Source: Octopus vulgaris | Lineage: Eukaryota | Direction of reading: 5' to 3' | Length of the DNA stretch: 64,000 nucleotides | Assembly: GCA_951406725.2 (NCBI GenBank) | Contig: OX597819.1 | Coordinates: forward strand, 12,090,001-12,154,000 | Shown: positions 1 through 64,000 of the stretch, piece by piece | How the letters are laid out: each line of letters opens with the position of its first letter | How positions within the stretch are numbered: position 1 is the first letter of the stretch | Program-made: the position numbers and the translations under genes | Notes under the pieces: generated by a model | Told to the model about the DNA's origin: nothing | Seen by the model: the letters and a program-made list of their open reading frames with translations, nothing else | Databases searched by the model: none

Positions 1-187
1 CACCTACCAGTTGCTTACTTCATTATACATTAACTAATAGTTTCCTGAATTATAATATATACCAGTTCCCTATTACTCTATACATCATCATCATTGTCAT
101 CATCTACGGGTTAGTCCATGACCTGCAAACATTTAATGTCACCATTCCTGCAACTTAACTGTTCCATCTTTCTCCTCCAACTTTTAG

Positions 188-287
188 GAACCCTGAAGAT
201 GATTCCACTGTGGTGGGCAAGGAAGTTAAAGGCTGCACCCATCTCTATTATTTAGTTCTGGTGGATTCCAGAGATTGTCCCTACATA
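188..287 (+). CDS. POLDIP2: POLDIP2/PDIP38 internal exon (NPEDDSTVVGKEVKGCTHLYYLVLVDSRDCPYI); upstream exons lie outside the window
   Basis: ttttag acceptor and gtaagt donor; peptide resembles recalled human POLDIP2 KEVKGKTHTYYQVLIDARDCPHI. Confidence 0.9.
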
Positions 288-587
288 GTAAGTTCACACA
301 GTTTCTTCTATGTTATTCTCTCTTTCTTTTCCTCAACAGTACTCCTCTATCAAATAACACTACTACAGCACCCAACATTGTACTATTACACACCATACAG
401 TGCTACGCCACATACACTAGTATACATCATACAGTACTACGTAAATATTGCCCATTCAACACTTTATACTCTGTTTCTATAGAAAATATTTTTATGCTTA
501 TATTGGTGATGAAAGGTAGAGTGATGTACCTTGCCTAAGAGCAATGCCACAAGAATGTCAAGTTTAGGGGCACCCTCTCGTATTACA

Positions 588-810
588 GAGGTGCATGGCT
601 TAGTGGTTAGGATATTTGACTCCTGATCACAAGATTGTGGTTTCAATTCCTGAAGCAGGCAATGCATTGTGTTCTTGAGCAAGACACTTCATTTCACGTT
701 GCTCCAGTCCACTCAGCTGGTGAAAATACATAATCCTGTGATGGACCAGTGTCCCGTCCAGGGAGGAAGAATATACATCAGAGAAGCTGGGAAACCAGCC
801 CTATGCTCCT
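588..810 (+). mobile_element. tRNA-derived SINE (family D)
   Basis: A-box TGGCTTAGTGG and B-box-like GGTTTCAATTCC, ttgagcaag core; related copies near 17700-17985 (-) and 32620-32850 (-). Confidence 0.7.
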
Positions 811-1086
811 TACGGAGTAATGTTGACTAACCTAACCAGTTGGTCAATATTTATATAGCATTTACCAATGTACAAAGATGTTTAACTAATCCCATCCAAA
901 GTCTTAGCTCTGTCAGAACAGATAGGTAGTAGTCCACTCCTTAGAAATTTAGTTATGAAGGGGTCGGACGTTTCACCTTTTAAAGTATAAATCAGTGTTT
1001 TTAACATCATGGTACCACTACTAATACTTCTACTACTACTACTTCTTCGTTGATTTTGTTTGTTTTTCTCTCTTTTATTCTATCAG

Positions 1087-1156
1087 AGAGCCCAAACTGA
1101 AGCTGTCACTTTCCTTGGTAATCAAGAAAACAGCCGAGCTTTGTACGCCATCTCAG
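1087..1156 (+). CDS. POLDIP2: POLDIP2 exon (RAQTEAVTFLGNQENSRALYAIS)
   Basis: polypyrimidine+cag acceptor, gtaagg donor, phase-compatible; resembles human QTEAVTFLANHDDSRALYAI. Confidence 0.92.
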
Positions 1157-2804
1157 GTAAGGCCTTACTTAAAAAAATCATCCTCTTTCCTTGCTGACTC
1201 CCTCTTATGTTTGAATGGTCATTGTCTGTGTTGTTGTTTAACCCCAGTCAATGTTGCTTGACCAATAATCAAAGATGTTCCAGCTATGACTGGTTTCTGT
1301 CAGCAACTACATTGTCCAAGGTGTCCTTGTTTTATTATTAAGAAAACCAGTTGTCATTTAAAACAGATTTGACTGCTGTTTCTAGCAGGTATGGCAGTCT
1401 CATTAATTCTTCCTCCCTTGTTGGCTAGCTATAAGTATAGTGTGCAGTATTATGGGTGTTATTTGTATTAATATGTGCTGTATAGACACAACAGGGGTTG
1501 ATGTTAGGAGAGGCAGGTAGCATCTCCCATCAGCCAAATGGCCCATCTGACATTGGGCTTACACAGTGTGTGCCTTTGGTTATTAATGAGGTCACTGACC
1601 AGTCAAAAGTTGATACTCTTTAGACCCTGTTCAGCTCTGATGGAGCAAACTTACTGTCAAAAATATTCCAGCCATGACCATTCCATCTATTTAAGGGCAT
1701 ATAGGACTTTGTTGCTTGCTATGTTTTCTCCTTATTTGAGGTGGTAATGTGTGGTTTGAATCAGACTTGGCTGGTATTTCTTGTAGTTCAAATAACCATG
1801 TAGAAGCCCCTTAATTCTTGTAGAGCTGGGATGTCATTTTTTCCATGGCACCAGCACCATTGAGGTTATCAAGTACTCACAGGACTGACCCATCAACTGA
1901 ATTATTATTATTGTAAGGTAGCGAGCTGGCAGAATCATTAGCCTACCAGCCGCAATGCTTAACGGCATCTTGCCTGTCTTCACATTCTGGGTTCAATTTC
2001 TGCCAGGGTCAGCTTTTGCCTTTCGTCCTTTCAGGGTTGATAAAATAAGTATCAGTTGAGCACTAGAGTCAATATAATTGATTTACCCCCTCCCCACGGA
2101 TTTGCTGGCCTTGTGCCAAAATTTGAAAGCATTATTTTTATTAATATTATTAAGGTGGTGAGCTGGCAAAGTTGTTAGCACACTGAGCAAGATGTTTAAC
2201 AGAATTTCATGTCTTTATGTTCTGAGGTCAACTTTGCCTTTCATCCTTTTGGGTTGATAAATTAAGTACCAGTCAAGTTCAAGGGTCAATTTAATCAATG
2301 AGCCCTTTCCCCAAAAATTTCAGGCTTTATTCCTGTAGTAGAAAGAATTATAAAATTGAATCAGTTTCTGTGGAGCAGTGTTTTTGACATGGAGCCATAT
2401 TCCAAATGGAATGTGAATTGCTGTACAAACTTGCTCAAGGCACAGTTTCAAGTCTCAAATCCATTCAAGTTGAGGCCATTCTGCACTCTTCAACACAAAA
2501 TGCAACATTAAACTTCTTTAGAAGCATCAACATCAACAACCTTTTGCTGGGAAAATCATGGCTGCCACATCATCATTATCTTCATCATCATCTTTTAATG
2601 TCCATCTTCCATGCTGGCATGGGTTGGTCAGATTGACAGGACCTGACAAGTCCAAGCGCTGCATTATGCTCGCATGTTTACTTTGGTATGGCTTCTATAG
2701 TTGAATGCTCGTCTTAATGCCAACCACTTTACAGAATGTACTGACTGGAGATACAGTGGGGAGGGAGGGGGCATTATGCTTGGAGATAAGAGGGTAAAAT
2801 TAGA

Positions 2805-2896
2805 AAGAAGGGACTAAAACCACAACAAAAATAAGAAGGGACTAAAACCACAACAAAAATAAGAAGGGACTAAAACCACAACAAAAATAAGAAGGG
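2805..2896. repeat. 28-bp minisatellite x3.3 (aagaagggactaaaaccacaacaaaaat)
   Basis: exact units start at 2805, 2833, 2861. Confidence 0.9.
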
Positions 2897-2951
2897 GCCA
2901 AAATGGCAACATTAAATGAGGTGTCTAATATTTTGTTTTTCCTTCCACTAG

Positions 2952-3059
2952 GTCTGGATTATTTGGCCCATGAGGACATCCTGCCATATTCTACACAAGC
3001 AAAACATCCAATTCACCACGAGTTATTTAATAAATTCCTCAGCCATGACCCTGGTGGTT
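2952..3059 (+). CDS. POLDIP2: POLDIP2 exon (GLDYLAHEDILPYSTQAKHPIHHELFNKFLSHDPGG)
   Basis: tag acceptor, gtaagt donor, phase 1-1; resembles human GLDYVAHEDILPY...IQHELF. Confidence 0.92.
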
Positions 3060-3171
3060 GTAAGTTTAACATGTCTTTCCTATTTTCCTCCTGTTAATGT
3101 TTCACACATGTACTTGTTTGCTCAGAGATCATGAGGATGATCATCTGCTGTGAAGTTGCAGTTATCTACTA

Positions 3172-3600
3172 CTCTTTACTCTTTCTCTTTTACTCTTTTA
3201 CTTGTTTCAGTTATTTGACTGCGGCCAAGCTGGAGCACTGCCTTTAGTCGAGCAAATCGACCCCAGGACTTATTCTTTGTAAGCCCAGTACTTATTCTAT
3301 CGGTCTCTTTTGCTGAACCGCTAAGTGACGGGGACGTAAACACACCAGCATCGGTTGTCAAGCAATGCCGGGGGGACAAACACAGACACACAAACATATA
3401 CACACACACACTTATAGATATATATACATATATACGACAGGCTTCTTTCAGTTTCCATCTACCAAATTCACTCACAAGGCATTGGTCGGCCCGGGGCTAT
3501 AGCAGAAGACACTTGCCCAAGATGCCACGCAGTGGGACTGAACCCGGAACCATGTGGTTGGTTAGCAAGCTACTTACCACACAGCCACTCCTGCGCCTAT
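3172..3600 (-). mobile_element. tRNA-derived SINE (family A), full length
   Basis: minus strand begins ggcgcaggagtggctgtgtggtaag (A-box) then ggttcagtccc (B-box); internal (TA)/(TG) tract; aaagagt tail; many copies in window. Confidence 0.85.
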
Positions 3601-4081
3601 GTGACCTGATGTGAGATTAAAACTGAAATGAATTACATTGGGAAAGAGCCATGAGAGCCTCCACCTCACACACACACATATATCATTATACTGACTTTGA
3701 TTTTGTTTTGTGGTAGTAATATTGTATGTTATGTATCGAAGACTTTCAAAGAGAAGATCACTGACTAGGGTTGTAGGTGCCTGCCAACAGACTTAGATAT
3801 TTGATAATTCATAATTATACTAATTAGAGATTAATGATAAAATTAACAATAAAATATGCTGAAAGTAGTTAGTGCATGTATATGTTGAATAGCTGCAGTT
3901 GTAACTCATTATCATCATTATCATTTAATATCTGTTTTTACAAGAGCTGGAGAGTTGCACCAGGCTCCGGTTGCCTGTTTCAACATGGTTTCCATGGTTG
4001 GATGCTCTTCCTAACACCAACTTGTAAAAACAGATATTAAATGATAATGATGATAATGAGTTACAACTGCAGCTATTCAAT

Positions 4082-4559
4082 ATAAGATCTGGTCATCAAA
4101 TCTAAGTAGAGACTTCAAACTTGAAATCTCCAAAGCCACAGTCGAACCAATTCTACTATATGGCTCAGAAACCTGGACGTTATCAAAGAAGCTTGAGAGG
4201 CGGTTGGATGGAACCTACACTTGCCTCCTTATGAGAGCTCAAAATCTCTTGTGGAAGCACCATCCAACCAAAATGCAAATATATGGGAAACTACCACCTG
4301 TGTCATCTCTTGTGAAAGGTAAGAGAGTCCAGTTTGCTGGACATTGTTGTAGAGCTGAAAAAGAGGTAATTTCTACTCTTCTCCTCTGGAAGCCATCTAC
4401 TCGCAATACCAGAGGGCGCACACTCTCCTACCCTGATGTAATCTCCAGGGATATAGGCATCCAGCAACAGGACCTCTGTAATGCCATGATGGACTGTGAA
4501 GTCTGGCGTAGCATGGTAAATTCATTGTCTTGACCACGGTCGAACAATGATGATGATAG
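4082..4559 (+). mobile_element. 5'-truncated RTE-clade LINE (ORF2 C-terminus) with (TGA)n tail
   Basis: LLYGSETWTL motif; highly similar to 21482-22143; TSD aacaccaact at 4013-4022 and 4560-4569. Confidence 0.85.
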
Positions 4560-4998
4560 AACACCAACTGCTGTCAACAGTTTGCCTTTATTCTTTCATT
4601 CCTTGCAAAATGTGGAGTAGTAAACGATTAAGATTGCTGTGTGGGGAGCAGTGAGCATGAATATCATGTTGCTCTTTAGCCCCAGGTCAACCCTTACTGG
4701 GCAAACCTGTGATTAGAGACACCAGCATTGATCATCCTGGTGGTGGTATGGTGATGAATGGTAGCTGTTTTAGAGGTAGGAGATAAGTGTTATTGTCATG
4801 TGATGGTGATGAAGCTATATAATGGTAGGTGTTTTGGAGGTAAATGGTTATTTGGAAGGCAGAGACGATTATTAGATGATGATGAAGACTGGCAGGTAGA
4901 CTAAAAAACTACCATATGGACGATTTCGGTGTCTCTTTGCTGAAAAGAAATCTGCTCCAGCGTGTTGAGATGTGGAAATTTTTTGCAATTATTTTCAG

Positions 4999-5135
4999 CC
5001 CCAGCATTTGTGGCAAAGGACACACTGCGTGCATGGCAAGAGAAAAACCACCCCTGGCTGCAACTGTCTGATGTACATCGAGAGACAACAGAAAACATCC
5101 GGGTGACAGTCATTCCTTTCTACATTGGAAGCAGG
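4999..5135 (+). CDS. POLDIP2: POLDIP2 exon (PAFVAKDTLRAWQEKNHPWLQLSDVHRETTENIRVTVIPFYIGSR)
   Basis: ttttcag acceptor, gtgagt donor; near identical to human LRAWQEKNHPWLELSDVHRETTENIRVTVIPFY. Confidence 0.95.
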
Positions 5136-5372
5136 GTGAGTTTCGTACCCGTTTGTGTATCTGTATTTATCTATCCTCCTACCAATCTATTTTTGTCCAT
5201 CTCTTTATATTATAATTCTCTGAACTCTTATGTACGCTTCTTTTCTTTGTACCACACACAAAGCAACTGTTTCTCCTGTTCTGTACATCAGAATGATATC
5301 TTGAATCCTGCCTCAGGACTTCTAAAAGACAAGATATTGAACAGTTCTTACTTTACCTGAGATATCTGTGCA

Positions 5373-5793
5373 GATAGGCGGTGAGCTTGCAGAAACATTA
5401 GCATGCTGGGCGATGAATGCTTAGCGGTATTTCGTCTGCCATTACGTTCTGAGTTCAAATTCCGCCGAGGTCGACTTTGCCTTTCATCCTTTCGGGGTCG
5501 ATAAATTAAGTACCAGTTATGCACTGGGGTCGATGTAATCAACTTAATACCTATGTCTGTCCTTGTTTGTCCCCTCTGTGTTTAGCCCCTTGTGGGTAAT
5601 AAAGAAATAGGTATTTCGTCTGCCGTTACGTTCTGTGTTCAAATTCCGCCGAGGTCGACTTTGCCTTTCATCCTTTCAGGGTCGATAAATTAAGTACCAG
5701 TTACGCACTAGAGTCGATGTAATCGACTTAATCCCTTTGTCCGTGCTTGTTTGCCCCCTCTATGTTTAGCCCCTTGTGGGCAGTAAAGAAATA
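5373..5793 (+). mobile_element. SINE family B with internal tandem duplication
   Basis: gagttcaaattcc B-box; 13-bp TSD agatatctgtgca at 5360-5372 and 5794-5806; related copies at about 1915, 2150, 7180, 11945(-), 14310(-), 18205, 28310, 34580 and 39880. Confidence 0.85.
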
Positions 5794-6089
5794 AGATATC
5801 TGTGCAAAAGCTGATCAGATGTCTTTAACTGCTCTTAGATGGTAGACTTATTCCATTACCCAGTTCAACACCACAGCCTGGCCCTTTGGTGTCTGAATTG
5901 AAGTCCACTCCCTTGCAAACATTGAACCCAAGTCTTCAGTCTGAGGATGACTTCCTGTCTTGATAAAGCTGGGGCTTGCAAAAGACTGTAGACACGACCC
6001 TTCCTTTTCTGAACCATTTAAAATACTTTGTTTTTAAACCCATTTCTTTTATTTGATGTATCTCACATTGATATAATTCTATATTTCAG

Positions 6090-6116
6090 GATTCCCAACA
6101 GACTCATGTGTTTTGG
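6090..6116 (+). CDS. POLDIP2: POLDIP2 27-nt micro-exon (DSQQTHVFW)
   Basis: tttcag/gtaagt boundaries, phase 0-0; fills the EAQNSHVYW gap of the human protein. Confidence 0.85.
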
Positions 6117-7599
6117 GTAAGTGCTCACCTCTTTGTATCTATTTCTTGTTGGCCACTCCTAAGAAGATGGGGGTCATCTCTGCAAGAAGATGGAAAGAGG
6201 ACACTTGGGTTGGAAAGGTGGATGAGAAGAAGGGAGAACTGAAAGCATTACAAGAATCTACTAGAGATGAACCAGTGTGTTTATGGATACCTTGTTCATC
6301 CATCCCTAGGATGATGGCTACCACATCATATCAGTCATGTGTTTGAGGGCTGAAACACTGTGTTCAGGAATGACAGACACGTCCAATACATGCATGAAAT
6401 ATTCTATTGTATGTTGGACAGACAAGATTGAAATTTCTTTGCCAAATTGTTTATAGCTCTGGACTTATAATGGTTCCACTTTAGCTTATCTGATCCTGGT
6501 TTAGATCATTTAACCAAAGGAGAAAAGGCAGCACCCACAACCTTTTAAATCTTTTTCTGATCCTCCAAGTCCAAGAATACTGGGTGGAAAGGAGAAATTT
6601 TTGCCTTCAAACTGAAGACCTGGTCTAAATGTTTGTAGCAGTGCTGACTCTGCTAACAGTATCCAAGGGGCCATGTTGTGTTTAACCTTCAAACAGGAAG
6701 AGTTCCTCCATCAAAGGGCACCAACCCAGTTTCTGTCTACCAAATTCAACTTGAAAGTTTTGGTTGAACAAAGACAATGTCTCAAGACACTTATCCAAGT
6801 TGACTTGCATTGGGATTGAACCCAAAGTCGCAAAATGGTCTTCTTAACCACAGAGTTAAGGCCTTCAATGAAAAACCTGCAAAAGATAATCAACAAGAGT
6901 CTCAAAAATGAAATCCGATGAAGGCTGGTCTGGATTGAACACAAAATAGAAAGCTAATTCTTGTAAAAGTATAATTAGTATACTCCAATTAATGGCCCAT
7001 TAATTAAATGTTTATATATTTTATTTTAATCAAAAAATTTTGCATGCAATTCTTTTGTAGAGTCATGTTCTAACAAATAAGTTAATGAAAAAAATATTAA
7101 CGAGTTCCAATGAGGATGTGTGCCAGAAACTAATGTTCCTCATGCTTACCTGAGTCAGGTAGAATTCATTAGGACAAAGGCAGCAAGCTAGCAGAAATGA
7201 TAGCATGCCGGGTGAAATGCTTAGAGGTATTTTATCTGTCTTTACATTCTGAGTTCAAATTCCGCCGAGGTCAACTTTGCCTTTCATCCTTTCAGGGTCG
7301 ATAAATTAAGTACCAGTTGAGTACAGGGGTCAATCTAATTGACTGGCCCCCTTTCCCAAAAATTCTGGGCCTTAGGCTTAGAGTAGGAAAGAATTCATTA
7401 GGACAGACCTTCTATGGCTTGATGCCCTTCCAGTTTCCATGGAAGTCTGGAAATAAAACACATCCCTTTTATGAATGTAACACTCATTTACAACTAACAT
7501 GATATCAAAAATATAGGGGTGCATACATACACACACATAGCAGGCTTCGACCACAAACTGGAGGGTCAGTCACTTGTGTATTTTCTTTTTTTTTTCCAG

Positions 7600-7725
7600 T
7601 GGCGCTACTGTGTTCGACTTGAGAATTTGGGTGAAGAAAGTGTCCAGTTACGAGAAAGACACTGGAGAATCTTTAGCTTGTCTGGAACCCTAGAAACTGT
7701 ACGCGGTCGAGGTGTTGTTGGCCAG
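7600..7725 (+). CDS. POLDIP2: POLDIP2 exon, ApaG/DUF525 domain (WRYCVRLENLGEESVQLRERHWRIFSLSGTLETVRGRGVVGQ)
   Basis: long T tract+ccag acceptor, gtgagc donor; ApaG motif QLRERHWRI...VRGRGVVG. Confidence 0.95.
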
Positions 7726-7789
7726 GTGAGCTGAACCAGTTTCATTTTATTTTAATAACATTAGGAACATGATTTTGGTTATTTTGACA

Positions 7790-8600
7790 TTTGGGGAACA
7801 GCCATGCTACACATCAATGACACATAGGCTGCAACTGCTGAGGACATACATAGGCTTGAAAGAAATTAAGTTAGTATGCTTCGCTGAATGTGTAATGTTA
7901 GTGTGCATGTAAGACAGAGTGTCAGCGTCTTGGGAGAAAAGCTGGGCATAAGAGGCATCAGATGTGGTGTGCAAGAGAGATGACTGCATTGCTATGGTCA
8001 TGTGAAGTGCTGATCTCTACAAGTAGAAGGAAGCTGTGGAAGAGAGAGATCCGGGAAGACATGGGATGAGGTGGTGAAGCATGATCTTCAAACATTGGGC
8101 CTCACAGAAGCAATGACTAGTAACCGAGACTATGCCATGCTTGAGAAGTCCCGTCAAGCCAAGTGAAATCATAGCTAAGGTCGTTGTTGGTGCCACATAA
8201 CTGGCACCTGTGCTGGTGGTGCATAAAAAGCACCTTTCAAGCGTTGGGCATCACAGAGGCAATGTGAATGATGCTGGTAGCACATAAGAAGCATCTTTCG
8301 AATGCTGGGCCTCATGTAAGGCAATAACAAATAACCAAGACCTATGACAATATGCTGTGCTTGAGAAGAAGACCCATCAAGCCAAGTGGCAGATACTGGT
8401 GTCACACAAACTAGTACCCATGCCAGTGACATGTAAAAGCACCCATTACACTCTCAGAGTGATTGGCATTAGGAAGGGCATCCAGCTGTAGAAACCATAC
8501 CAAATCAGACTTGACTTTGGTGCAGCCCCTCAGTTTATCATCCCTGGTCAAACCGTCCAACCCATGCCAGCATGGACAACAGATACTAAATGATGATGAA
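7790..8600 (+). mobile_element. Degenerate RTE LINE 3' fragment (ORF2 end plus 3'UTR with (ATG)n tail)
   Basis: homologous to 28957-30200; gggcatccagctgtagaaac...catgccagcatgg 3' motif. Confidence 0.75.
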
Positions 8601-8656
8601 GCCTTGTTGGTTGTAAAGTGTGATAAATATTAACTAAACTGGCAATTGTACATTAC

Positions 8657-8960
8657 TGATGATGATGGCAATCCCTCAAGGTCGAGGATGATGGTCTTCG
8701 CGCAAATTTATTGGTGAGTCCGTAGGTGACCGATAAGACCAATTCTTGCTTGAAAAGATCGGTTGTAGTGCGGACATCTACTGCTGGAAGGGAGAGTCGC
8801 ACGTGGTTGTTGTTGGCGCTCCTTCCGTCGTCGTCTTTTCTCCTCCAGCTCTGCAGACCTTTTCGACTCGAAATTCACCGTTCCCTCATGGATGGTGGTT
8901 TTCCAGAGTGGTCTGTTTTTTGCCATTTCCTCCCAGTTTGTGAAGTCGATGTCACACTTT
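8657..8960 (-). mobile_element. RTE/BovB-like LINE 3' end
   Basis: peptide EEKRRRRKERQ...CPHYNRSFQARIGLIGHLRTH typical of RTE ORF2 C-termini; short repeat tail. Confidence 0.75.
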
Positions 8961-9222
8961 TTGAGGTTCGAACCTCAAAAAATGAAAACATTACTGATAT
9001 GGGGCTGATATATGACATTCTGTCCTTCATTTCATGGTTGTTAAACTTCATTAACGTAAAAACAAAAATGCGTGAGGTTCCGCTGCTGTTGTTGTTGTTG
9101 GTGGTGGTGTTGTTGTTTTTTGTTGTATGCTAGACAGAATCTGAAAAGATGGTGGCAGATGAGGAGTGGGGAGAACTTCAACTAACTAACCGTAACCACT
9201 TTAATATCTCTGTCTCTTTTAG

Positions 9223-9302
9223 GAACCAATTCTGTCAAAAGAACAGCCAGCCTTTCAATACAGCAGCCATATATCTTTACAAGCACCGAGTGGACATATG
9301 TG
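9223..9302 (+). CDS. POLDIP2: POLDIP2 exon (EPILSKEQPAFQYSSHISLQAPSGHMW)
   Basis: ttttag acceptor, gtgagt donor; resembles human EPVLSKEQPAFQYSSHVSLQASSGHMW. Confidence 0.95.
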
Positions 9303-9479
9303 GTGAGTTTTTTTATATCTTTTGTTTCAATGAAACTACTTTCTGGGTGGTGGGCAGCAATGAGAGAGAGAACTATATGGATGTGTGATGATTGCAAATG
9401 TTGGCCAATGTGGAAATTCATTGTTCAGCTGACATCCCAGCCATGCCCCATCCTCTCTCTTTTTCTAGTTTGTTTATTC

Positions 9480-9872
9480 AGAACTGGCTTCCATGCTGGT
9501 GGCACGTAAAAAGCACCATTCGAGCATGATCGTTACCAGCGTCGCCTTACTGGCACGTGAAAAAACATTTGAGCGAAGTCGTTGCCAGTGCCGCTGGACT
9601 GGCTCCTGTGCAGGTGGCACATAAAAAAACACACTATTTTAGCATTGCCATTGCCAGTACTGCCTAACTGGCCCTTGTGCCGGTGGCACGTAAAAGCACC
9701 CACTACACTCTCGGAGTGGTTGGTGTTAGGAAGGGCATCCAGCTGTTGAAACTCTGCCAGATCAAGATTGGAGCCTGATGCAGCCATCTGGTTCGCCAGT
9801 GCCCAGTCAAATCGTCCAACCCATGCTAGCATGGAAAGCAGACGTTGAACGATGATGATGATGATGATGATA
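9480..9872 (+). mobile_element. RTE-derived 3'UTR repeat (family C)
   Basis: tggcacgtaaaagcac subrepeats and (GAT)n tail; other copies at about 11450, 12350, 13680, 14610, 27830, 28583, 42483, 48360, 49922 and 59280. Confidence 0.8.
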
Positions 9873-10168
9873 ACAACTTTTATCCAGTCTATTCATCTCA
9901 TTTGAAAGATAAATAGGTGAACTTTGAAGGAGAGTTGGCTGCTGGTCCTAACATATTGAGTGACTGTGTAGGAACACAAATTAGGATTTGCAGGTATGAC
10001 TATGTGGTTCTGGGTACACCCCCTACTCACCTGCACCTTGAGTGTCTTCTGCCACGGCCCCAGGTTAACCAGCCAGTGCTTTGCGAGTGAAATTTAAAAT
10101 ATTCTGACTGTGCAGAAACTTGTCTTTGTATAGCTGTGTAAAATTGTTGAACAGAAATACCTTGTTGT

Positions 10169-10581
10169 ATTTGGGTGAAGAAAGCGTCTAGTTACGAGAA
10201 AGACACTGGAGAATCTTTAGCTTGTCTGGAACCCTAGAAACTGTACGCAGTCGAGGTGTTGTTGGCCAGGTGAGTTGAACCAGTTTCATTTTATTTTAAT
10301 AACATTAGGAACATGATTTTGGTTATTTTGACATTTGAGGAACAGCCATGCTACATATCAATGACACATGGGCTGCAACTGCTGAGGACATACATAGGCT
10401 TGAAAGAAATGAAGTTAGTATGCTTCGCTGAATGTGTAATGTTAGTGTGCATGTAAGACAGAGTGTCAGCATCTTGGGAGAAAAGCTGGGCATAAGAGGC
10501 ATCAGATCTGGTGTGCAAGAGAGATGACTGCATTGCTATGGTCATGTGAAGTGCTGATCTCTACAAGTAGAAGGAAGCTGT
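10169..10581 (+). pseudogene. 413-bp intragenic duplicate of 7625-8037 (partial POLDIP2 ApaG exon plus adjacent intron)
   Basis: near-identical sequence at offset 2544; lacks the first 25 nt and acceptor of the exon, carries CAG>TAG, retains a gtgagt donor. Confidence 0.9.
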
Positions 10582-10871
10582 CTGTTATGTCTGTTTGTAC
10601 CCAACAATTGACTTAGCCATTCAGAAGAGATCCAGAAAAAATAAGTATAAGGATGAAATAAAAACTGGGGTCAATATAGTTAATTAAAACCCTTAAAGGT
10701 AATGCCCCAGCATGGCCACATTCTATGACTAAAACCAGTAAAAGAACTAAAGAAATACATGTTTGATAATACGTTTTTTTTTTCTTTTTATTATCTCTCT
10801 CATAACCATCACTGTCTCACAATTCCATACAGTCAGACATTCAGCTTCAATTAATGTTGTTGTCTTTACAG

Positions 10872-10989
10872 GGGTACCTACAAGATGGAACGTCGAGATG
10901 GGACGGCCTTTGAATGTCGAATACCTCCATTTTCTTTAGAGAGTAAATCTGATGACGCCAATAACCCCCATGGTTTATTGGATAGCTGA
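10872..10989 (+). CDS. POLDIP2: POLDIP2 terminal coding exon (GTYKMERRDGTAFECRIPPFSLESKSDDANNPHGLLDS*)
   Basis: tttacag acceptor, phase 2, TGA at 10987-10989; RIPPFSLES motif conserved. Confidence 0.93.
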
Positions 10990-11061
10990 CTGCTTTTTCT
11001 TCTTCTTCTAGTTTGGGGACTGTAGGGGAGGGGATATCTTTGCGGGAATTTAGGCTTCAAT

Positions 11062-11076
11062 AATAAATTGAATAAA
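11062..11076 (+). terminator. Candidate polyadenylation signals of POLDIP2 (AATAAA x2)
   Basis: AATAAA at 11062 and 11071, followed by GT/T-rich sequence, about 75 nt after the stop. Confidence 0.55.
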
Positions 11077-11302
11077 ATAGTAATTTTGTTGTTTGCTTAA
11101 TCTGTTCATCAATTAAATACCACTAATTGGTCCTGAAGTGCCTTCAATGGACTCCATTCTGTTGCAAGAATTCAGACCATGTCTCTTTCTCTCACCTGTT
11201 TCAGCAGCATTGAAACACCTCATTGATGCTCTTCTTGTGACTAAACAATTGCCACCTCTATTTACATTTGATGGATATTTGTCCTCATCTTGTTTGTTAT
11301 TA

Positions 11303-11346
11303 ACACAACATTTCGGCTGATATACCCTCCAGCCTTCATCAGGTGT
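11303..11346 (-). ncRNA. Minimal hammerhead-ribozyme-like motif (degenerate)
   Basis: minus strand ACAC-CTGATGA-A-GGCTG...CAGCC-GAAA-TGTT-GTGT; stems I and II pair. Confidence 0.5.
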
Positions 11347-12923
11347 CTTGGGGAAATTTCGAATCTGGATTCTCATTCCTAAAGTATTTTTCAATGTTAT
11401 TGTTATTATCATTATCATTATTAAAGTGAAATCAAAATCAAAATTGCTGACATGGCCAATGACACTACTGCCTGATTGGCACTCATGCCAGTGGAATGTT
11501 AAAATCACATCCAAGCGTGACAGTTGCCAGGGCCACGGATTGGCTCCCGTGCCAGTGACACATGAAAAGCACCATTTAAGCATGATCGTTGCCAGCGTCA
11601 CTTTACCAACACATGCGCCAGTGGCACATAAAAAACACCTTTTAAGTGTGGTCGTTGCCAGAACTGCCTGACTGGCCCTCATGCCGGTGGCACATAAAAG
11701 CACCCATTAGTCTCAGAGTGGTTGGTGTTTGGAAGGGCATCAAGCTGTAGAAACTTTGCCAGATCAGCCTTCTGGCTCACCAGTCCTCAGTCAAACCGTC
11801 CAACCCATGCCAGCATGGAAAGCAGATGTAAAACGATGATGATGATGATTCAGGTCACTGCCTGGAATCAAAGTCGGAATCTTGGGGTTAGTAATGTAAA
11901 TAATGTACATAATTCCTCATCTCTTAAATATAGAACTGAATTGCTACCTATTTCTTTATTACCCACAAGGCGCTAAACACAGAGGGGACAAACAAGGACA
12001 GACATAGGTATTAAGTCGATTACATCGACCCCAGTGCGTAACTGGTACTTTATTTATCGACCCCGAGAGGATGAAAGGCAAAGTCGACCCCGGTGGAATT
12101 TGAACTCAGAACGTAATGACAGACGAAATACCGCTAAGCATTTCGTCCGGCGTGCTAACGTTTCTGCCAGCTCACCGCTGAATTGCTACCTCTACCCACA
12201 GCACTTGATACAAGCAACTTCAACATAATCTCACCAGCCTGCTCTATTCTATGCTTCTATTTCAGCCTCTGCACATTTGGGGCTTCCACGCTTTACCATA
12301 AACAATCTCATACTGGAAAGAAATAATAACATTGCAATATATTTTGGGGGCTTCACGAAGGCAACGTGGCTGATGTTGGTGGCACATGAAAAGCTCTTTT
12401 CAAGTGTTGGGCCTCACAAGGCAATGACCAAGACCTTTGGCATTATGTTGTGCTTGAGAAGAAGACCCATCAAGCCAAGTAAATTGCAGCTTTAGCAGAT
12501 AACGGTGTTGTGCAAATGGCATTCGTGCCGTTGGAAAATAAAAGCAACCATTACACTCTGAGTGGTTGGCGTCAGGAAAGGTATCCAGCTGTAGAAACCA
12601 TGCCAAATTAGACTGGGGTCTTCTGCAGCCTCCCAGCTTAACAGCCCTGGTCAAATTGTCCAACCCATGCCAGCATGGACAACAGACATTAAATGATATT
12701 TAGTAAGAATGTAACGTAAGAGAAAATTCATCAAATACTAATTCTAGTAAAGGACTTCATTTATTATAAGGGGAGAATGTCCTGAATGTAAATCTGGTCT
12801 TTCTCTTAGAATAATTTAGTCCATTTTTGATTCAGTTCTTTTGATTTTTGGAATAATTCCTTCACATTAGTAACAAAGAATTCACTAGTTTGACCTACAT
12901 AGCTTGTAGTAAATGATTTTTAA

Positions 12924-13143
12924 CCCTTTCATTACCAATCCGGCTGAAACTGGCTCTGGCTCTGAGTACAAATGCTTTGTTTTCATAAGTTTTGCATTAA
13001 AATCTTCCACCAAACCCTAATCACAATTTATGTTCCTAACACTAGCTGAATGACAACCAAGTTATTTTACTAAATTCTTTGTTATATTTAAAGTAATTGA
13101 AAGAAACACAAAGCATCTCAAAATAAATACAGTAACGAAAGGG
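12924..13143. mobile_element. piggyBac-type MITE
   Basis: TTAA|CCCTTTC...GAAAGGG|TTAA termini; partial inverted copy at 62183-62387. Confidence 0.8.
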
Positions 13144-15207
13144 TTAAAACAGCTAACAAGAAGACTTGAGTGTATAAGTATAGACACTAAGTAGACTCAA
13201 ACTATCAACTGCTGTCATTGAAACTCGGTGTCTACTTTAATAAGTTCCCCCTCTTAATCACTATGGATGATATCCTGTGCAAGCTGCTTTGTTGCAAGTT
13301 CTCCACTACCCTTAATCTAGTTTATAATTAGAAGTCATAACAACAAAGGATTTGTACATGATGGAGATCATACCTGAGGGGAAAAATTTTGTAGTTGGCG
13401 GCTGCAAACCTAAGTTTATTGTTTTATTGTGAGTGCCTAGAATTTACACCATGTGGCCCTGAAATTACAGCTTTTCTTTTTCTCTTGTGGAATATATTAT
13501 TGCAAAGAAAGGTATGTAGAAGTTGAAGTGACATAAATGTGTGTTTATCACAGCAACTGAGGAAGATTGATGTAGCAGCAGTATCAAACAGCAACCAATC
13601 CAATTTTGAATCTTGTGAAGAGAAAAATAGATCAGTAAAGGTTACATTAAGATAAAAACATGATGACTTGATGTATGCATAAAGCACCGTCCGAACGTGG
13701 CAGATGCCAGCGCCGCCTGACTGGCGTCCATGTCGGTGACACGTAAAAGCACCAACCAATCGTGGCCATTTGCCAGCCTGCTCTGGCCCCTGTGCCGGTG
13801 GCATGTAAAAAACACCCACTACACTCACAGAATGGTTGGCATTAGGAAGGGCATCCAGCTGTAGAAACTCTGCCAGATCAGACTAGAGCCTGGTGCAGCC
13901 TCCATAGCTTACCAGACCTCGGTCAAACCATCCAACCCATGCTAGCATGGAAAACGGACGTTAAATGATGATGATGATGACGACTCATTGATAAATGTGT
14001 TGTTTGTAATGTGAATAGTGACTCAACATGCCAGCTCAAAAAATGTACAACATTATACATAAGTCATGACAAACAATCATAAAAATGCACCAGATATTTA
14101 TATCAAAATAATGTTTATAATCCATCAACATAACATAATATTTATTAAAATATATAAATATGACAAAAGTTTTAAAATTTCTTCTCAAAATCTCTGAGGT
14201 TACCAGGGAAGGTGAGTATCATATAAAAGAATTTGATATTCTAATCCCCAAAATTTCCAGTTGAATTTTGAGCATGACTTCAGTTTCCAGTTAGGATGAC
14301 AGCCACAACAATCCTTTCTACTATAGGCACAACGCCTGAATATTGGGAGGAGGGGACTAGTCGATAAAATCACCCCAAGTACTTAATTTAACAACCTTGA
14401 AAGGATGAAAGGCAAAGTCAACCTTGCCGGAATTTGAACTCAGAATGTAGTGACAGGCAAAATACGGCCAAGTATCTTGTCCAGCATACTAACGACTCTG
14501 CCAGCTCACTGCCTTGACAGCCATAATAATGTCTCAAACAGGATATATACAGGGATAACACAGCAGCAGCAGTCATACACTATTTTCTTATACATATGTA
14601 CAAATGACACTGTTGTTCATGCTGGCATGGGTTGGACAGTTTGACTGAGGACTGGCAAGTCAGGAGGCTGCACCAGGCTCCAATCTGATCTGGCAAGGTT
14701 TCTACAGCTGGATGCCCTTCCTAATGCCAACCACTCCAAGAGTGTAGTGGGTGCTTTTTACGTTCCACTGGCACAGAGGCCAATCAGGCAGAACTGGCAT
14801 CAACCACACTCAAATGGTGATTTTTACATGCCACTGGCACAGGAGCCAGTCAGGCAGCCCTGGCATCAACCCTAAATAACAATTCTAAGAAATGGATTTA
14901 CCATAATTCCATAGAATACTTTTTATACATTGCAAATACATTTTAACGTGTGGTGATTAACAGCCAATATTATTCTCTCTGAAAGCTCACAGCCAAATCG
15001 GTTTTCTCAAAAAGACATCTATGTATGGATAAGTGATTGGTTGGAGAAAATGATTTCCACCAAATTTCATAATGGTAAACCTATTTTCCCCAAAATAAAT
15101 TATATTTGTGCTTTCAAAGTCATTGGAATTTATATCTTAACAGTCTTCTACTTGTATGAATGATTTTGAGCATAGTTAAGTAATTATGATGAGTAAATGG
15201 TTTCTTT

Positions 15208-16383
15208 TTAATATGAGTGTACATGTTCATGTCTTCGAAGATACCTTTTTGTAGAAAAAGCTTTCCCACAATCATCGCATGTGAATGGCTTTTCTCCAGT
15301 ATGAATACGTTGATGGCTTGTTAAGGCACCATTTTGAGAAAATGTTTTTCCACAGATTTCACAGTGGTGCGGTTTTTCTCCAGTATGAACACGTTTATGT
15401 CTTACTAAGGTGCCACTGTTTGAAAAGTTTTTTCCACAAACTTCACAGTGGTATGGTTTCTCCCCGGTGTGAATATATTTATGCCTTTTCAAATGACCAA
15501 CTTGAGAAAATGCTTTCCCACAGATTTCACAGGGAAATAGTTTCTCTCCAGTGTGAGTATTTTTGTGTACATATATATAACGTCTGTCAGAGAATGCTTT
15601 CCCACAAACTTCACACCGATACGGTTTCTCCCCAGTGTGAATACGTTTGTGGACTGTTAAATTACCTTTTGTGGAAAATGCTTTACCACAGATTTCACAA
15701 TTGTGTGGCTTTTCTCCAGTGTGGAAACGTTTATGTCTTGTTAAATGACCAATTTCAGAAAATGTTTTCGCACAGATCTCACATTGGTACGGTTTTTCCC
15801 CGGTATGAGTTCGTTTGTGTCGTATTAAGTTGGCACTAATTGAAAATTCTTTTCCACATATTTCACAGTGGTGTGGTTTTTCCTCATTGTGAAGACGTTT
15901 ATGTTTCTTTACAAGACTTATTTCAGAAAAAGTTTTCCCACACATTTCACAGTGGAATGGTTTTTCTTCATTGTGAATATGTTTATGTCCTGCCAAATGA
16001 CTCATTTGAGAAAAGGCCTTTTCACACACTTCACACTTGTATGGCTTCTCTCCAGTGTGAGTACGTATGTGTAATGTTAAAAAATAATTCTCAGCAAATG
16101 CTTTGCCACAGATTTCACAGTGGTAGGGTTTCTCTCCGGTGTGAATACGTTTATGCCGTGTTAATGTACTAAATTGAGAAAACTGCTTCCCACATATTTT
16201 ACAATGGTGCACTTTCTTGTCATTGAGACTCTGTTCATGTTCTGTTATATTAGCTTTTTCAGAAAATGTTTCCTCACATATTTCACAGTGATAGGGATTT
16301 TCCTTTGTATGAGTGCACTCACAAACAGATAAGTGACATTTTTTCCCACAAATATCACATCTGCAATTTCTTACCTCAGACAT
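15208..16383 (-). CDS. C2H2 zinc-finger protein ZNF-A, 391 aa, 12 canonical plus 2 degenerate N-terminal fingers
   Basis: CxxC-12-HxxxH repeats with TGEKP linkers; tttgtttcag acceptor on - at 16510-16511. Confidence 0.92.
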   Translation of the reverse strand: MSEVRNCRCDICGKKCHLSVCECTHTKENPYHCEICEETFSEKANITEHEQSLNDKKVHHCKICGKQFSQFSTLTRHKRIHTGEKPYHCEICGKAFAENYFLTLHIRTHTGEKPYKCEVCEKAFSQMSHLAGHKHIHNEEKPFHCEMCGKTFSEISLVKKHKRLHNEEKPHHCEICGKEFSISANLIRHKRTHTGEKPYQCEICAKTFSEIGHLTRHKRFHTGEKPHNCEICGKAFSTKGNLTVHKRIHTGEKPYRCEVCGKAFSDRRYIYVHKNTHTGEKLFPCEICGKAFSQVGHLKRHKYIHTGEKPYHCEVCGKNFSNSGTLVRHKRVHTGEKPHHCEICGKTFSQNGALTSHQRIHTGEKPFTCDDCGKAFSTKRYLRRHEHVHSY

Positions 16384-16694
16384 TCTTTCAGTAACAAAAC
16401 TTGAAGGTTAAAATTTTACAATTTTTGTTCTTTGTTTCAATGAAGACATTTAAATCTCTCTTCCAACACTCACATCTTCCATAGAAAAATCCTCTTTCAA
16501 ACAGATTTTCTGAAACAAATTAAAATAAATATTAAATACTATCAATAAGTAATATAATGAGTAGTTACCAGTACAACAGAAGTGACTAATGTCAAAAAGT
16601 ATCTCAAAGGTTTCTAGAATCAAACACAAGAGAATCACAACTCTGTCAACTCCTTTCAGCAGCTCAGAAATGACTTCACATGAAAACAATATCC

Positions 16695-16896
16695 TCTTAC
16701 TTGTTTCAGTCATTTGACTGTGGCCATGCTGGAGCACTGCCTTTAGTCAAGCAAATCGACCCCAGGACTTATTCTTTGGAAGCCTAGTACTTATTCTATT
16801 GGTCTCTTTTGCTGAACCACTAATTTACAGGGACGTAAATACACCAGCATTGGTTGTCAAGTGATGTTGGGGAGACAAACACAGATACACAAACAT

Positions 16897-16941
<45 letters not shown>

Positions 16942-17113
16942 CATATATACGACAGCTTCTTTCAGTTTCCATCTACCAAATCCACTCACAAGGCTTTGGT
17001 CAGCCCGAGGCTATTGAAGAAGACACTTGCCCAAGGTGCCGCGCAGTGGGAATGAACCCAGAACTATGTGGTTGGTAAGCAAGCTACTTACCACACAGCC
17101 ACTCCTACACCTA
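16695..17113 (-). mobile_element. SINE family A in the ZNF-A intron
   Basis: colinear with 3172-3600. Confidence 0.85.
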
Positions 17114-19121
17114 TTTGTAAGGAAATATTAAAACAAACATACTCTTGCTACTGTTACAATAGAATCTCTTAACTGTTCACCAATTATTCACAGATTTAAA
17201 ACATATTTCATTACAGAAAACAGTAAGTTTAATACAACCAGGCGGTAGCATGGAAATAACACGACCAGACTTGTGATTTTATTAGCAGGCTCACTATTTT
17301 CTGTTGCTTTGAGAATTAAATAAAATAAATCTACTTTAGTATGAAGTCTGTATTTCTTCAGGATTGAGAAAATATCTTACACTCACACACAAACAGTGAG
17401 TAGTCCTGCAAAGGAATCTGCAGGAACTTGCTATCCAAGCATGAAGCTAACCCCTCCACTTTCCTCAGTCCTGTGAACTGCATAGTGATCTCACCAAAAA
17501 GCACCCAATTCACGCTGTAAAGTGGTTCAAATTAGGAGGGACATCCACCCATAATAACCGTGCTAAAGCAGACATTGGAACTTGATGCAGTCTTTGGACA
17601 CATCAGAACTTGTCAAACCATCCACCTGATGCCAGTATAGTAAAAAGGGTAAAGACCCCCTTCTGTCATGAATGACGAGAGGACTGTACTTAGAAAGTTT
17701 CCTTCCAAGGTACAAGTCCGGGCAAGGTTGTTTATGAAAGACCAGCAGTCACCCATGCATACCAGCCTCTCCTCTCCACACCACTGATGTTATCCAAAGG
17801 AAAGGCAAAGGCTGCTGCAGCTTGGCACCAGTGACGTCACAACTCATTTCTACAGCTGAGTGAATTGGAACAATGTGAAATAAAGAGTCTTGCTCAAGAA
17901 CACAACATAGAGCTCAGCCCATGAATCAAATTCACTACCTCATGATTGTGAGCCCAATGCTCTAACCACTGAGCAATGCGCTTTCACCAGTATGGTGCAT
18001 GAACATTAAATAATGATGATAATGATGATAAAAATGAATGGGAGAAATTGTTCAGTTATGTTACATATGTTTCCAAAAAATAGTTATTTATTTGTTTATT
18101 AATGTATTATATTCTAAAATAATATAACCAAACCATTTCATCAGACATCACTGCACAATCTAAACAGGAATATACATAATCCAGTCACTATTGTAGATAA
18201 TACTAAGGCAGCAAGCTGGTAGAAACGTTAGCATGTCAGGCGAAATGCGTAGCAGTATTTCGTCTGCCGTTACGTTCTGAGTTCAAATTCTGCCGAGGTC
18301 AACTTTGCCTTTCATCCTTTCGGGGTCGATAAATTAAGTACCAGTTAGGCACCGGGGTCGATATAATCGACTTAATCCGTCTGTCTGTCCTTGTTTGTCC
18401 TCTCGTTGTGAGTTCAAATTTCGCTGAGGTTGACTTTGCCTTTCATCCTTTCGGGGTAGATGAATTAGGTACCAGTTGCATACTGGGGTCGATCTAATCG
18501 ACTGGCCCCTCCACAAAAGATATCAAGCCTTGTGCCTAGAGTAGAAAAGAATATCTAAAAGAATGTTACAATTTAAAGAATTGCATATCTTTTGTATATA
18601 TAGTTCCATGCAGAGTGATTCTGCCTATAATGTGAATCTGAAATGTCCAACCCCAGGTGCTATAAAACAAAAGTACCACGAAACGATTTTTATGTTTGAT
18701 GGGGTGAAATGGGAGAACAAGACATGAATTTGGTTTATTAAAAAGTTTCCAAAGAGTAATATGTGCGTGCGTGTTTCAATAAAAGTGAAGAGAGGAACGA
18801 CATTAATTCATTTAGAAAATTTTCGTCTGCTCAATCGGAATTTCCGATGTTCAAGACAAAAATTAGAGATAAATGAATGAATAGACTCTTTTGACTCATT
18901 TTCTTATTCTTTTCGTTAATAGAGGGAAGGTTTTATTTCTCTCATTATTGCTGGTCCCTTGTTTTAATTGCGTTACTTTCCTAAGTTATCTCGGTCGCTT
19001 ACATAGGGCATGGATACCGGGTAACCGGTCCTAGAGCTTAGAAAAAAATGTTTAATATCAACACGGGGTTAAAAAGAAGCTGGAGAGAATAGACGAGTTC
19101 GAATCACACAAATATAAATGA

Positions 19122-19525
19122 CTAGCAGTATCACCCGGCGTTGCTCGGGTTTGTAAGGGAAATAACTATATAAGCATTTTTAGAGAGTTATAGTCAAAAA
19201 ATAGCAAATAAATGCATTCAAAATGGGAAAAAAATGATGGTAAATTTTTTTTTAAATCGTTGACTCATCGTAGACATTTTTAGAGAGTTACTTCTCTTAT
19301 ATAATAGCGAAAAAAATGCATTAAAATGGAAAAAAAATGATGGTAAATTATTTTTTAAATCGTAGACTCATCGTAGATGCATGCTAATACCCAGAAGGGC
19401 TCGATATGAATCACGACTATAAGATACCCGGTTTTGGTTAAACTGCACCGCAAAATGTGGGAGTAGTTAGGAATCTAAATCGTAGGAGACAGACACTCAC
19501 ACAACTTCACTTTTATATATAAAGA
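19122..19525 (-). mobile_element. Non-autonomous Helitron
   Basis: 5' TC, 3' CTAG, subterminal hairpin CCCGagcaacgcCGGG, inserted between A and T. Confidence 0.85.
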
Positions 19526-19599
19526 TAATTATTTACTTCTCAAGAAATAAATTATATAATAAGAAATGAAATATGTAACAAAGATTGACATAACAAATT

Positions 19600-19760
19600 C
19601 TACTGTATCGATCTCAAGTGGGGAAACAACGAACTATATCAAGCACAAAGACGAAATATAAACAGACGGAAACCCACCTCGATGTATCGATCTTTTGAAA
19701 TTTCCTGATATCGATCTGTGCGTGCGCGAGCGCGTAGGTGCGGGTGTGCCAACTGTCGCT
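19600..19760 (-). promoter_or_regulatory. Candidate promoter/leader exon of ZNF-A
   Basis: CpG-rich patch, three TATCGATC copies, minus-strand donor GAG|GTGGGT at 19677. Confidence 0.35.
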
Positions 19761-20523
19761 ACTCAGAATTGAAATTACCAAAGACTGCAGATACAAGACA
19801 TAATGGATGTATGTAGTGAAGGATTTTGTAGAGTAGGTGCCGTAGAATATGACTGGTATCTTATAAAATAGAATCAATCAACCAACTCCGGTTTTCATCT
19901 TACGTCATGTAGACTTTTGGGTTTATAGTTAGAAGAGCTGCACATAAGGGGAAATCACTCCCAATTTACATAACATTAAATGAGGAGGTTTGTTGTAACG
20001 ACGGATGGTGGACTTAGGAAGCACCAAAAGGTTGAAATTTCTCCGTTTTGATTGGGATTTTTCAAAATTTTTGTTTTTCACGGTGCCCTTGCAAATGTTC
20101 TGAACTATTTTCCCCTTTTGATTTTGTGGCACTACGCACAATGATTTTTGGGAACACTTGGCACTTAAAAACTATAGGAGAAGCATTTTCGGCTAAAAAA
20201 AAAAAAAGTAAATATTTTCAGACGAAAAGGTGTGGGATTGAAGTGAGATTTGGCTGTTGTTTCTAGCACATCACATGACCGATAAGGTTTAGGGGTTGAT
20301 AAAAATCAAATTTTTAGAAAAAAGTTTTCAAATAGCATAAATGAGTTTATGGAGGGAAGATATTGAAAAATAGCAATACTTGACAGTGAGAAAAAAATGA
20401 GGAAGGTGGTCATGGGATATACTAGAAACAACAGCCAATTCTCCCTTTAATCGCACTCCTTTTCGTCTGACAATATTTACTTCTTTTTTTTTATGGCAGC
20501 GAGCTGGCAGAAACGCTATACAC

Positions 20524-20604
<81 letters not shown>

Positions 20605-20605
<1 letters not shown>

Positions 20606-21420
20606 AAATAAATGGAGTTTAACGCAGGTGTAAATCAAATATTTTACTTTCGGGATAGAAAAAGTATTTAGTAAAAGTATTTAGGGATAGAAATAAACGT
20701 AATAGTACCGGTCTCAGCAAACTGATTTGGGATCTAAAAGACCACAATGAACAATTTCATTTAGAATGGTTGATTCTCTCAATCTCGATACCTTATGACA
20801 AAGGCAAGGAATTCTGTCTTTTATGCAATTCTGAGCTATTTTTCATTATTTTTTCTAAAATTCCCCTAGTAAACACGGTTATAGAGCGAGCATATCGATG
20901 TAAACATTGGCAAAAACACACCTTTAATGCATATAAGTAGTCTCTATCATTATATATAATTTAAACTTTAATTTCCTTTATATTTAACATTCACTATTAA
21001 TATCCCTACTCTTTCTGTAAACTACTTATGACGTTATATCATATAACGTTTTTTAAACAATATTAATAGCGTTCAGTTAATCTCTGTACAAATCCATCAC
21101 TTTTTGCTAAAATGTCTTATTGACGAGTTTCGTTTTTTTCACTTTCCTGAAGAGAAGATTGCATTGTTTATACCATTTATTCTTTTGAATAGTATCATTG
21201 GAATTTTCGAAACATGTGTCGAAAGTAAAATATTTTATTTACACCTGCGTTAAACTCCATTTATTTAATCATATATTATACAAAAAATTCTACGTAAACA
21301 CGAAGTTTCTACCTTTATAAACAAGGAGTTACAACCTCTTTACTTGTGAGATTTTTGTTACCCTGGTAACTATTTATTTATTTTTCCGTGTTGATTGTTA
21401 ACAAGGTAAAAATACACTCA
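20605..21420 (+). mobile_element. Penelope-like element 3' fragment (GIY-YIG C-terminal region plus pLTR) with inverted terminal segment
   Basis: NSTGLSKLIWDLK...WLILS..PYDKGKEFCLLCNSE...RCKH peptide; hammerhead core; 48-bp inverted repeat 20605-20652 / 21220-21267. Confidence 0.7.
21141..21226 (+). ncRNA. Type I hammerhead ribozyme of the Penelope pLTR
   Basis: ACTTTC-CTGAAGA-GAAGATT...AATTTTC-GAAA-CATGT-GTC^-GAAAGT; stems I and II pair, minimal stem III. Confidence 0.65.
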
Positions 21421-21481
<61 letters not shown>

Positions 21482-21482
<1 letters not shown>

Positions 21483-22140
21483 GAGGCCAAAACTGAATAC
21501 ATAAACAAGTGCCTGTCCAACAGTGATTGCATCATCCACACTCTCAACAGTGCACCTTTAAATATGGTTTCTGATTATAAATATCTTGGGTCATACATAT
21601 CATCATCTGGAAAAGACTTTCTAACTAGAAAGGGTATGGCCTGGTCAGCCTGTAATGACATGCATAAGATCTGGTCATCAAATCTAAGTAGAGACTTCAA
21701 ACTTGAAATATTCAAAGCCACAGTCGAACGAATCCTACTATATGGCTCAGAAACCTGGACGTTATCAAAGAAGCTTGAGAGGCGGTTGGATGGAACCTAC
21801 ACTCGCCTCCTTATGAGAGCTCAAAATCTCTCGTGGAGGCGCCATCCAACTAAAATGCAAATATATGGGAAATTACCACCTGTGTCATCTCTTGTGAAGG
21901 GTAGGAGAGTCCAGTTTGCTGGACATTGTTGTAGAGCTGAAAAAGAAGTAATTTCTACTCTTCTCCTCTGGAAGCCATCTACTCGCAACACCAGAGGGCG
22001 CACACTCTCCTACCCTGATGTAATCTCCAGGGATACAGGCATCCAGCAACAGGACCTCCGTAATGCTATGATGGACCGTGAAGTCTGGCGCAACATGGTA
22101 AATTCCATTGTCTCGACCACGGTCGAACAATGATGAATGA

Positions 22141-22143
<3 letters not shown>
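21482..22143 (+). mobile_element. 5'-truncated RTE-clade LINE with open ORF2 C-terminus, flanked by (TA)n on both sides
   Basis: YKYLGS, LLYGSETWTL motifs; stop followed directly by a TGA-type tail; (TA)n at about 21423-21481 and 22143-22207. Confidence 0.88.
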
Positions 22144-22208
<65 letters not shown>

Positions 22209-22614
22209 GAGATGCGTTTAAAAAGTAGGCGACTTTATTTTTTCTCGCCAAAACTAATCCCGCGTTGGCAAAATCCTTTGGGTGGGAGGTGATGCCGCCC
22301 TTCTTGCGCATAAAGGAAAAGTTTCGCGCAGGTAAGCCACACCAATTTCCGGCTGTTACGCCAAATTTACAAACGTGTAGTGCGTGGGCGTTGGATTTTC
22401 ATTTTCACGCAAAATGAGCGAGCGCATCGAGCAGGGACCATAAACCTATGTCTCATCACCAACGATGATAGGTTTCATGAAGTCTGGGTCGTGGTTGGCA
22501 CAGTCCAGCATGTCATATGCATGTATATGTCATACATACATACATACATACATACATACATACATACATACATACATACGTACGTACGTACGTACGTACG
22601 TACGTACGTACATG

Positions 22615-23170
22615 TAATATTGGTGCATTTGGCTTTGTAAATAAACGCCTAAGTGACATTCTGGATAAGCTGTGGCTTTCAGAAAAAGAAATCACTAAGC
22701 CAACTCACACATTACAAACAATCTGTCACTGGGACTAGAAATATGTAAGACTTTTCTCAAGTTTATAATGTGACTTTGTTTTTGTTATTTACATTCCAAA
22801 AATGGAGCTTTGTAACTTTGTTAGAAACCAGCTCCTTCCCCAGAGGAAGAATTCAAATAATTATAAACAGTCAAGCACATACATAGACACTCGCTTCATA
22901 GACATTATAACCTGCAAGATCCTGACATCAATTGCAAATTTCAGATTTTATGTTAGAAGAAAAGATGGAAGAGGAGGCCTAAAATAATTACAGAGAGCCT
23001 CCAAGCGTCTTCTAAACAACAGCATCAAAAATAAATACATCAACCAATGAAGTGAAACAGTCTGGTTGTGAAATTCTCAAGAAAGACTTACGGGTGGCCT
23101 GAATAAACCCAGAAGTGCAAGGCTTACTGATCTCAGCAAAGACCCAGAAGAGAAACAAATTGCACAACAA
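22615..23170 (+). mobile_element. Degenerate R4/Dong-like (RLE-type) non-LTR fragments
   Basis: IGAFGFVNKRLSDILDKL...LQTI C-terminal motif and FYVRRKDGRGGLK motif; preceded by (TACA)n(TACG)n. Confidence 0.45.
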
Positions 23171-23179
23171 AGAAAGGTT

Positions 23180-23780
23180 ATGAGAGATAAGTCTTAACTT
23201 TGTGTGAGAAGTGTGGGAGGGGGTTAAACCGAACAACGTTCCGGTGGCGTTTGCTTTTGCGGGTGCTAGGGCCCGGCATATAGGAGATGCGGTCTTTAAA
23301 CCCACTGGACTCCAGTGCCACGTTGTAATACGGAGCTGCGGAGTCGAACATTTCTTGACTTGGGGACAGATTCAAGATCCTCTTGCTAACACTCTTCACT
23401 GGGTTCTTGAACACGAGAGGGGGTAGCAGGAGGCTGTGTTGATGTAGAACAGCCTGTTGTTTGGTTTGCGGTATGGTCTGTGTGTACCGGAACCCAAGTC
23501 TAGAGAGACATCTAGGAAGTCCACGGTGATGAAGTTGGTCTCAATAGTTATTTTGAGTCCCATGGAGCCTATGGCACTAATCAGGTCCTTTCTCAGCCGA
23601 TCAAATGTGTACCCACTGGCTCCTCTAGAGATGGCCAGAGCATCATCTCTGTAGAGACCGAAGAGGACTGAAGGGAACTTCTCCCCAAAGGTGTCCAGGA
23701 TGTAGAGTCCAATGAGGTCACATACGTCGATGCTGTCGTAGGGTCCCATCACCACATTGAAGGAACCTCTGGGGTCGGAT
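23180..23780 (-). mobile_element. Penelope-like reverse transcriptase fragment
   Basis: MGPYDSIDVCDLIGLYIL...GLYRDDAL...VDFLDVSLDL...PYRKPN motifs; frameshifted downstream. Confidence 0.8.
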
Positions 23781-24126
23781 TGCGCGCCTGTATTTCTGTG
23801 TTATGCAATTGTCTAAAAGGCTATCGTGTGTGTTTCTATCCTATATGTTTTTAGTCTTGTCCGAGAAGAATAAGTCTTGTGTGTGTGTGTTTATGTATGT
23901 GTTTGGCCCTCACCATCGCTTGACAACCGGTAAGAAACCGTTGAAATATGTACCAGATTTTACAAAAACATTCTGGGATCGATTCTTCCGACTAAAATTT
24001 TTCAAGGTGATGCTCCAGCATGGCCGCAGTCTAATACCTGAAACGAAGTTAACACATATAGATGCATGTATAAATTGAGAGTTATTTCCCTTAACCCAGA
24101 ACTCGTATCAGCCTATAATCCATTAA

Positions 24127-24223
24127 GGTCACATGATCAGAGCACACCAATGAAATTCGTTTCTCTCTTGCCATCTTGGTTTTTATAAAACATTGTAAAT
24201 GAATGAAAAATGAGAGCGGGAAA
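24127..24223 (+). promoter_or_regulatory. Candidate promoter/leader exon of ZNF-B
   Basis: GGTCACATGA 24127-24136 then GCCATCTT 24170-24177 in the same order as the paralogs; aaa|gtatgt donor at 24224. Confidence 0.5.
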
Positions 24224-25050
24224 GTATGTGGCCGCCTCCGAGCTCTGTAGTGATAATTATATATATATACATCGGCTATCTACGGCTGTATGGTGATAAT
24301 TATATATATTGTGGCTACCTACCAGCTGTATAGTGACAATTATATAATGTTGTTGTTGGCTGTCGATGGTCTTGGACTATAACGTACCATCTCATTTTTC
24401 CCTCAACAGTTTATTTACACGGTGTCTCGTAGGACCTCAACTTGTGATCTGTAATCGTCTATTGTATTTGTTATTCTGTCATATAAAGTACTTTGATTTG
24501 CTGTAAATTACTCATCTCAACCTGGTGTCTCTCGAGCTTTAGCTACAAAAATTCTGTCTTCGTTTGTTTAAAATTCTTATTACTAAAGTATTGTAGTCGA
24601 TATTGTTTATTTAAAATAATAATGAAATGAAATTATTGTATACAGTGCTCAGGGGCACCACAACGAAGCTGAAACAAAATCTCAAGTTTACTGAAATGAC
24701 AGTGTTGCGTTATACTCCAAGATCCCCCAAACAAATATAAGAAGAACCTTATTTTCAGGTGAGATGATATTTACATATTGTTTGTATTTTTTAGTATGAA
24801 TGATCCAATACCCGTGTCGGTACATTAGACTTTCTCATATTGAGAGTTAAAGGTCAGTAAACCTTCTCTTCTGTAAATCATTATTTCTCAGATAATTTGT
24901 CATTTTGTGTTTGATGCTGACTTTGATGACTCCCGCTTGTATTTCAGTTCGTTATTTCAGACGAAAATAAAGAATACGTGCAGCCGGTGTTTAGGGATTT
25001 TGTTACGCAAAAAAACTGGTAGTGTACATGTACGTTACTTCCCCCGTTAT

Positions 25051-25463
25051 GGCAATCTTTCGTCTCTTGTAGACCTTTCCGTCGATTTCCGTAAAAAAAA
25101 TTTTTTTTTTTTACATATGGGCTTGCGGGAACTTTTGAAGTAATGAGAGCGAAAGAGACTAAGAGAAAGCGATTGTATGACGAGGGAAGTTCTTTTGAAG
25201 TTACCGTGCATGGGAGCATTGATGTACATGTGTGTTTGATGGGGTGTGGGAGACAGACAGTATGTTGTGTAAGTGAAGTGCTTCTGTTAGTATGTGTGAA
25301 GAGACAGAGTAATGTGTGAAAGAGAGAGATAACTGAAATTTTTTACTCGGTGTATGTGTATATGTATGTATATTACTTCAAAAGTTCCCGCAAGCCCATA
25401 TGTAAAAAAAAATATTTTTTTACGGAAATCGACGGAAAGTTCTACTAGAGACGAAAGATCGCC
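25051..25463. mobile_element. MULE-like MITE with about 95-bp TIRs
   Basis: ggcaatctttcgtctc.../...gagacgaaagatcgcc; same family as 34170-34542. Confidence 0.8.
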
Positions 25464-26359
25464 CAAAACAGAAGCTGTTATCTATTTACAAAAACTGTAA
25501 ATGATTAACGTGCTAAAATAATCGGTATGGATGGACAAAGGGGAATTGATGGTTTGTTTACTGAAGTGAGATGATATGTTAATTGTGTCTATTGGTAGCG
25601 ACGATCTGGCTGAATAGTTAGAGCTAGGGACAAAGTGCCATACAGTGTTTCTCTTGGCTCTTTATGTTCTGAGTTCAAATCCTGCCAAGGTCACTCCGGG
25701 AATCTAAATAGAGACTGCCAATAGCTACTTACCACACACCCACTCCTGTGTCTAATAGGAAAACTTCTTTTAAAAAGTTCTTTATTCAGAAAGCGAGGTT
25801 GTAGATTCTTCTGACAAACAAATGAACATTTGTTATTTCATACAAATTTCTTATTTGGCAGTGAACTTCCTGATGGCAACATTTTAAAAATTAGTCAAGT
25901 GAAAGTAAAATTAAAAGATGTTTATTTAAATATTTCATCATTCCAATCAGTTTTTTTTAAATTTTATTTCTTTGTTGTTTGATTCTTTTCTTGACTCATT
26001 AACTCTGCAAGAAGGACCATTAAAGTATTTTGGTGATTCCATTGTCCTTCAATAAAAACAAATATGCCTTCTTCAGAGATCAACATTGTATCTCTTTAGC
26101 TTAATTTCTCAACTCCAACTTTTGTTAGTTCTAATGTGTTACAGCAGCTTAACTAACATTTGATTCCTTGTCTGAAAAGTCACACATTATACAAACTGTT
26201 TAGTAACTATGTATTTTATTTTATTTTATTTCAGGTCATTTCTGATAGAAGATACTATGAAGTTGGTGGTGTTAAGAGAGAGAGGTTTACTTGCAGATGT
26301 CTTCATGGACAGGAAGAAATAAAACTGTAATTTAACTTTGAGGTCTCATTGTTAAAAGA

Positions 26360-27472
26360 ATGTTTCTAAAAGTAGGTAAACATTATAAATGTGAAATTTG
26401 TGGGAAAATACTTACAAACTGTAAATTATCTCTTCATAAGTGGACTCATACAGGGGAAAAGGAATTCAAATGTGAAATATGTGGGAAAGACTTCTCGGCA
26501 AAAGCTTATTTAATAGTACACGAACGTAGTCATACTGGAGAGAAGCCATACCATTGTGAAATTTGTGGCAAAACATTTTCTGCAAAAGCTTATTTACCAC
26601 TGCATAAACGTACTCACACTGGGGAGAAACCATACCACTGCGAAATATGTGGAAAGCCATTTTCTGCAAAATCTGGTTTAATGGCCCACAAACGTACTCA
26701 CACTGGAGAGAAGCCACACCACTGTGAAATTTGTGGCAAGACATTTTCTCGAATCGGTAATTTAACAAGACATAAACACACCCACACTGGGGAGAAGCCA
26801 TATAAATGTGATGATTGTGGGAAAGCTTTTTCTTATCAGAGTGACTTACGCTACCACGAAGGGGTGCACTCGAAACCATACGACTGTGAAATATGCGGTA
26901 AATCATATGCTGTAAAATCTTCTCTAACAGTTCACAAACGTACTCACACTGGAGAGAAACCTTATCACTGTGAAGTATGTGGGAAAAAATGTCCAAGCAG
27001 TGGCTCCTTGTTAAGACACAAACGTGTTCACACTGGGGAAAAACGACACCGCTGTGAAATCTGTGGCAAAGCGTTCCCTGAAAAATACATTTTAACAATA
27101 CATAAACGTATTCATACAGGTGAAACTCCTTTTCACTGTGAAGTTTGTGGGAAAGAATTTTCAGATAAAGGCAGTTTAAGAGTACATAAACGGATTCATA
27201 CTGGGGAGAAGCCACACTGCTGTGAAATCTGTGGTCAGACATTTTCTCAAAATGGCCCTTTAACGAGACACAAACGTACACATACCGGAGAGAAACCCTA
27301 CACCTGTGAAATTTGTGGGAAAGAATTTTCACATAAGAACACCTTAAGAGAACATACACGTATTCACTTTGGGGAAAAACAATACAGCTGTGATATTTGT
27401 GGGAAATCATTTGTTTGCAGGGGTTATTTATCTAAGCATAAGCGTAAGATTCATGATGGAGAAAAAATTTGA
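26360..27472 (+). CDS. C2H2 zinc-finger protein ZNF-B, 370 aa, 13 fingers
   Basis: intact ORF; ttttatttcag acceptor ending at 26234; finger 6 CDDC with short HSKP linker. Confidence 0.93.
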   Translation: MFLKVGKHYKCEICGKILTNCKLSLHKWTHTGEKEFKCEICGKDFSAKAYLIVHERSHTGEKPYHCEICGKTFSAKAYLPLHKRTHTGEKPYHCEICGKPFSAKSGLMAHKRTHTGEKPHHCEICGKTFSRIGNLTRHKHTHTGEKPYKCDDCGKAFSYQSDLRYHEGVHSKPYDCEICGKSYAVKSSLTVHKRTHTGEKPYHCEVCGKKCPSSGSLLRHKRVHTGEKRHRCEICGKAFPEKYILTIHKRIHTGETPFHCEVCGKEFSDKGSLRVHKRIHTGEKPHCCEICGQTFSQNGPLTRHKRTHTGEKPYTCEICGKEFSHKNTLREHTRIHFGEKQYSCDICGKSFVCRGYLSKHKRKIHDGEKI

Positions 27473-28956
27473 TATTGAGGTTTGTGAGAAAACATTTTCT
27501 AAAAATCACCATTTATCTTATAAGTTTATTCACACTGTTAAAACCATGCAGTTATAATATTTTTGATAAATTATTTACATATTTGGGAAATAAATAGAAA
27601 GAAATATATTTATAATGTATTCTTTTGTTTGTTATCCTTGTAAAACATCATCATTGTTTTAACTTCAATATTAACATCCGACTTGGATGAAAGAGTTTAC
27701 TTTAGTGCTTATGATAGAATTGGCTAAGTTTTTTGATTAACCTAATTTTGGTAAAAGTTCGTTCACTCACCAATTAACAGTCTCAAAATCTTCACGCATC
27801 ATAGAAACCTGGAAAATATTTACATGACAATATGGCCAGTGCCACCTGACTGGCTCCCATGCTGGTAGCACATAAAAAGCACCCACTACACTCTTGGAGT
27901 GGTTGGCATTAGGAAGGGCATCCAGCTGTAGAAACATTGCCAGATCAGATTGGGGCATGGTGTAGCCTCCTGGCTTGCCAGTCCCCAGTCAAACCATCCA
28001 ACCCATGAATGTATAGAAAACAGACACTAAACGATGATGATGATGATAACTTGTGTAGTGAGGCTCTTGCTGAGTTTTGAACCATTAAACTGAACACCAG
28101 AATGAGCCATAGAGAAGTCTACAGAGAGCCTTGATGCTGTATTCCAAGGAGTGGTCTCTCATCCTCTTCTGAATTTCCTTACTGAACAAAATGAGGTGTT
28201 ACTTGTAGCTATATGAATCAGCTTTGAGATTCAGTGGTTCTCATTCCTTCTATCTGATTCATTGTCAATAATTAAGGTTGCAAGTGTGTCAGGAAAAATA
28301 CTTCGCAGCATTTCTTCCAACTTGGTGTTCTGAGTTCAAATTCTGCCATGGTCAACTTTACCTTTCATACTTCTCGGGTCGATAAAATAAGTACCTAATG
28401 AAGCACTAGGGTCAATCTAACTGATTTACCCCTCCCTCAAAATTGCTGGCCTTGTGCCAAAATTTGAAGCCAATAATTAAGGTGACAAGCTGGCAGAATT
28501 GTTACTACACTGGACAAAATGCTGCTATATTTAGATGTCACCAGGGTAGACTTTCATCCTTTCGGGCATCAATAAGCACCAGCATCATCATCATCATTAA
28601 ACATCCGCTTTCCATGCTGGCATGGGTTGGACAGTTTGACTGAGGACTGGCAAGCCAGGAGGCTGCACCAAGCTCCAATCTGATCTGGTAAGGTTTTTAC
28701 AGCTGGATGCCCTTCATAACACCAACCACTCCAAGAGTGTAGTGGGTGCTTTTTACATGATACTGGCATGATAAGCAGAAAGCCTGTGAGGAAGACAATG
28801 ATGAAAAACAACCATGTATCCTTGGCTTCAATCAAGGTAATCATCTGCCACTAGTAATAAGAACTTGCCCATAACTATGATTCTTAGAATCAACAACAGT
28901 AATTTAACCATGCAAGTAGAAAATTAATGTTCACCCACTCTTATACCAGATTTTGT

Positions 28957-30200
28957 ATCATCATCATCATCTTTTAACATCCGTTTTCCATGCTGGCAGG
29001 GGTTGGACAGGTTGACTGAAAACTGGTAAGCTGGGGAGCTGCACTAGGTTTCACTGATTTGGCATGGTTTCTACAGCTGAATGCCCTTCCTAACGCCAAC
29101 CACTCCAAGTGTGTAATGCATACTTTTTACGGGCCAGTTACATAACACCAGCGTTGCCCATGACTACAATCTCACTTGGTTTAACTGGTTTTCTCAAGTA
29201 TAGTATATCGCCAAAGGTCTCGGTTACATGTCACTACCTCCATGAGGCCCAACATTCAAACATTGCTATTTACATGCCTCTGGCACGGGTGGAAGTCAGA
29301 TGGCGCAACTATGATTTCACTTGGCTTGCCAGATCTTCTCAAGCACAGCATATTGCCAAAGGTCATGGTCACATGTCATTGCCTCCATGAAGCCCAACAT
29401 TCAAAGATCATATGCTTCACCACCTCGTTCCATGATTTCCTGCGTCTCCTGCTTCCACAGGTTCCCTCCAGCACGTTACACATCTGTCCTCGTCCATGTG
29501 CATCACATGACCATACCAGTGCAGTCTCTCTCGCACACCACATCTGATGCCTCTTTTCTCTCAAGATGCTTACACTCTGTTGTACAGGCACAGTGACATT
29601 ACACATCCAGCAAAGCATACTAGTTTCATTTCTGTCAAGCCTACACATGTACTCGGTGGTCACAGCCCATGTTTTACTGCTGTGTAGCATGGCTGTTCAT
29701 GCACAGGTATCATACAATCTGCCTTTCACTCTAAAAGAGGCCTTTTGTTACCAACAGAGGTAGGAGCTCTCTGAACTTTACCCAGCCTATTCTTATTCTA
29801 GCAGTTACACCATCAGAGCATTCACCTCTGCTGCTGACTTGGTCACCTAGGTAACAGAAGCTATCAACTACTGCTAATTTTCGTCACTGGCATTTGATGG
29901 AGTCTATTATCTGTGGTGTTAATTGTACCTGTGCAATTTCCACACACAAAACTATTTTCCGCTCACCTTCCTCTGATATTCCTCCACCTCTTATGTGTCC
30001 ATAGCTTACATCAGATACATCTTAAGGAGTTCTACCTGAAGGGATTTATGATTTGTCTGCTCTCCTACTTACTAAAACTGGTTTTTGCTAGATTAACTCT
30101 AAGGCCCTTTGATTCTAGACCTTGCTTTTATGCCTGAAATTTCTTCTCTAGTTCTGGTAGTGATTCAGCTATAAGAAAAGGTCATCAGCATAGAGGAGCT
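28957..30200 (-). mobile_element. Degenerate RTE LINE 3' portion
   Basis: MLHSSKTWAVT...RNETSMLCWMCNV ORF2 remnant plus family C 3'UTR and tail. Confidence 0.8.
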
Positions 30201-30870
30201 CCTAGGGGCAGCCCATCTTTAATTCCTCCGTAAAAAGCCCTGGGGACAGTGCCATGTAAAAAGCATTGGTGATGGTGCCACATAAAAAGCACTGGTGATG
30301 GTGCCACGTTAAGAAGCACTGGTGTTGGTGTCACATAACACCCAGTACACTCTGTAAAGTGGTTGACATTAGGAAAGGCATCTAGCTGTGTGGTAAGAAG
30401 CTTGCTTCCCAACCACATGATTATGGGTTCAACCCCATTGCGTGGCACCTTGGGCATCTTCTGCAATAGTGTCAGATCGACCAAAGCTTTGTGAGTGGAT
30501 TTGGTAGATGGAAACTGAATGAAGCCTGTTGTGTGTCTTTGATCTGTTTTTCTGCCACTTGACAACTGGTGTTGATGTGGTTATGTCTCTGTAACTTAGC
30601 ATTTTGGCAGAAGATACTAATAGAATAAGCAGCACGCTTTAAAAGAATAAGTATTGGGGTCGATTTGTTTGACTAAAATTCAAAGCAGTGCTCCAGCATG
30701 GCCACAGTCTAATGACTGAAACAAGTAGAGATTCAGAGATAAGAAATAAAAGAATTTACTTGATAGTTTAACGAAGAATTTTCCTGATAAACTTTAAACA
30801 GGAATTTTGATCTCACTTTGCAGGTAGAATGACGACAATAATGGTGGGGTTCAGAGTCACGGCACCCACA

Positions 30871-31056
30871 CAGGGCCATGGAGTTGAAACAAAAAACTCC
30901 AACTCCGACTCCTCTTTATGTACTCTGAGTAGTCCTATGTGTTATAACTGGTTTATATTGAAGAATAAAAATATCGTGAGTCGGAATCAGAGTCGGTACA
31001 GTTTTACTGACTCCAGCTACCCCTTAATAGTTTCCAACTCTGACTCTACAGCCCTG
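30871..31056. mobile_element. hAT-type MITE
   Basis: CAGGGC...GCCCTG termini, 8-bp TSD cacccaca at 30863-30870 and 31057-31064. Confidence 0.8.
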
Positions 31057-31064
31057 CACCCACA

Positions 31065-31452
31065 TAAGCTGGATTTTCTCCATTTTGACAGGGACTTATT
31101 CAATTTTGTTTTCACTACACCTTTGGAAATGATGGGAGCAGCATTTTATAAAAAAAAAATTTTAATATTTATGATTTTTTTTTCTACCTCCCCACTTCGC
31201 CATCACCCTCCAGACTGATTTTGGCCATTTCCTTTTTCTTTGCACTATGCACACAAAAACCATGGGAGAAGCCTTTTCTGTAAGAAAATGAAAAGGAAAA
31301 ATGATTTGAAAACATTCTTACAAAACAAGGTGTGTGATTTTCAAGAATTTTATTTTCACAAAGAGCTCCTCCCCATTGTTCCCATGAGCATAGTTGGGGA
31401 GGTGGGGGCGGAAATGGAAAAATCCCTGTCAAAATGAAGAAAATTCAACTTA
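31065..31452. mobile_element. TIR MITE
   Basis: taagctggattttctccattttgacaggga / tccctgtcaaaatgaagaaaattcaactta imperfect inverted termini. Confidence 0.65.
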
Positions 31453-31648
31453 AGTGGGTATCCTGATCCGAAACTCCACCACAGTGAGAGCTAAAAAAAC
31501 TTGTGTTCAAACCAAAATAGCAGTTGTAGTATAAAAAGTTTTGTGTCACATTGTTACGTTTATAAATGAAAATATCAATTAATTATTTATGTGGCATATG
31601 AGACATTTGAAGGGACTGGACCACACTGACTGCAAAGTTTTTGTACAT

Positions 31649-32503
31649 CAGGGTTTACCAAACTACAGCCTGTCAAGTCAGTTCATTTGGCCCACCAGTG
31701 CAAAATCACCTCCCTCCAACAAGTCATCCTAACGAGACGTCTGGGTCATGCCCTCCGTCGTCAACCAGGAGAATTCATCTATGAAGCAATTGCTCCAGCT
31801 CCCCTTCAGGGTTGGCGAAAGCGATGTGGTGGACAACGAAAAACCTGGCTGATGACAGTCAAGGCTGATCTGGAACCCCCATGTCTACGGCATTATTCGC
31901 TGGAATAGGGAGTGGTTGGAGATCACGAGGTCGTTAGCCTCAAATCGCCAGGCCTGGTCGGCGTTTGTGAGAGATGCAGCATTGAGGATGAATGAAGCCA
32001 GCTCAACCCAACCCAGGTGAATGCTGTCTCAAGTCAAGTCAAGTATCTGGCCCACTGCTGCACTGTACCATTTGTGTAAGTACCTGCAATGAGAGTTCAT
32101 GCGCCTCTGGTATGGCATCAGTATTTGGAACAATTTATGTCTGTGAGCAAACATTATCAAAAATGAAGTATGTGAAGTCAGCACATCGAACAAGATTGAC
32201 TGATGAACATTTGAAAGCAATTCTCTTTGTTGGTTGCAGTAATTCCAAAGCAAATATTGATGATATCTTAAAAAGCTAAACACCAGTTTCATAAATCTCA
32301 CTAACCGTTTTTGGTGCTTAGTTTGTGAGATTCAGATATGTGCGCACTGAGTGTTACTAACATGGCCTTTGATAACTTTTTAGTAAATAAATATGCTGAT
32401 TGTCTTTTTGTGAATCCATTGTATTGTATTGAACAAAATGGTTATGTGGCCCGCAGTCGTCATTCAGTTATCTGGCCTGCTGTGAAAAGTTTGGTGACCC
32501 TTG
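31649..32503 (+). mobile_element. hAT (Charlie/SPIN-like) deletion derivative with nested RTE fragment (about 31696-32047)
   Basis: TIRs cagggtttaccaaact / agtttggtgacccttg, 8-bp TSD ttgtacat; transposase C-terminus FGTIYVCEQTLSKMK...RLTDEHL; nested LINE with (CAAGT)n tail and tggcccac duplication. Confidence 0.85.
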
Positions 32504-33417
32504 TTGTACATCGTTGGCTGCTTGCCTTACTGAGGTGTCAGGGCACTCGGCTTTTCCAGTGCCTTAGCCCGTGGTAATATTGCGAGTGTGTTGGCTTGTT
32601 TCAGTAGGTTCCATTGAATCTTGTGGTGTTCCTTCTCCTTCTCGAACCATGCCAGGCTCATAAGGGCCGGTTTCCCAGTTTCAGACGGGACACCGGTCCG
32701 TCGCAGGATTACTCATTTTTGCCAGCTGAGTGGACTGGAGCAAGGTGAAATGAAGTGTTTTGGTCAAGAACACAACGCATCGCCCGATCCAGGAATTGAA
32801 ACCACAACCTTACGATCATGAGTTCAACACCTTAACCACTAAGCCATGAGCCTCCACCTTGTGGTGTGCACTTGGTGCAGCATTGATGCTTTCTTTTTCT
32901 CTTTTTCTCTCCTTTTTTTTTATTTTCTTTGTTTTTCTTTTGTAAAAACTATATTAGATAAAATAAAGTATCACTGGCTTTTTACACATTCTGAAAGCAT
33001 TTATGTTTTTAAACACCCACACATTGGAAAACAATTTATCACAAATATTGATTTCAAATCTTGGGGTGGGAGTAAATCAATTACATTGCTATTTTATCGA
33101 CCCTGAAAGGATGAAAGACAAAGTCAACCTTGGCGAAAATTGAACTCAAATGTGAAGACAAACAAAATAATTTATCACAAATATTAAAGTTGTATATTTT
33201 TCATCTTCTAGGAATTAAGTTATGAGTAGCTAATAATAATTTATATATTAATACGCTACAGGAAAATGTGGTTAGTGAAGAGAGATTTCTTAACGAAAGA
33301 AGGTAAGAATTGTTTTCTCTCTGTGGAACTGCGAAACAGGTAGTATGGAAGACAAGGATGAGAGGGTTGATGTCAGGCAACTTCATCTCTGGTCCTGGTT
33401 TGGTGGGATTTTTTATA

Positions 33418-33792
33418 TCTTTATATATAAAAGTAAGGTTGTGTGTCTGTCTCCTATGATTTAGATTCCTAACTACTCCCACATTTTGCGGTGCAGTTTA
33501 ACCAAAACCAGGTATCTTATAGTCATGATTCATATCGAGCCCTTTTGGGTATTAGCGCGCGTCTACGATTTTAAAAATAATTTACCATCATTTTTTTCCA
33601 TTTTAATGCATTTTTCGCTATTATATAAGGGAAGTAACTCTCTAAAAATGTCTACGATGAGTCAACGATTTTTTAAAAAATTTACCATCATTAGTTTTCC
33701 ATTTTTTTGCTATTTTTTGGCTATAACTCTCTAAAAATGCTTATATAGTTATTTCCCTTACAAACCCGAGCAACGCCGGGCGATACTGCTAG
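33418..33792 (+). mobile_element. Non-autonomous Helitron
   Basis: A|TC...CTAG|T; same family as 19122-19525. Confidence 0.85.
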
Positions 33793-34169
33793 TTTCACCT
33801 AAAGAGACAAATAGGGCTGGAGAGGAGGTGCCTGAGTAAGAAAGTATTTGATGAAAGATGGAAGAATGTCGTGTATAAAAGGTCTCTTGTGGATGCGATA
33901 TAAGCTAAAAAAAACTGAGGTCAGTGAAGAGGTGGGGTCCGTAAACCCGCCCCACTCCATTTGTTTTTAAAAACGTCCATTGTATTGTCTGTTCATTCGT
34001 TTATATAAAATCATGTTAAATGTTTATCGACCCCAAATTGCGCTTTAATGTATCATTCGTGATTGTACCGTTCGTCTCTTTGTACGTCCTTAATGGACAA
34101 TAAAAAAATCTAGTGAAGAGAGAAAAGGAGACAGAGATAGAGAGAGCGAAAGGTGGAGAGCAGTGAGAG

Positions 34170-34542
34170 GGCGATCTTTAGTAGACCTTTCCGTCGATCT
34201 CCGTAAAAATTTTTTTTTTTTTACATATGGGCTTGCGGGAACATTTGAAGTAATGAGAGCGAAAGAGATACATTACTCTCTCTGTCTCTTCACACACACT
34301 AACAGAAGCACTTCACTTACACAACATACTGTCTGTCTCCCACACCCCATCAAACACACACACACTCACATCAATGCTTCCCATGCACGGTAACTTCAAA
34401 AGAACTTCCCTCGTCATACAATCGCTTTCTCTTAGTCTCTTTCGCTCTCATTACTTCAAAAGTTCCCGCAAGCCCAAATGTAAAAAAAAAAAATTTTTTT
34501 ACGGAAATCGACGGAAAGGTCTACTAGAGACGAAAGATTGCC
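34170..34542. mobile_element. MULE-like MITE
   Basis: long TIRs, 9-bp TSD cagtgagag at 34161-34169 and 34543-34551. Confidence 0.85.
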
Positions 34543-34892
34543 CAGTGAGAGCTTAGAGTAAAGGATTGCTATTTTCATTTTGACTTTGCCTTTCATCCTT
34601 TCGGGGTCGATAAATTAAGTACCAGTTACGCACTGGGGTCGATGTAATCGACTTAATCCGTTTGTCTGTCCTTGTTTAGCCCCTTGTGGGTAATAAAGAA
34701 ATAGGTATATGGTTAAATAGTTGGAGGAGCACACAGTATTTAACGCATGCGCGTTAGTGAATTAACTGTCGTCTGCTCAGTGAAAACTTACAAACATGTC
34801 CGACAACAAACGATGTAAAACTTAACAAGAGAAAGGTAAAGTGTTTTCATAGATTTTTTTCAAACAACCGTATTTGTTAAAACTTTACCAAT

Positions 34893-35296
34893 ATAGGCGC
34901 AGGAGTAGCTGTGTGGTAAGTAGCTTGCTAACCAACCACATGGTTCCGGGTTTAGTCCCACTGCGTGTCATCTAGGTCAAGTGTCTTCTACTATAGCTTC
35001 GGGCCGACCAAAGCCTTGTGAGTGGATTTGGTAGACGGAAACTGAAAAGAAGCCCGTCGTATATATGTATGTATATATATAATATGTTTGTGTGTCTGTG
35101 TTTGTCCCCCTAGCATTGCTTGACAACCGATGCTGGTGTGTTTATGTCCCCGTTACTTAGCGGTTCGGCAAAAGAGACTGATAGAATAAGTACTGGGCTT
35201 ACAAAGAATAAGTCCCGGGGTCGATTTGCTCGACTAAAGGCGGTGCTCCAGCATGGCCGCAGTCAAATGACTGAAACAAGTAAAAGAGTAAAGAGT
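34893..35296 (+). mobile_element. SINE family A, full length
   Basis: A/B boxes; flanking direct repeat aaccgtatttgttaaaacttta (22 bp) at 34866 and 35297. Confidence 0.88.
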
Positions 35297-35553
35297 AACC
35301 GTATTTGTTAAAACTTTAACCAACATACTGAAATAATAATATTATAGATAATGTCTTTCATTTTGTTCCATATTGTTTACTTCTTAACATAAAGTAAAAG
35401 ACAACAGACAAGTCACAAAGAAGATGCTATTTCTTAATACTACTTATATATGAACTTTTACATCATCTCAAAGCTACAATGGTTCAGAAAAAATATACAG
35501 GTTCATCTTATAATTTTCAAAATAACCGTGATATTACCGCGGGTTACTACAAA

Positions 35554-36040
35554 TCTTTATATATAAAAGAGAGGTTGTGTGTCTGTCTCCTACGATTTAG
35601 ACTCCTAACTACTCCCACATTTTGCGGTGCAGTTTAACCAAAACCGGGTATCTTATAGTCGTGATTCATATCGAGCCCTTCTGGGTATTAGCATGAGTCT
35701 ACGATTTAAAAAAAATTTACCATAATTTTTTTCCATTTTAATGCATTTTTTCGCTATTATATAAGGGAAGTAACTCTCTAAAAATGTCTACGATGAGTCA
35801 ACGATTTAAAAAAAAATTTACCATCATTGTTTTCCATTTTAATGCATTTTTTCGCTATTACATAAGGGAAGTAACTCTCTAAAAATGTCTACGATGAGTC
35901 AACGATTTTTAAAAAAATTTACCATAATTTTTTTTCCATTTTTAATGCATTTGTTTGCTATTTTTGGGCTATAACTCTCTAAAAATGCTTATATAGTTAT
36001 TTCCCTTACAAACCCGAGCAACGCCGGGCGATACTGCTAG
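35554..36040 (+). mobile_element. Non-autonomous Helitron with internal roughly 100-bp tandem duplication
   Basis: A|TC...CTAG|T with subterminal hairpin. Confidence 0.85.
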
Positions 36041-36080
36041 TTGGTAATTATTAGAAAATGCTTTCTTACAAATCTCAGCA

Positions 36081-36376
36081 TCAAGCTTTCTCTCCATCAT
36101 GAACCTTACGTTTATGCCTGGATAAATAACCACTACGAGTAAACGATTCCCCGCAGGCTTCACAGTCGTACGGTTTGTCTCCAGAGTGAATCCCTTCGTG
36201 TCTCGTTAAAACACCTTTTTGAGAAAACATTACACCACAAACTTCACACTTGTATGGTTTGTCTCCAGTGTGAGTACGTTTGTATATTCTTAAGCTGCTC
36301 TGAAGTGAAAAATTTCCCCCACAGACCTCACAGTTATAAGGTCTCTCCCCAGTGTGAACACGCTTATGGAGAGAGA
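36081..36376 (-). pseudogene. 5'-truncated C2H2 ZNF remnant, about 3 fingers, ending GYLSRHKRKVHDGEKA*
   Basis: in-frame HTGERPYNCEVC...HTGDKPYKCEVC...CEACGESF; C-terminus and 3' flank resemble ZNF-B (HKRKIHDGEKI*); no ATG. Confidence 0.8.
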
Positions 36377-38174
36377 AATCCAGTCACCATCATAAATGGA
36401 CTTGTGTTGAGCCATAGTTTTATCAAAATAACCTCAGGTTTAAGTGTGATCCATGACATTCACATGTCTCACTCAAGGAACATATCAAAGCTGCCTATGG
36501 AACTAAATGATAGCCAGCTTAAACACACCCTGAAACATAAAACATGTGGAAAGCATATACCAATATTAACATATCTGATATATTAACAACATACATTAAT
36601 ATACATAGCAATGATTTCACACTTTATTGTAACACTAGCATCCTTACATAGCCATGAAATATAGGGAGTTTATACTCTTATGTAGACTGAGTACTCCTAC
36701 TTGGAATTCTTTCACTCGTAGTCAGAGTATATTGTATATTACCATCATGGATGTTTCTCAGACTAGAGGCAATTCTACTCAACCAAAAACGAGTACCATT
36801 ACTCCTTTTGCCACCACCTTCACACATCTTAAGTGGTTCACGTTTAGTGTCTATGAGGAGCCTAAAATTACAGTCTCATACCTTGTAATGCTTATTTATA
36901 ACCATCATCTGATGTCAACACAAGGGTATACACACACACACACATATACAATGGACTTCTTCCAGATTCTTTCTACCAAATATCCTCACAAAGATTTATT
37001 CCTGTCTCTACTTTGCCATTTCTGGTATTGGAGCATTATTCCATTTTGTCTTTCTCTGGTATGTCTCCTTATCTGCACAAGAACTTGCATCTGTATCTGA
37101 GTGTGAGTTTTGTGTGCATATGTGTTTGCTCACTTCATTGTTTGTACATGGGTCTTTTATTTTTTTCTCATTTTTGCATTGTCTTTAGTATGTCATGTAT
37201 GTGAATTTATGTGTGTTTTTTTATCCTTCTGTTTAGTCATCACAATGCACAGTGTGCTGGAGTGGAGGCAATGTTATTCCATTCATGTTTCCTGTTGAGG
37301 CTCAGTCCATCCACTACTGTATATGTGTCCGCCACAATCTGTCTGAGTGTCGTGTCTGGTCTATGAGATAATGTTCTAACATCTATGTTATTAACCTAGC
37401 CACCATGTCCTAATTGAGCACTCGTGAGTTTCTATTTTCCTTCAGCTTCCAGCAGTGTATGTCGTCGTCCTGTTTCTCTTCCATACCTCACTATACCTGA
37501 CACTATAAGCTACATTCCTCACTTCAGTTTATCTGTGGATTCATCCTAAACACTATACAGTTGCTCTCCCTGCAGGTAGTTCATTCAAATTGATATGTTC
37601 TATAGATCTGGTATTTTATGGAGGTCCCTAGCCTTTCTACTACTTTCATCCATAGATTCACCTTATCTAAGGTTTCCCCCAAAATATATGCTAGTTGACC
37701 TACAGGGGTAGAATCGACATAATACTCTGGTATTTCTTGTTATCATACCACGAGCTAGTTGGCCATATCTTCTTTGTCCTTTCCATGCTATTCCAGGATT
37801 ACTTGTGTATAGTGGGCACATCCCAATTTGCATCATTCTCTATGATGGATTAGTACTTCGCCCTAGCTCCTTTCTAAACTTAGACCCTATCTCTTCGACA
37901 GCAGCCAGGTAACTGCATGCAATGGTTAGTATTGTCTCCCTAATTCTGTTGCATTGCCACCAGTAGTAGTAACAACAATTTTCTCACTCTAACCATATCA
38001 TATGATACATGTGACCTAACAAGTAACATTAAAAATGAAAAATTTACTACAATTTCCAAGAATAGACTACACATATTATAAACATTTATAGCACTTTAAT
38101 AACATTCATATACATAAATTCTTTAATACAAATATCACAACAATATGGTTTTATACTATACTATCCTACAAAAG

Positions 38175-38406
38175 TCAGTGGTAAGATTGAGTACGATTGT
38201 GCCTTATTAAACACCTCAAGTTAGAGACTTCACAGTGGTGTGCTTTCTTTCCAGTGTGTGTACATATATGTCCATTTAAGCTGCCACTACTGGAAAATTC
38301 CTTGCCACAAACTTCACACTGATATGGTTTTTCTCCATTATGAGTGTGTTTATAGGACAGATTTTTCAGAAAATGCTTTCCGACACTTTTCACATTAGTG
38401 TGGCTT
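38175..38406 (-). pseudogene. Decayed former C-terminal fingers downstream of the ZNF-C stop
   Basis: frameshifted finger remnants (YQCEVCGKEFSSSGSLNGH) homologous to the ZNF-D tail. Confidence 0.8.
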
Positions 38407-39426
38407 TTATCCAGTATGAACACATGTATGTCTTGTTAAGCTGGTCTTAAGTGAAAATTCTTTTCCACATATTAAACAGTGATATGGTTTCTCTCCTGTG
38501 TGAATACGTCTGTGTCTTTTTAAAGTACCATTTTCAGAAAATGCTTCACCACAAATTTCACAGTGATATGCTTTTTCCCCAGTATGAATACGAATGTGTT
38601 TCTTTAAGCTGCAGCTATCAAAAAAGTCTTTTCCACAAACTTCACAGTGATATGGTTTCTCTCCTGTGTGAATACGTTTGTGTAATGTTAAGACATATTT
38701 TTCAGGAAATACTTTCCCACAGATTTCACAGTGGTGTCGTTTTTCCCCTGTGTGAGTACGTTTATGCCTTATTAAGGTACCACTGTTTGTAAACCCTTTC
38801 CCACATATGTCACAATGATATGGCTTCTCTCCAGTGTGAACTCGTTTGTGGACTGTTAAAGATTCTTTGACAGAAAATGTTTTACCACAGATTTCACAGT
38901 GGTAAGGTTTTGAATGCACACCTCTGTGTGTTTCACAGGCACTCACATCAGAAAATGCTTTCCCACAATCATCACACTTGTATGGCTTCTCCCCAGTGTG
39001 AGTACGTGTATGTCTTGTTAAATTATTAACCTTAGAAAATGATTTGCCACAGATTTCACAATCATATCGTTTTTCTCCAGTGTGAATAAGCCGATGACTT
39101 GTTGCACTACTACGCCCTGAAAATGTTTTGCCACAGATTTCACAATGAAATGGTTTCTCTCCTGTGTGAGTACGTTTGTGTATCTTTATATAACATTTAG
39201 TAGAAAATGATTTTCCACATATTTCACAGTGAAATGGTTTCTCTCCTGTATGTGTACGTTTGTGTTCTATTAAATTTGCTTTTTGAGTGAATGTTTTCTC
39301 ACATACTTCACAGTGGTATGGCTTTTCCCCAGTATGAGTGCGCCTATGAATAGCTAAATTAGATTTTGTACTAAGTAGTTTGCCACAAATATCACATTTG
39401 TAATGCTTGCTCACTTTCTGAAACAT
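38407..39426 (-). CDS. C2H2 zinc-finger protein ZNF-C, 339 aa, 12 fingers
   Basis: intact ORF; tttttctttcag acceptor on -, exon starts at 39557. Confidence 0.9.
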   Translation of the reverse strand: MFQKVSKHYKCDICGKLLSTKSNLAIHRRTHTGEKPYHCEVCEKTFTQKANLIEHKRTHTGEKPFHCEICGKSFSTKCYIKIHKRTHTGEKPFHCEICGKTFSGRSSATSHRLIHTGEKRYDCEICGKSFSKVNNLTRHTRTHTGEKPYKCDDCGKAFSDVSACETHRGVHSKPYHCEICGKTFSVKESLTVHKRVHTGEKPYHCDICGKGFTNSGTLIRHKRTHTGEKRHHCEICGKVFPEKYVLTLHKRIHTGEKPYHCEVCGKDFFDSCSLKKHIRIHTGEKAYHCEICGEAFSENGTLKRHRRIHTGEKPYHCLICGKEFSLKTSLTRHTCVHTG

Positions 39427-40414
39427 TGTCTTCGTTAAATTTTACAGTCTTATTCTTTCATTCTGAAGACATAAATTGGTTGATAAATCTTTCTACCCTA
39501 ACACAGCAGACTCTCAGTATCCTCTGCAGAAAATCTTCTTTCAAATGGAAATATGTCCTGAAAGAAAAATAAAATGAATATTAGATACTAATGACCAAAA
39601 AGTTGTGAAATGAGTAGCTATTTATGTTGTATATAATTTACCATTCTCATCAATATCGCATAATCAATAGATCAGTAAGTCACAACTTTTATCTACATTA
39701 CCTCTGTTCAGGATTAATAGAATATTCCCTAAGTCCTCATCATTATTATTTAACACATAAGGCACTGGGATTTGCTCTTACAAAGCATGGACTGCTGACC
39801 ACATTTCATGAAAATGAGATTACCATGCACACATAAAAAATAAATGTAATAGCTTCTTAGTACATAATAGTGGCAAGTTGACTTTGACTTTCATCCTTTC
39901 GGAGTCGATAAATTAAGATCTAATCGACTGGCCCCTCCCCCAAAAATTTCGGGCCTTAGGCCTAGAGTAGAAAAGAATATTTACCAGCATATGTGAACCT
40001 GGACACAGAACCATCACACCTATCCACGAAGCCGGGTATTTAAGAGGCCCTTAATTAACATAAAGCCTGACACTACCCGGAAACAAAAGATGTAGGAATT
40101 GAATCTGAAAGCAAAAATGCCCGGAAAATAACGGGGGTGGGGGAGGCCTTCGGAAAATTCGGGACCTGAGGAAAAGTCTAATTTGTGATTTCAAAAGGAT
40201 TATATTTTCCTCAAAGTTACAAGGCAGAAATTCGAATCTTGTGAGGATTTTCCGAAGGCCTCTCCTCACCCTCTGTTACACTATTTTTTTTTTTTCCGAT
40301 TTCGTTTCCGAGTAATAATGTCAACATTAACCGAAAACCTTTTATATCGACCCAGGATGCGAAACAATTATATTAAAACGCATAAAAGCAATAGATAAAT
40401 AATCGTCATCTTAC

Positions 40415-40551
40415 CTTAATACATGTCTTCTGAATAGCTACCATCGTCAGCATCAATCATAAACATCAGCTGCAAAATAATTGGAACTCCCTCTATGACG
40501 ACGAAGATGGCGGTCTTATATGAATTCTATTGGTCACTTCAAGTCACGTGG
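40415..40551 (-). promoter_or_regulatory. Promoter and non-coding leader exon of ZNF-C (E-box CCACGTGAC, YY1-type CCGCCATCTT, donor AAG|GTAAG at 40414)
   Basis: motifs at 40543-40551 and 40504-40513; same block at 54.5 and 63.8 kb; predicted intron 40414-39558. Confidence 0.7.
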
Positions 40552-42699
40552 GCTACATCGGGTAATTTACTTTCGTTTTTATTTGCTGGAATACTTTCAC
40601 TTGAAATTGCTGGTTTCAATGAGCGTGATATATTTACTGTGTTGTTATTGCGCTGATACAGATACGTCATTTCTCGTCGGAAAGCATTAGGATCAGGCAC
40701 GTTTTGTATTTTGGAAATAGTAGTACAATATATTCCACTTAGCGGTTCGGCAAAAGCGACCGATAGAATAAGTACTGGGCTTACAAAGAATAAGTCCCGG
40801 GGTCGATTTGCTCGATTGAAGGCGGTGCTCCAGCATGGCCGCAGTCAAATGACTGAAACAAGTAAAAGAGTAAAGAGTATAGGCCATATCCTCGAATACA
40901 AGTCGTCGCTCCCTGAAATAGCCTCGGTCGATCTTCCGTGCGACTTTGAAAACAAATTTCTAATTGTAGCTTGAACAGATTGGCATACCATTAAAGCGAA
41001 CTCCGAGGCCTAGCCCAATAGAGCATAAGGACGTTTTAACCAACTTACTATAATTATGAGGAAAATGTCACTGGCTAGCTTAGGATAACAGGGAAATGGA
41101 CATTAAACAAGACGTTTACATACTAAACGACGAGTAAGGCCATGAATAATCACACTCAAAGGAATAAAGGTTTTAAATATTATCATAGTTTATTTATCTG
41201 ACTATATTTGATGCCAAAAATGCGTGGTGTGCTTTGAGTATGGGTCCAACCGATCATATTTGGTGGTAAATGCAACTTCGGTGTAAAAAATCTTCCATTT
41301 TCTGATAAGAGATTCTGTAGTTGTATTGCAACCCACCTTTTCAGGACTAAAATTAAGTTTCGAGAGATTTACCTTCACGTGAAATTTTCTTATCAAAATA
41401 TGGAATCTCAATGAATACAACAGACAATTTCTTTCCATTAAATCATAAAGTGCTGGGACTTGCACTTACATAGCATGGACTGCTGAGCACATTTTATAAA
41501 AATGAGACTACCATGCACACATACAAAATAGTTAAAATATATTCTTAGTATATAATGGTGGCAAGTTTTACATCATATGAAAAGTCATTAGTTGAACCAT
41601 TAGTCCTCTTGCATTCTGGCGAGGGGGGGGGTTATCGGCGCGTTTGAGTGACGCTAGACCGCAACAAATACCCATAAATTAAATGCATCTATCTGGGCCA
41701 CGATTGTGATCTATCGACCTGTGCCTGACGGCCACGATCGTGGCCCGACGCACTTTATGTGTTAAGATCAAATTAAAATCTTTGGGAAATATGGAAAACG
41801 TACAACGGAACTGGATCCGGTCTTTAAAACCAGTTGATTAATATTATTGGAGTTTTGTTGTTGCTTTTAAATTTTAAACACCTATTCGTTGGTAGAAAAA
41901 CTGCGATATTTTTCTGACTTCTTAAGACTGTAGGGAGCCGTTTGAAAACAAAAGAGTAGTTAGAGTGAGTACGAATTGATATAAGGTTAAGAAAGTGGTT
42001 AGAAGGTAAAATTCAACAAGAATGTAAACATTGATTAGGACACACCCAGAAACACAGGCTGAGAGGAAAAGATTTTGGTGAGTATAGGGAATATTTCAGT
42101 AGAGTAGCGATAGGTCACTGAAGGGACTTTGTTAGAGTTATTGCCCTTGGTAAGTTTGCAGTAAACTGAGAAACTTCAGAACTCGGGCTGTGTGTGCGCA
42201 TGGTGAAATGGGGAGAAACGGTTTATACAATAGAGTTGGTTGCAGAGCCTTTTACTCTGAGAATTACAATGTTTCACAGATGAAAGGAACAACGATTCTT
42301 CATGGTCAATAGTGATCCTTTTGGTATACAAAGATCAGTTGGAGTTTAAGAACTGGGTAAGGATTATCAAGTTTGCAGGGATGGGTGGTTTGGTTCAAGC
42401 ATTGTTGATGCTGTTTTGTGTCTGAACGGCTGGAGTGATGCTATCAGAAAAGCGTTCAGGGCCATGTGGGATATGGACGGACATCATCATCATCATCGTT
42501 TAACGTCCACTTTCCATGCTAGCATGGGTTGGACGATTTGACTGAGGACTGGTGAACCAGATGGCTGCACCAGGCTCCAATCTGATCTGGCAGAGATTCT
42601 ACAGCTGGGTGCCCTTCCTAACGCCAACCACTCCGACATATAACATGATACTAAGATAGTTAATATAACTGGTGCAGCTGTGGTTATTCACTTTACTCA

Positions 42700-45180
42700 A
42701 ACTACTTAAAGGTCCAGGTTATTGCAATAGAAAAGGGATCAGTTCACTTAGTAAGTGCAAAGATGATTATGGATTGGGTATGGGGATCAGAAAGATATAA
42801 AGATTATTTGAATGATTACGAATCAGTTAGCAATGTGTGATGAGAGGAGATGAGTTGATGTAGAGAAATGAAGACAGAGAAGATTCAGGTTGAACCTAGT
42901 GAGGGTGGCAGGGAATAGTTCATCTGTCACATCTGAATAGCTGTCCGGTGTCATGATATGGTTAAATGTTGCAGATCCTTACAACGGTGAATTTAGGTAA
43001 TGTTAGAGGGTGGTTTGAAGGAACAATGGCAGTATAGAATTAGTGGAAAGTTCAGTCCCTGTGTCTGCATCTTCAGCTACTTGCGATAGTTTAGCTAGAT
43101 TTACAAGACAATCAAAACTACTATGTCACCAGATTCATGTCAACCATGATAATATAATCAAGTCACATTTCTGAATACTCACTATATCCTCATGACAACT
43201 AAGGGGCTTTACATCAAAATGTTATAATATTGTTATACATAATGATGGTCATATTTTGCCAATTAAACACCTTCTATATATTTGGTTTTCTCTTCAGCTT
43301 TATCATTATTCTAGTTTCTTTCTTAAAGCTCTTTCATCCCACATCTTGTGACCTCTTCCGTAACTCTCTATTTCATGCCTCTTCTTGTTCTGCTTATTCC
43401 ATTTTGTATTTCTCTCGTATGTATCCATATATGTGCAACAATTTGAATCTGTATCTGGGTGCATGTTTTGTGTGGATATCCGTATGATTACTACATTATT
43501 TGTATCTGGATCTTGTATTTTTTCTTTTCTCATTGTCTTTAGTATGTCTTGTGTGTGTGTATATGAATTATATATTATGTATTATACTGTTGGTATCTTG
43601 TTTCCTTTTCTTCTCATTTTGGCTTCAGCCATCAGGTCGTGCAGTGTGGGTGATGTCATTCCATTCATGTTTTCTGTTGAGGTTTAGTCTATTACTGTAT
43701 GTGTGGCCACCATAATCTGAGTGTCATGCCTGCTCTATGTGTTGATATGTTAACATGTTATTAACCATGCCTTCATGTCCTAATTGAGCATGTTGGTAGA
43801 GCACTGATGAGCTTCTCTCCTTCACCTTCCACCAGTGTATGTCATATCCTCTTTCTCTTCCATACCTCACTACACTTTATATTTTAAGCTACATTCCTCA
43901 CTTAACAGTTTATCCGTGGGTTCACCCTACACAGTTGCTCTCCTTACAGGTGGTTCATTCAAATGGATACGTTTTACAGATCTGGTATTTTATGGAGGTC
44001 CCTGGCCTTTCTACTACTTTAATAAATAAATTCATCTTATCTAAGGTTTTCCCAAAAAGATGTTTGTTCACCTACAGGGTGAATACTCTGGTATTTTTAC
44101 TTACCATGCCAAGAGTTAGTTAGCCTTATCAATCTTCATCCTGTTCATGCTATTCCAGGATTCATTTGTGTAAAGGGGGCAGATCCCAAGTTCTTTCTAC
44201 ACTTTGATTCTATCCCTTTGATAGCAGCCAGGGATCTGCATGCAGTGGATGTCTCCCTAATTCTGCTGGGTTGCTAGTAGTAGTAACAACAGTTTTCTCA
44301 CTCTAACCAGATACATGTCAACCATGATAATATAATCAATAGTGTCATTTCTGAATACTCACCATATCCCCATGACAACCATGGGGCTTCACATATTGCT
44401 ATACATGATCATATTTTGCCAATTAAACACACACTTGGTCTTCTCTTCAGCTTTATTGTTATTCTAGTTTCTTTCTTAAATCTCTTTCATCCACATCTTG
44501 TGACCTCTTCAGTGATTCTCTATCCCAAGTCTCTTCTTGTCCTGCTTATTCCATTTTGTCTGGCTCGGTTATGTATCCTTATCTGCGCAACAATAAGCAT
44601 CTGTATAGCTATGCGTTTGCTTACTACATTGTTGGTCTTTTGTATTTTTTTCTTCTTTCCCACTGTCATTACTATGTCTTGTTTGTGTGTATATGGATGT
44701 ATGTATTATCTTGTTCGTATCTGTTTACTTCTCATTTTGTCTTTAGCCATCGGGTTGGGCAGTGTGGTGGAGTAGGGGTGACGTTCTTATTCCATTCAAG
44801 TTTTCTGTTGAGGTTCAGTCTATCTACAACTGTATGTGTGGCCACCATAATCTACCTGCATGTCATGTCTGCTCTATGTGTTGATAGTACACTTTGATCC
44901 GGTCTCTTTGACAATACCTGAGGAACTGCATAGAGTCGATGAAGTCCTGTACGTATCTCTAAAGCTATCAGGTTGCTAGTAGAAGAGTTTTCTCACTCTA
45001 ACCATATCATATGATATATATGACCGAACAAGTAACATTAAAAATGAAAAATTTACAACTTCCAAAGAATACACTAAACATATTATAAACATTTATAGCA
45101 ATTTAATAACATTCATATACATAAATTCTTTAATGCAAATATCACAACAAAATGGTTTTATACTATGCTTTCCTACAAAA
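42700..45180. repeat. Segmentally duplicated ZNF 3' flank, internally duplicated here; paralogous copies at about 37000-38175 and 54940-56500
   Basis: colinear blocks shared among the ZNF-C, -D and -E downstream regions. Confidence 0.8.
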
Positions 45181-45181
45181 G

Positions 45182-46891
45182 TCAGTGGTAAGGTTTATCT
45201 CCATCATTAAAAGTACATTTATGAGTTGATATATAATCACTGCGATTAAATGATTTCCCACAAATAACACAGCTGTATGGTTTTTCCCCAGTATGAATAC
45301 GCTTGTGTCTTATTAAACACTTCAAGTTAGAAAATGCTTTGCCACAGATTTCACAGTGGTGAGGTTTCTCTCCAGTGTGTGTACGTTTATGTCCGTTAAA
45401 GTTGCCATGACTGGAAAATTTCTTCCCACAAACTTCACACTGATATGGTTTTTCTCCAGTATGAGTGCGTTTATGAACTAATAGGACAGATTTTTCAGAA
45501 AATGCTTTGCCACAGATTTCACAGTAGTGTGGCTTTTCCCCGGTATGACGACGGGTATGAACTGTTAAGTTGGGCTGAAGTGAAAATTTTTTTCCACATA
45601 TTAAACAGCGATATGGTTTCTCTCCTGTGTGAATACGTCTGTGTCTTTTTAACTGATCATTTACAGAAAATGTTTTGCCACAGATTTCACAGTGGTGTGA
45701 TTTCTCTCCAGTGTGTGTACGTTTATGTACATTCAAGCTGCCAGTATTGGCAAATTTCTTCCCACAAACCTCACACTGATATGGTTTTTCTCCAGTATGA
45801 GTGCGTTTATGAACTAATAGGACAGATTTTTCAGAAAATGCTTTTCCACAGATTTCACAGTAGTGTGGCTTTTCCCCAGTATGAAGACGGGTATGAGCTG
45901 TTAAGTTTGGCTTCAGTGAAAATTTTTTTCCACATATTAAACAGCGATATGGTTTCTCTCCTGTGTGAATACGTCTGTGTCTTTTTAAAGTCCCATTTTG
46001 AGAAAATGCTTTGCCACAGATTTCACAGTGATGTGGTTTTTCTCCAGTATGAATACGATTGTGTTTCTTTAAGCTGCACCTATCAGAAAAGTCTTTTCCG
46101 CAAACCTCACAGTGATATGGTTTCTCTCCTGTGTGAATTCGTTTGTGTAATGTTAAAATAAATTTTTCAGTAAATGATTTCCCACAGATTTCACAGTGGT
46201 GTCGTTTTTCCCCTGTGTGAGTACGTTTATGCCTTCTTAAGGTACCACTACTTGTAAATCCTTTCCCACATACTTCACAATGATATGGTTTCTCTCCAGT
46301 GTGAACACGTTTGTGTATTGTTAAAGACACTTTTACAGAAAATGCTTTATCACAGATTTCACAGTGGTAAGGTTTTGAGTGTACACCTCTGTGTGTTTCA
46401 CATTCACTCAAATTAGAAAAAGCTTTCCCACAATCATCACACCTGTATGGCTTCTCCCCAGTATGGGTACGTTTATGCCTTTTTAAATTACCAAGTCGAG
46501 AAAATGGCTTGCCACAGATTTCACAATTGAATCGCTTTTCTCCAGTGTGAATAAGTTGATGACTTCTCACATTATGAAACTGTGAAAATGCTTTGCCACA
46601 GATTTCACAGTGGTATGGTTTCTCTCCAGTGTGTGTACGTTTGTGAATCTTTATATAACCTTTATCAGAAAATGATTTTCCACATATTTCACAGTGAAAT
46701 GGTTTCTCTCCTGTATGTGTACGTTTGTGTTCTGTTAAATTTCCTTTTACAGAGAATGCCCTCTCACATACTTCACAGAGGTATGGCTTTTCCCCTGTAT
46801 GAGTGCGCCTATGAATAGCTAAATTAGATTTTGTAGTAAGATCTTTGCCACAAATATCACATTTGTAACGTTTGCTCCCTTTCTGATACAT
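45182..46891 (-). CDS. C2H2 zinc-finger protein ZNF-D, 569 aa from MYQKGSK, 19 fingers plus 1 degenerate
   Basis: ATG at 46891 aligns with the paralog start codons; acceptor gives exon start at 47018; the track start at 47005 is TTG. Confidence 0.92.
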   Translation of the reverse strand: MYQKGSKRYKCDICGKDLTTKSNLAIHRRTHTGEKPYLCEVCERAFSVKGNLTEHKRTHTGEKPFHCEICGKSFSDKGYIKIHKRTHTGEKPYHCEICGKAFSQFHNVRSHQLIHTGEKRFNCEICGKPFSRLGNLKRHKRTHTGEKPYRCDDCGKAFSNLSECETHRGVHSKPYHCEICDKAFSVKVSLTIHKRVHTGEKPYHCEVCGKGFTSSGTLRRHKRTHTGEKRHHCEICGKSFTEKFILTLHKRIHTGEKPYHCEVCGKDFSDRCSLKKHNRIHTGEKPHHCEICGKAFSQNGTLKRHRRIHTGEKPYRCLICGKKFSLKPNLTAHTRLHTGEKPHYCEICGKAFSEKSVLLVHKRTHTGEKPYQCEVCGKKFANTGSLNVHKRTHTGEKSHHCEICGKTFSVNDQLKRHRRIHTGEKPYRCLICGKKFSLQPNLTVHTRRHTGEKPHYCEICGKAFSEKSVLLVHKRTHTGEKPYQCEVCGKKFSSHGNFNGHKRTHTGEKPHHCEICGKAFSNLKCLIRHKRIHTGEKPYSCVICGKSFNRSDYISTHKCTFNDGDKPYH

Positions 46892-49249
46892 TCTCTCAGT
46901 TAAATTTTGCAATTTTATTTTCTCATTCTGAAAACATTGGTTAATAAATCTCTCTACCCAAACACAGCAGATTGGCAGTATCCTCTGCAGAAAATCTTCT
47001 TTCAAATGGAAATATGTCCTGAAAGAAAAATAAAATAAATATTATATACTAATGACTAAAAAGTTGTGAAATGAGTTGCTATTTGTGTGGTAAGTGATTG
47101 ACTATATTCTCAACAATATCTCAATCATAGATCAGCAAGTCACAACCTTTCTTCATGTTGTCTCTGTTCAGGATCAATAGAATATTCCCTAAGTCCTTAT
47201 CATTATTATCTAATATCTGTTTTTGGTCCTGGCAAGAGTCGGACAGTTTGACAGGAACCAGCAAAGTCCCACCAGGTTCCATTGTCAGTTGGCATGGTTT
47301 CTACAGCTGGATGCCCTTCCTAATGCTCACCACTTTACAGAGTGTATAACGCAATCTCCCGTCAGTAAACATTTCTAAAAAAATGCTTTCCCTCCTTTGT
47401 GGTGGGTGAGAGTGCTATTGTCTTATTTGGCAGCAATAATTAACAATGTTTTCCCACATATTTCAGAGTATGCTTCTATCACCTGTTTGAATATGTGTGT
47501 GATTAAACAAACTGACCAAGTGTTCACAGATTGAAACTAGGCAGAATTAGATAAATAGATGTTCTCATTTCATGAGGTCAGAAGTAGCTTCATAAGAAAT
47601 ATGCAGAATTCTTTCCATTACCTCCTTTCAATGAATCATGAGTGTGCCTGGCTATTTGCTTAGTGACATATCTATATTCACATTCTGACAAGGCTTAGTG
47701 GCATTTCACCCATCTTCACATTCTGACAAGGGCAACTTTGCCTTTCATTCTTTTCGATCAATGAAATAAGTACCAGTTGAATACTTGCACTGATGTAAAT
47801 CCACTGGCCTCTCCCCTCAAACTACTGGCCTTGTGCCAAAATGCTAAAATCAACACTATTTGTTTGTTTGAGAACAGAAAAAGCACAAATCTTCTTCAGG
47901 ACAAAATCTGTTTCCTTCCTCAGTCTCTAGATGAAAGAGAGATGAGAAGAAAACATGACAGATGTAAAGAATCAAATCATTGTTATAGATATACTTGATG
48001 CTGAAGAATTACCAGAAAACCATTCCTGCTATTTGGGACAGTGTTTAAGTAATACTCTGTTGGAGGTACTGTCATAGGCCCTTGGTCACTGGATTATTTC
48101 CACTCAGTATTAATGTTTCACATAATTATACTCAGCAAAGTTTCAAACATTACACTACATCCCTCCAACAAGACAAATATTTTTGTCCTTAACTATTCAT
48201 ATGTCTAAGAATCTCAGAAAAATGTCATGCAAATAAAGTAACAGTTATTGTTTGTTTTAGTTGAAATGGAACCAATTCCATTAATCTTTTTCTTCTTTCC
48301 ATCAGTGGAATGTGGCCATGCTGGGGTACTGCCTTGAAAGGTTTGGTTCAACTCAATTCTCGGTCAAGCCATTCAGCCCATGCTGGCATGGAAAGCAGAC
48401 GTTAAACGATGAGGATAATCGTAGTCATGGATGATGCGTGTCACATAATTGGCACATAAAAAGCATCTTCCGAGCGATGGGCTCCATGGAGGAAATGTGG
48501 TCGAAGCCTGTGTCAACCATCTGGTATCTGTGCAGGTGGCACACAAAAAGCACCAACTGAGCGCTGGGCATAACGGAGGCAATGTGGCCAATGCCAGTGC
48601 CATGTAAAAAGCACCTGATGAGCAGTGGGCCTCACAGAGACAATGCAGCCGATGCCGGTGTTGCATAACTGGCACCCGTACCAGTGGTATGTAAAAAGCA
48701 ATGGCAAATGGTCAAGAGACTTGGCAATATGTTGTGTTTGAGAAGAAGACCCATCAAGTCCAGTGAAATTGTAGTCATATTGGATGCTGGTGTAATGCAA
48801 CTGGCACGCACTTGTTGTGGGACTTGGCACATGCTACCACTTTTAGCTAAAACCAGCTTTATATCTTTTATTTGTCCTTTGGAGCCATGAGGGGGGGGGT
48901 TACAGTTGCTTGATATTGATGATTGTCTGTAAATGTTTAAAAATAATCGATAATTGTAAGGTTTATTGTGATTGATCTGACAAACACAAACTGGCCAATC
49001 ACAGAAGGTCCCAGATCATGCTTCTAATCTGCCATAGCAGGTAGATTAGTTACTGTAAACTACACTTTTCCCGAAAACCCTCAACTGGCTGAGCGCTGTA
49101 TGAGAGAGCACTTTGAGGTAGTGTAAACAGAACGGGCCCTGGGACCCGACTGAATGGGCTGATTTGTTACATTTTCTGTTTGTCAGCTGTTGCACATGAT
49201 GACCGATGTCTGACAAGTTTTCTGTGCTGTCATTCAAATGTAACCATTA

Positions 49250-49622
49250 CTAGCACTATGACCCAGCAACGCCAGGTCATAGTGCTAGTGCATGCATATA
49301 CAGCTGTGTGCGTGCGCACATACACGCAAGTACTATCCAAATCTCCGACCAATCACATACAGCTAGCTGGCATTCAATTGGCATATCAAGTTTTGGGTAT
49401 TTTGATTGGGTTTTGGATAGAAAATTCACAAAAAAAGTCACTTCTATTGATTTTTTAATGGCTTTGCGGGGTGACTGGGGAAATGTAAAGATGTGCACGA
49501 CCACCCTTGGATGGTTTTGAATGACCATAGAAAGTGCGAGCCCACTAACTGAAAAATTGTGGATTTGTATAAAGGATACACACACACACACAGACATTTT
49601 GCCGTTTATATATATATAGAGA
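49250..49622 (-). mobile_element. Non-autonomous Helitron (second family)
   Basis: minus strand TCTCTATATATATAAAC start, CTAG end, terminal hairpin ctagcactatgacc...ggtcatagtgctag. Confidence 0.7.
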
Positions 49623-50154
49623 TAACTATTGACCCAGCTTGCCAAACATATGTGTAAGTATCAGTAGAAAATACTAGAACCCCATGATTTTTGTGAGTGT
49701 TTTACAGTGTGCCCCATTGATATATTCAAGTTACCAGTAGAAAATACTAGACTGTAGAACTATAGGATCTATGAAAGTGCTTTACACTGTTCTCCATTGA
49801 CATAGGTGCTACTCTAAACCACAGGAAGGTTCAGATTTTAAAGAAGACGACTCCTAATTTGAGGGTGATTCTTTTAAAGTTCAAATTCCATCCCGTACAC
49901 CATTATATATGGTATATATATATCATCATCATCATTTAACGTCCGTTTTCCGTGCTAGCATGGGTTGGACGGTTTCGACCGGGGTCTGGGGAGCTCGGGA
50001 CTGCCCCAGGCTCCAGTCTAGTCTGGCAGTGTTTCTACAGCTGGATGCCCTTCCTAACGCCAACCACTCCGCGAGTGTAGTGGGTGTTTTTTACGTGCCA
50101 CCTGCACAGGTGCCAGAGGGGTCTGGCATCGGCCACGTTTGGATGGTGCTTTTT

Positions 50155-50737
50155 ATGGGGGGGGGCTGCAGAAATATAAGGGAGCACCAGTGGGAGGGAT
50201 GGTTCAGAGGACAGGTACTAGGCAAGTAGAACGTAGGATATCGAGAGAGGGGTAATGCATGGTGAAATAGCGTATTGAAGAGGGGGCTTCAAAGAGTAGA
50301 CACCTATAATGGTGGTGGGGGGTGCAGAAATATAGGGGAGCACCAGTGGGAGGGGTGGTTCAGAGGACAGGTTCTAGGCAAGTAGAACGTAGGATATCGA
50401 GAGAGGGGTAATGCATGGTGAAATAGCGTATTGAAGAGGGGGGTTCAAATAGTAGACACCTATAATGGTGGTGGGGGGTGCAGAAATATAGGGGAGCACC
50501 AGTGGGAGGGGTGGTTCAGAGGACAGGTTCTAGGCAAGTAGAACGTAGGATATCAAGAGAGGGGTAATGCATGGTGAAATAGCGTATTGAAGAGGGGGGT
50601 TCAAAGAGTAGACACCTATAATGGTGGTGGTGGGGGTGCAGAAATATAGGGGAGCACCAGTGGGAGGGGTGGTTCAGAGGACAGGTTCTAGGCAAGTAGA
50701 ACGTAGGATATCGAGAGAGGGGTAATGCATGGTGAAA
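50155..50737. repeat. About 156-bp G-rich tandem repeat x3.7
   Basis: gcagaaatat at 50168, 50324, 50480, 50638. Confidence 0.9.
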
Positions 50738-50739
50738 TG

Positions 50740-50771
<32 letters not shown>

Positions 50772-51261
50772 CTGTGTTTGTCTCCCCATAACTGCCCGAC
50801 AACCGGCGCTGGTGCGTTCACATCCCCATAACTTTGCGGTTCAGCAAAAGAATAAGTACATGGCTTAAAAAATAAGTCCTGGGGGGGTGATTTGTTTGAC
50901 TAAAACCCTTCAAGGTGGTACTTCGGCATGGCCGCAGTCAAATGACTGAAACAAGCAAAAGAATAAAAATATATACTTCAACTGTACAGGTATTTTACCA
51001 ATCGTTTCTATATGATTCATTATATTTTGTTATAAAAATATAATAGGATTTTTAAAACATCAAATGGAGTATGAGGGTCCACCTGAGTAAAATAGGAAAC
51101 AAAGAGGTCTGCAGACAAAAAATGGTTGACAATCACTAATCTAGATTATATGTTGGGCTTTCAGATGAATTTGTTCATTTCTTTTGAGTATTATTTGAAT
51201 TAACAACACAAAAAATATTTTTATCATAATGCTTTATAGGGTTTTTGTATCTCTATTCCTC

Positions 51262-51471
51262 CTCTCTTTACTCTTTCACTTGTTTCAGTCACCCGACTGC
51301 GGCCATGCTGGAGCACCACCTTTAGTCGAGCAAATCGACCCCGGGGCTTATTCCCCGTAAGCCCAGCACTTATTCTATCGGTCTCCCCCGCCGAACCGCC
51401 AAGTGACGGGGACGCAAACACACCAGCATCGGTTGTCAAGCAATGCTAGGAGGACAAACACAGACACACAA

Positions 51472-51522
<51 letters not shown>

Positions 51523-51662
51523 TACGACAGGCCTCTTTCAGTTTCCGTCTACCAAATCCACTCACAAGGCACTGGTCGGACCGGGGCTATAGCAGAAGAC
51601 ACTTACCCAAGATGCCATGCAGTGGGACTGAACATGGAACCATGTGGTTGGTTAGCAAGCTA
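51262..51662 (-). mobile_element. SINE family A, slightly 5'-truncated, with a cluster of sense-strand A>G substitutions
   Basis: colinear with 3172-3600 and 34893-35296; 16 T>C changes on +. Confidence 0.88.
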
Positions 51663-53551
51663 ACTTTTGTTTATCGTTTTTGAAGTTTGAATAAATTTCT
51701 ACCCCCTTTCCAGATATAGATGGAAAATAAGGTCTAAATAAATGAAAAAAGGAAAAGAAATTAGCAAATTCCTCTGACAACCCCATCTGTTGTTTGACTG
51801 ACAGATTGAACTCAGCACTCACAGCCAAACTGCTACACTTAACACTTAATGAACACTTATTTTTACTGTTCTATTGCCCAACAGGATAATTAGGTAAGGA
51901 AAATTAGGAGCTTTGACTGTTTTTTTTTAATGGTTATAGATTTAATATTCTGTTTTTCTTAACTAACAGCCCCAGTATTGGATTCTTTGTGCTCGGTCCA
52001 TGACAATGAAAGTTCTCTGTATTAATTTTCAGTGAAGTGTATAGAATCTGATGTATGTGTATGTAGTAACTATGATTTATAAACCATACATATGTACTCA
52101 TATGAACACAAACACACATGTTTAATTATAATGCCTGATTGAACTTAAAAATGACAAAATTGTCATCCATGACTGTCACTTTGTTAGTCACTGGAGCTGG
52201 TATTTACACTTTTTTAGTTCATAACTAGACAGATTTTTTCTCTTTTTTGTAAGAAAAAACTTTATTTTGAGAAACAGATCTACCTTTAACAAATATCTGA
52301 AACCGGACCAAATTATACACTCTTCCATTGTATATATATAGATTACATAGATTTTCATCTTCTGAATGGAAACACTGATGGCATTAAAATAGCAATAACA
52401 ACAACAACAATAATAACCACAACCACAACAAAAACAACAACAACTTATATTCAAGTTATGTCATTTATCTTCTGCTTGATTTATTGTTGTGTGAAATGTT
52501 CATCAAACATTTTTACTTGGTTGCCATAAAGCAGAGCTGCTAGTGGATACAGTTCCTTATCATAAAGCAATATTACTAGTAGGTATATTGAAAATAAAAA
52601 CGCTATTGCTCTTTTCTGTATATATTATATAATGATGTAACATGGAATCTTTTATTTATTTGATATGTATCCATATATTTATATAAAGAATGAGCTTTCT
52701 TTTATGGCTTTGCAAGATAAATCAGTTTTCTTTGTGTCGATAAACACATCAAAGGAATTGTATGCATGGTCATGTAGTTATCTTTACAGTTTGTAACTTT
52801 TCATACACTGCCTTTATGCGATATCTCCTGCTGATATCAACTGTAATTTGTATTGTCAGTTTTAGGGATTCACCATAAGCAACACTGTTGTATGTATATA
52901 TAGTTCAAATATAGTTGAGTGTTTTCGGTTCAAATTCACAGAAAGCAAACGACGAAGACAGGTGAGGGAAAAACAAGAAGGTATATTAGTTTGACACTTG
53001 GGAAGAATGGAAAAGCCTTTTATGTTTCAAGCCTATACTCTTCAACAGAAAGGGCTGAGAGGGAAAAAAAGGGAAAGAAAAAAAAAAAAAAAAAAACGGA
53101 CGGAAAGAGATGGGAAAGACTTCCTCACCACCCCCATTTCCTCCCATTTTTAAAATTATTATTTTTTTTTGCCAAAAATCGGCATTTTGAAATCCCGCCC
53201 CTTCTTAATTTTTCAATTTATTCCCTAACCGTAACCCTAAAACCCTAACTACAAAAATTTTTGGAAACTTTTTTCATAATAATAATCTCCATATTTTTCC
53301 ACATTTTTTTTTTTAATTGCCCAAAGAACCGCGCAGTGGGACTCAACTGGAAATCAAGTGGTTACAAAGCCAGATTCTTAAACACCCAGCCATGCATGCG
53401 CATGGAAAATATAAACTTCTTTAGAGCTAAATGGTCCAAGACGATGTAACTAAATGTTCTTTCGTTTAGGAACAATGCCAGCAATTTTGAATGATAAAAG
53501 GCGAAGTTGATTGACCATGGCAAGATTTGAATTCAGAATGTACAAGTCTGA

Positions 53552-53787
53552 GGTACTATTTGAGAACAGTGGTCCCGGTGCGCGCACTCGCGTAATCGCG
53601 CATCCGCGCTGGCTAGTCGATCCTACAACGACTACCTAGCAAAGTAAATAAAACAAAATAATTTTACACAAAGTAAATAATTTTTTAAACAAAGTAAATA
53701 ACACACAAAAACACAAAGTAAGGATTGACTAATCATGACTAGCTAGTGCGGATGCGCGCACCGGGACCACTGTTCTCAAGTAGTACC
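53552..53787. mobile_element. MULE-like MITE
   Basis: ggtactatttgagaacagtggtcccggtgcgcgca TIRs; 9-bp TSD caagtctga. Confidence 0.85.
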
Positions 53788-53860
53788 CAAGTCTGAAACA
53801 AATTCTAAAGTTTTTTTGATTTTTTTTTTTGCTCCGACGTTTTAATAGTTTTACTATGAG

Positions 53861-54140
53861 AGGCGCAGGAGTGGCTGTGTGGTAAGTAACTTGTCTACCA
53901 ATCACATGGTTCCGGGTTCAGTCCCACTGCGTGGCACCTTGAGCAAGTGTCTTCTATAGCCTCGGGCCAACCAAAGCCTTGTGAGTGGATTTGGTAGACG
54001 GAAACTGAAAGATCCCGTCGTATATATGTATATATATATATATGTATGCGTGTGTGTGTTTGTCCCCTAGCATTGCTTGACGACCGATGCTGGTGTGTTT
54101 ATGTCCCCCGTTACTTAGCGGTTCGGCAAAAGAGACCGAT
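53861..54140 (+). mobile_element. SINE family A, 3'-truncated
   Basis: A/B boxes, colinear with other copies. Confidence 0.85.
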
Positions 54141-54502
54141 TGCCTAAGTGGCGTATGTATTTCTGAAGATCTAGCCTAGTTTAATTTGCGTGACATGTCT
54201 CCTGGAACAGTAGACAAAGTACCAATCATGAACTGGAATGAATTTCTTTCTTGCAATTCGATAAACAAAAGAGGAAACTATCGTCCATGACTCGGTTAAT
54301 TCCTTCAACGCTCTCTGGACACGGAGCCTTCACACCGATCCATGACAGCCGAGTGTTTAAGACACCAACCGACATTACACAAACATAAAACAGCAATTTG
54401 TTGACCCTTAATTAAGAGAAAGCCTTTTATATCGACCCAGAATGCGAAATAATTACCTATATTAAATACATATAAACAAAAGATAAATAAACATTGCCTT
54501 AC

Positions 54503-54670
54503 CTTAATATATTGCTTCTCCACAATAACTACGCATTGTTAATATCATTCATACACAACTGCTGCTAAATAATTTTATCTCCCGCCAAGACGACTTGGCT
54601 TCTGTCAATGTTTTGTGAGAAACAAAGATGGCAGAGTTATGCGAATTTTGGTGACTCGCAAGTCACGTGG
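54503..54670 (-). promoter_or_regulatory. Promoter and leader exon of ZNF-D
   Basis: GTCACGTGG 54662-54670, AAGATGGC 54625-54632, donor at 54502; predicted intron 54502-47019. Confidence 0.7.
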
Positions 54671-56505
54671 TCTACAGAGGGTAATTTTCTTTTTCTTTTT
54701 TTTGACAACAAAGTTTCAAGTGAAATCGCTGGTTTTAATTAAAATGAGATATATTCTGTGTTGCTATTATGCTGATATAGATACACCATTTCTCATCCGA
54801 CACCATTAGGAGCACATACGTTTTGGAATTTGGGGATCTTTTCCTTTTTGCTGTCAGTATTTCAAAATTAATTTTTACTGAAAATTTTAAATTTTGGCAC
54901 ATTAAGATACTATTCAACTTACTTAAGCTCATTAGAGGTTCAGGTCATTGTGATGATAAAATAGTGAACAGTTGACTTAAGAAGTGCAGAGATAATCATG
55001 GGTTGGGTCTGCAGGGTCAGAAAGATACAAAGATTATTTGGAATGACTGTAAATGAGTTATCAAAGGATGGTTTTCAGGAATAATGGCAGTACAGAACTA
55101 TAGGGAAGTTCAGTTCCTGTGTCTGCATGTTCAGCCAGTGGTGATAATTTATCTAGATTTATAAGACAATCGAAACTACCACACGACCAGATCCATAACA
55201 ACCATGATAATATAATCAATAGCATATCCTCATGACAACCATGGGGCTTTACATCAAAATGTTATAACATTGTTATACTTGACGATGGTCATATTTTGCC
55301 AATTAAACACGCACACACTATATATTTGGTCTACTCTTCAGCTTTATCATTATTCTAGTTTCTTTCTTAAAGCTCTTTCATCCCACATCTTGTGACCTCT
55401 TCAGTAACTCTCTATACCATGTCTCTTCTTGTTCTGCTTATTCCATTTTGTCTTTCTCTGCTATGTATCCATATATGTGCATGTTTTGTGTGCATATGCG
55501 CTTGCTTACTACATCGTTTGTACCTGGGTCTTTTATTTTTTCCTTTCTCATTCCATTTACTGTCTTTGTGTGTGTGTGTATTGGTTTATGTATTATACTG
55601 TATCTGTCTTTAGTCATCAGGCTATGCAGTCTAATGGCGTGGGGTGATGTTAAACCATTCATGTTTTCTGTTCAGACTCAGTTCATCGAATACTGTGCAT
55701 GTGGGCCCTCCATAATATGAGTGTCATGTCTGGTCTATGTGATTAAGTCTACACTATTAACCAAACTTTCATATTCGAATTGAACATGTTGGTAGAGCAC
55801 TGATGAACTTTTCCTTCAGCGTCCAGCAGTGTGTCATTGTCCTGTTTCTCTACTATGCCTCACTACATGCTACACAATATGCTACTTTCCAAACTCTACT
55901 GTTCATCTGTGGGTTCATCCTGCACACTATACAGTTGCTCTCCTGATCTGGGATTTCATGGTGATCCCTGCTCTTTCTACAACTTTAATCCATAGATTCG
56001 TTTTACCAAAGGTTTTCCAAATTTATATGCTTCTTCACCTATAGGAGTATTATCAACAAACATCTGGTATTTTTAGTTATCATACCATGAGTTAGTTGGC
56101 CATATCTATCTTCTTCGTCCTTTCCATTGCTATTCCAAGTTTTATAGTGTAACAGATACCAATTTGCATCATTCTCTATGATGGCCTTATATTCAGACCT
56201 GGCTCCTTTGTACACTTTGATTGTATCCCTTTGACAGAAGCCAGACAACTGCATGTAGTGGATGAAGTCTTGTATGTTTCCCTAATTCTGTTGGGTGACT
56301 AGTAGTAATAACAAGTTTTCTCACTCTAACTATATCGTATGATACATGCAACGTGACAAGTAACATTACAAAGAAAAATTTACTACAATTTCCAAAAAAT
56401 ACACAAAACATGTTATAAACATTTATAGCACTTTAATAACATTCATATAGATAGATTCAATTCAAATATCACAATATGGTCAGATAATATGCTTTCCTAC
56501 AAAAG

Positions 56506-56845
56506 TCAGTGGTAAGGTTTATCTCCATTATTAACAGTACATATGAGTAGATATATAATCAATACGAGTAAATGATTTCCCACAAATAACACAGCTGTAT
56601 GGTTTTTCCCCAGTATGAAAACGCTTGTCTTATTAAACACCTCAAGTTAGAAAATATTTTGCCACAGATTTCACAGTGGTGAGGTTTCTCTCCAGTGTGT
56701 GTATGTATATGTCCTTTAAAGCTGCCACTACTGGAAAATTCCTTGTCACAAATTTCAATGATATGGTTTTTCTCCAGTATGTGTAAGTTTATGAACTAAT
56801 AGGACAGATTTTTCAGAAAATGCTTTCCCACAGATTTCACATTAG
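56506..56845 (-). pseudogene. Decayed former C-terminal fingers downstream of the ZNF-E stop
   Basis: frameshifted homolog of ZNF-D fingers 17-20 including the old terminal stop. Confidence 0.8.
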
Positions 56846-57874
56846 TTATGGCTTTTCTCCGGTGTGAATACGGTTATGTGTTGTTAAGCTGGTCTTAAGT
56901 GAAAATTCTTTTCCACATATTAAACAGTGATATGGTTTCTCTCCTGTGTGAATACGTCTGTGTCTTACTAAAGTACCAATTTGAGAAAATGCTTTGCCAC
57001 AGACTTCACAGTGATGTGGTTTTTCCCCAGTATGAATACGTTTGTGATTTACTAAGTTGCACCTACCAGCAAAGTCTTTTCCGCAAACCTCACAGTGATA
57101 TGGTTTCTCTCCAGTGTGAATTCGTTTGTGTAATGTTAAAACATATTTTTCAGGAAAAGCTTTCCCACAGATTTCACAGCGGTGTCGTTTTTCCCCTGTG
57201 TGAGTACGTTTATGCCTTATTAAGGTACCACACCCAGTAAATCCTTTCCCACATACTTCACAATGATATGGCTTCTCTCCACTGTGAATACGTTTGTGTA
57301 CTGTTAAAGAGTATTTTACAGAAAATGCTTTATCACAGATTTCACAGTGGAAAGGCTTCGAATGAACACCTTTGTGTGTTTCAAAGTTAGTTACATTAGA
57401 AAATGCTTTCCCACAATCATCACACTTATATGGTTCCTCCCCAGTGTGAATACGTTTATGTCTTGTTAAATTATTAACTTGATAAAATGATTTGCCACAG
57501 ATTTCACAACGGTATCGTTTTTCTCCTGTGTGAATAAGTTGATGACTTCTTGCACTACTGAACTCTGAAAATGCTTTGCCACAGATTTCACATTGGTATG
57601 GTTTCTCTCCTGTGTGTGTACGTTTGTGTACCTTTACGTAACCTTTACTAGAAAATGATTTTCCACATATTTCACAGTGAAATGGTTTCTCTCCGGTATG
57701 TGTACGTTTGTGTTCTGTTAAATAAGCTTTTACAGAGAATGCTTTCTTACATACTTCACAGTGGTATGGCTTTTCCCCAGTATGAGTGCACCGATGAATA
57801 GCTAAATTAGATTTTGTAGTAAGATCTTTGCCACAAATATCACATTTGTAACATTTGCTCACTTTCTGAAACAT
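56846..57874 (-). CDS. C2H2 zinc-finger protein ZNF-E, 342 aa, 12 fingers
   Basis: intact ORF; acceptor gives exon start at 58005. Confidence 0.88.
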   Translation of the reverse strand: MFQKVSKCYKCDICGKDLTTKSNLAIHRCTHTGEKPYHCEVCKKAFSVKAYLTEHKRTHTGEKPFHCEICGKSFSSKGYVKVHKRTHTGEKPYQCEICGKAFSEFSSARSHQLIHTGEKRYRCEICGKSFYQVNNLTRHKRIHTGEEPYKCDDCGKAFSNVTNFETHKGVHSKPFHCEICDKAFSVKYSLTVHKRIHSGEKPYHCEVCGKGFTGCGTLIRHKRTHTGEKRHRCEICGKAFPEKYVLTLHKRIHTGEKPYHCEVCGKDFAGRCNLVNHKRIHTGEKPHHCEVCGKAFSQIGTLVRHRRIHTGEKPYHCLICGKEFSLKTSLTTHNRIHTGEKP

Positions 57875-57989
57875 TCTCTCGGTTAATTTTTACAGTCTTA
57901 TTCTTTCATTCTGAAGACATAAATTGGTTGATAAATCTCTCTACCCTAACACAGCAGACTCTCAGTATCCTCTGCAGAAAATCTTCTTT

Positions 57990-59130
57990 CCAATGAAAAT
58001 ATGTCCTGAAAGAAAAATAAAATGAATATTAGATACTAATGACCAAAACGTTGTGAAATGAGTAGCTATTTGTGTGGTAAGTGATTGGGTATTCTCAACA
58101 ATATCTCACAATCACAACTTTGATCTATGTTGTCTCTGTTCAGGATTAATAGAATATTCCCTAAGTCCTCATCATTATTATTTAATATCCGTTTTTGGTC
58201 CTGGCAAGGGATGGCTAGTTTGGCAGGAACCAGCAGGGGCCCATCAGGCTTCATTGTCTGTTTTGGCATGGTTTCTACAGCTGGATGCCCTTCCTAATGC
58301 CAACCACTTTACAGAGTGTATAACACATTCTCCCCTAAGTAAACATTTCTAAAAAAAAAAAAAATGGTTTCCCTCCTTTGTGGTGGGTGAGAGTGCTATT
58401 GTCTTATTTGGCAGCGATAATTAACAATGTTTTCCCACATATTTCAGAGTATGCTTCTATCACCTGTTTGAATACATCTGTGATTAAACAAACTAACCAA
58501 TTGTTCATAATTAGATAAATAGATTTTTTGATTCCATGTGGTCAGAAGTAGCTTCATATGAAATATATAGAATTATTTCCATTACCACCTTTCAACGAAT
58601 ACTGAGCGTACCTGGCTAAACACTTGGTGGCATTTCATCCATCTTCACATTCTGACATGGTCAACTTTGCCTTTTATTCTTTTCGGTCAATTAATTAAGT
58701 ACTAGTTGAATACTTGCATTCATGTAAATCCACTGGCCCCCTCCCCTCAAACTGCTGGCCTTGTGCCAAAATCTGATATCAATAATTCTTGTTATTTTGA
58801 GAACAGATAAAACAAATCTTCAGCATGAAATCTGTTTCGTTCCTAAGTCTCTAGATGAAAGAGAGATGAGAAGAAAACATGACATGTAAAAAAAAATTCA
58901 AATCATTCATATAGATACACTGAATACTTAAGAATTACCAAAAAGTATTCCTATTATTTGGGACAGTGTTTAAGTAATACTCTGTTGGAGGTACTGTCAT
59001 GGGCCCAGGGTCATTGGAATATTTCCACTCAGTATTAATGTTTCACGTAATTATAGTTTTAGTTGAAATGGAACCACTTCCATTAATCTTTTTCCTCTTT
59101 CCATCAGTGGAATGTGGCCATGCTGGGGTA
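57990..59130. repeat. Duplicate of the ZNF-D intron 3' part (about 47005-48330)
   Basis: colinear sequence including shared embedded repeat fragments. Confidence 0.85.
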
Positions 59131-59440
59131 CAGCCTTTTGCAAATCTAGTATTTATTCACTTGGTTTCTTTATTGGTACTGTAAGTTATGGTGACATAAA
59201 CCAACCAACACTGGTTGTCAAGTGACAGTGAGGAGGTAATACAAGACACACACACATAAAGAAGCATCGAGTGAGGCTAATGCCTGTGCTGCCTCACTGG
59301 TACTCATGCCGGCGTCAAGTAAAAAGGTCCCACAACACTATCGGAGTGGTTGGCATTAAGAAGGGCATCCAACCATAGAAACCATGCCAAATCAGATTGG
59401 AGCCTGGTGCAACCACCCAGCTTACCAGTTCTCAGTCAAG

Positions 59441-59623
59441 CCATCACAGATTTCACAGTGGTGTGGTTTTTCCCCAGTGTGTATATGTATATGTCCTTTT
59501 AAGCTGCCACTATTGGAAAATTCCTTGTCACAAACTTCAATGATATGGTTTTTCTCCAGTATGAGTAAGTTTATGTACCAATAGGACAAATTTTTCTGAA
59601 AATGCTTTCCCACAAATTTCATA
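59441..59623 (-). pseudogene. Decayed, truncated tail fingers of ZNF-F
   Basis: frameshifted finger remnants ending abruptly at an RTE 3'UTR repeat near 59440. Confidence 0.78.
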
Positions 59624-60823
59624 TTACAGTGACTTTTGTCTAGTATGAATACGGTTATGTGTTGTTAAGCTGGTCTTAAGCGAAAATTCTTTCCCACATA
59701 TTAAACAGTGATATGGTTTCTCTCCTGTGTGAGTACGTCTGTGTCGTTTTAAACTACCAGTTTGCGAAAATGCTCTGCCACAGACTTCACAGTGATGTGG
59801 TTTTTCCCCAGTATGAATACGTTTGTGATTTACGAAGTTGCACTTACCAGCAAAGTCTTTTCCACAAACCTCACAGTGATATGGTTTCTCTCCTGTGTGA
59901 ATCCGTTTGTGTAATATTAGACAATATTTTTGAGGAAATGCTTTCCCACAGATTTCACAGTGGTGTTGTTTTTCTCCTGTGTGACTATGTTTATGCTTCA
60001 TTAAGGTACCTCTGTTTGTAAATCCTTTCCCACATACTTCACAGTGATATGGCTTCTCTCCAGTATGAAGACGTTTGTGTATTGTTAAAGAGTATTTTAC
60101 AGAAAATGCTTTATCACAGATTTCACAGTGGTAAGGTTTTGAGTGCACACCTCTGTGTATTTCACAGGCACTTGCAGTTGAAAAACCTTTCCCACAATCA
60201 TCACACTTGTATGGCTTCTCCCCAGTATGAGTATGTTTATGCGTTTTTAAATTACCAAGTCGAGAAAATGGTTTGCCACAGGTTTCACAATGGTATCGTT
60301 TTTCTCCAGTGTGAATAAGCTGATGACTTCTTACGCCATTGAACTGTGAAAATGCTTTGCCACAGATTTCACAATGAAATGGTTTCTCTCCTGTGTGTGT
60401 ACGTTTGTGAATCTTTAAGTAACCTTTATAAGAAAATGATTTTCCACATATTTCACAGTGAAATGGTTTTTCTCCAGTATGAATAAGTTGATGACTTTTT
60501 GCACTACTAAGATCTGAAAATGCTTTGCCACAGATTTCGCAATTGTATGGTTTCTCTCCAGTGTGAGTACGTTTGTGTACCTTTACGTAACCTTTACTAG
60601 AAAATGATTTTCCACATATTTCGCAGTGAAACGGTTTCTCTCCTGTATGTATATGTTTGTGTTCTGTTAAATAAGCTTTTACAGAAAATGCCTTCTCACA
60701 TACTTCACAGTGGTATAACTTCTCCCCAATATGAATGCGCTTATGAATAGCTAAATTATATTTTGTAGTAAGCACTTTACCACAAATACCACATTTGTAA
60801 CATTTGCTGACTTTGTGAAACAT
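59624..60823 (-). CDS. C2H2 zinc-finger protein ZNF-F, 399 aa, 14 fingers
   Basis: intact ORF; acceptor gives exon start at 60952. Confidence 0.88.
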
Positions 60824-61054
60824 TCTCTCAGTTAATTTTCAGTTTTATTCTTTTATTCTGAAGACATTAATTGGTTGATAAATCTTTCTACCCTAACACA
60901 GCAGACTTGCAGTATCCTCTGCAGAAAGTCTTCTTTCAAATGGAAATATGTCCTGAAAGAAAAGAAAATAGATATTAGATACTAACAACCAAAAGGTTGT
61001 GAAATGAATAGCTGTTTGTGTGGTATATGTTTGGCTATTCTCAACAACTCAATA

Positions 61055-61574
61055 TCACAAGATCCGATTTTTCCATCATAACTTTCGGTAAAATGGATAC
61101 ATATTAAATTTTTTTATTTTTACGGAATCCCACGTTTTTAGTTATGGAGGATCCGATTCTGAAAAGGAAATTTTCAAAAATCGCAATTTCGAAACTTCAA
61201 TTAAGGCCCCCACCCCCTTCATTTTTTACCTTCTCCGGAAATTTTTTCCTTTTTTTTTACGAAATACGTAAGAACACATACGAAGATTACGATTCTGAGA
61301 AAAAAAATTATTTGTAAAATTTCAATTTTTGACAAAAACATATATAAGCCCCAGGCCTTCAAGCAGGCTATCCACATGCTTGAAGTGACAGCTAAATCTC
61401 ACAAAATTGAGATAACATATTCAATCCGAAATATGGCCCTTGAAATTTTGAAAAAAAATTTTTCTTTTTTCAGAATCGAATCCTACATAACCAAAAACGT
61501 GCTATTCCATAAAAAAGAAAATCAATATATATCCATTTTACCGAAAGTTATGACAAAAAAATCGCCTCTTGTGA
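61055..61574. mobile_element. TIR MITE
   Basis: tcacaaga...cataactttcggtaaaatggata / tatccattttaccgaaagttatg...tcttgtga inverted ends. Confidence 0.7.
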
Positions 61575-62578
61575 ATTTTCCGAAAGTCCTATGCCCACCC
61601 CCCTAGGATCAACAGCGCGCATTTTTTTTCTTTTTTTCATATTCGTTTTCTATATACTTGTTAACACCCAGCTGGCTGGTTTGTTATTTTTTCTGTTCCC
61701 GGGTGAAATCTTTATATTTGTTTTAATTCAACGAAAGAAAATTTCCAATGATTCCCCTCGCCACCTCCTTTTTCCGAACAAAAATAAGGGATCTGCAGCA
61801 TATTCAAGGTACTTGATTCTACGCCAAAAAAAACCGATTTTTGTTCTTAGTGAAAATCGGGCGGGTGTTACTCATTGTTAATGCATTTTTCCAGGAGAGC
61901 TGCGATTCTGCATTAGTCTGGATTTAAGGGCACCGACTTTAAAATCTAACCAGTTTACTTCGCCTGCCATATCTCCTGGGACGATACACAAAGTACGAAT
62001 CAAAAACTGGAATCGATTTCTCTTTCCTGCTGCAATCAGATAAACGAATGGGCAAACGAGCGTTCACGACCCGGTTACTTCTTTCCACATTCTCCGGATA
62101 TAGGGAAGTCTCTAACATTTACCAGCAAATATGAATCTGGACACAGAACCATCACACCTATCCACGACAGCCAAGTGTTTAACCCTTTCATTACCGTATT
62201 TATTTTGAGATGCTCTGTGTTTCTTTCAATTATTTTAAATATAACAAAGAATTTAGTAAAATATCTTAGTTATCATTAAGCTAGTGTTAGGAACATAAAT
62301 TGTGACTGAGGTTTGGTGGAAGATTTTAATTCAGAACTTTTGAAAACAAGGCATTTGTACTACAGAGCCAGAGGCGGTTTCGGCCGGAGGCGACATTACA
62401 CAAACATGAATAACAGTAATTTACAGAGGAGAGGTTAGTTAATAGCGTTGACCCTTAATTAACGGAAAGCCTTTTGGCTAAATTACGGTATGAGTACCAT
62501 AGTTTAAGATCGCCGGCCTTTTATATCGATACAGGATACAACACAAATATGTATGTTAAACACATACAAACAATAGCT

Positions 62579-63771
62579 GGTAATCTTTCAGTATCTGGTG
62601 ATAGAAGAAGTAAATGGAAATTGAAGGGAAAACAAATAAGTCAACTTACTGTTAAACAACGTAGACATAGCAAAAAGTGAACAAAAGTATTTTTCTTTGG
62701 TACTGAATTCCTCCACATAAATTTTTGGATTTAAGGGCACCGACTTTAAAATCTAACCAGTTTACTTCGCCTGTCATATCTCCTGGGACGATACACAAAG
62801 TACGAATTTGTGTAAATACTAATTCTAGTTTATTGGCCACAAGGGCTAACAAAAATCAAAGAAACATGCAAGGACAAATACAGGACGATATAAAGGTCCG
62901 TGTAAACATTGAAAATAACAACGAATATATATATAACAAGTAAAACTCCCAATAGGGGAAGGCGCTTCGAAAAGGTTACTCGTGGATAAATATGAAACGA
63001 ATAAATTGTCTGAAGTTCCAAATTGACGTTGTAATTTTGTTTTTACCCGCATCCAAATATTCTCCACATTTTGCGCGTGGACGTCCTTATTCGTCTACAA
63101 ACCCGTGGGCACGTTTACAAAGTCAGAAAACAGCACAGCTCCCATGACTTCAGGAAGCATTTTTTCACGCTGAGAGTTGCTGAAGCATGGAACAAACTGT
63201 CGGCATCAGTTGTTAGTTGTCGGAGCACTGCATCCTTCAAAACTTCCATGCTTTCTGAGATTCGCCAACACTACACCTGATTTTCTCCCCTCCTTACACA
63301 CACAAGCATGTATCTGACTCATACAATGTTCGCTTTCCAGACATTTTTACATTACTGCATGTACTTTATATGCACTTTCTGACAAGTTGTGGTGCATCTG
63401 AGCACTGTATACAATAATTTCAATATTATTATTATTATTTTAAACTCCTCTCGATGCACAATCATTTCGTGAGAGCACATACCGTCATTTAAGCATCCAA
63501 TATTGATGTAGGATCGCCGGCCATCACTCGCAATGTGACTCTCCCTGGAAGAATAGAGCAAGTCTGTACAATACGATCAGGCACTTCAACTAGGAAGCAT
63601 TTTTTGGAAATCCTTTCAATGCCACCGAAAACCCAACGGCCAGCTAGCGGTTGCCCATTACTATCAACTCCGACAATTTTGGAGAATGATTTCGGTGGAA
63701 GAACGAGAACTTAATTATCTCCCGTTTAATTTGTATTTACTTCTTTCATCACCAGATACTGAAAGCTTGCC
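62579..63771. mobile_element. Old TIR DNA transposon in the ZNF-F intron
   Basis: ctttcagtatctggtgat / atcaccagatactgaaag TIRs; degenerate 8-bp TSD caatagct / caatggat, with the paralogous empty site caatagat at 40389. Confidence 0.65.
63085..63440 (+). mobile_element. CR1-clade LINE 3' end
   Basis: TRGH..K...RKHFFTLRVAEAWNKL...SFK motif and (ATT)n tail. Confidence 0.8.
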
Positions 63772-63797
63772 CAATGGATAATTAAACGTTATCTTAC

Positions 63798-63950
63798 CTT
63801 AACACATTTCTTCTCCTGAATAACTACCCATTCTTAGTATCAATCACAAACATCAACTGCTAAATAATTCTAACGCCGTCCACGAGGAATCGGTAAAAGC
63901 ATGGCCAGAGACTAAGATGGCGGTGTTATATATGAAATCAAGTCACGTGG
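63798..63950 (-). promoter_or_regulatory. Promoter and leader exon upstream of ZNF-F (and possibly ZNF-E)
   Basis: GTCACGTGG 63942-63950, AAGATGGCGG 63914-63923, donor at 63797. Confidence 0.7.
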
Positions 63951-64000
63951 TCTACAGGCTAAGTTTTCTTTCGTTCTTCATTCGACAGAAAGTTTCGCCT

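Follow-up and report, generated by a model that had tools for sequence, protein, structure and literature searches.

Clustered A-to-G changes of ADAR type in a duplicated inverted SINE pair of the Octopus vulgaris genome

A-to-I edits of RNA are usually regarded as transient, and the question raised by a locus in the Octopus vulgaris genome is whether such edits can be written into inherited DNA. We analyzed a window of 64,000 nucleotides (assembly GCA_951406725.2, contig OX597819.1, positions 12,090,001 to 12,154,000 of the forward strand; G000:C6:12090001-12154000 in our searches of the 2.80-Gb, 227-contig assembly). A first-pass annotation, made from the letters alone, had singled out one SINE copy in this window and proposed that an edited SINE RNA had been retrotransposed. 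Our analysis supports the part of this proposal in which ADAR-type editing was written into DNA, but the template was most likely a longer fold-back transcript and not the SINE's own RNA, because the SINE sits inside a duplicate of a segment of another chromosome (C2), and an older, inverted SINE in this duplicate shows changes on the same strand of the genome. The copy does not stand alone: the duplication extends to its flanks, and the second SINE also carries changes (Table 1).

Table 1. Features of the duplicated unit and its neighbor, in window coordinates.
Feature	Position	Strand	Description
Neighboring young element	49922..50738	-	LINE-type 3' end with (ATG)n tail; 156-bp repeat (3.7 units)
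Whole duplicated unit	50737..52889	-	2.15 kb; likely retrocopy of unspliced minus-strand RNA
Older SINE, same family, inverted	50737..50967	+	Second hairpin arm; cut off inside its (AT)n microsatellite
Spacer, hairpin loop	50968..51265	.	Differs from the source at 10 positions of mixed type; T>C at 1 of 113 T
Young SINE	51266..51661	-	Lacks the 5' 25 nt; TACTCTT-type repeat tail; 16 sense-strand A>G
Dense cluster, 14 A>G	51277..51415	-	Inside the predicted arm-to-arm duplex
Upstream part of copied RNA	51662..52889	-	1 T>C in 445 T

The young SINE belongs to a very abundant family (a single 21-mer in its unchanged form is matched exactly at 54,573 places), and its sense strand is the minus strand of the window. 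Box-like head motifs were recognized by eye in the sibling copy at 3172-3600, by comparison with the A/B box consensus; an Rfam search over 49500-53500 gave no tRNA match and nothing meaningful. Elsewhere in the window, a sibling SINE at 34877-35320 is bounded on each side by a direct repeat of ~22 bp that is clearly a target-site duplication, and a MITE-like element of ~225 bp with terminal inverted repeats lies at 53564-53788.

Taking the majority letter of the 29 best genome-wide relatives as the reference, 16 of the 86 T positions of the young SINE outside its microsatellite have become C, that is, A>G on the sense strand (51277, 51292-94, 51354-56, 51367, 51386-89, 51400, 51415, 51533, and 51572). 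These are the sites named in the first-pass annotation; at every one of them the window has C where most of the relatives have T. The probability of this excess is 6e-14 at the background T>C rate of 1.37%, which was obtained from 30 ordinary family copies, and 6e-9 at a rate of 3%. The annotation's count of 14 sites within about 140 bp, with about two other mismatches, also holds: the interval 51277-51415 contains 14 such changes and two other differences (51318 and 51346), which are present in 9/29 and 7/29 relatives. Six more differences that are not T>C fall outside this interval (51451, 51580, 51605, 51618, 51634, and 51635), which brings the substitutions besides the 16 T>C to eight outside the microsatellite. 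None of the 20 adenines with a 5' G is changed, as the annotation had also observed. The young SINE is unique in the assembly, where its closest other match is 93% identical, and the edit sets of edited family copies share sites but are not nested; both results speak against the ordinary subfamily that the annotation had offered as one alternative.

The unit that contains this SINE has a paralog on another chromosome, G000:C2:51677229-51678996 (L172). The young SINE is missing there, and the paralog provides the parent locus looked for in a LINE-made retrocopy. Identity to the paralog is 98.9% over the 1.2 kb of 51662-52889 and 93% over 50737-51265. A query of 498 nt, comprising the older SINE and the spacer, was matched as a whole only by this unit and the C2 paralog among the 40 of 6,809 candidates that were scored. 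Where the window carries the young SINE, the paralog has ~3 nt and therefore represents an empty site; relative to it, the insertion lost ~3 nt of target and made no duplication. In the C2 source, the older SINE is full length, inverted, and 300 bp from the site of the young SINE, and the window copy of it stops in the central (AT)n. The spacer and right flank together show 2 T>C in 558 T relative to the source. The spacer differs from the source by ~3%, compared with 1% in the right flank, and contigs of two other sequencing runs (X2 and X3) suggest that the C2 source may be polymorphic across the spacer. No gene was recognized near the C2 source in the open-frame listing.

The older SINE extends the pattern to a second arm. 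Compared with the source it has 11 T>C in 59 T, and an outgroup of 57 relatives (25 of them close) polarizes six of these as derived in the window and five as C>T losses in the source; the idea that all 11 are edits was dropped on this basis. The six derived changes on the plus strand are at 50796, 50797, 50807, 50815, 50819, and 50956, five of them within 24 bp and none after G, and any single relative shares at most two of them. This amounts to 6/54 T changed (P = 5e-8 if the flank rate is taken as background, 7e-4 with a rate of 2%). Across both arms, then, there are 22 A>G changes, all on the minus strand, which is sense for the young SINE and antisense for the older one. The clustered, one-strand A>G pattern of ADAR hyper-editing is therefore found in each arm (16/86 with P = 6e-14 and 6/54 with P = 5e-8). 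Adenines after G are unchanged in both arms (0/29, versus 22/111 of the others; P = 0.008), and depletion of G upstream of the edited site is described as an ADAR signature (PMC5625713).

The minus-strand RNA, with the 22 sites reverted, is predicted to fold back on itself through 199 arm-to-arm pairs that join 51267-51496 with 50741-50967. Within the predicted span, 14/60 adenines of the young SINE are edited versus 2/46 outside it (P = 0.007), and 18 of the 20 edits inside the span fall in predicted A-U pairs across the arms. By this prediction, the ~200-bp duplex contains 20/22 edits, and the flanks have 2/558. The two young-SINE sites outside the span, 51533 and 51572, pair with the head of the older SINE, which is present only at the source: when the source continuation is added, 121/137 head positions pair in the prediction, including both of these, although this support amounts to two changes. 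An internal fold of the SINE was considered as the ADAR substrate and rejected, as it is no better than shuffled sequences (z = -0.52).

At its right end the unit joins GTATGTATATATAG, and both ends lie in (AT)n-like DNA. The end repeats are 9-12 nt of low-complexity AT that are also accounted for by the neighboring element, and a candidate 11-nt target duplication was set aside since it is of such low complexity that it is not provable. The neighboring element (49922-50738) has the same strand as the hairpin RNA and is unedited; its 3' end matches C2 DNA downstream of an RVT_1 frame, and its short end meets (AT)n in three other loci among those inspected. Elements of this kind are dispersed, 98-99% alike on many contigs, form arrays of up to ~10 kb on contig C20, and often end in (AT)n. 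The element was either co-inserted by a template switch, in which case priming would have needed no tail, or it entered the microsatellite at a later time. Microsatellite ends have been linked to RTE priming (PMC6007223). The unit has no poly(A) tail, lost introns, or spliced junction; it is colinear with the source except for the young SINE and ends in (AT)n. It works like a LINE-made processed pseudogene but is not classed as an L1-type one.

Altogether, we consider it probable that the unit at 50737-52889 is a retrocopy of a fold-back RNA that was edited by ADAR before a LINE reverse transcriptase copied it. In this reading, the young SINE would have inserted in inverted orientation 300 bp from the old SINE in one C2 allele, and an outside promoter would have read through both SINEs; the promoter is placed outside because the first 25 nt of the young SINE are missing and the copy takes in 1.2 kb of upstream flank. 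The arms are predicted to have paired over 200-320 bp, and ADAR would then have deaminated adenines on both of them, as the strand, clustering, context, and confinement of the changes suggest. Reverse transcription may have begun in the (AU)n of the old SINE, either at an (AT)n target or when the enzyme switched over from the neighboring LINE-tailed RNA, with inosine read as G. The copy would then have been inherited, and later ordinary changes gathered in it. The source allele with the young SINE is absent from the material searched: the C2 locus of the assembly is empty, and a 227-nt contig in X2 and X3 likewise leaves the unit at 51265.

The changes had been described in the first-pass annotation as apparently fixed in genomic DNA. 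The C letters are indeed written in the assembly, but no contig joining the flank to the edited SINE is among those listed for six other runs (X1, X2, X3, X4, X6, and X8; X1 and X2 read at 76-80%), and no RNA run appears among the runs listed as matches. The 227-nt contig of X2 and X3 follows 51072-51265 and then diverges at 51265, and the alternative letters of X2 at 51130 (G) and 51160 (G) agree with the C2 source; we infer that this contig represents the empty source allele. A triple-edited word at 51282-51317 (36-42 nt) occurs without mismatch at a depth of 600 in X2 and 171 in X3, both presumed to be DNA runs. With a single-locus contig depth of 15.9 in X3, the word depths fit the 17 copies in the assembly, and they indicate that copies of the edited class exist outside this assembly as well.

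The first-pass annotation had also predicted a subpopulation of family copies with sense-strand A>G excess, and such copies exist. In a cluster test of 252 distinct copies, 17 pass for sense A>G (16 plus the young SINE) and none for antisense, in a sample that was enriched by five sense versus three antisense patterns and so is not a frequency; two CpG-type changes pass in one and two copies. Exact pattern counts are 4 copies for the four-in-a-row sense change, 22 for three spaced sense changes, and 17 for GGG in the 3' stem-loop of the SINE, with 0 and 0 for two antisense triple controls, the controls as raw counts. The TTT>CCC change at 51354-56 was dropped as an editing marker, since 6/7 matches are old copies with an inherited variant. 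Among the 22 matches to the spaced pattern, clusters track SINE orientation on either genome strand (15 forward and 7 reverse). We analyzed 20 of these 22, leaving out the young SINE and one twin as well as selected and polymorphic columns, and found T>C at 134/1,311 versus A>G at 10/1,272. The edit rate by 5' neighbor is 0.215 for U, 0.113 for A, 0.044 for C, and 0.046 for G. The sense-strand A>G excess that the annotation had expected across copies is thus present, and its expected 5'-G depletion is seen against all other neighbors together (P = 1e-4) but not against C, as 5' G (14/303) is no lower than 5' C (13/294). At least four extra T>C are present in 11 of the 20 copies. Among edited copies other than the young SINE, 11 share 3-9 sites and have 4-23 private sites each, with edit sets that are not nested.

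Several of these copies have features of their own. L032:1430-1790 carries 31 sense A>G, and its internal (AT)n has become (AC)n, with the flanking (AT)n and the 3' 120 nt of the SINE untouched. L108:780-1620 is a hyper-edited SINE with 14 changes and a flanking direct repeat of at least 37 bp, and L108 and L088 are both full-length edited copies with flanking duplications. The two flanks of another hyper-edited SINE, L074:1330-1850, are inverted repeats of each other. L094, L096, and L099 (on C2, C3, and C5) have different flanks and share GGG in the loop of the 3' stem-loop, an internal deletion, and further private marks; they may be a small lineage from an edited source copy that was still mobile. 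A recurrent deletion of ~40 bp between two short TAGT repeats (L032, L094, L096, and L099) marks a sub-branch of the family and is a deep joint in other runs too. L142, with 10 A>G, was considered as an antisense case and rejected; this copy has diverged, its changes are of mixed type, and it does not pass the cluster test. Inverted neighbors were likewise rejected as a general rule for edited copies (within ~1.5 kb, 6/20 versus 20/89 controls), and mirror-image edits are absent in the five inverted neighbors scored. Because inverted neighbors are no commoner and some copies are full length with flanking duplications, a second route probably exists in which unit SINE RNA is edited by trans pairing or within a longer RNA; this route corresponds to the model of the first-pass annotation.

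Such copies are rare. A single sense change occurs in 724 copies versus 570 for an antisense control, compared with 54,573 unchanged, and 1 of 30 inspected carriers of the single sense change is hyper-edited; together, the 724 copies and the 1/30 suggest tens to about a hundred hyper-edited family copies, on the order of 0.1%. Ordinary copies have no bulk strand bias (T>C 28/2,045, 1.37%; A>G 35/2,072, 1.69%). The route for editing-driven retroelement mutagenesis that the first-pass annotation had envisaged therefore appears real but minor.

Other histories of the locus have to be weighed against a retrocopied fold-back RNA. It is improbable that the edits were written in place, through duplication of a 1.8-kb segment, insertion of the young SINE, editing of a local transcript, and overwriting of the locus with its cDNA by gene conversion. 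This would account for a source without the young SINE, both in the assembly and, as it appears, in X2 and X3, and for the absence of a clear target-site duplication, but it needs three events plus the coincidence of an edited locus in a small interchromosomal duplicate, and 51533 and 51572 are unpartnered in the window copy yet pair with the source continuation. The empty source, the SINE junctions with short shared letters, and the lack of a duplication are also accounted for by a mosaic in which a free SINE RNA formed a duplex in trans with the old SINE, present as antisense in a source transcript, both were edited, and the reverse transcriptase jumped across and back. Trans pairing is itself probable, because most other edited copies are without an inverted neighbor (6/20 versus 20/89 controls). 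However, the enzyme would have had to return to within ~3 nt of its exit on the first template, and we regard this mosaic as very unlikely.

The version of the first-pass annotation, in which the SINE's own edited RNA inserted and the old-SINE changes arose by chance, draws on the full-length edited copies found elsewhere (L032, L108 with its long flanking duplication, and L088). Against it are the old arm, where five of the six derived T>C fall in 24 bp and none follows G (P = 7e-4 at 2%), and the concentration of edits where the arms pair, which leave it the least likely of these explanations. Hardly more likely, and on a par with the mosaic, are explanations without RNA editing: DNA-level adenine deamination, reverse transcriptase error, run slippage, an ordinary subfamily, or an artifact of assembly or polishing. 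The edited locus itself is known from the assembly only, TTT>CCC at 51354-56 is an inherited variant in 6/7 pattern matches, and 5' G is no lower than 5' C in the pooled copies (14/303 and 13/294), all of which such explanations would accommodate. They do not fit changes that are confined to the SINE arms, with the loop and flanks spared, edit sets that are not nested among different copies, clusters that track SINE orientation (15 forward, 7 reverse), or a triple-edited word that is mismatch-free at multi-copy depth in X2 (600) and X3 (171). Had the cDNA been deaminated, the sense strand of the SINE would be expected to show the mirror change; a DNA deaminase acting on an R-loop would also hit the loop and flanks.

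Returning to the retrocopied fold-back RNA, the locus is a natural case in which an unedited paralog can be set beside the two edited arms and flanks that are almost unchanged. It implies that, in an animal that edits heavily, long double-stranded RNA is edited in the germ line and can nevertheless serve as a template for reverse transcription. We hold it about evenly balanced whether germ-line ADAR and LINE machinery form a recurring route from RNA edits to heritable DNA, one that takes in both fold-back transcripts and unit SINE RNAs, with some edited copies seeding lineages (L094, L096, and L099) and the copies together forming a fossil record of germ-line ADAR specificity. With edited copies at perhaps one in a thousand, editing is not the driver of sequence change in this SINE family. 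The value of the locus lies in its near-complete anatomy with an unedited paralog, and its limits are rarity and evidence that comes from the assembly rather than from reads spanning the locus.

Cephalopod transcriptomes are reported to show very high A-to-I editing of repeat-derived double-stranded RNA, with upstream G depleted, and SINEs dominate octopus repeats (PMC5625713, PMC9068888). This hyper-editing is reported at the RNA level, whereas the octopus locus is DNA (PMC5625713, PMC9068888). Our literature search, which covered few subscription papers, returned no report of ADAR-type clusters that are inherited in a cephalopod genome, whether in SINE copies or in retrocopies. LTR elements with G-to-A editing by APOBEC are described from vertebrate genomes, in a screen that, in its available text, covers LTRs only and finds none in 19 invertebrates (PMC4866542, PMC2873906). 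Like the octopus copies, these are inherited retroelement copies with strand-biased clusters of a single change; the APOBEC case differs in that C-to-U occurs on the cDNA, giving G>A on the sense strand, in LTR elements. RNA edits fixed in DNA by reverse transcription, likewise as a rare event, are described in three BLV proviruses with at least 7 ADAR-type A-to-G changes in a 70-bp LTR window (PMC8025556), a case that is viral and somatic and, as presented there, involves no host transcript or SINE pair. The closest parallel comes from human L1 in cultured cells, where 3/235 new processed-pseudogene insertions are reported to have clustered T>C limited to inverted Alus (PMC11702581). That system is an induced L1 in a cell line, with mRNA templates that carry poly(A), whereas the octopus locus is natural, apparently inherited, unspliced, and without poly(A), and ends in a microsatellite. 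The anatomy is nonetheless the same, with clusters restricted to the inverted repeats of the copied RNA.

What the first reader, a model, noticed from the sequence alone, without database searches (positions are those of the whole stretch)
56506..63950. One leader exon/promoter followed by two complete zinc-finger exons: possible alternative terminal-exon switch
Seen: ZNF-C and ZNF-D each have their own E-box/YY1 leader block (40.4 and 54.5 kb). ZNF-E has none that I can find: the 1.4 kb between its acceptor (58006) and the ZNF-F tail is a copy of intron sequence plus a repeat. ZNF-F lost its 3' flank at about 59440. Both exons keep strong tttttctttcag acceptors and intact ORFs (14 and 12 fingers). 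Inference: the 63797 donor may splice to either 60952 or 58005, giving two DNA-binding arrays from one promoter. Alternatively ZNF-E lies within a long ZNF-F 3'UTR.
Basis: partly seen in the sequence, partly recalled or inferred. Interest (0 to 1): 0.7.

Follow-up and report, generated by a model that had tools for sequence, protein, structure and literature searches.

The report
Fused zinc-finger genes share one promoter
In a cluster of zinc-finger genes, probably from an octopus, a deletion removed one gene's stop signal and the next gene's promoter, so the two are likely read as one long RNA from which splicing likely sometimes skips to the second gene, a local case of an arrangement already known in human genes.

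Summary
The anatomy holds. ZNF-E (12 fingers) has no leader, and ZNF-F (14 fingers) has lost the family's conserved poly(A) block. One deletion at 59445 joins F's tail to a clipped repeat in E's old intron.

Contigs from 4 of 4 probable RNA runs cover nearly all of the gap between the genes unspliced. In one run, three contig ends match exactly a simulated splice from a leader into E. Another run fits a cryptic donor. A third shows one joint from inside the gap. The junction letters were not seen.

Best reading: a deletion-fused transcription unit with two acceptors 2.9 kb apart and one shared 3' end, rather than a clean terminal-exon switch. Two more exons of the 14-member cluster (G, L) are also leaderless and intact. 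Closest known case: human RNASE4/ANG. The scan noted a similar orphan finger array in another genome (e1-9260044). Regulation and translation of E are untested.

The parts
63798..63950 (-). Promoter and non-coding leader exon of ZNF-F: E-box 63942-63950, TATA-like 63926-63932, YY1-like 63914-63921; exon ends at 63798; the start site near 63900 is inferred
   Evidence: motif names are recalled
63790..63797 (-). Leader splice donor (GT at 63797)
62579..63771 (.). Decayed element with terminal inverted repeats (81% over 63 nt), inserted just behind the donor
   Evidence: no Pfam or Atlas hit for its fragments
59624..60952 (-). ZNF-F exon: acceptor at 60952, ATG 60823, 399 aa, 14 fingers, no effector domain
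59840..59847 (-). Cryptic donor inside the F ORF, best-scoring donor-like site between 58006 and 64000; splicing to E would give an 11-finger, 339-aa protein
   Evidence: use inferred from contig ends
59445..59623 (-). F 3' tail of degenerate fingers, cut at the deletion breakpoint 59445
   Evidence: contig X1 no. 8 crosses the breakpoint with no other letters
59279..59445 (.). Clipped multi-copy repeat (SINE-like); holds a donor-like site at 59425
58006..59256 (-). Remnant 3' half of ZNF-E's own intron; AATAAA at 59174, 59157 and 58678 without T-rich downstream sequence; one contig joint from 59081/59082 to the acceptor in organism B
56846..58005 (-). ZNF-E exon: acceptor at 58005, ATG 57874, 342 aa, 12 fingers, no effector domain, no leader
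56370..56437 (-). Family-conserved poly(A)-like block (ATTAAA at 56437 plus T-rich downstream sequence); predicted shared 3' end of F and E RNAs
   Evidence: cleavage site not mapped

Best explanation
A deletion joined two tandem zinc-finger paralogs, so ZNF-F's promoter likely drives one RNA that runs through F, the gap and E to E's predicted poly(A) site, and splicing likely picks either F's acceptor (F protein, with E as 3' UTR) or, in a share of molecules, E's acceptor (E protein predicted). Shown: the deletion, the lost leader, the lost poly(A) block, both intact ORFs and acceptors, and unspliced contigs over the gap. Inferred: that these contigs are mature RNA, that a leader splices into E, that the leader is F's rather than its twin at 75155, and that cryptic donors add side products (an 11-finger F from 59847; decay-prone RNA from 59425 or 59081). 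Untested: translation of E, tissue control and selection.
For: No leader between 54786 and 63764. Breakpoint anatomy. The conserved ATTAAA block aligns in 10 paralogs and is deleted in F; the hexamers in the gap are not enriched (3 observed, 1.3 expected, P=0.15) and have 17-24% T downstream against 49-59% at the real blocks. Contigs cover 30, 30, 29 and 27 of 30 bins in X1, X2, X6 and X10; they run unbroken through the 59174/59157 hexamers in all four; and they bridge E's acceptor unspliced by at least 31 letters on each side in X6 and X10. X1 holds 0.59 of the words of 56500-64000 and is nearly identical to the window in the gap; exons plus gap plus leader make 0.62 and F's intron 0.38, which fits gap kept and intron removed (inference). 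In X2, an E contig ends at 58006, the intron-side contig starts at 57978, and a paralog-exon contig ends with 21 leader-side letters; a k=31 simulation reproduces all three only when leader>E and a cryptic donor>E are both added. The E acceptor 24-mer is unique in the genome, and exon position 10 is where E differs from all 13 paralogs.
Against: No junction letters were seen: the loose-end table was filled by repeats (272 rows not shown) and neither the leader nor F's exon was laid. X6 and X10 show E's path unbranched at the acceptor, and X1 fits only a donor ending in a letter other than AG, so the leader>E sign is in 1 of 4 runs. The X2 paralog contig (4 other letters, no gap) matches no reference paralog exactly. 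The runs are only guessed to be RNA and may hold DNA or pre-mRNA; no silent control stretch was laid. X1 carries the window's own alleles and may not be independent of the assembly. X6 and X10 have no cover in the breakpoint bin. Sequence exchange between paralogs (E and C are 100% identical over 58134-58185) could both keep E intact and mimic the graph signal.
Confidence: 0.6

Rival explanations
1. E is a passenger: an orphaned exon carried only as 3' UTR of F and never translated. The splice-like contig ends come from cryptic donors or from a gene-converted allele of a leader-bearing paralog.
For: Unspliced entry is the only route seen in X6 and in the main X10 path. Conversion tracts exist. 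Martinez Gomez et al. treat read-through into paralogous neighbours as unlikely to be translated (PMC8373072, passages). A neutral 342-codon ORF would stay intact with P=0.28 after 1% divergence (assumed indel rate), so a recent loss needs no selection.
Against: Three contig ends in X2 match the leader>E model exactly. All 3 leaderless exons are intact with 12 fingers, while 2 of 11 leader-bearing ones (H, P) are truncated; the numbers are too small to test.
Confidence: 0.22
2. True alternative last exons: F ends at the new AATAAA pair at 59174/59157 and E is a separate terminal exon chosen by splicing.
For: Two AATAAA hexamers exist in E's copy where three aligned paralogs have other letters and D does not align, and would give F a 3' UTR of roughly normal length. 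Leader>E sign in X2.
Against: No T-rich downstream element and no enrichment over shuffles. Contigs pass through the site unbroken with no step in depth in X1, X2 and X6 (contig depth is a weak measure).
Confidence: 0.12
3. E has its own start site inside the gap, for example from the repeat.
For: The X10 contig runs from 59371 to 59081 and joins a family acceptor; its upstream end is not known.
Against: No leader homology. X1 contig no. 8 runs across the breakpoint from F's tail at the same depth as the gap (3.9 against 4.4-5.7).
Confidence: 0.04
4. The fusion is an assembly artefact and E has a leader in the living animal.
For: No cover in the breakpoint bin in X6 and X10; X1 may not be independent of the assembly.
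Against: X1 contig no. 8 crosses the junction with no other letters and X2 has cover in that bin. No N in 204 kb.
Confidence: 0.02

Closest known systems
Human RNASE4/ANG (PMC8373072 section 12 read; PMC2568002 passages)
   Same: Two homologous single coding exons behind a shared non-coding 5' exon and promoter, so splice choice swaps the whole protein.
   Different: Here the sharing arose by a deletion, F has no strong 3' end of its own, the unspliced read-through form is seen in every run, and the shared-leader splice is only inferred.
Tandem duplicated exon substitutions (PMC9741552 passages)
   Same: Homologous terminal exons used as alternatives; 77 of 236 human events swap C-terminal regions and one (DUSP13) swaps the whole protein.
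   Different: E is not a copy of F's exon (its intron matches D, G, H and P; dS to F 0.22). Those authors exclude read-through into paralogous neighbours.
Insect fruitless and mod(mdg4) (PMC3572092 passages; PMC13490949 start of abstract only)
   Same: One promoter region gives alternative zinc-finger or DNA-binding 3' exons.
   Different: They share a coding BTB part and are conserved across species; here the shared part is non-coding and conservation is not shown.
Expanded coleoid C2H2-ZNF clusters (PMC9068888 passages; PMC10547256 passages)
   Same: Tandem, finger-only C2H2 arrays with variable contact residues.
   Different: The passages read describe gene-level expansion and say nothing on shared leaders or isoforms.

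Membership tests
Tandem C2H2 (Kruppel-type) ZNF, PF00096 | Repeated C-X2-C-X12-H-X3-H fingers with TGEKP-type linkers | tested here: met
   12 and 14 fingers; PF00096 E 3.6e-60 and 2.3e-64
KRAB/SCAN/BTB-ZNF | N-terminal effector domain | tested here: not met
   No KRAB, SCAN or BTB family among the Pfam hits shown for E or F; the first finger starts at residue 11
RNASE4/ANG-type shared-leader pair | Two homologous single coding exons downstream of one non-coding leader | tested here: met
RNASE4/ANG-type shared-leader pair | The leader is spliced to each exon in RNA | tested here: inconclusive
   Contig-end geometry fits in 1 of 4 runs; letters not seen
RNASE4/ANG-type shared-leader pair | Both proteins are made | not testable with these tools
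   Needs ribosome profiling or peptides
Alternative last exons | Each terminal exon has its own poly(A) site | tested here: inconclusive
   F lacks the conserved block; cryptic hexamers look weak and contigs pass through them; 3' ends cannot be mapped from contigs
Tandem duplicated exon substitution | The second exon arose by duplication of the first inside one gene | tested here: not met
   E's upstream 1.1 kb matches other paralogs' introns and not F's
Read-through (conjoined) transcript | Continuous RNA from the upstream gene into the downstream gene | tested here: inconclusive
   Overlapping contigs from F's tail to E's exon, with short gaps at repeats; no single piece spans it; RNA status guessed

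The most novel reading that the evidence does not exclude
Repeated leader loss (E, G and L; 3 of 14 exons, each by a different lesion) is turning this octopus ZNF cluster into modules in which one promoter chooses among whole DNA-binding arrays by regulated splicing, a mirror image of the vertebrate protocadherin cluster, and selection keeps the leaderless arrays intact. The H>G pair, where the exon next to the leader is frameshifted and the skipped-to exon is whole, would be the end state.
Probability: 0.2. Interest if true: 0.7.

Novelty: new variant of a known kind. Interest (0 to 1): 0.38.

Why it matters
If E is translated, a zinc-finger gene can survive the loss of its promoter by riding on its neighbour, and one promoter gives two arrays that differ at 8 of 12 matched finger contact sets, with F holding two extra fingers. 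That would be a route for birth and rewiring in the large cephalopod ZNF expansions, and it means gene counts and expression values for these clusters mix genes, isoforms and 3' UTR passengers. If E is not translated, this is an ordinary step in cluster decay.

Tried and rejected
Exact look-up of the E, F and C proteins: 0 of 3 are in the collection, so no isoform annotation was available. Homolog searches with E returned generic ZNFs at 37-54% identity and, from residues 1-48, 12 hits at 38-63%, two of them named Octopus sinensis; no ortholog. The search with a retroelement ORF gave no organism names. No listed holder is on record as RNA. Parts without cover (breakpoint bin in X6 and X10; 58999-59080 in X10) are not counted as evidence of absence. 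Most joints lie between the two repeat copies and were set aside as repeat artefacts; only 58004>59081 touches the acceptor. That site is not a conserved donor: the window and 4 paralogs read GG there. The donor at 59425 was rejected as X1's route because X1 contig no. 8 passes it unbroken. Pairwise dN/dS of E against paralogs (0.35-0.72) reflects family history and cannot show selection since the leader was lost. Dating the deletion failed: organism B differs at only 3 of about 1,200 letters in the four listed gap contigs. E as a duplicate of F's exon was rejected. Transposase identity of the intron element was not confirmed.
Full report
Setting. The window is G000:C6:12090001-12154000 in a 2.8-Gb genome. 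I read it as an octopus. The basis is the genome size, two Octopus sinensis hits at 46-53% identity, unchecked notes on the same genome and recalled repeat types; no call names the species. With 140 kb of flanks, the region holds 14 exons that share one acceptor type. All 14 genome matches lie on C6 at 12.13-12.24 Mb. Two more diverged arrays at 15-16 kb and 26-27 kb were not assessed. Coordinates beyond 64000 continue the window numbering.

Normal gene plan. Each gene has an E-box/CCAAT/TATA/YY1-like block (motif names recalled), a short non-coding leader ending in AAG|GTAAG, one intron, and one exon with about 130 nt of 5' UTR and the whole finger array. A conserved ATTAAA plus T-rich block follows. 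Pfam shows no KRAB, SCAN or BTB domain in E or F. A profile of 10 leaders finds those 10 and one weak copy before exon O (E 1e-8). It finds none for E, G or L.

The lesion. F's tail aligns with E's tail up to 59445 and then switches, with one shared base, into a repeat copy that lacks about 40 nt present in the other 16 listed copies. Below the repeat lies the 3' half of a family intron, 81-86% like those of D, G, H and P and unlike F's own. One deletion therefore removed F's 3' end and E's promoter, leader and 5' intron. E is a separate paralog (dS to F 0.22) and not a copy of F's exon. The AATAAA hexamers left in the gap are no more than chance (3 observed, 1.3 expected, P=0.15) and lack T-rich downstream sequence.

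RNA, direct. Four of the 24 listed runs were laid on 57830-59470; the tool counts them as four studies, three of organism A and one of B. All are assembled contigs and only guessed to be RNA. They cover 30, 30, 29 and 27 of 30 bins, at depth 4-16 in the non-repeat parts of the gap. Contigs cross E's acceptor unspliced in all four, by at least 31 letters on each side in X6 and X10 and by 29 and 28 exon letters in X1 and X2. They pass the 59174/59157 hexamers unbroken. X1 contig no. 8 crosses the breakpoint with no other letters. One contig in X10 (depth 5) joins 59081/59082 to the acceptor; the window reads GG at that site, so a GT allele in B is a guess. X1 holds 0.59 of the words of 56500-64000, close to the 0.62 made up by exons, gap and leader.

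RNA, inferred from contig ends. In X2, an E-type contig ends at 58006, the intron-side contig starts at 57978, and a paralog-exon contig aligns to 58007 and carries 19 loose letters, which makes 21 leader-side letters. A k=31 simulation on window sequence gives exactly these three ends when both leader>E and 59847>E are added to read-through and leader>F. It gives X1's start at 57977 with the cryptic donor alone, and no break at the acceptor, as in X6 and X10, with neither. The test is specific because position 10 of the exon separates E from all 13 paralogs and the acceptor 24-mer is unique in the genome. It does not name the leader or the donor: any exon ending in AG, or in another letter plus G, would do. 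The leaders at 63798 and 75155 are identical over the last 40 nt examined. It assumes k=31 (taken from the tool texts) and strict unitigs. The paralog contig matches no reference exon exactly, so a converted allele remains possible.

How it likely works. F's promoter makes one RNA that ends at E's poly(A) block. Choosing 60952 gives a 4.5-kb last exon: F protein with a 3.2-kb 3' UTR that holds E untranslated. Choosing 58005 gives a normal E mRNA. Splicing from 59847 gives a 339-aa, 11-finger F with its stop in the last exon. Splicing from 59425 or 59081 leaves F's stop 198 or 542 nt before a junction, which predicts decay under the recalled 50-55-nt rule. E and F share 4 of 12 matched contact sets, so their targets likely differ.

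Recurrence. G and L also lack leaders. G has inverted intron pieces at 69.5-70.0 kb, and L keeps distal upstream sequence but not the proximal block. Both have 12 intact fingers. H, next to the twin leader and upstream of G, is frameshifted after 7 fingers, and P stops after 6. H and M keep their poly(A) blocks, so G and L would need true skipping. No RNA was laid for them. Three of 3 intact against 9 of 11 is suggestive only, and conversion between paralogs can also keep ORFs open.

Against what is known. A shared non-coding exon in front of two homologous single coding exons is described for human RNASE4/ANG (PMC8373072, section 12; PMC2568002, passages listing 24 promoter-sharing pairs). 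Alternative zinc-finger exons are known from fruitless (PMC3572092, passages). Five searches listed no paper on this in cephalopod ZNFs, judged from titles and starts of abstracts plus passages of PMC9068888, PMC9699675, PMC10547256 and PMC5363842. No supplements were read, and the isoform file of PMC9699675 may bear on it. An unchecked note from this scan describes a similar orphan array in another genome without RNA support.

Verdict. The feature is real. Read-through is the best-supported state and leader-to-E splicing is likely but indirect. It is a new variant of a known kind, interest 0.38.

Noticed in passing
window numbering continued: 63760-64000 and 75117-75357 (L002): The F and H leaders are 98% identical and both lack the CCAAT box seen in most paralogs, while their exons are not each other's closest relatives; this suggests promoter conversion or swapping.
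   Followed up: partly
window 62571-63771: Decayed element with terminal inverted repeats and a likely 8-bp target duplication; its broken frames recall a Merlin/IS1016-type transposase (recalled motif; no Pfam or Atlas hit).
   Followed up: partly
L001 and L005-L006 (continued numbering 66551-67711 and 106803-107956): Exons G and L also lack leaders and keep 12 intact fingers; G has also lost the conserved poly(A) block.
   Followed up: partly
L001 (continued numbering 71094-72254): Exon H is frameshifted after finger 7 although it sits next to an intact leader.
   Followed up: no
window 57907-57921 and paralogs: A 4-codon upstream ORF about 45 nt before the main ATG is shared by most of the nine paralogs listed; the leader holds further upstream ATGs.
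   Followed up: no
window 58134-58185 and 39702-39753: E and C are 100% identical over 52 nt and 97% around the acceptor, but only about 90% in the coding part: a likely conversion tract.
   Followed up: partly
window 21402-22133 and 4060-4533: Two fragments of a retroelement ORF; relatives at up to 94% identity lie in unnamed records, some with a reverse-transcriptase domain.
   Followed up: partly
window 57952: Runs X6 and X10 carry a variant found in none of the 14 reference paralogs, hinting at alleles or copies missing from this assembly.
   Followed up: no
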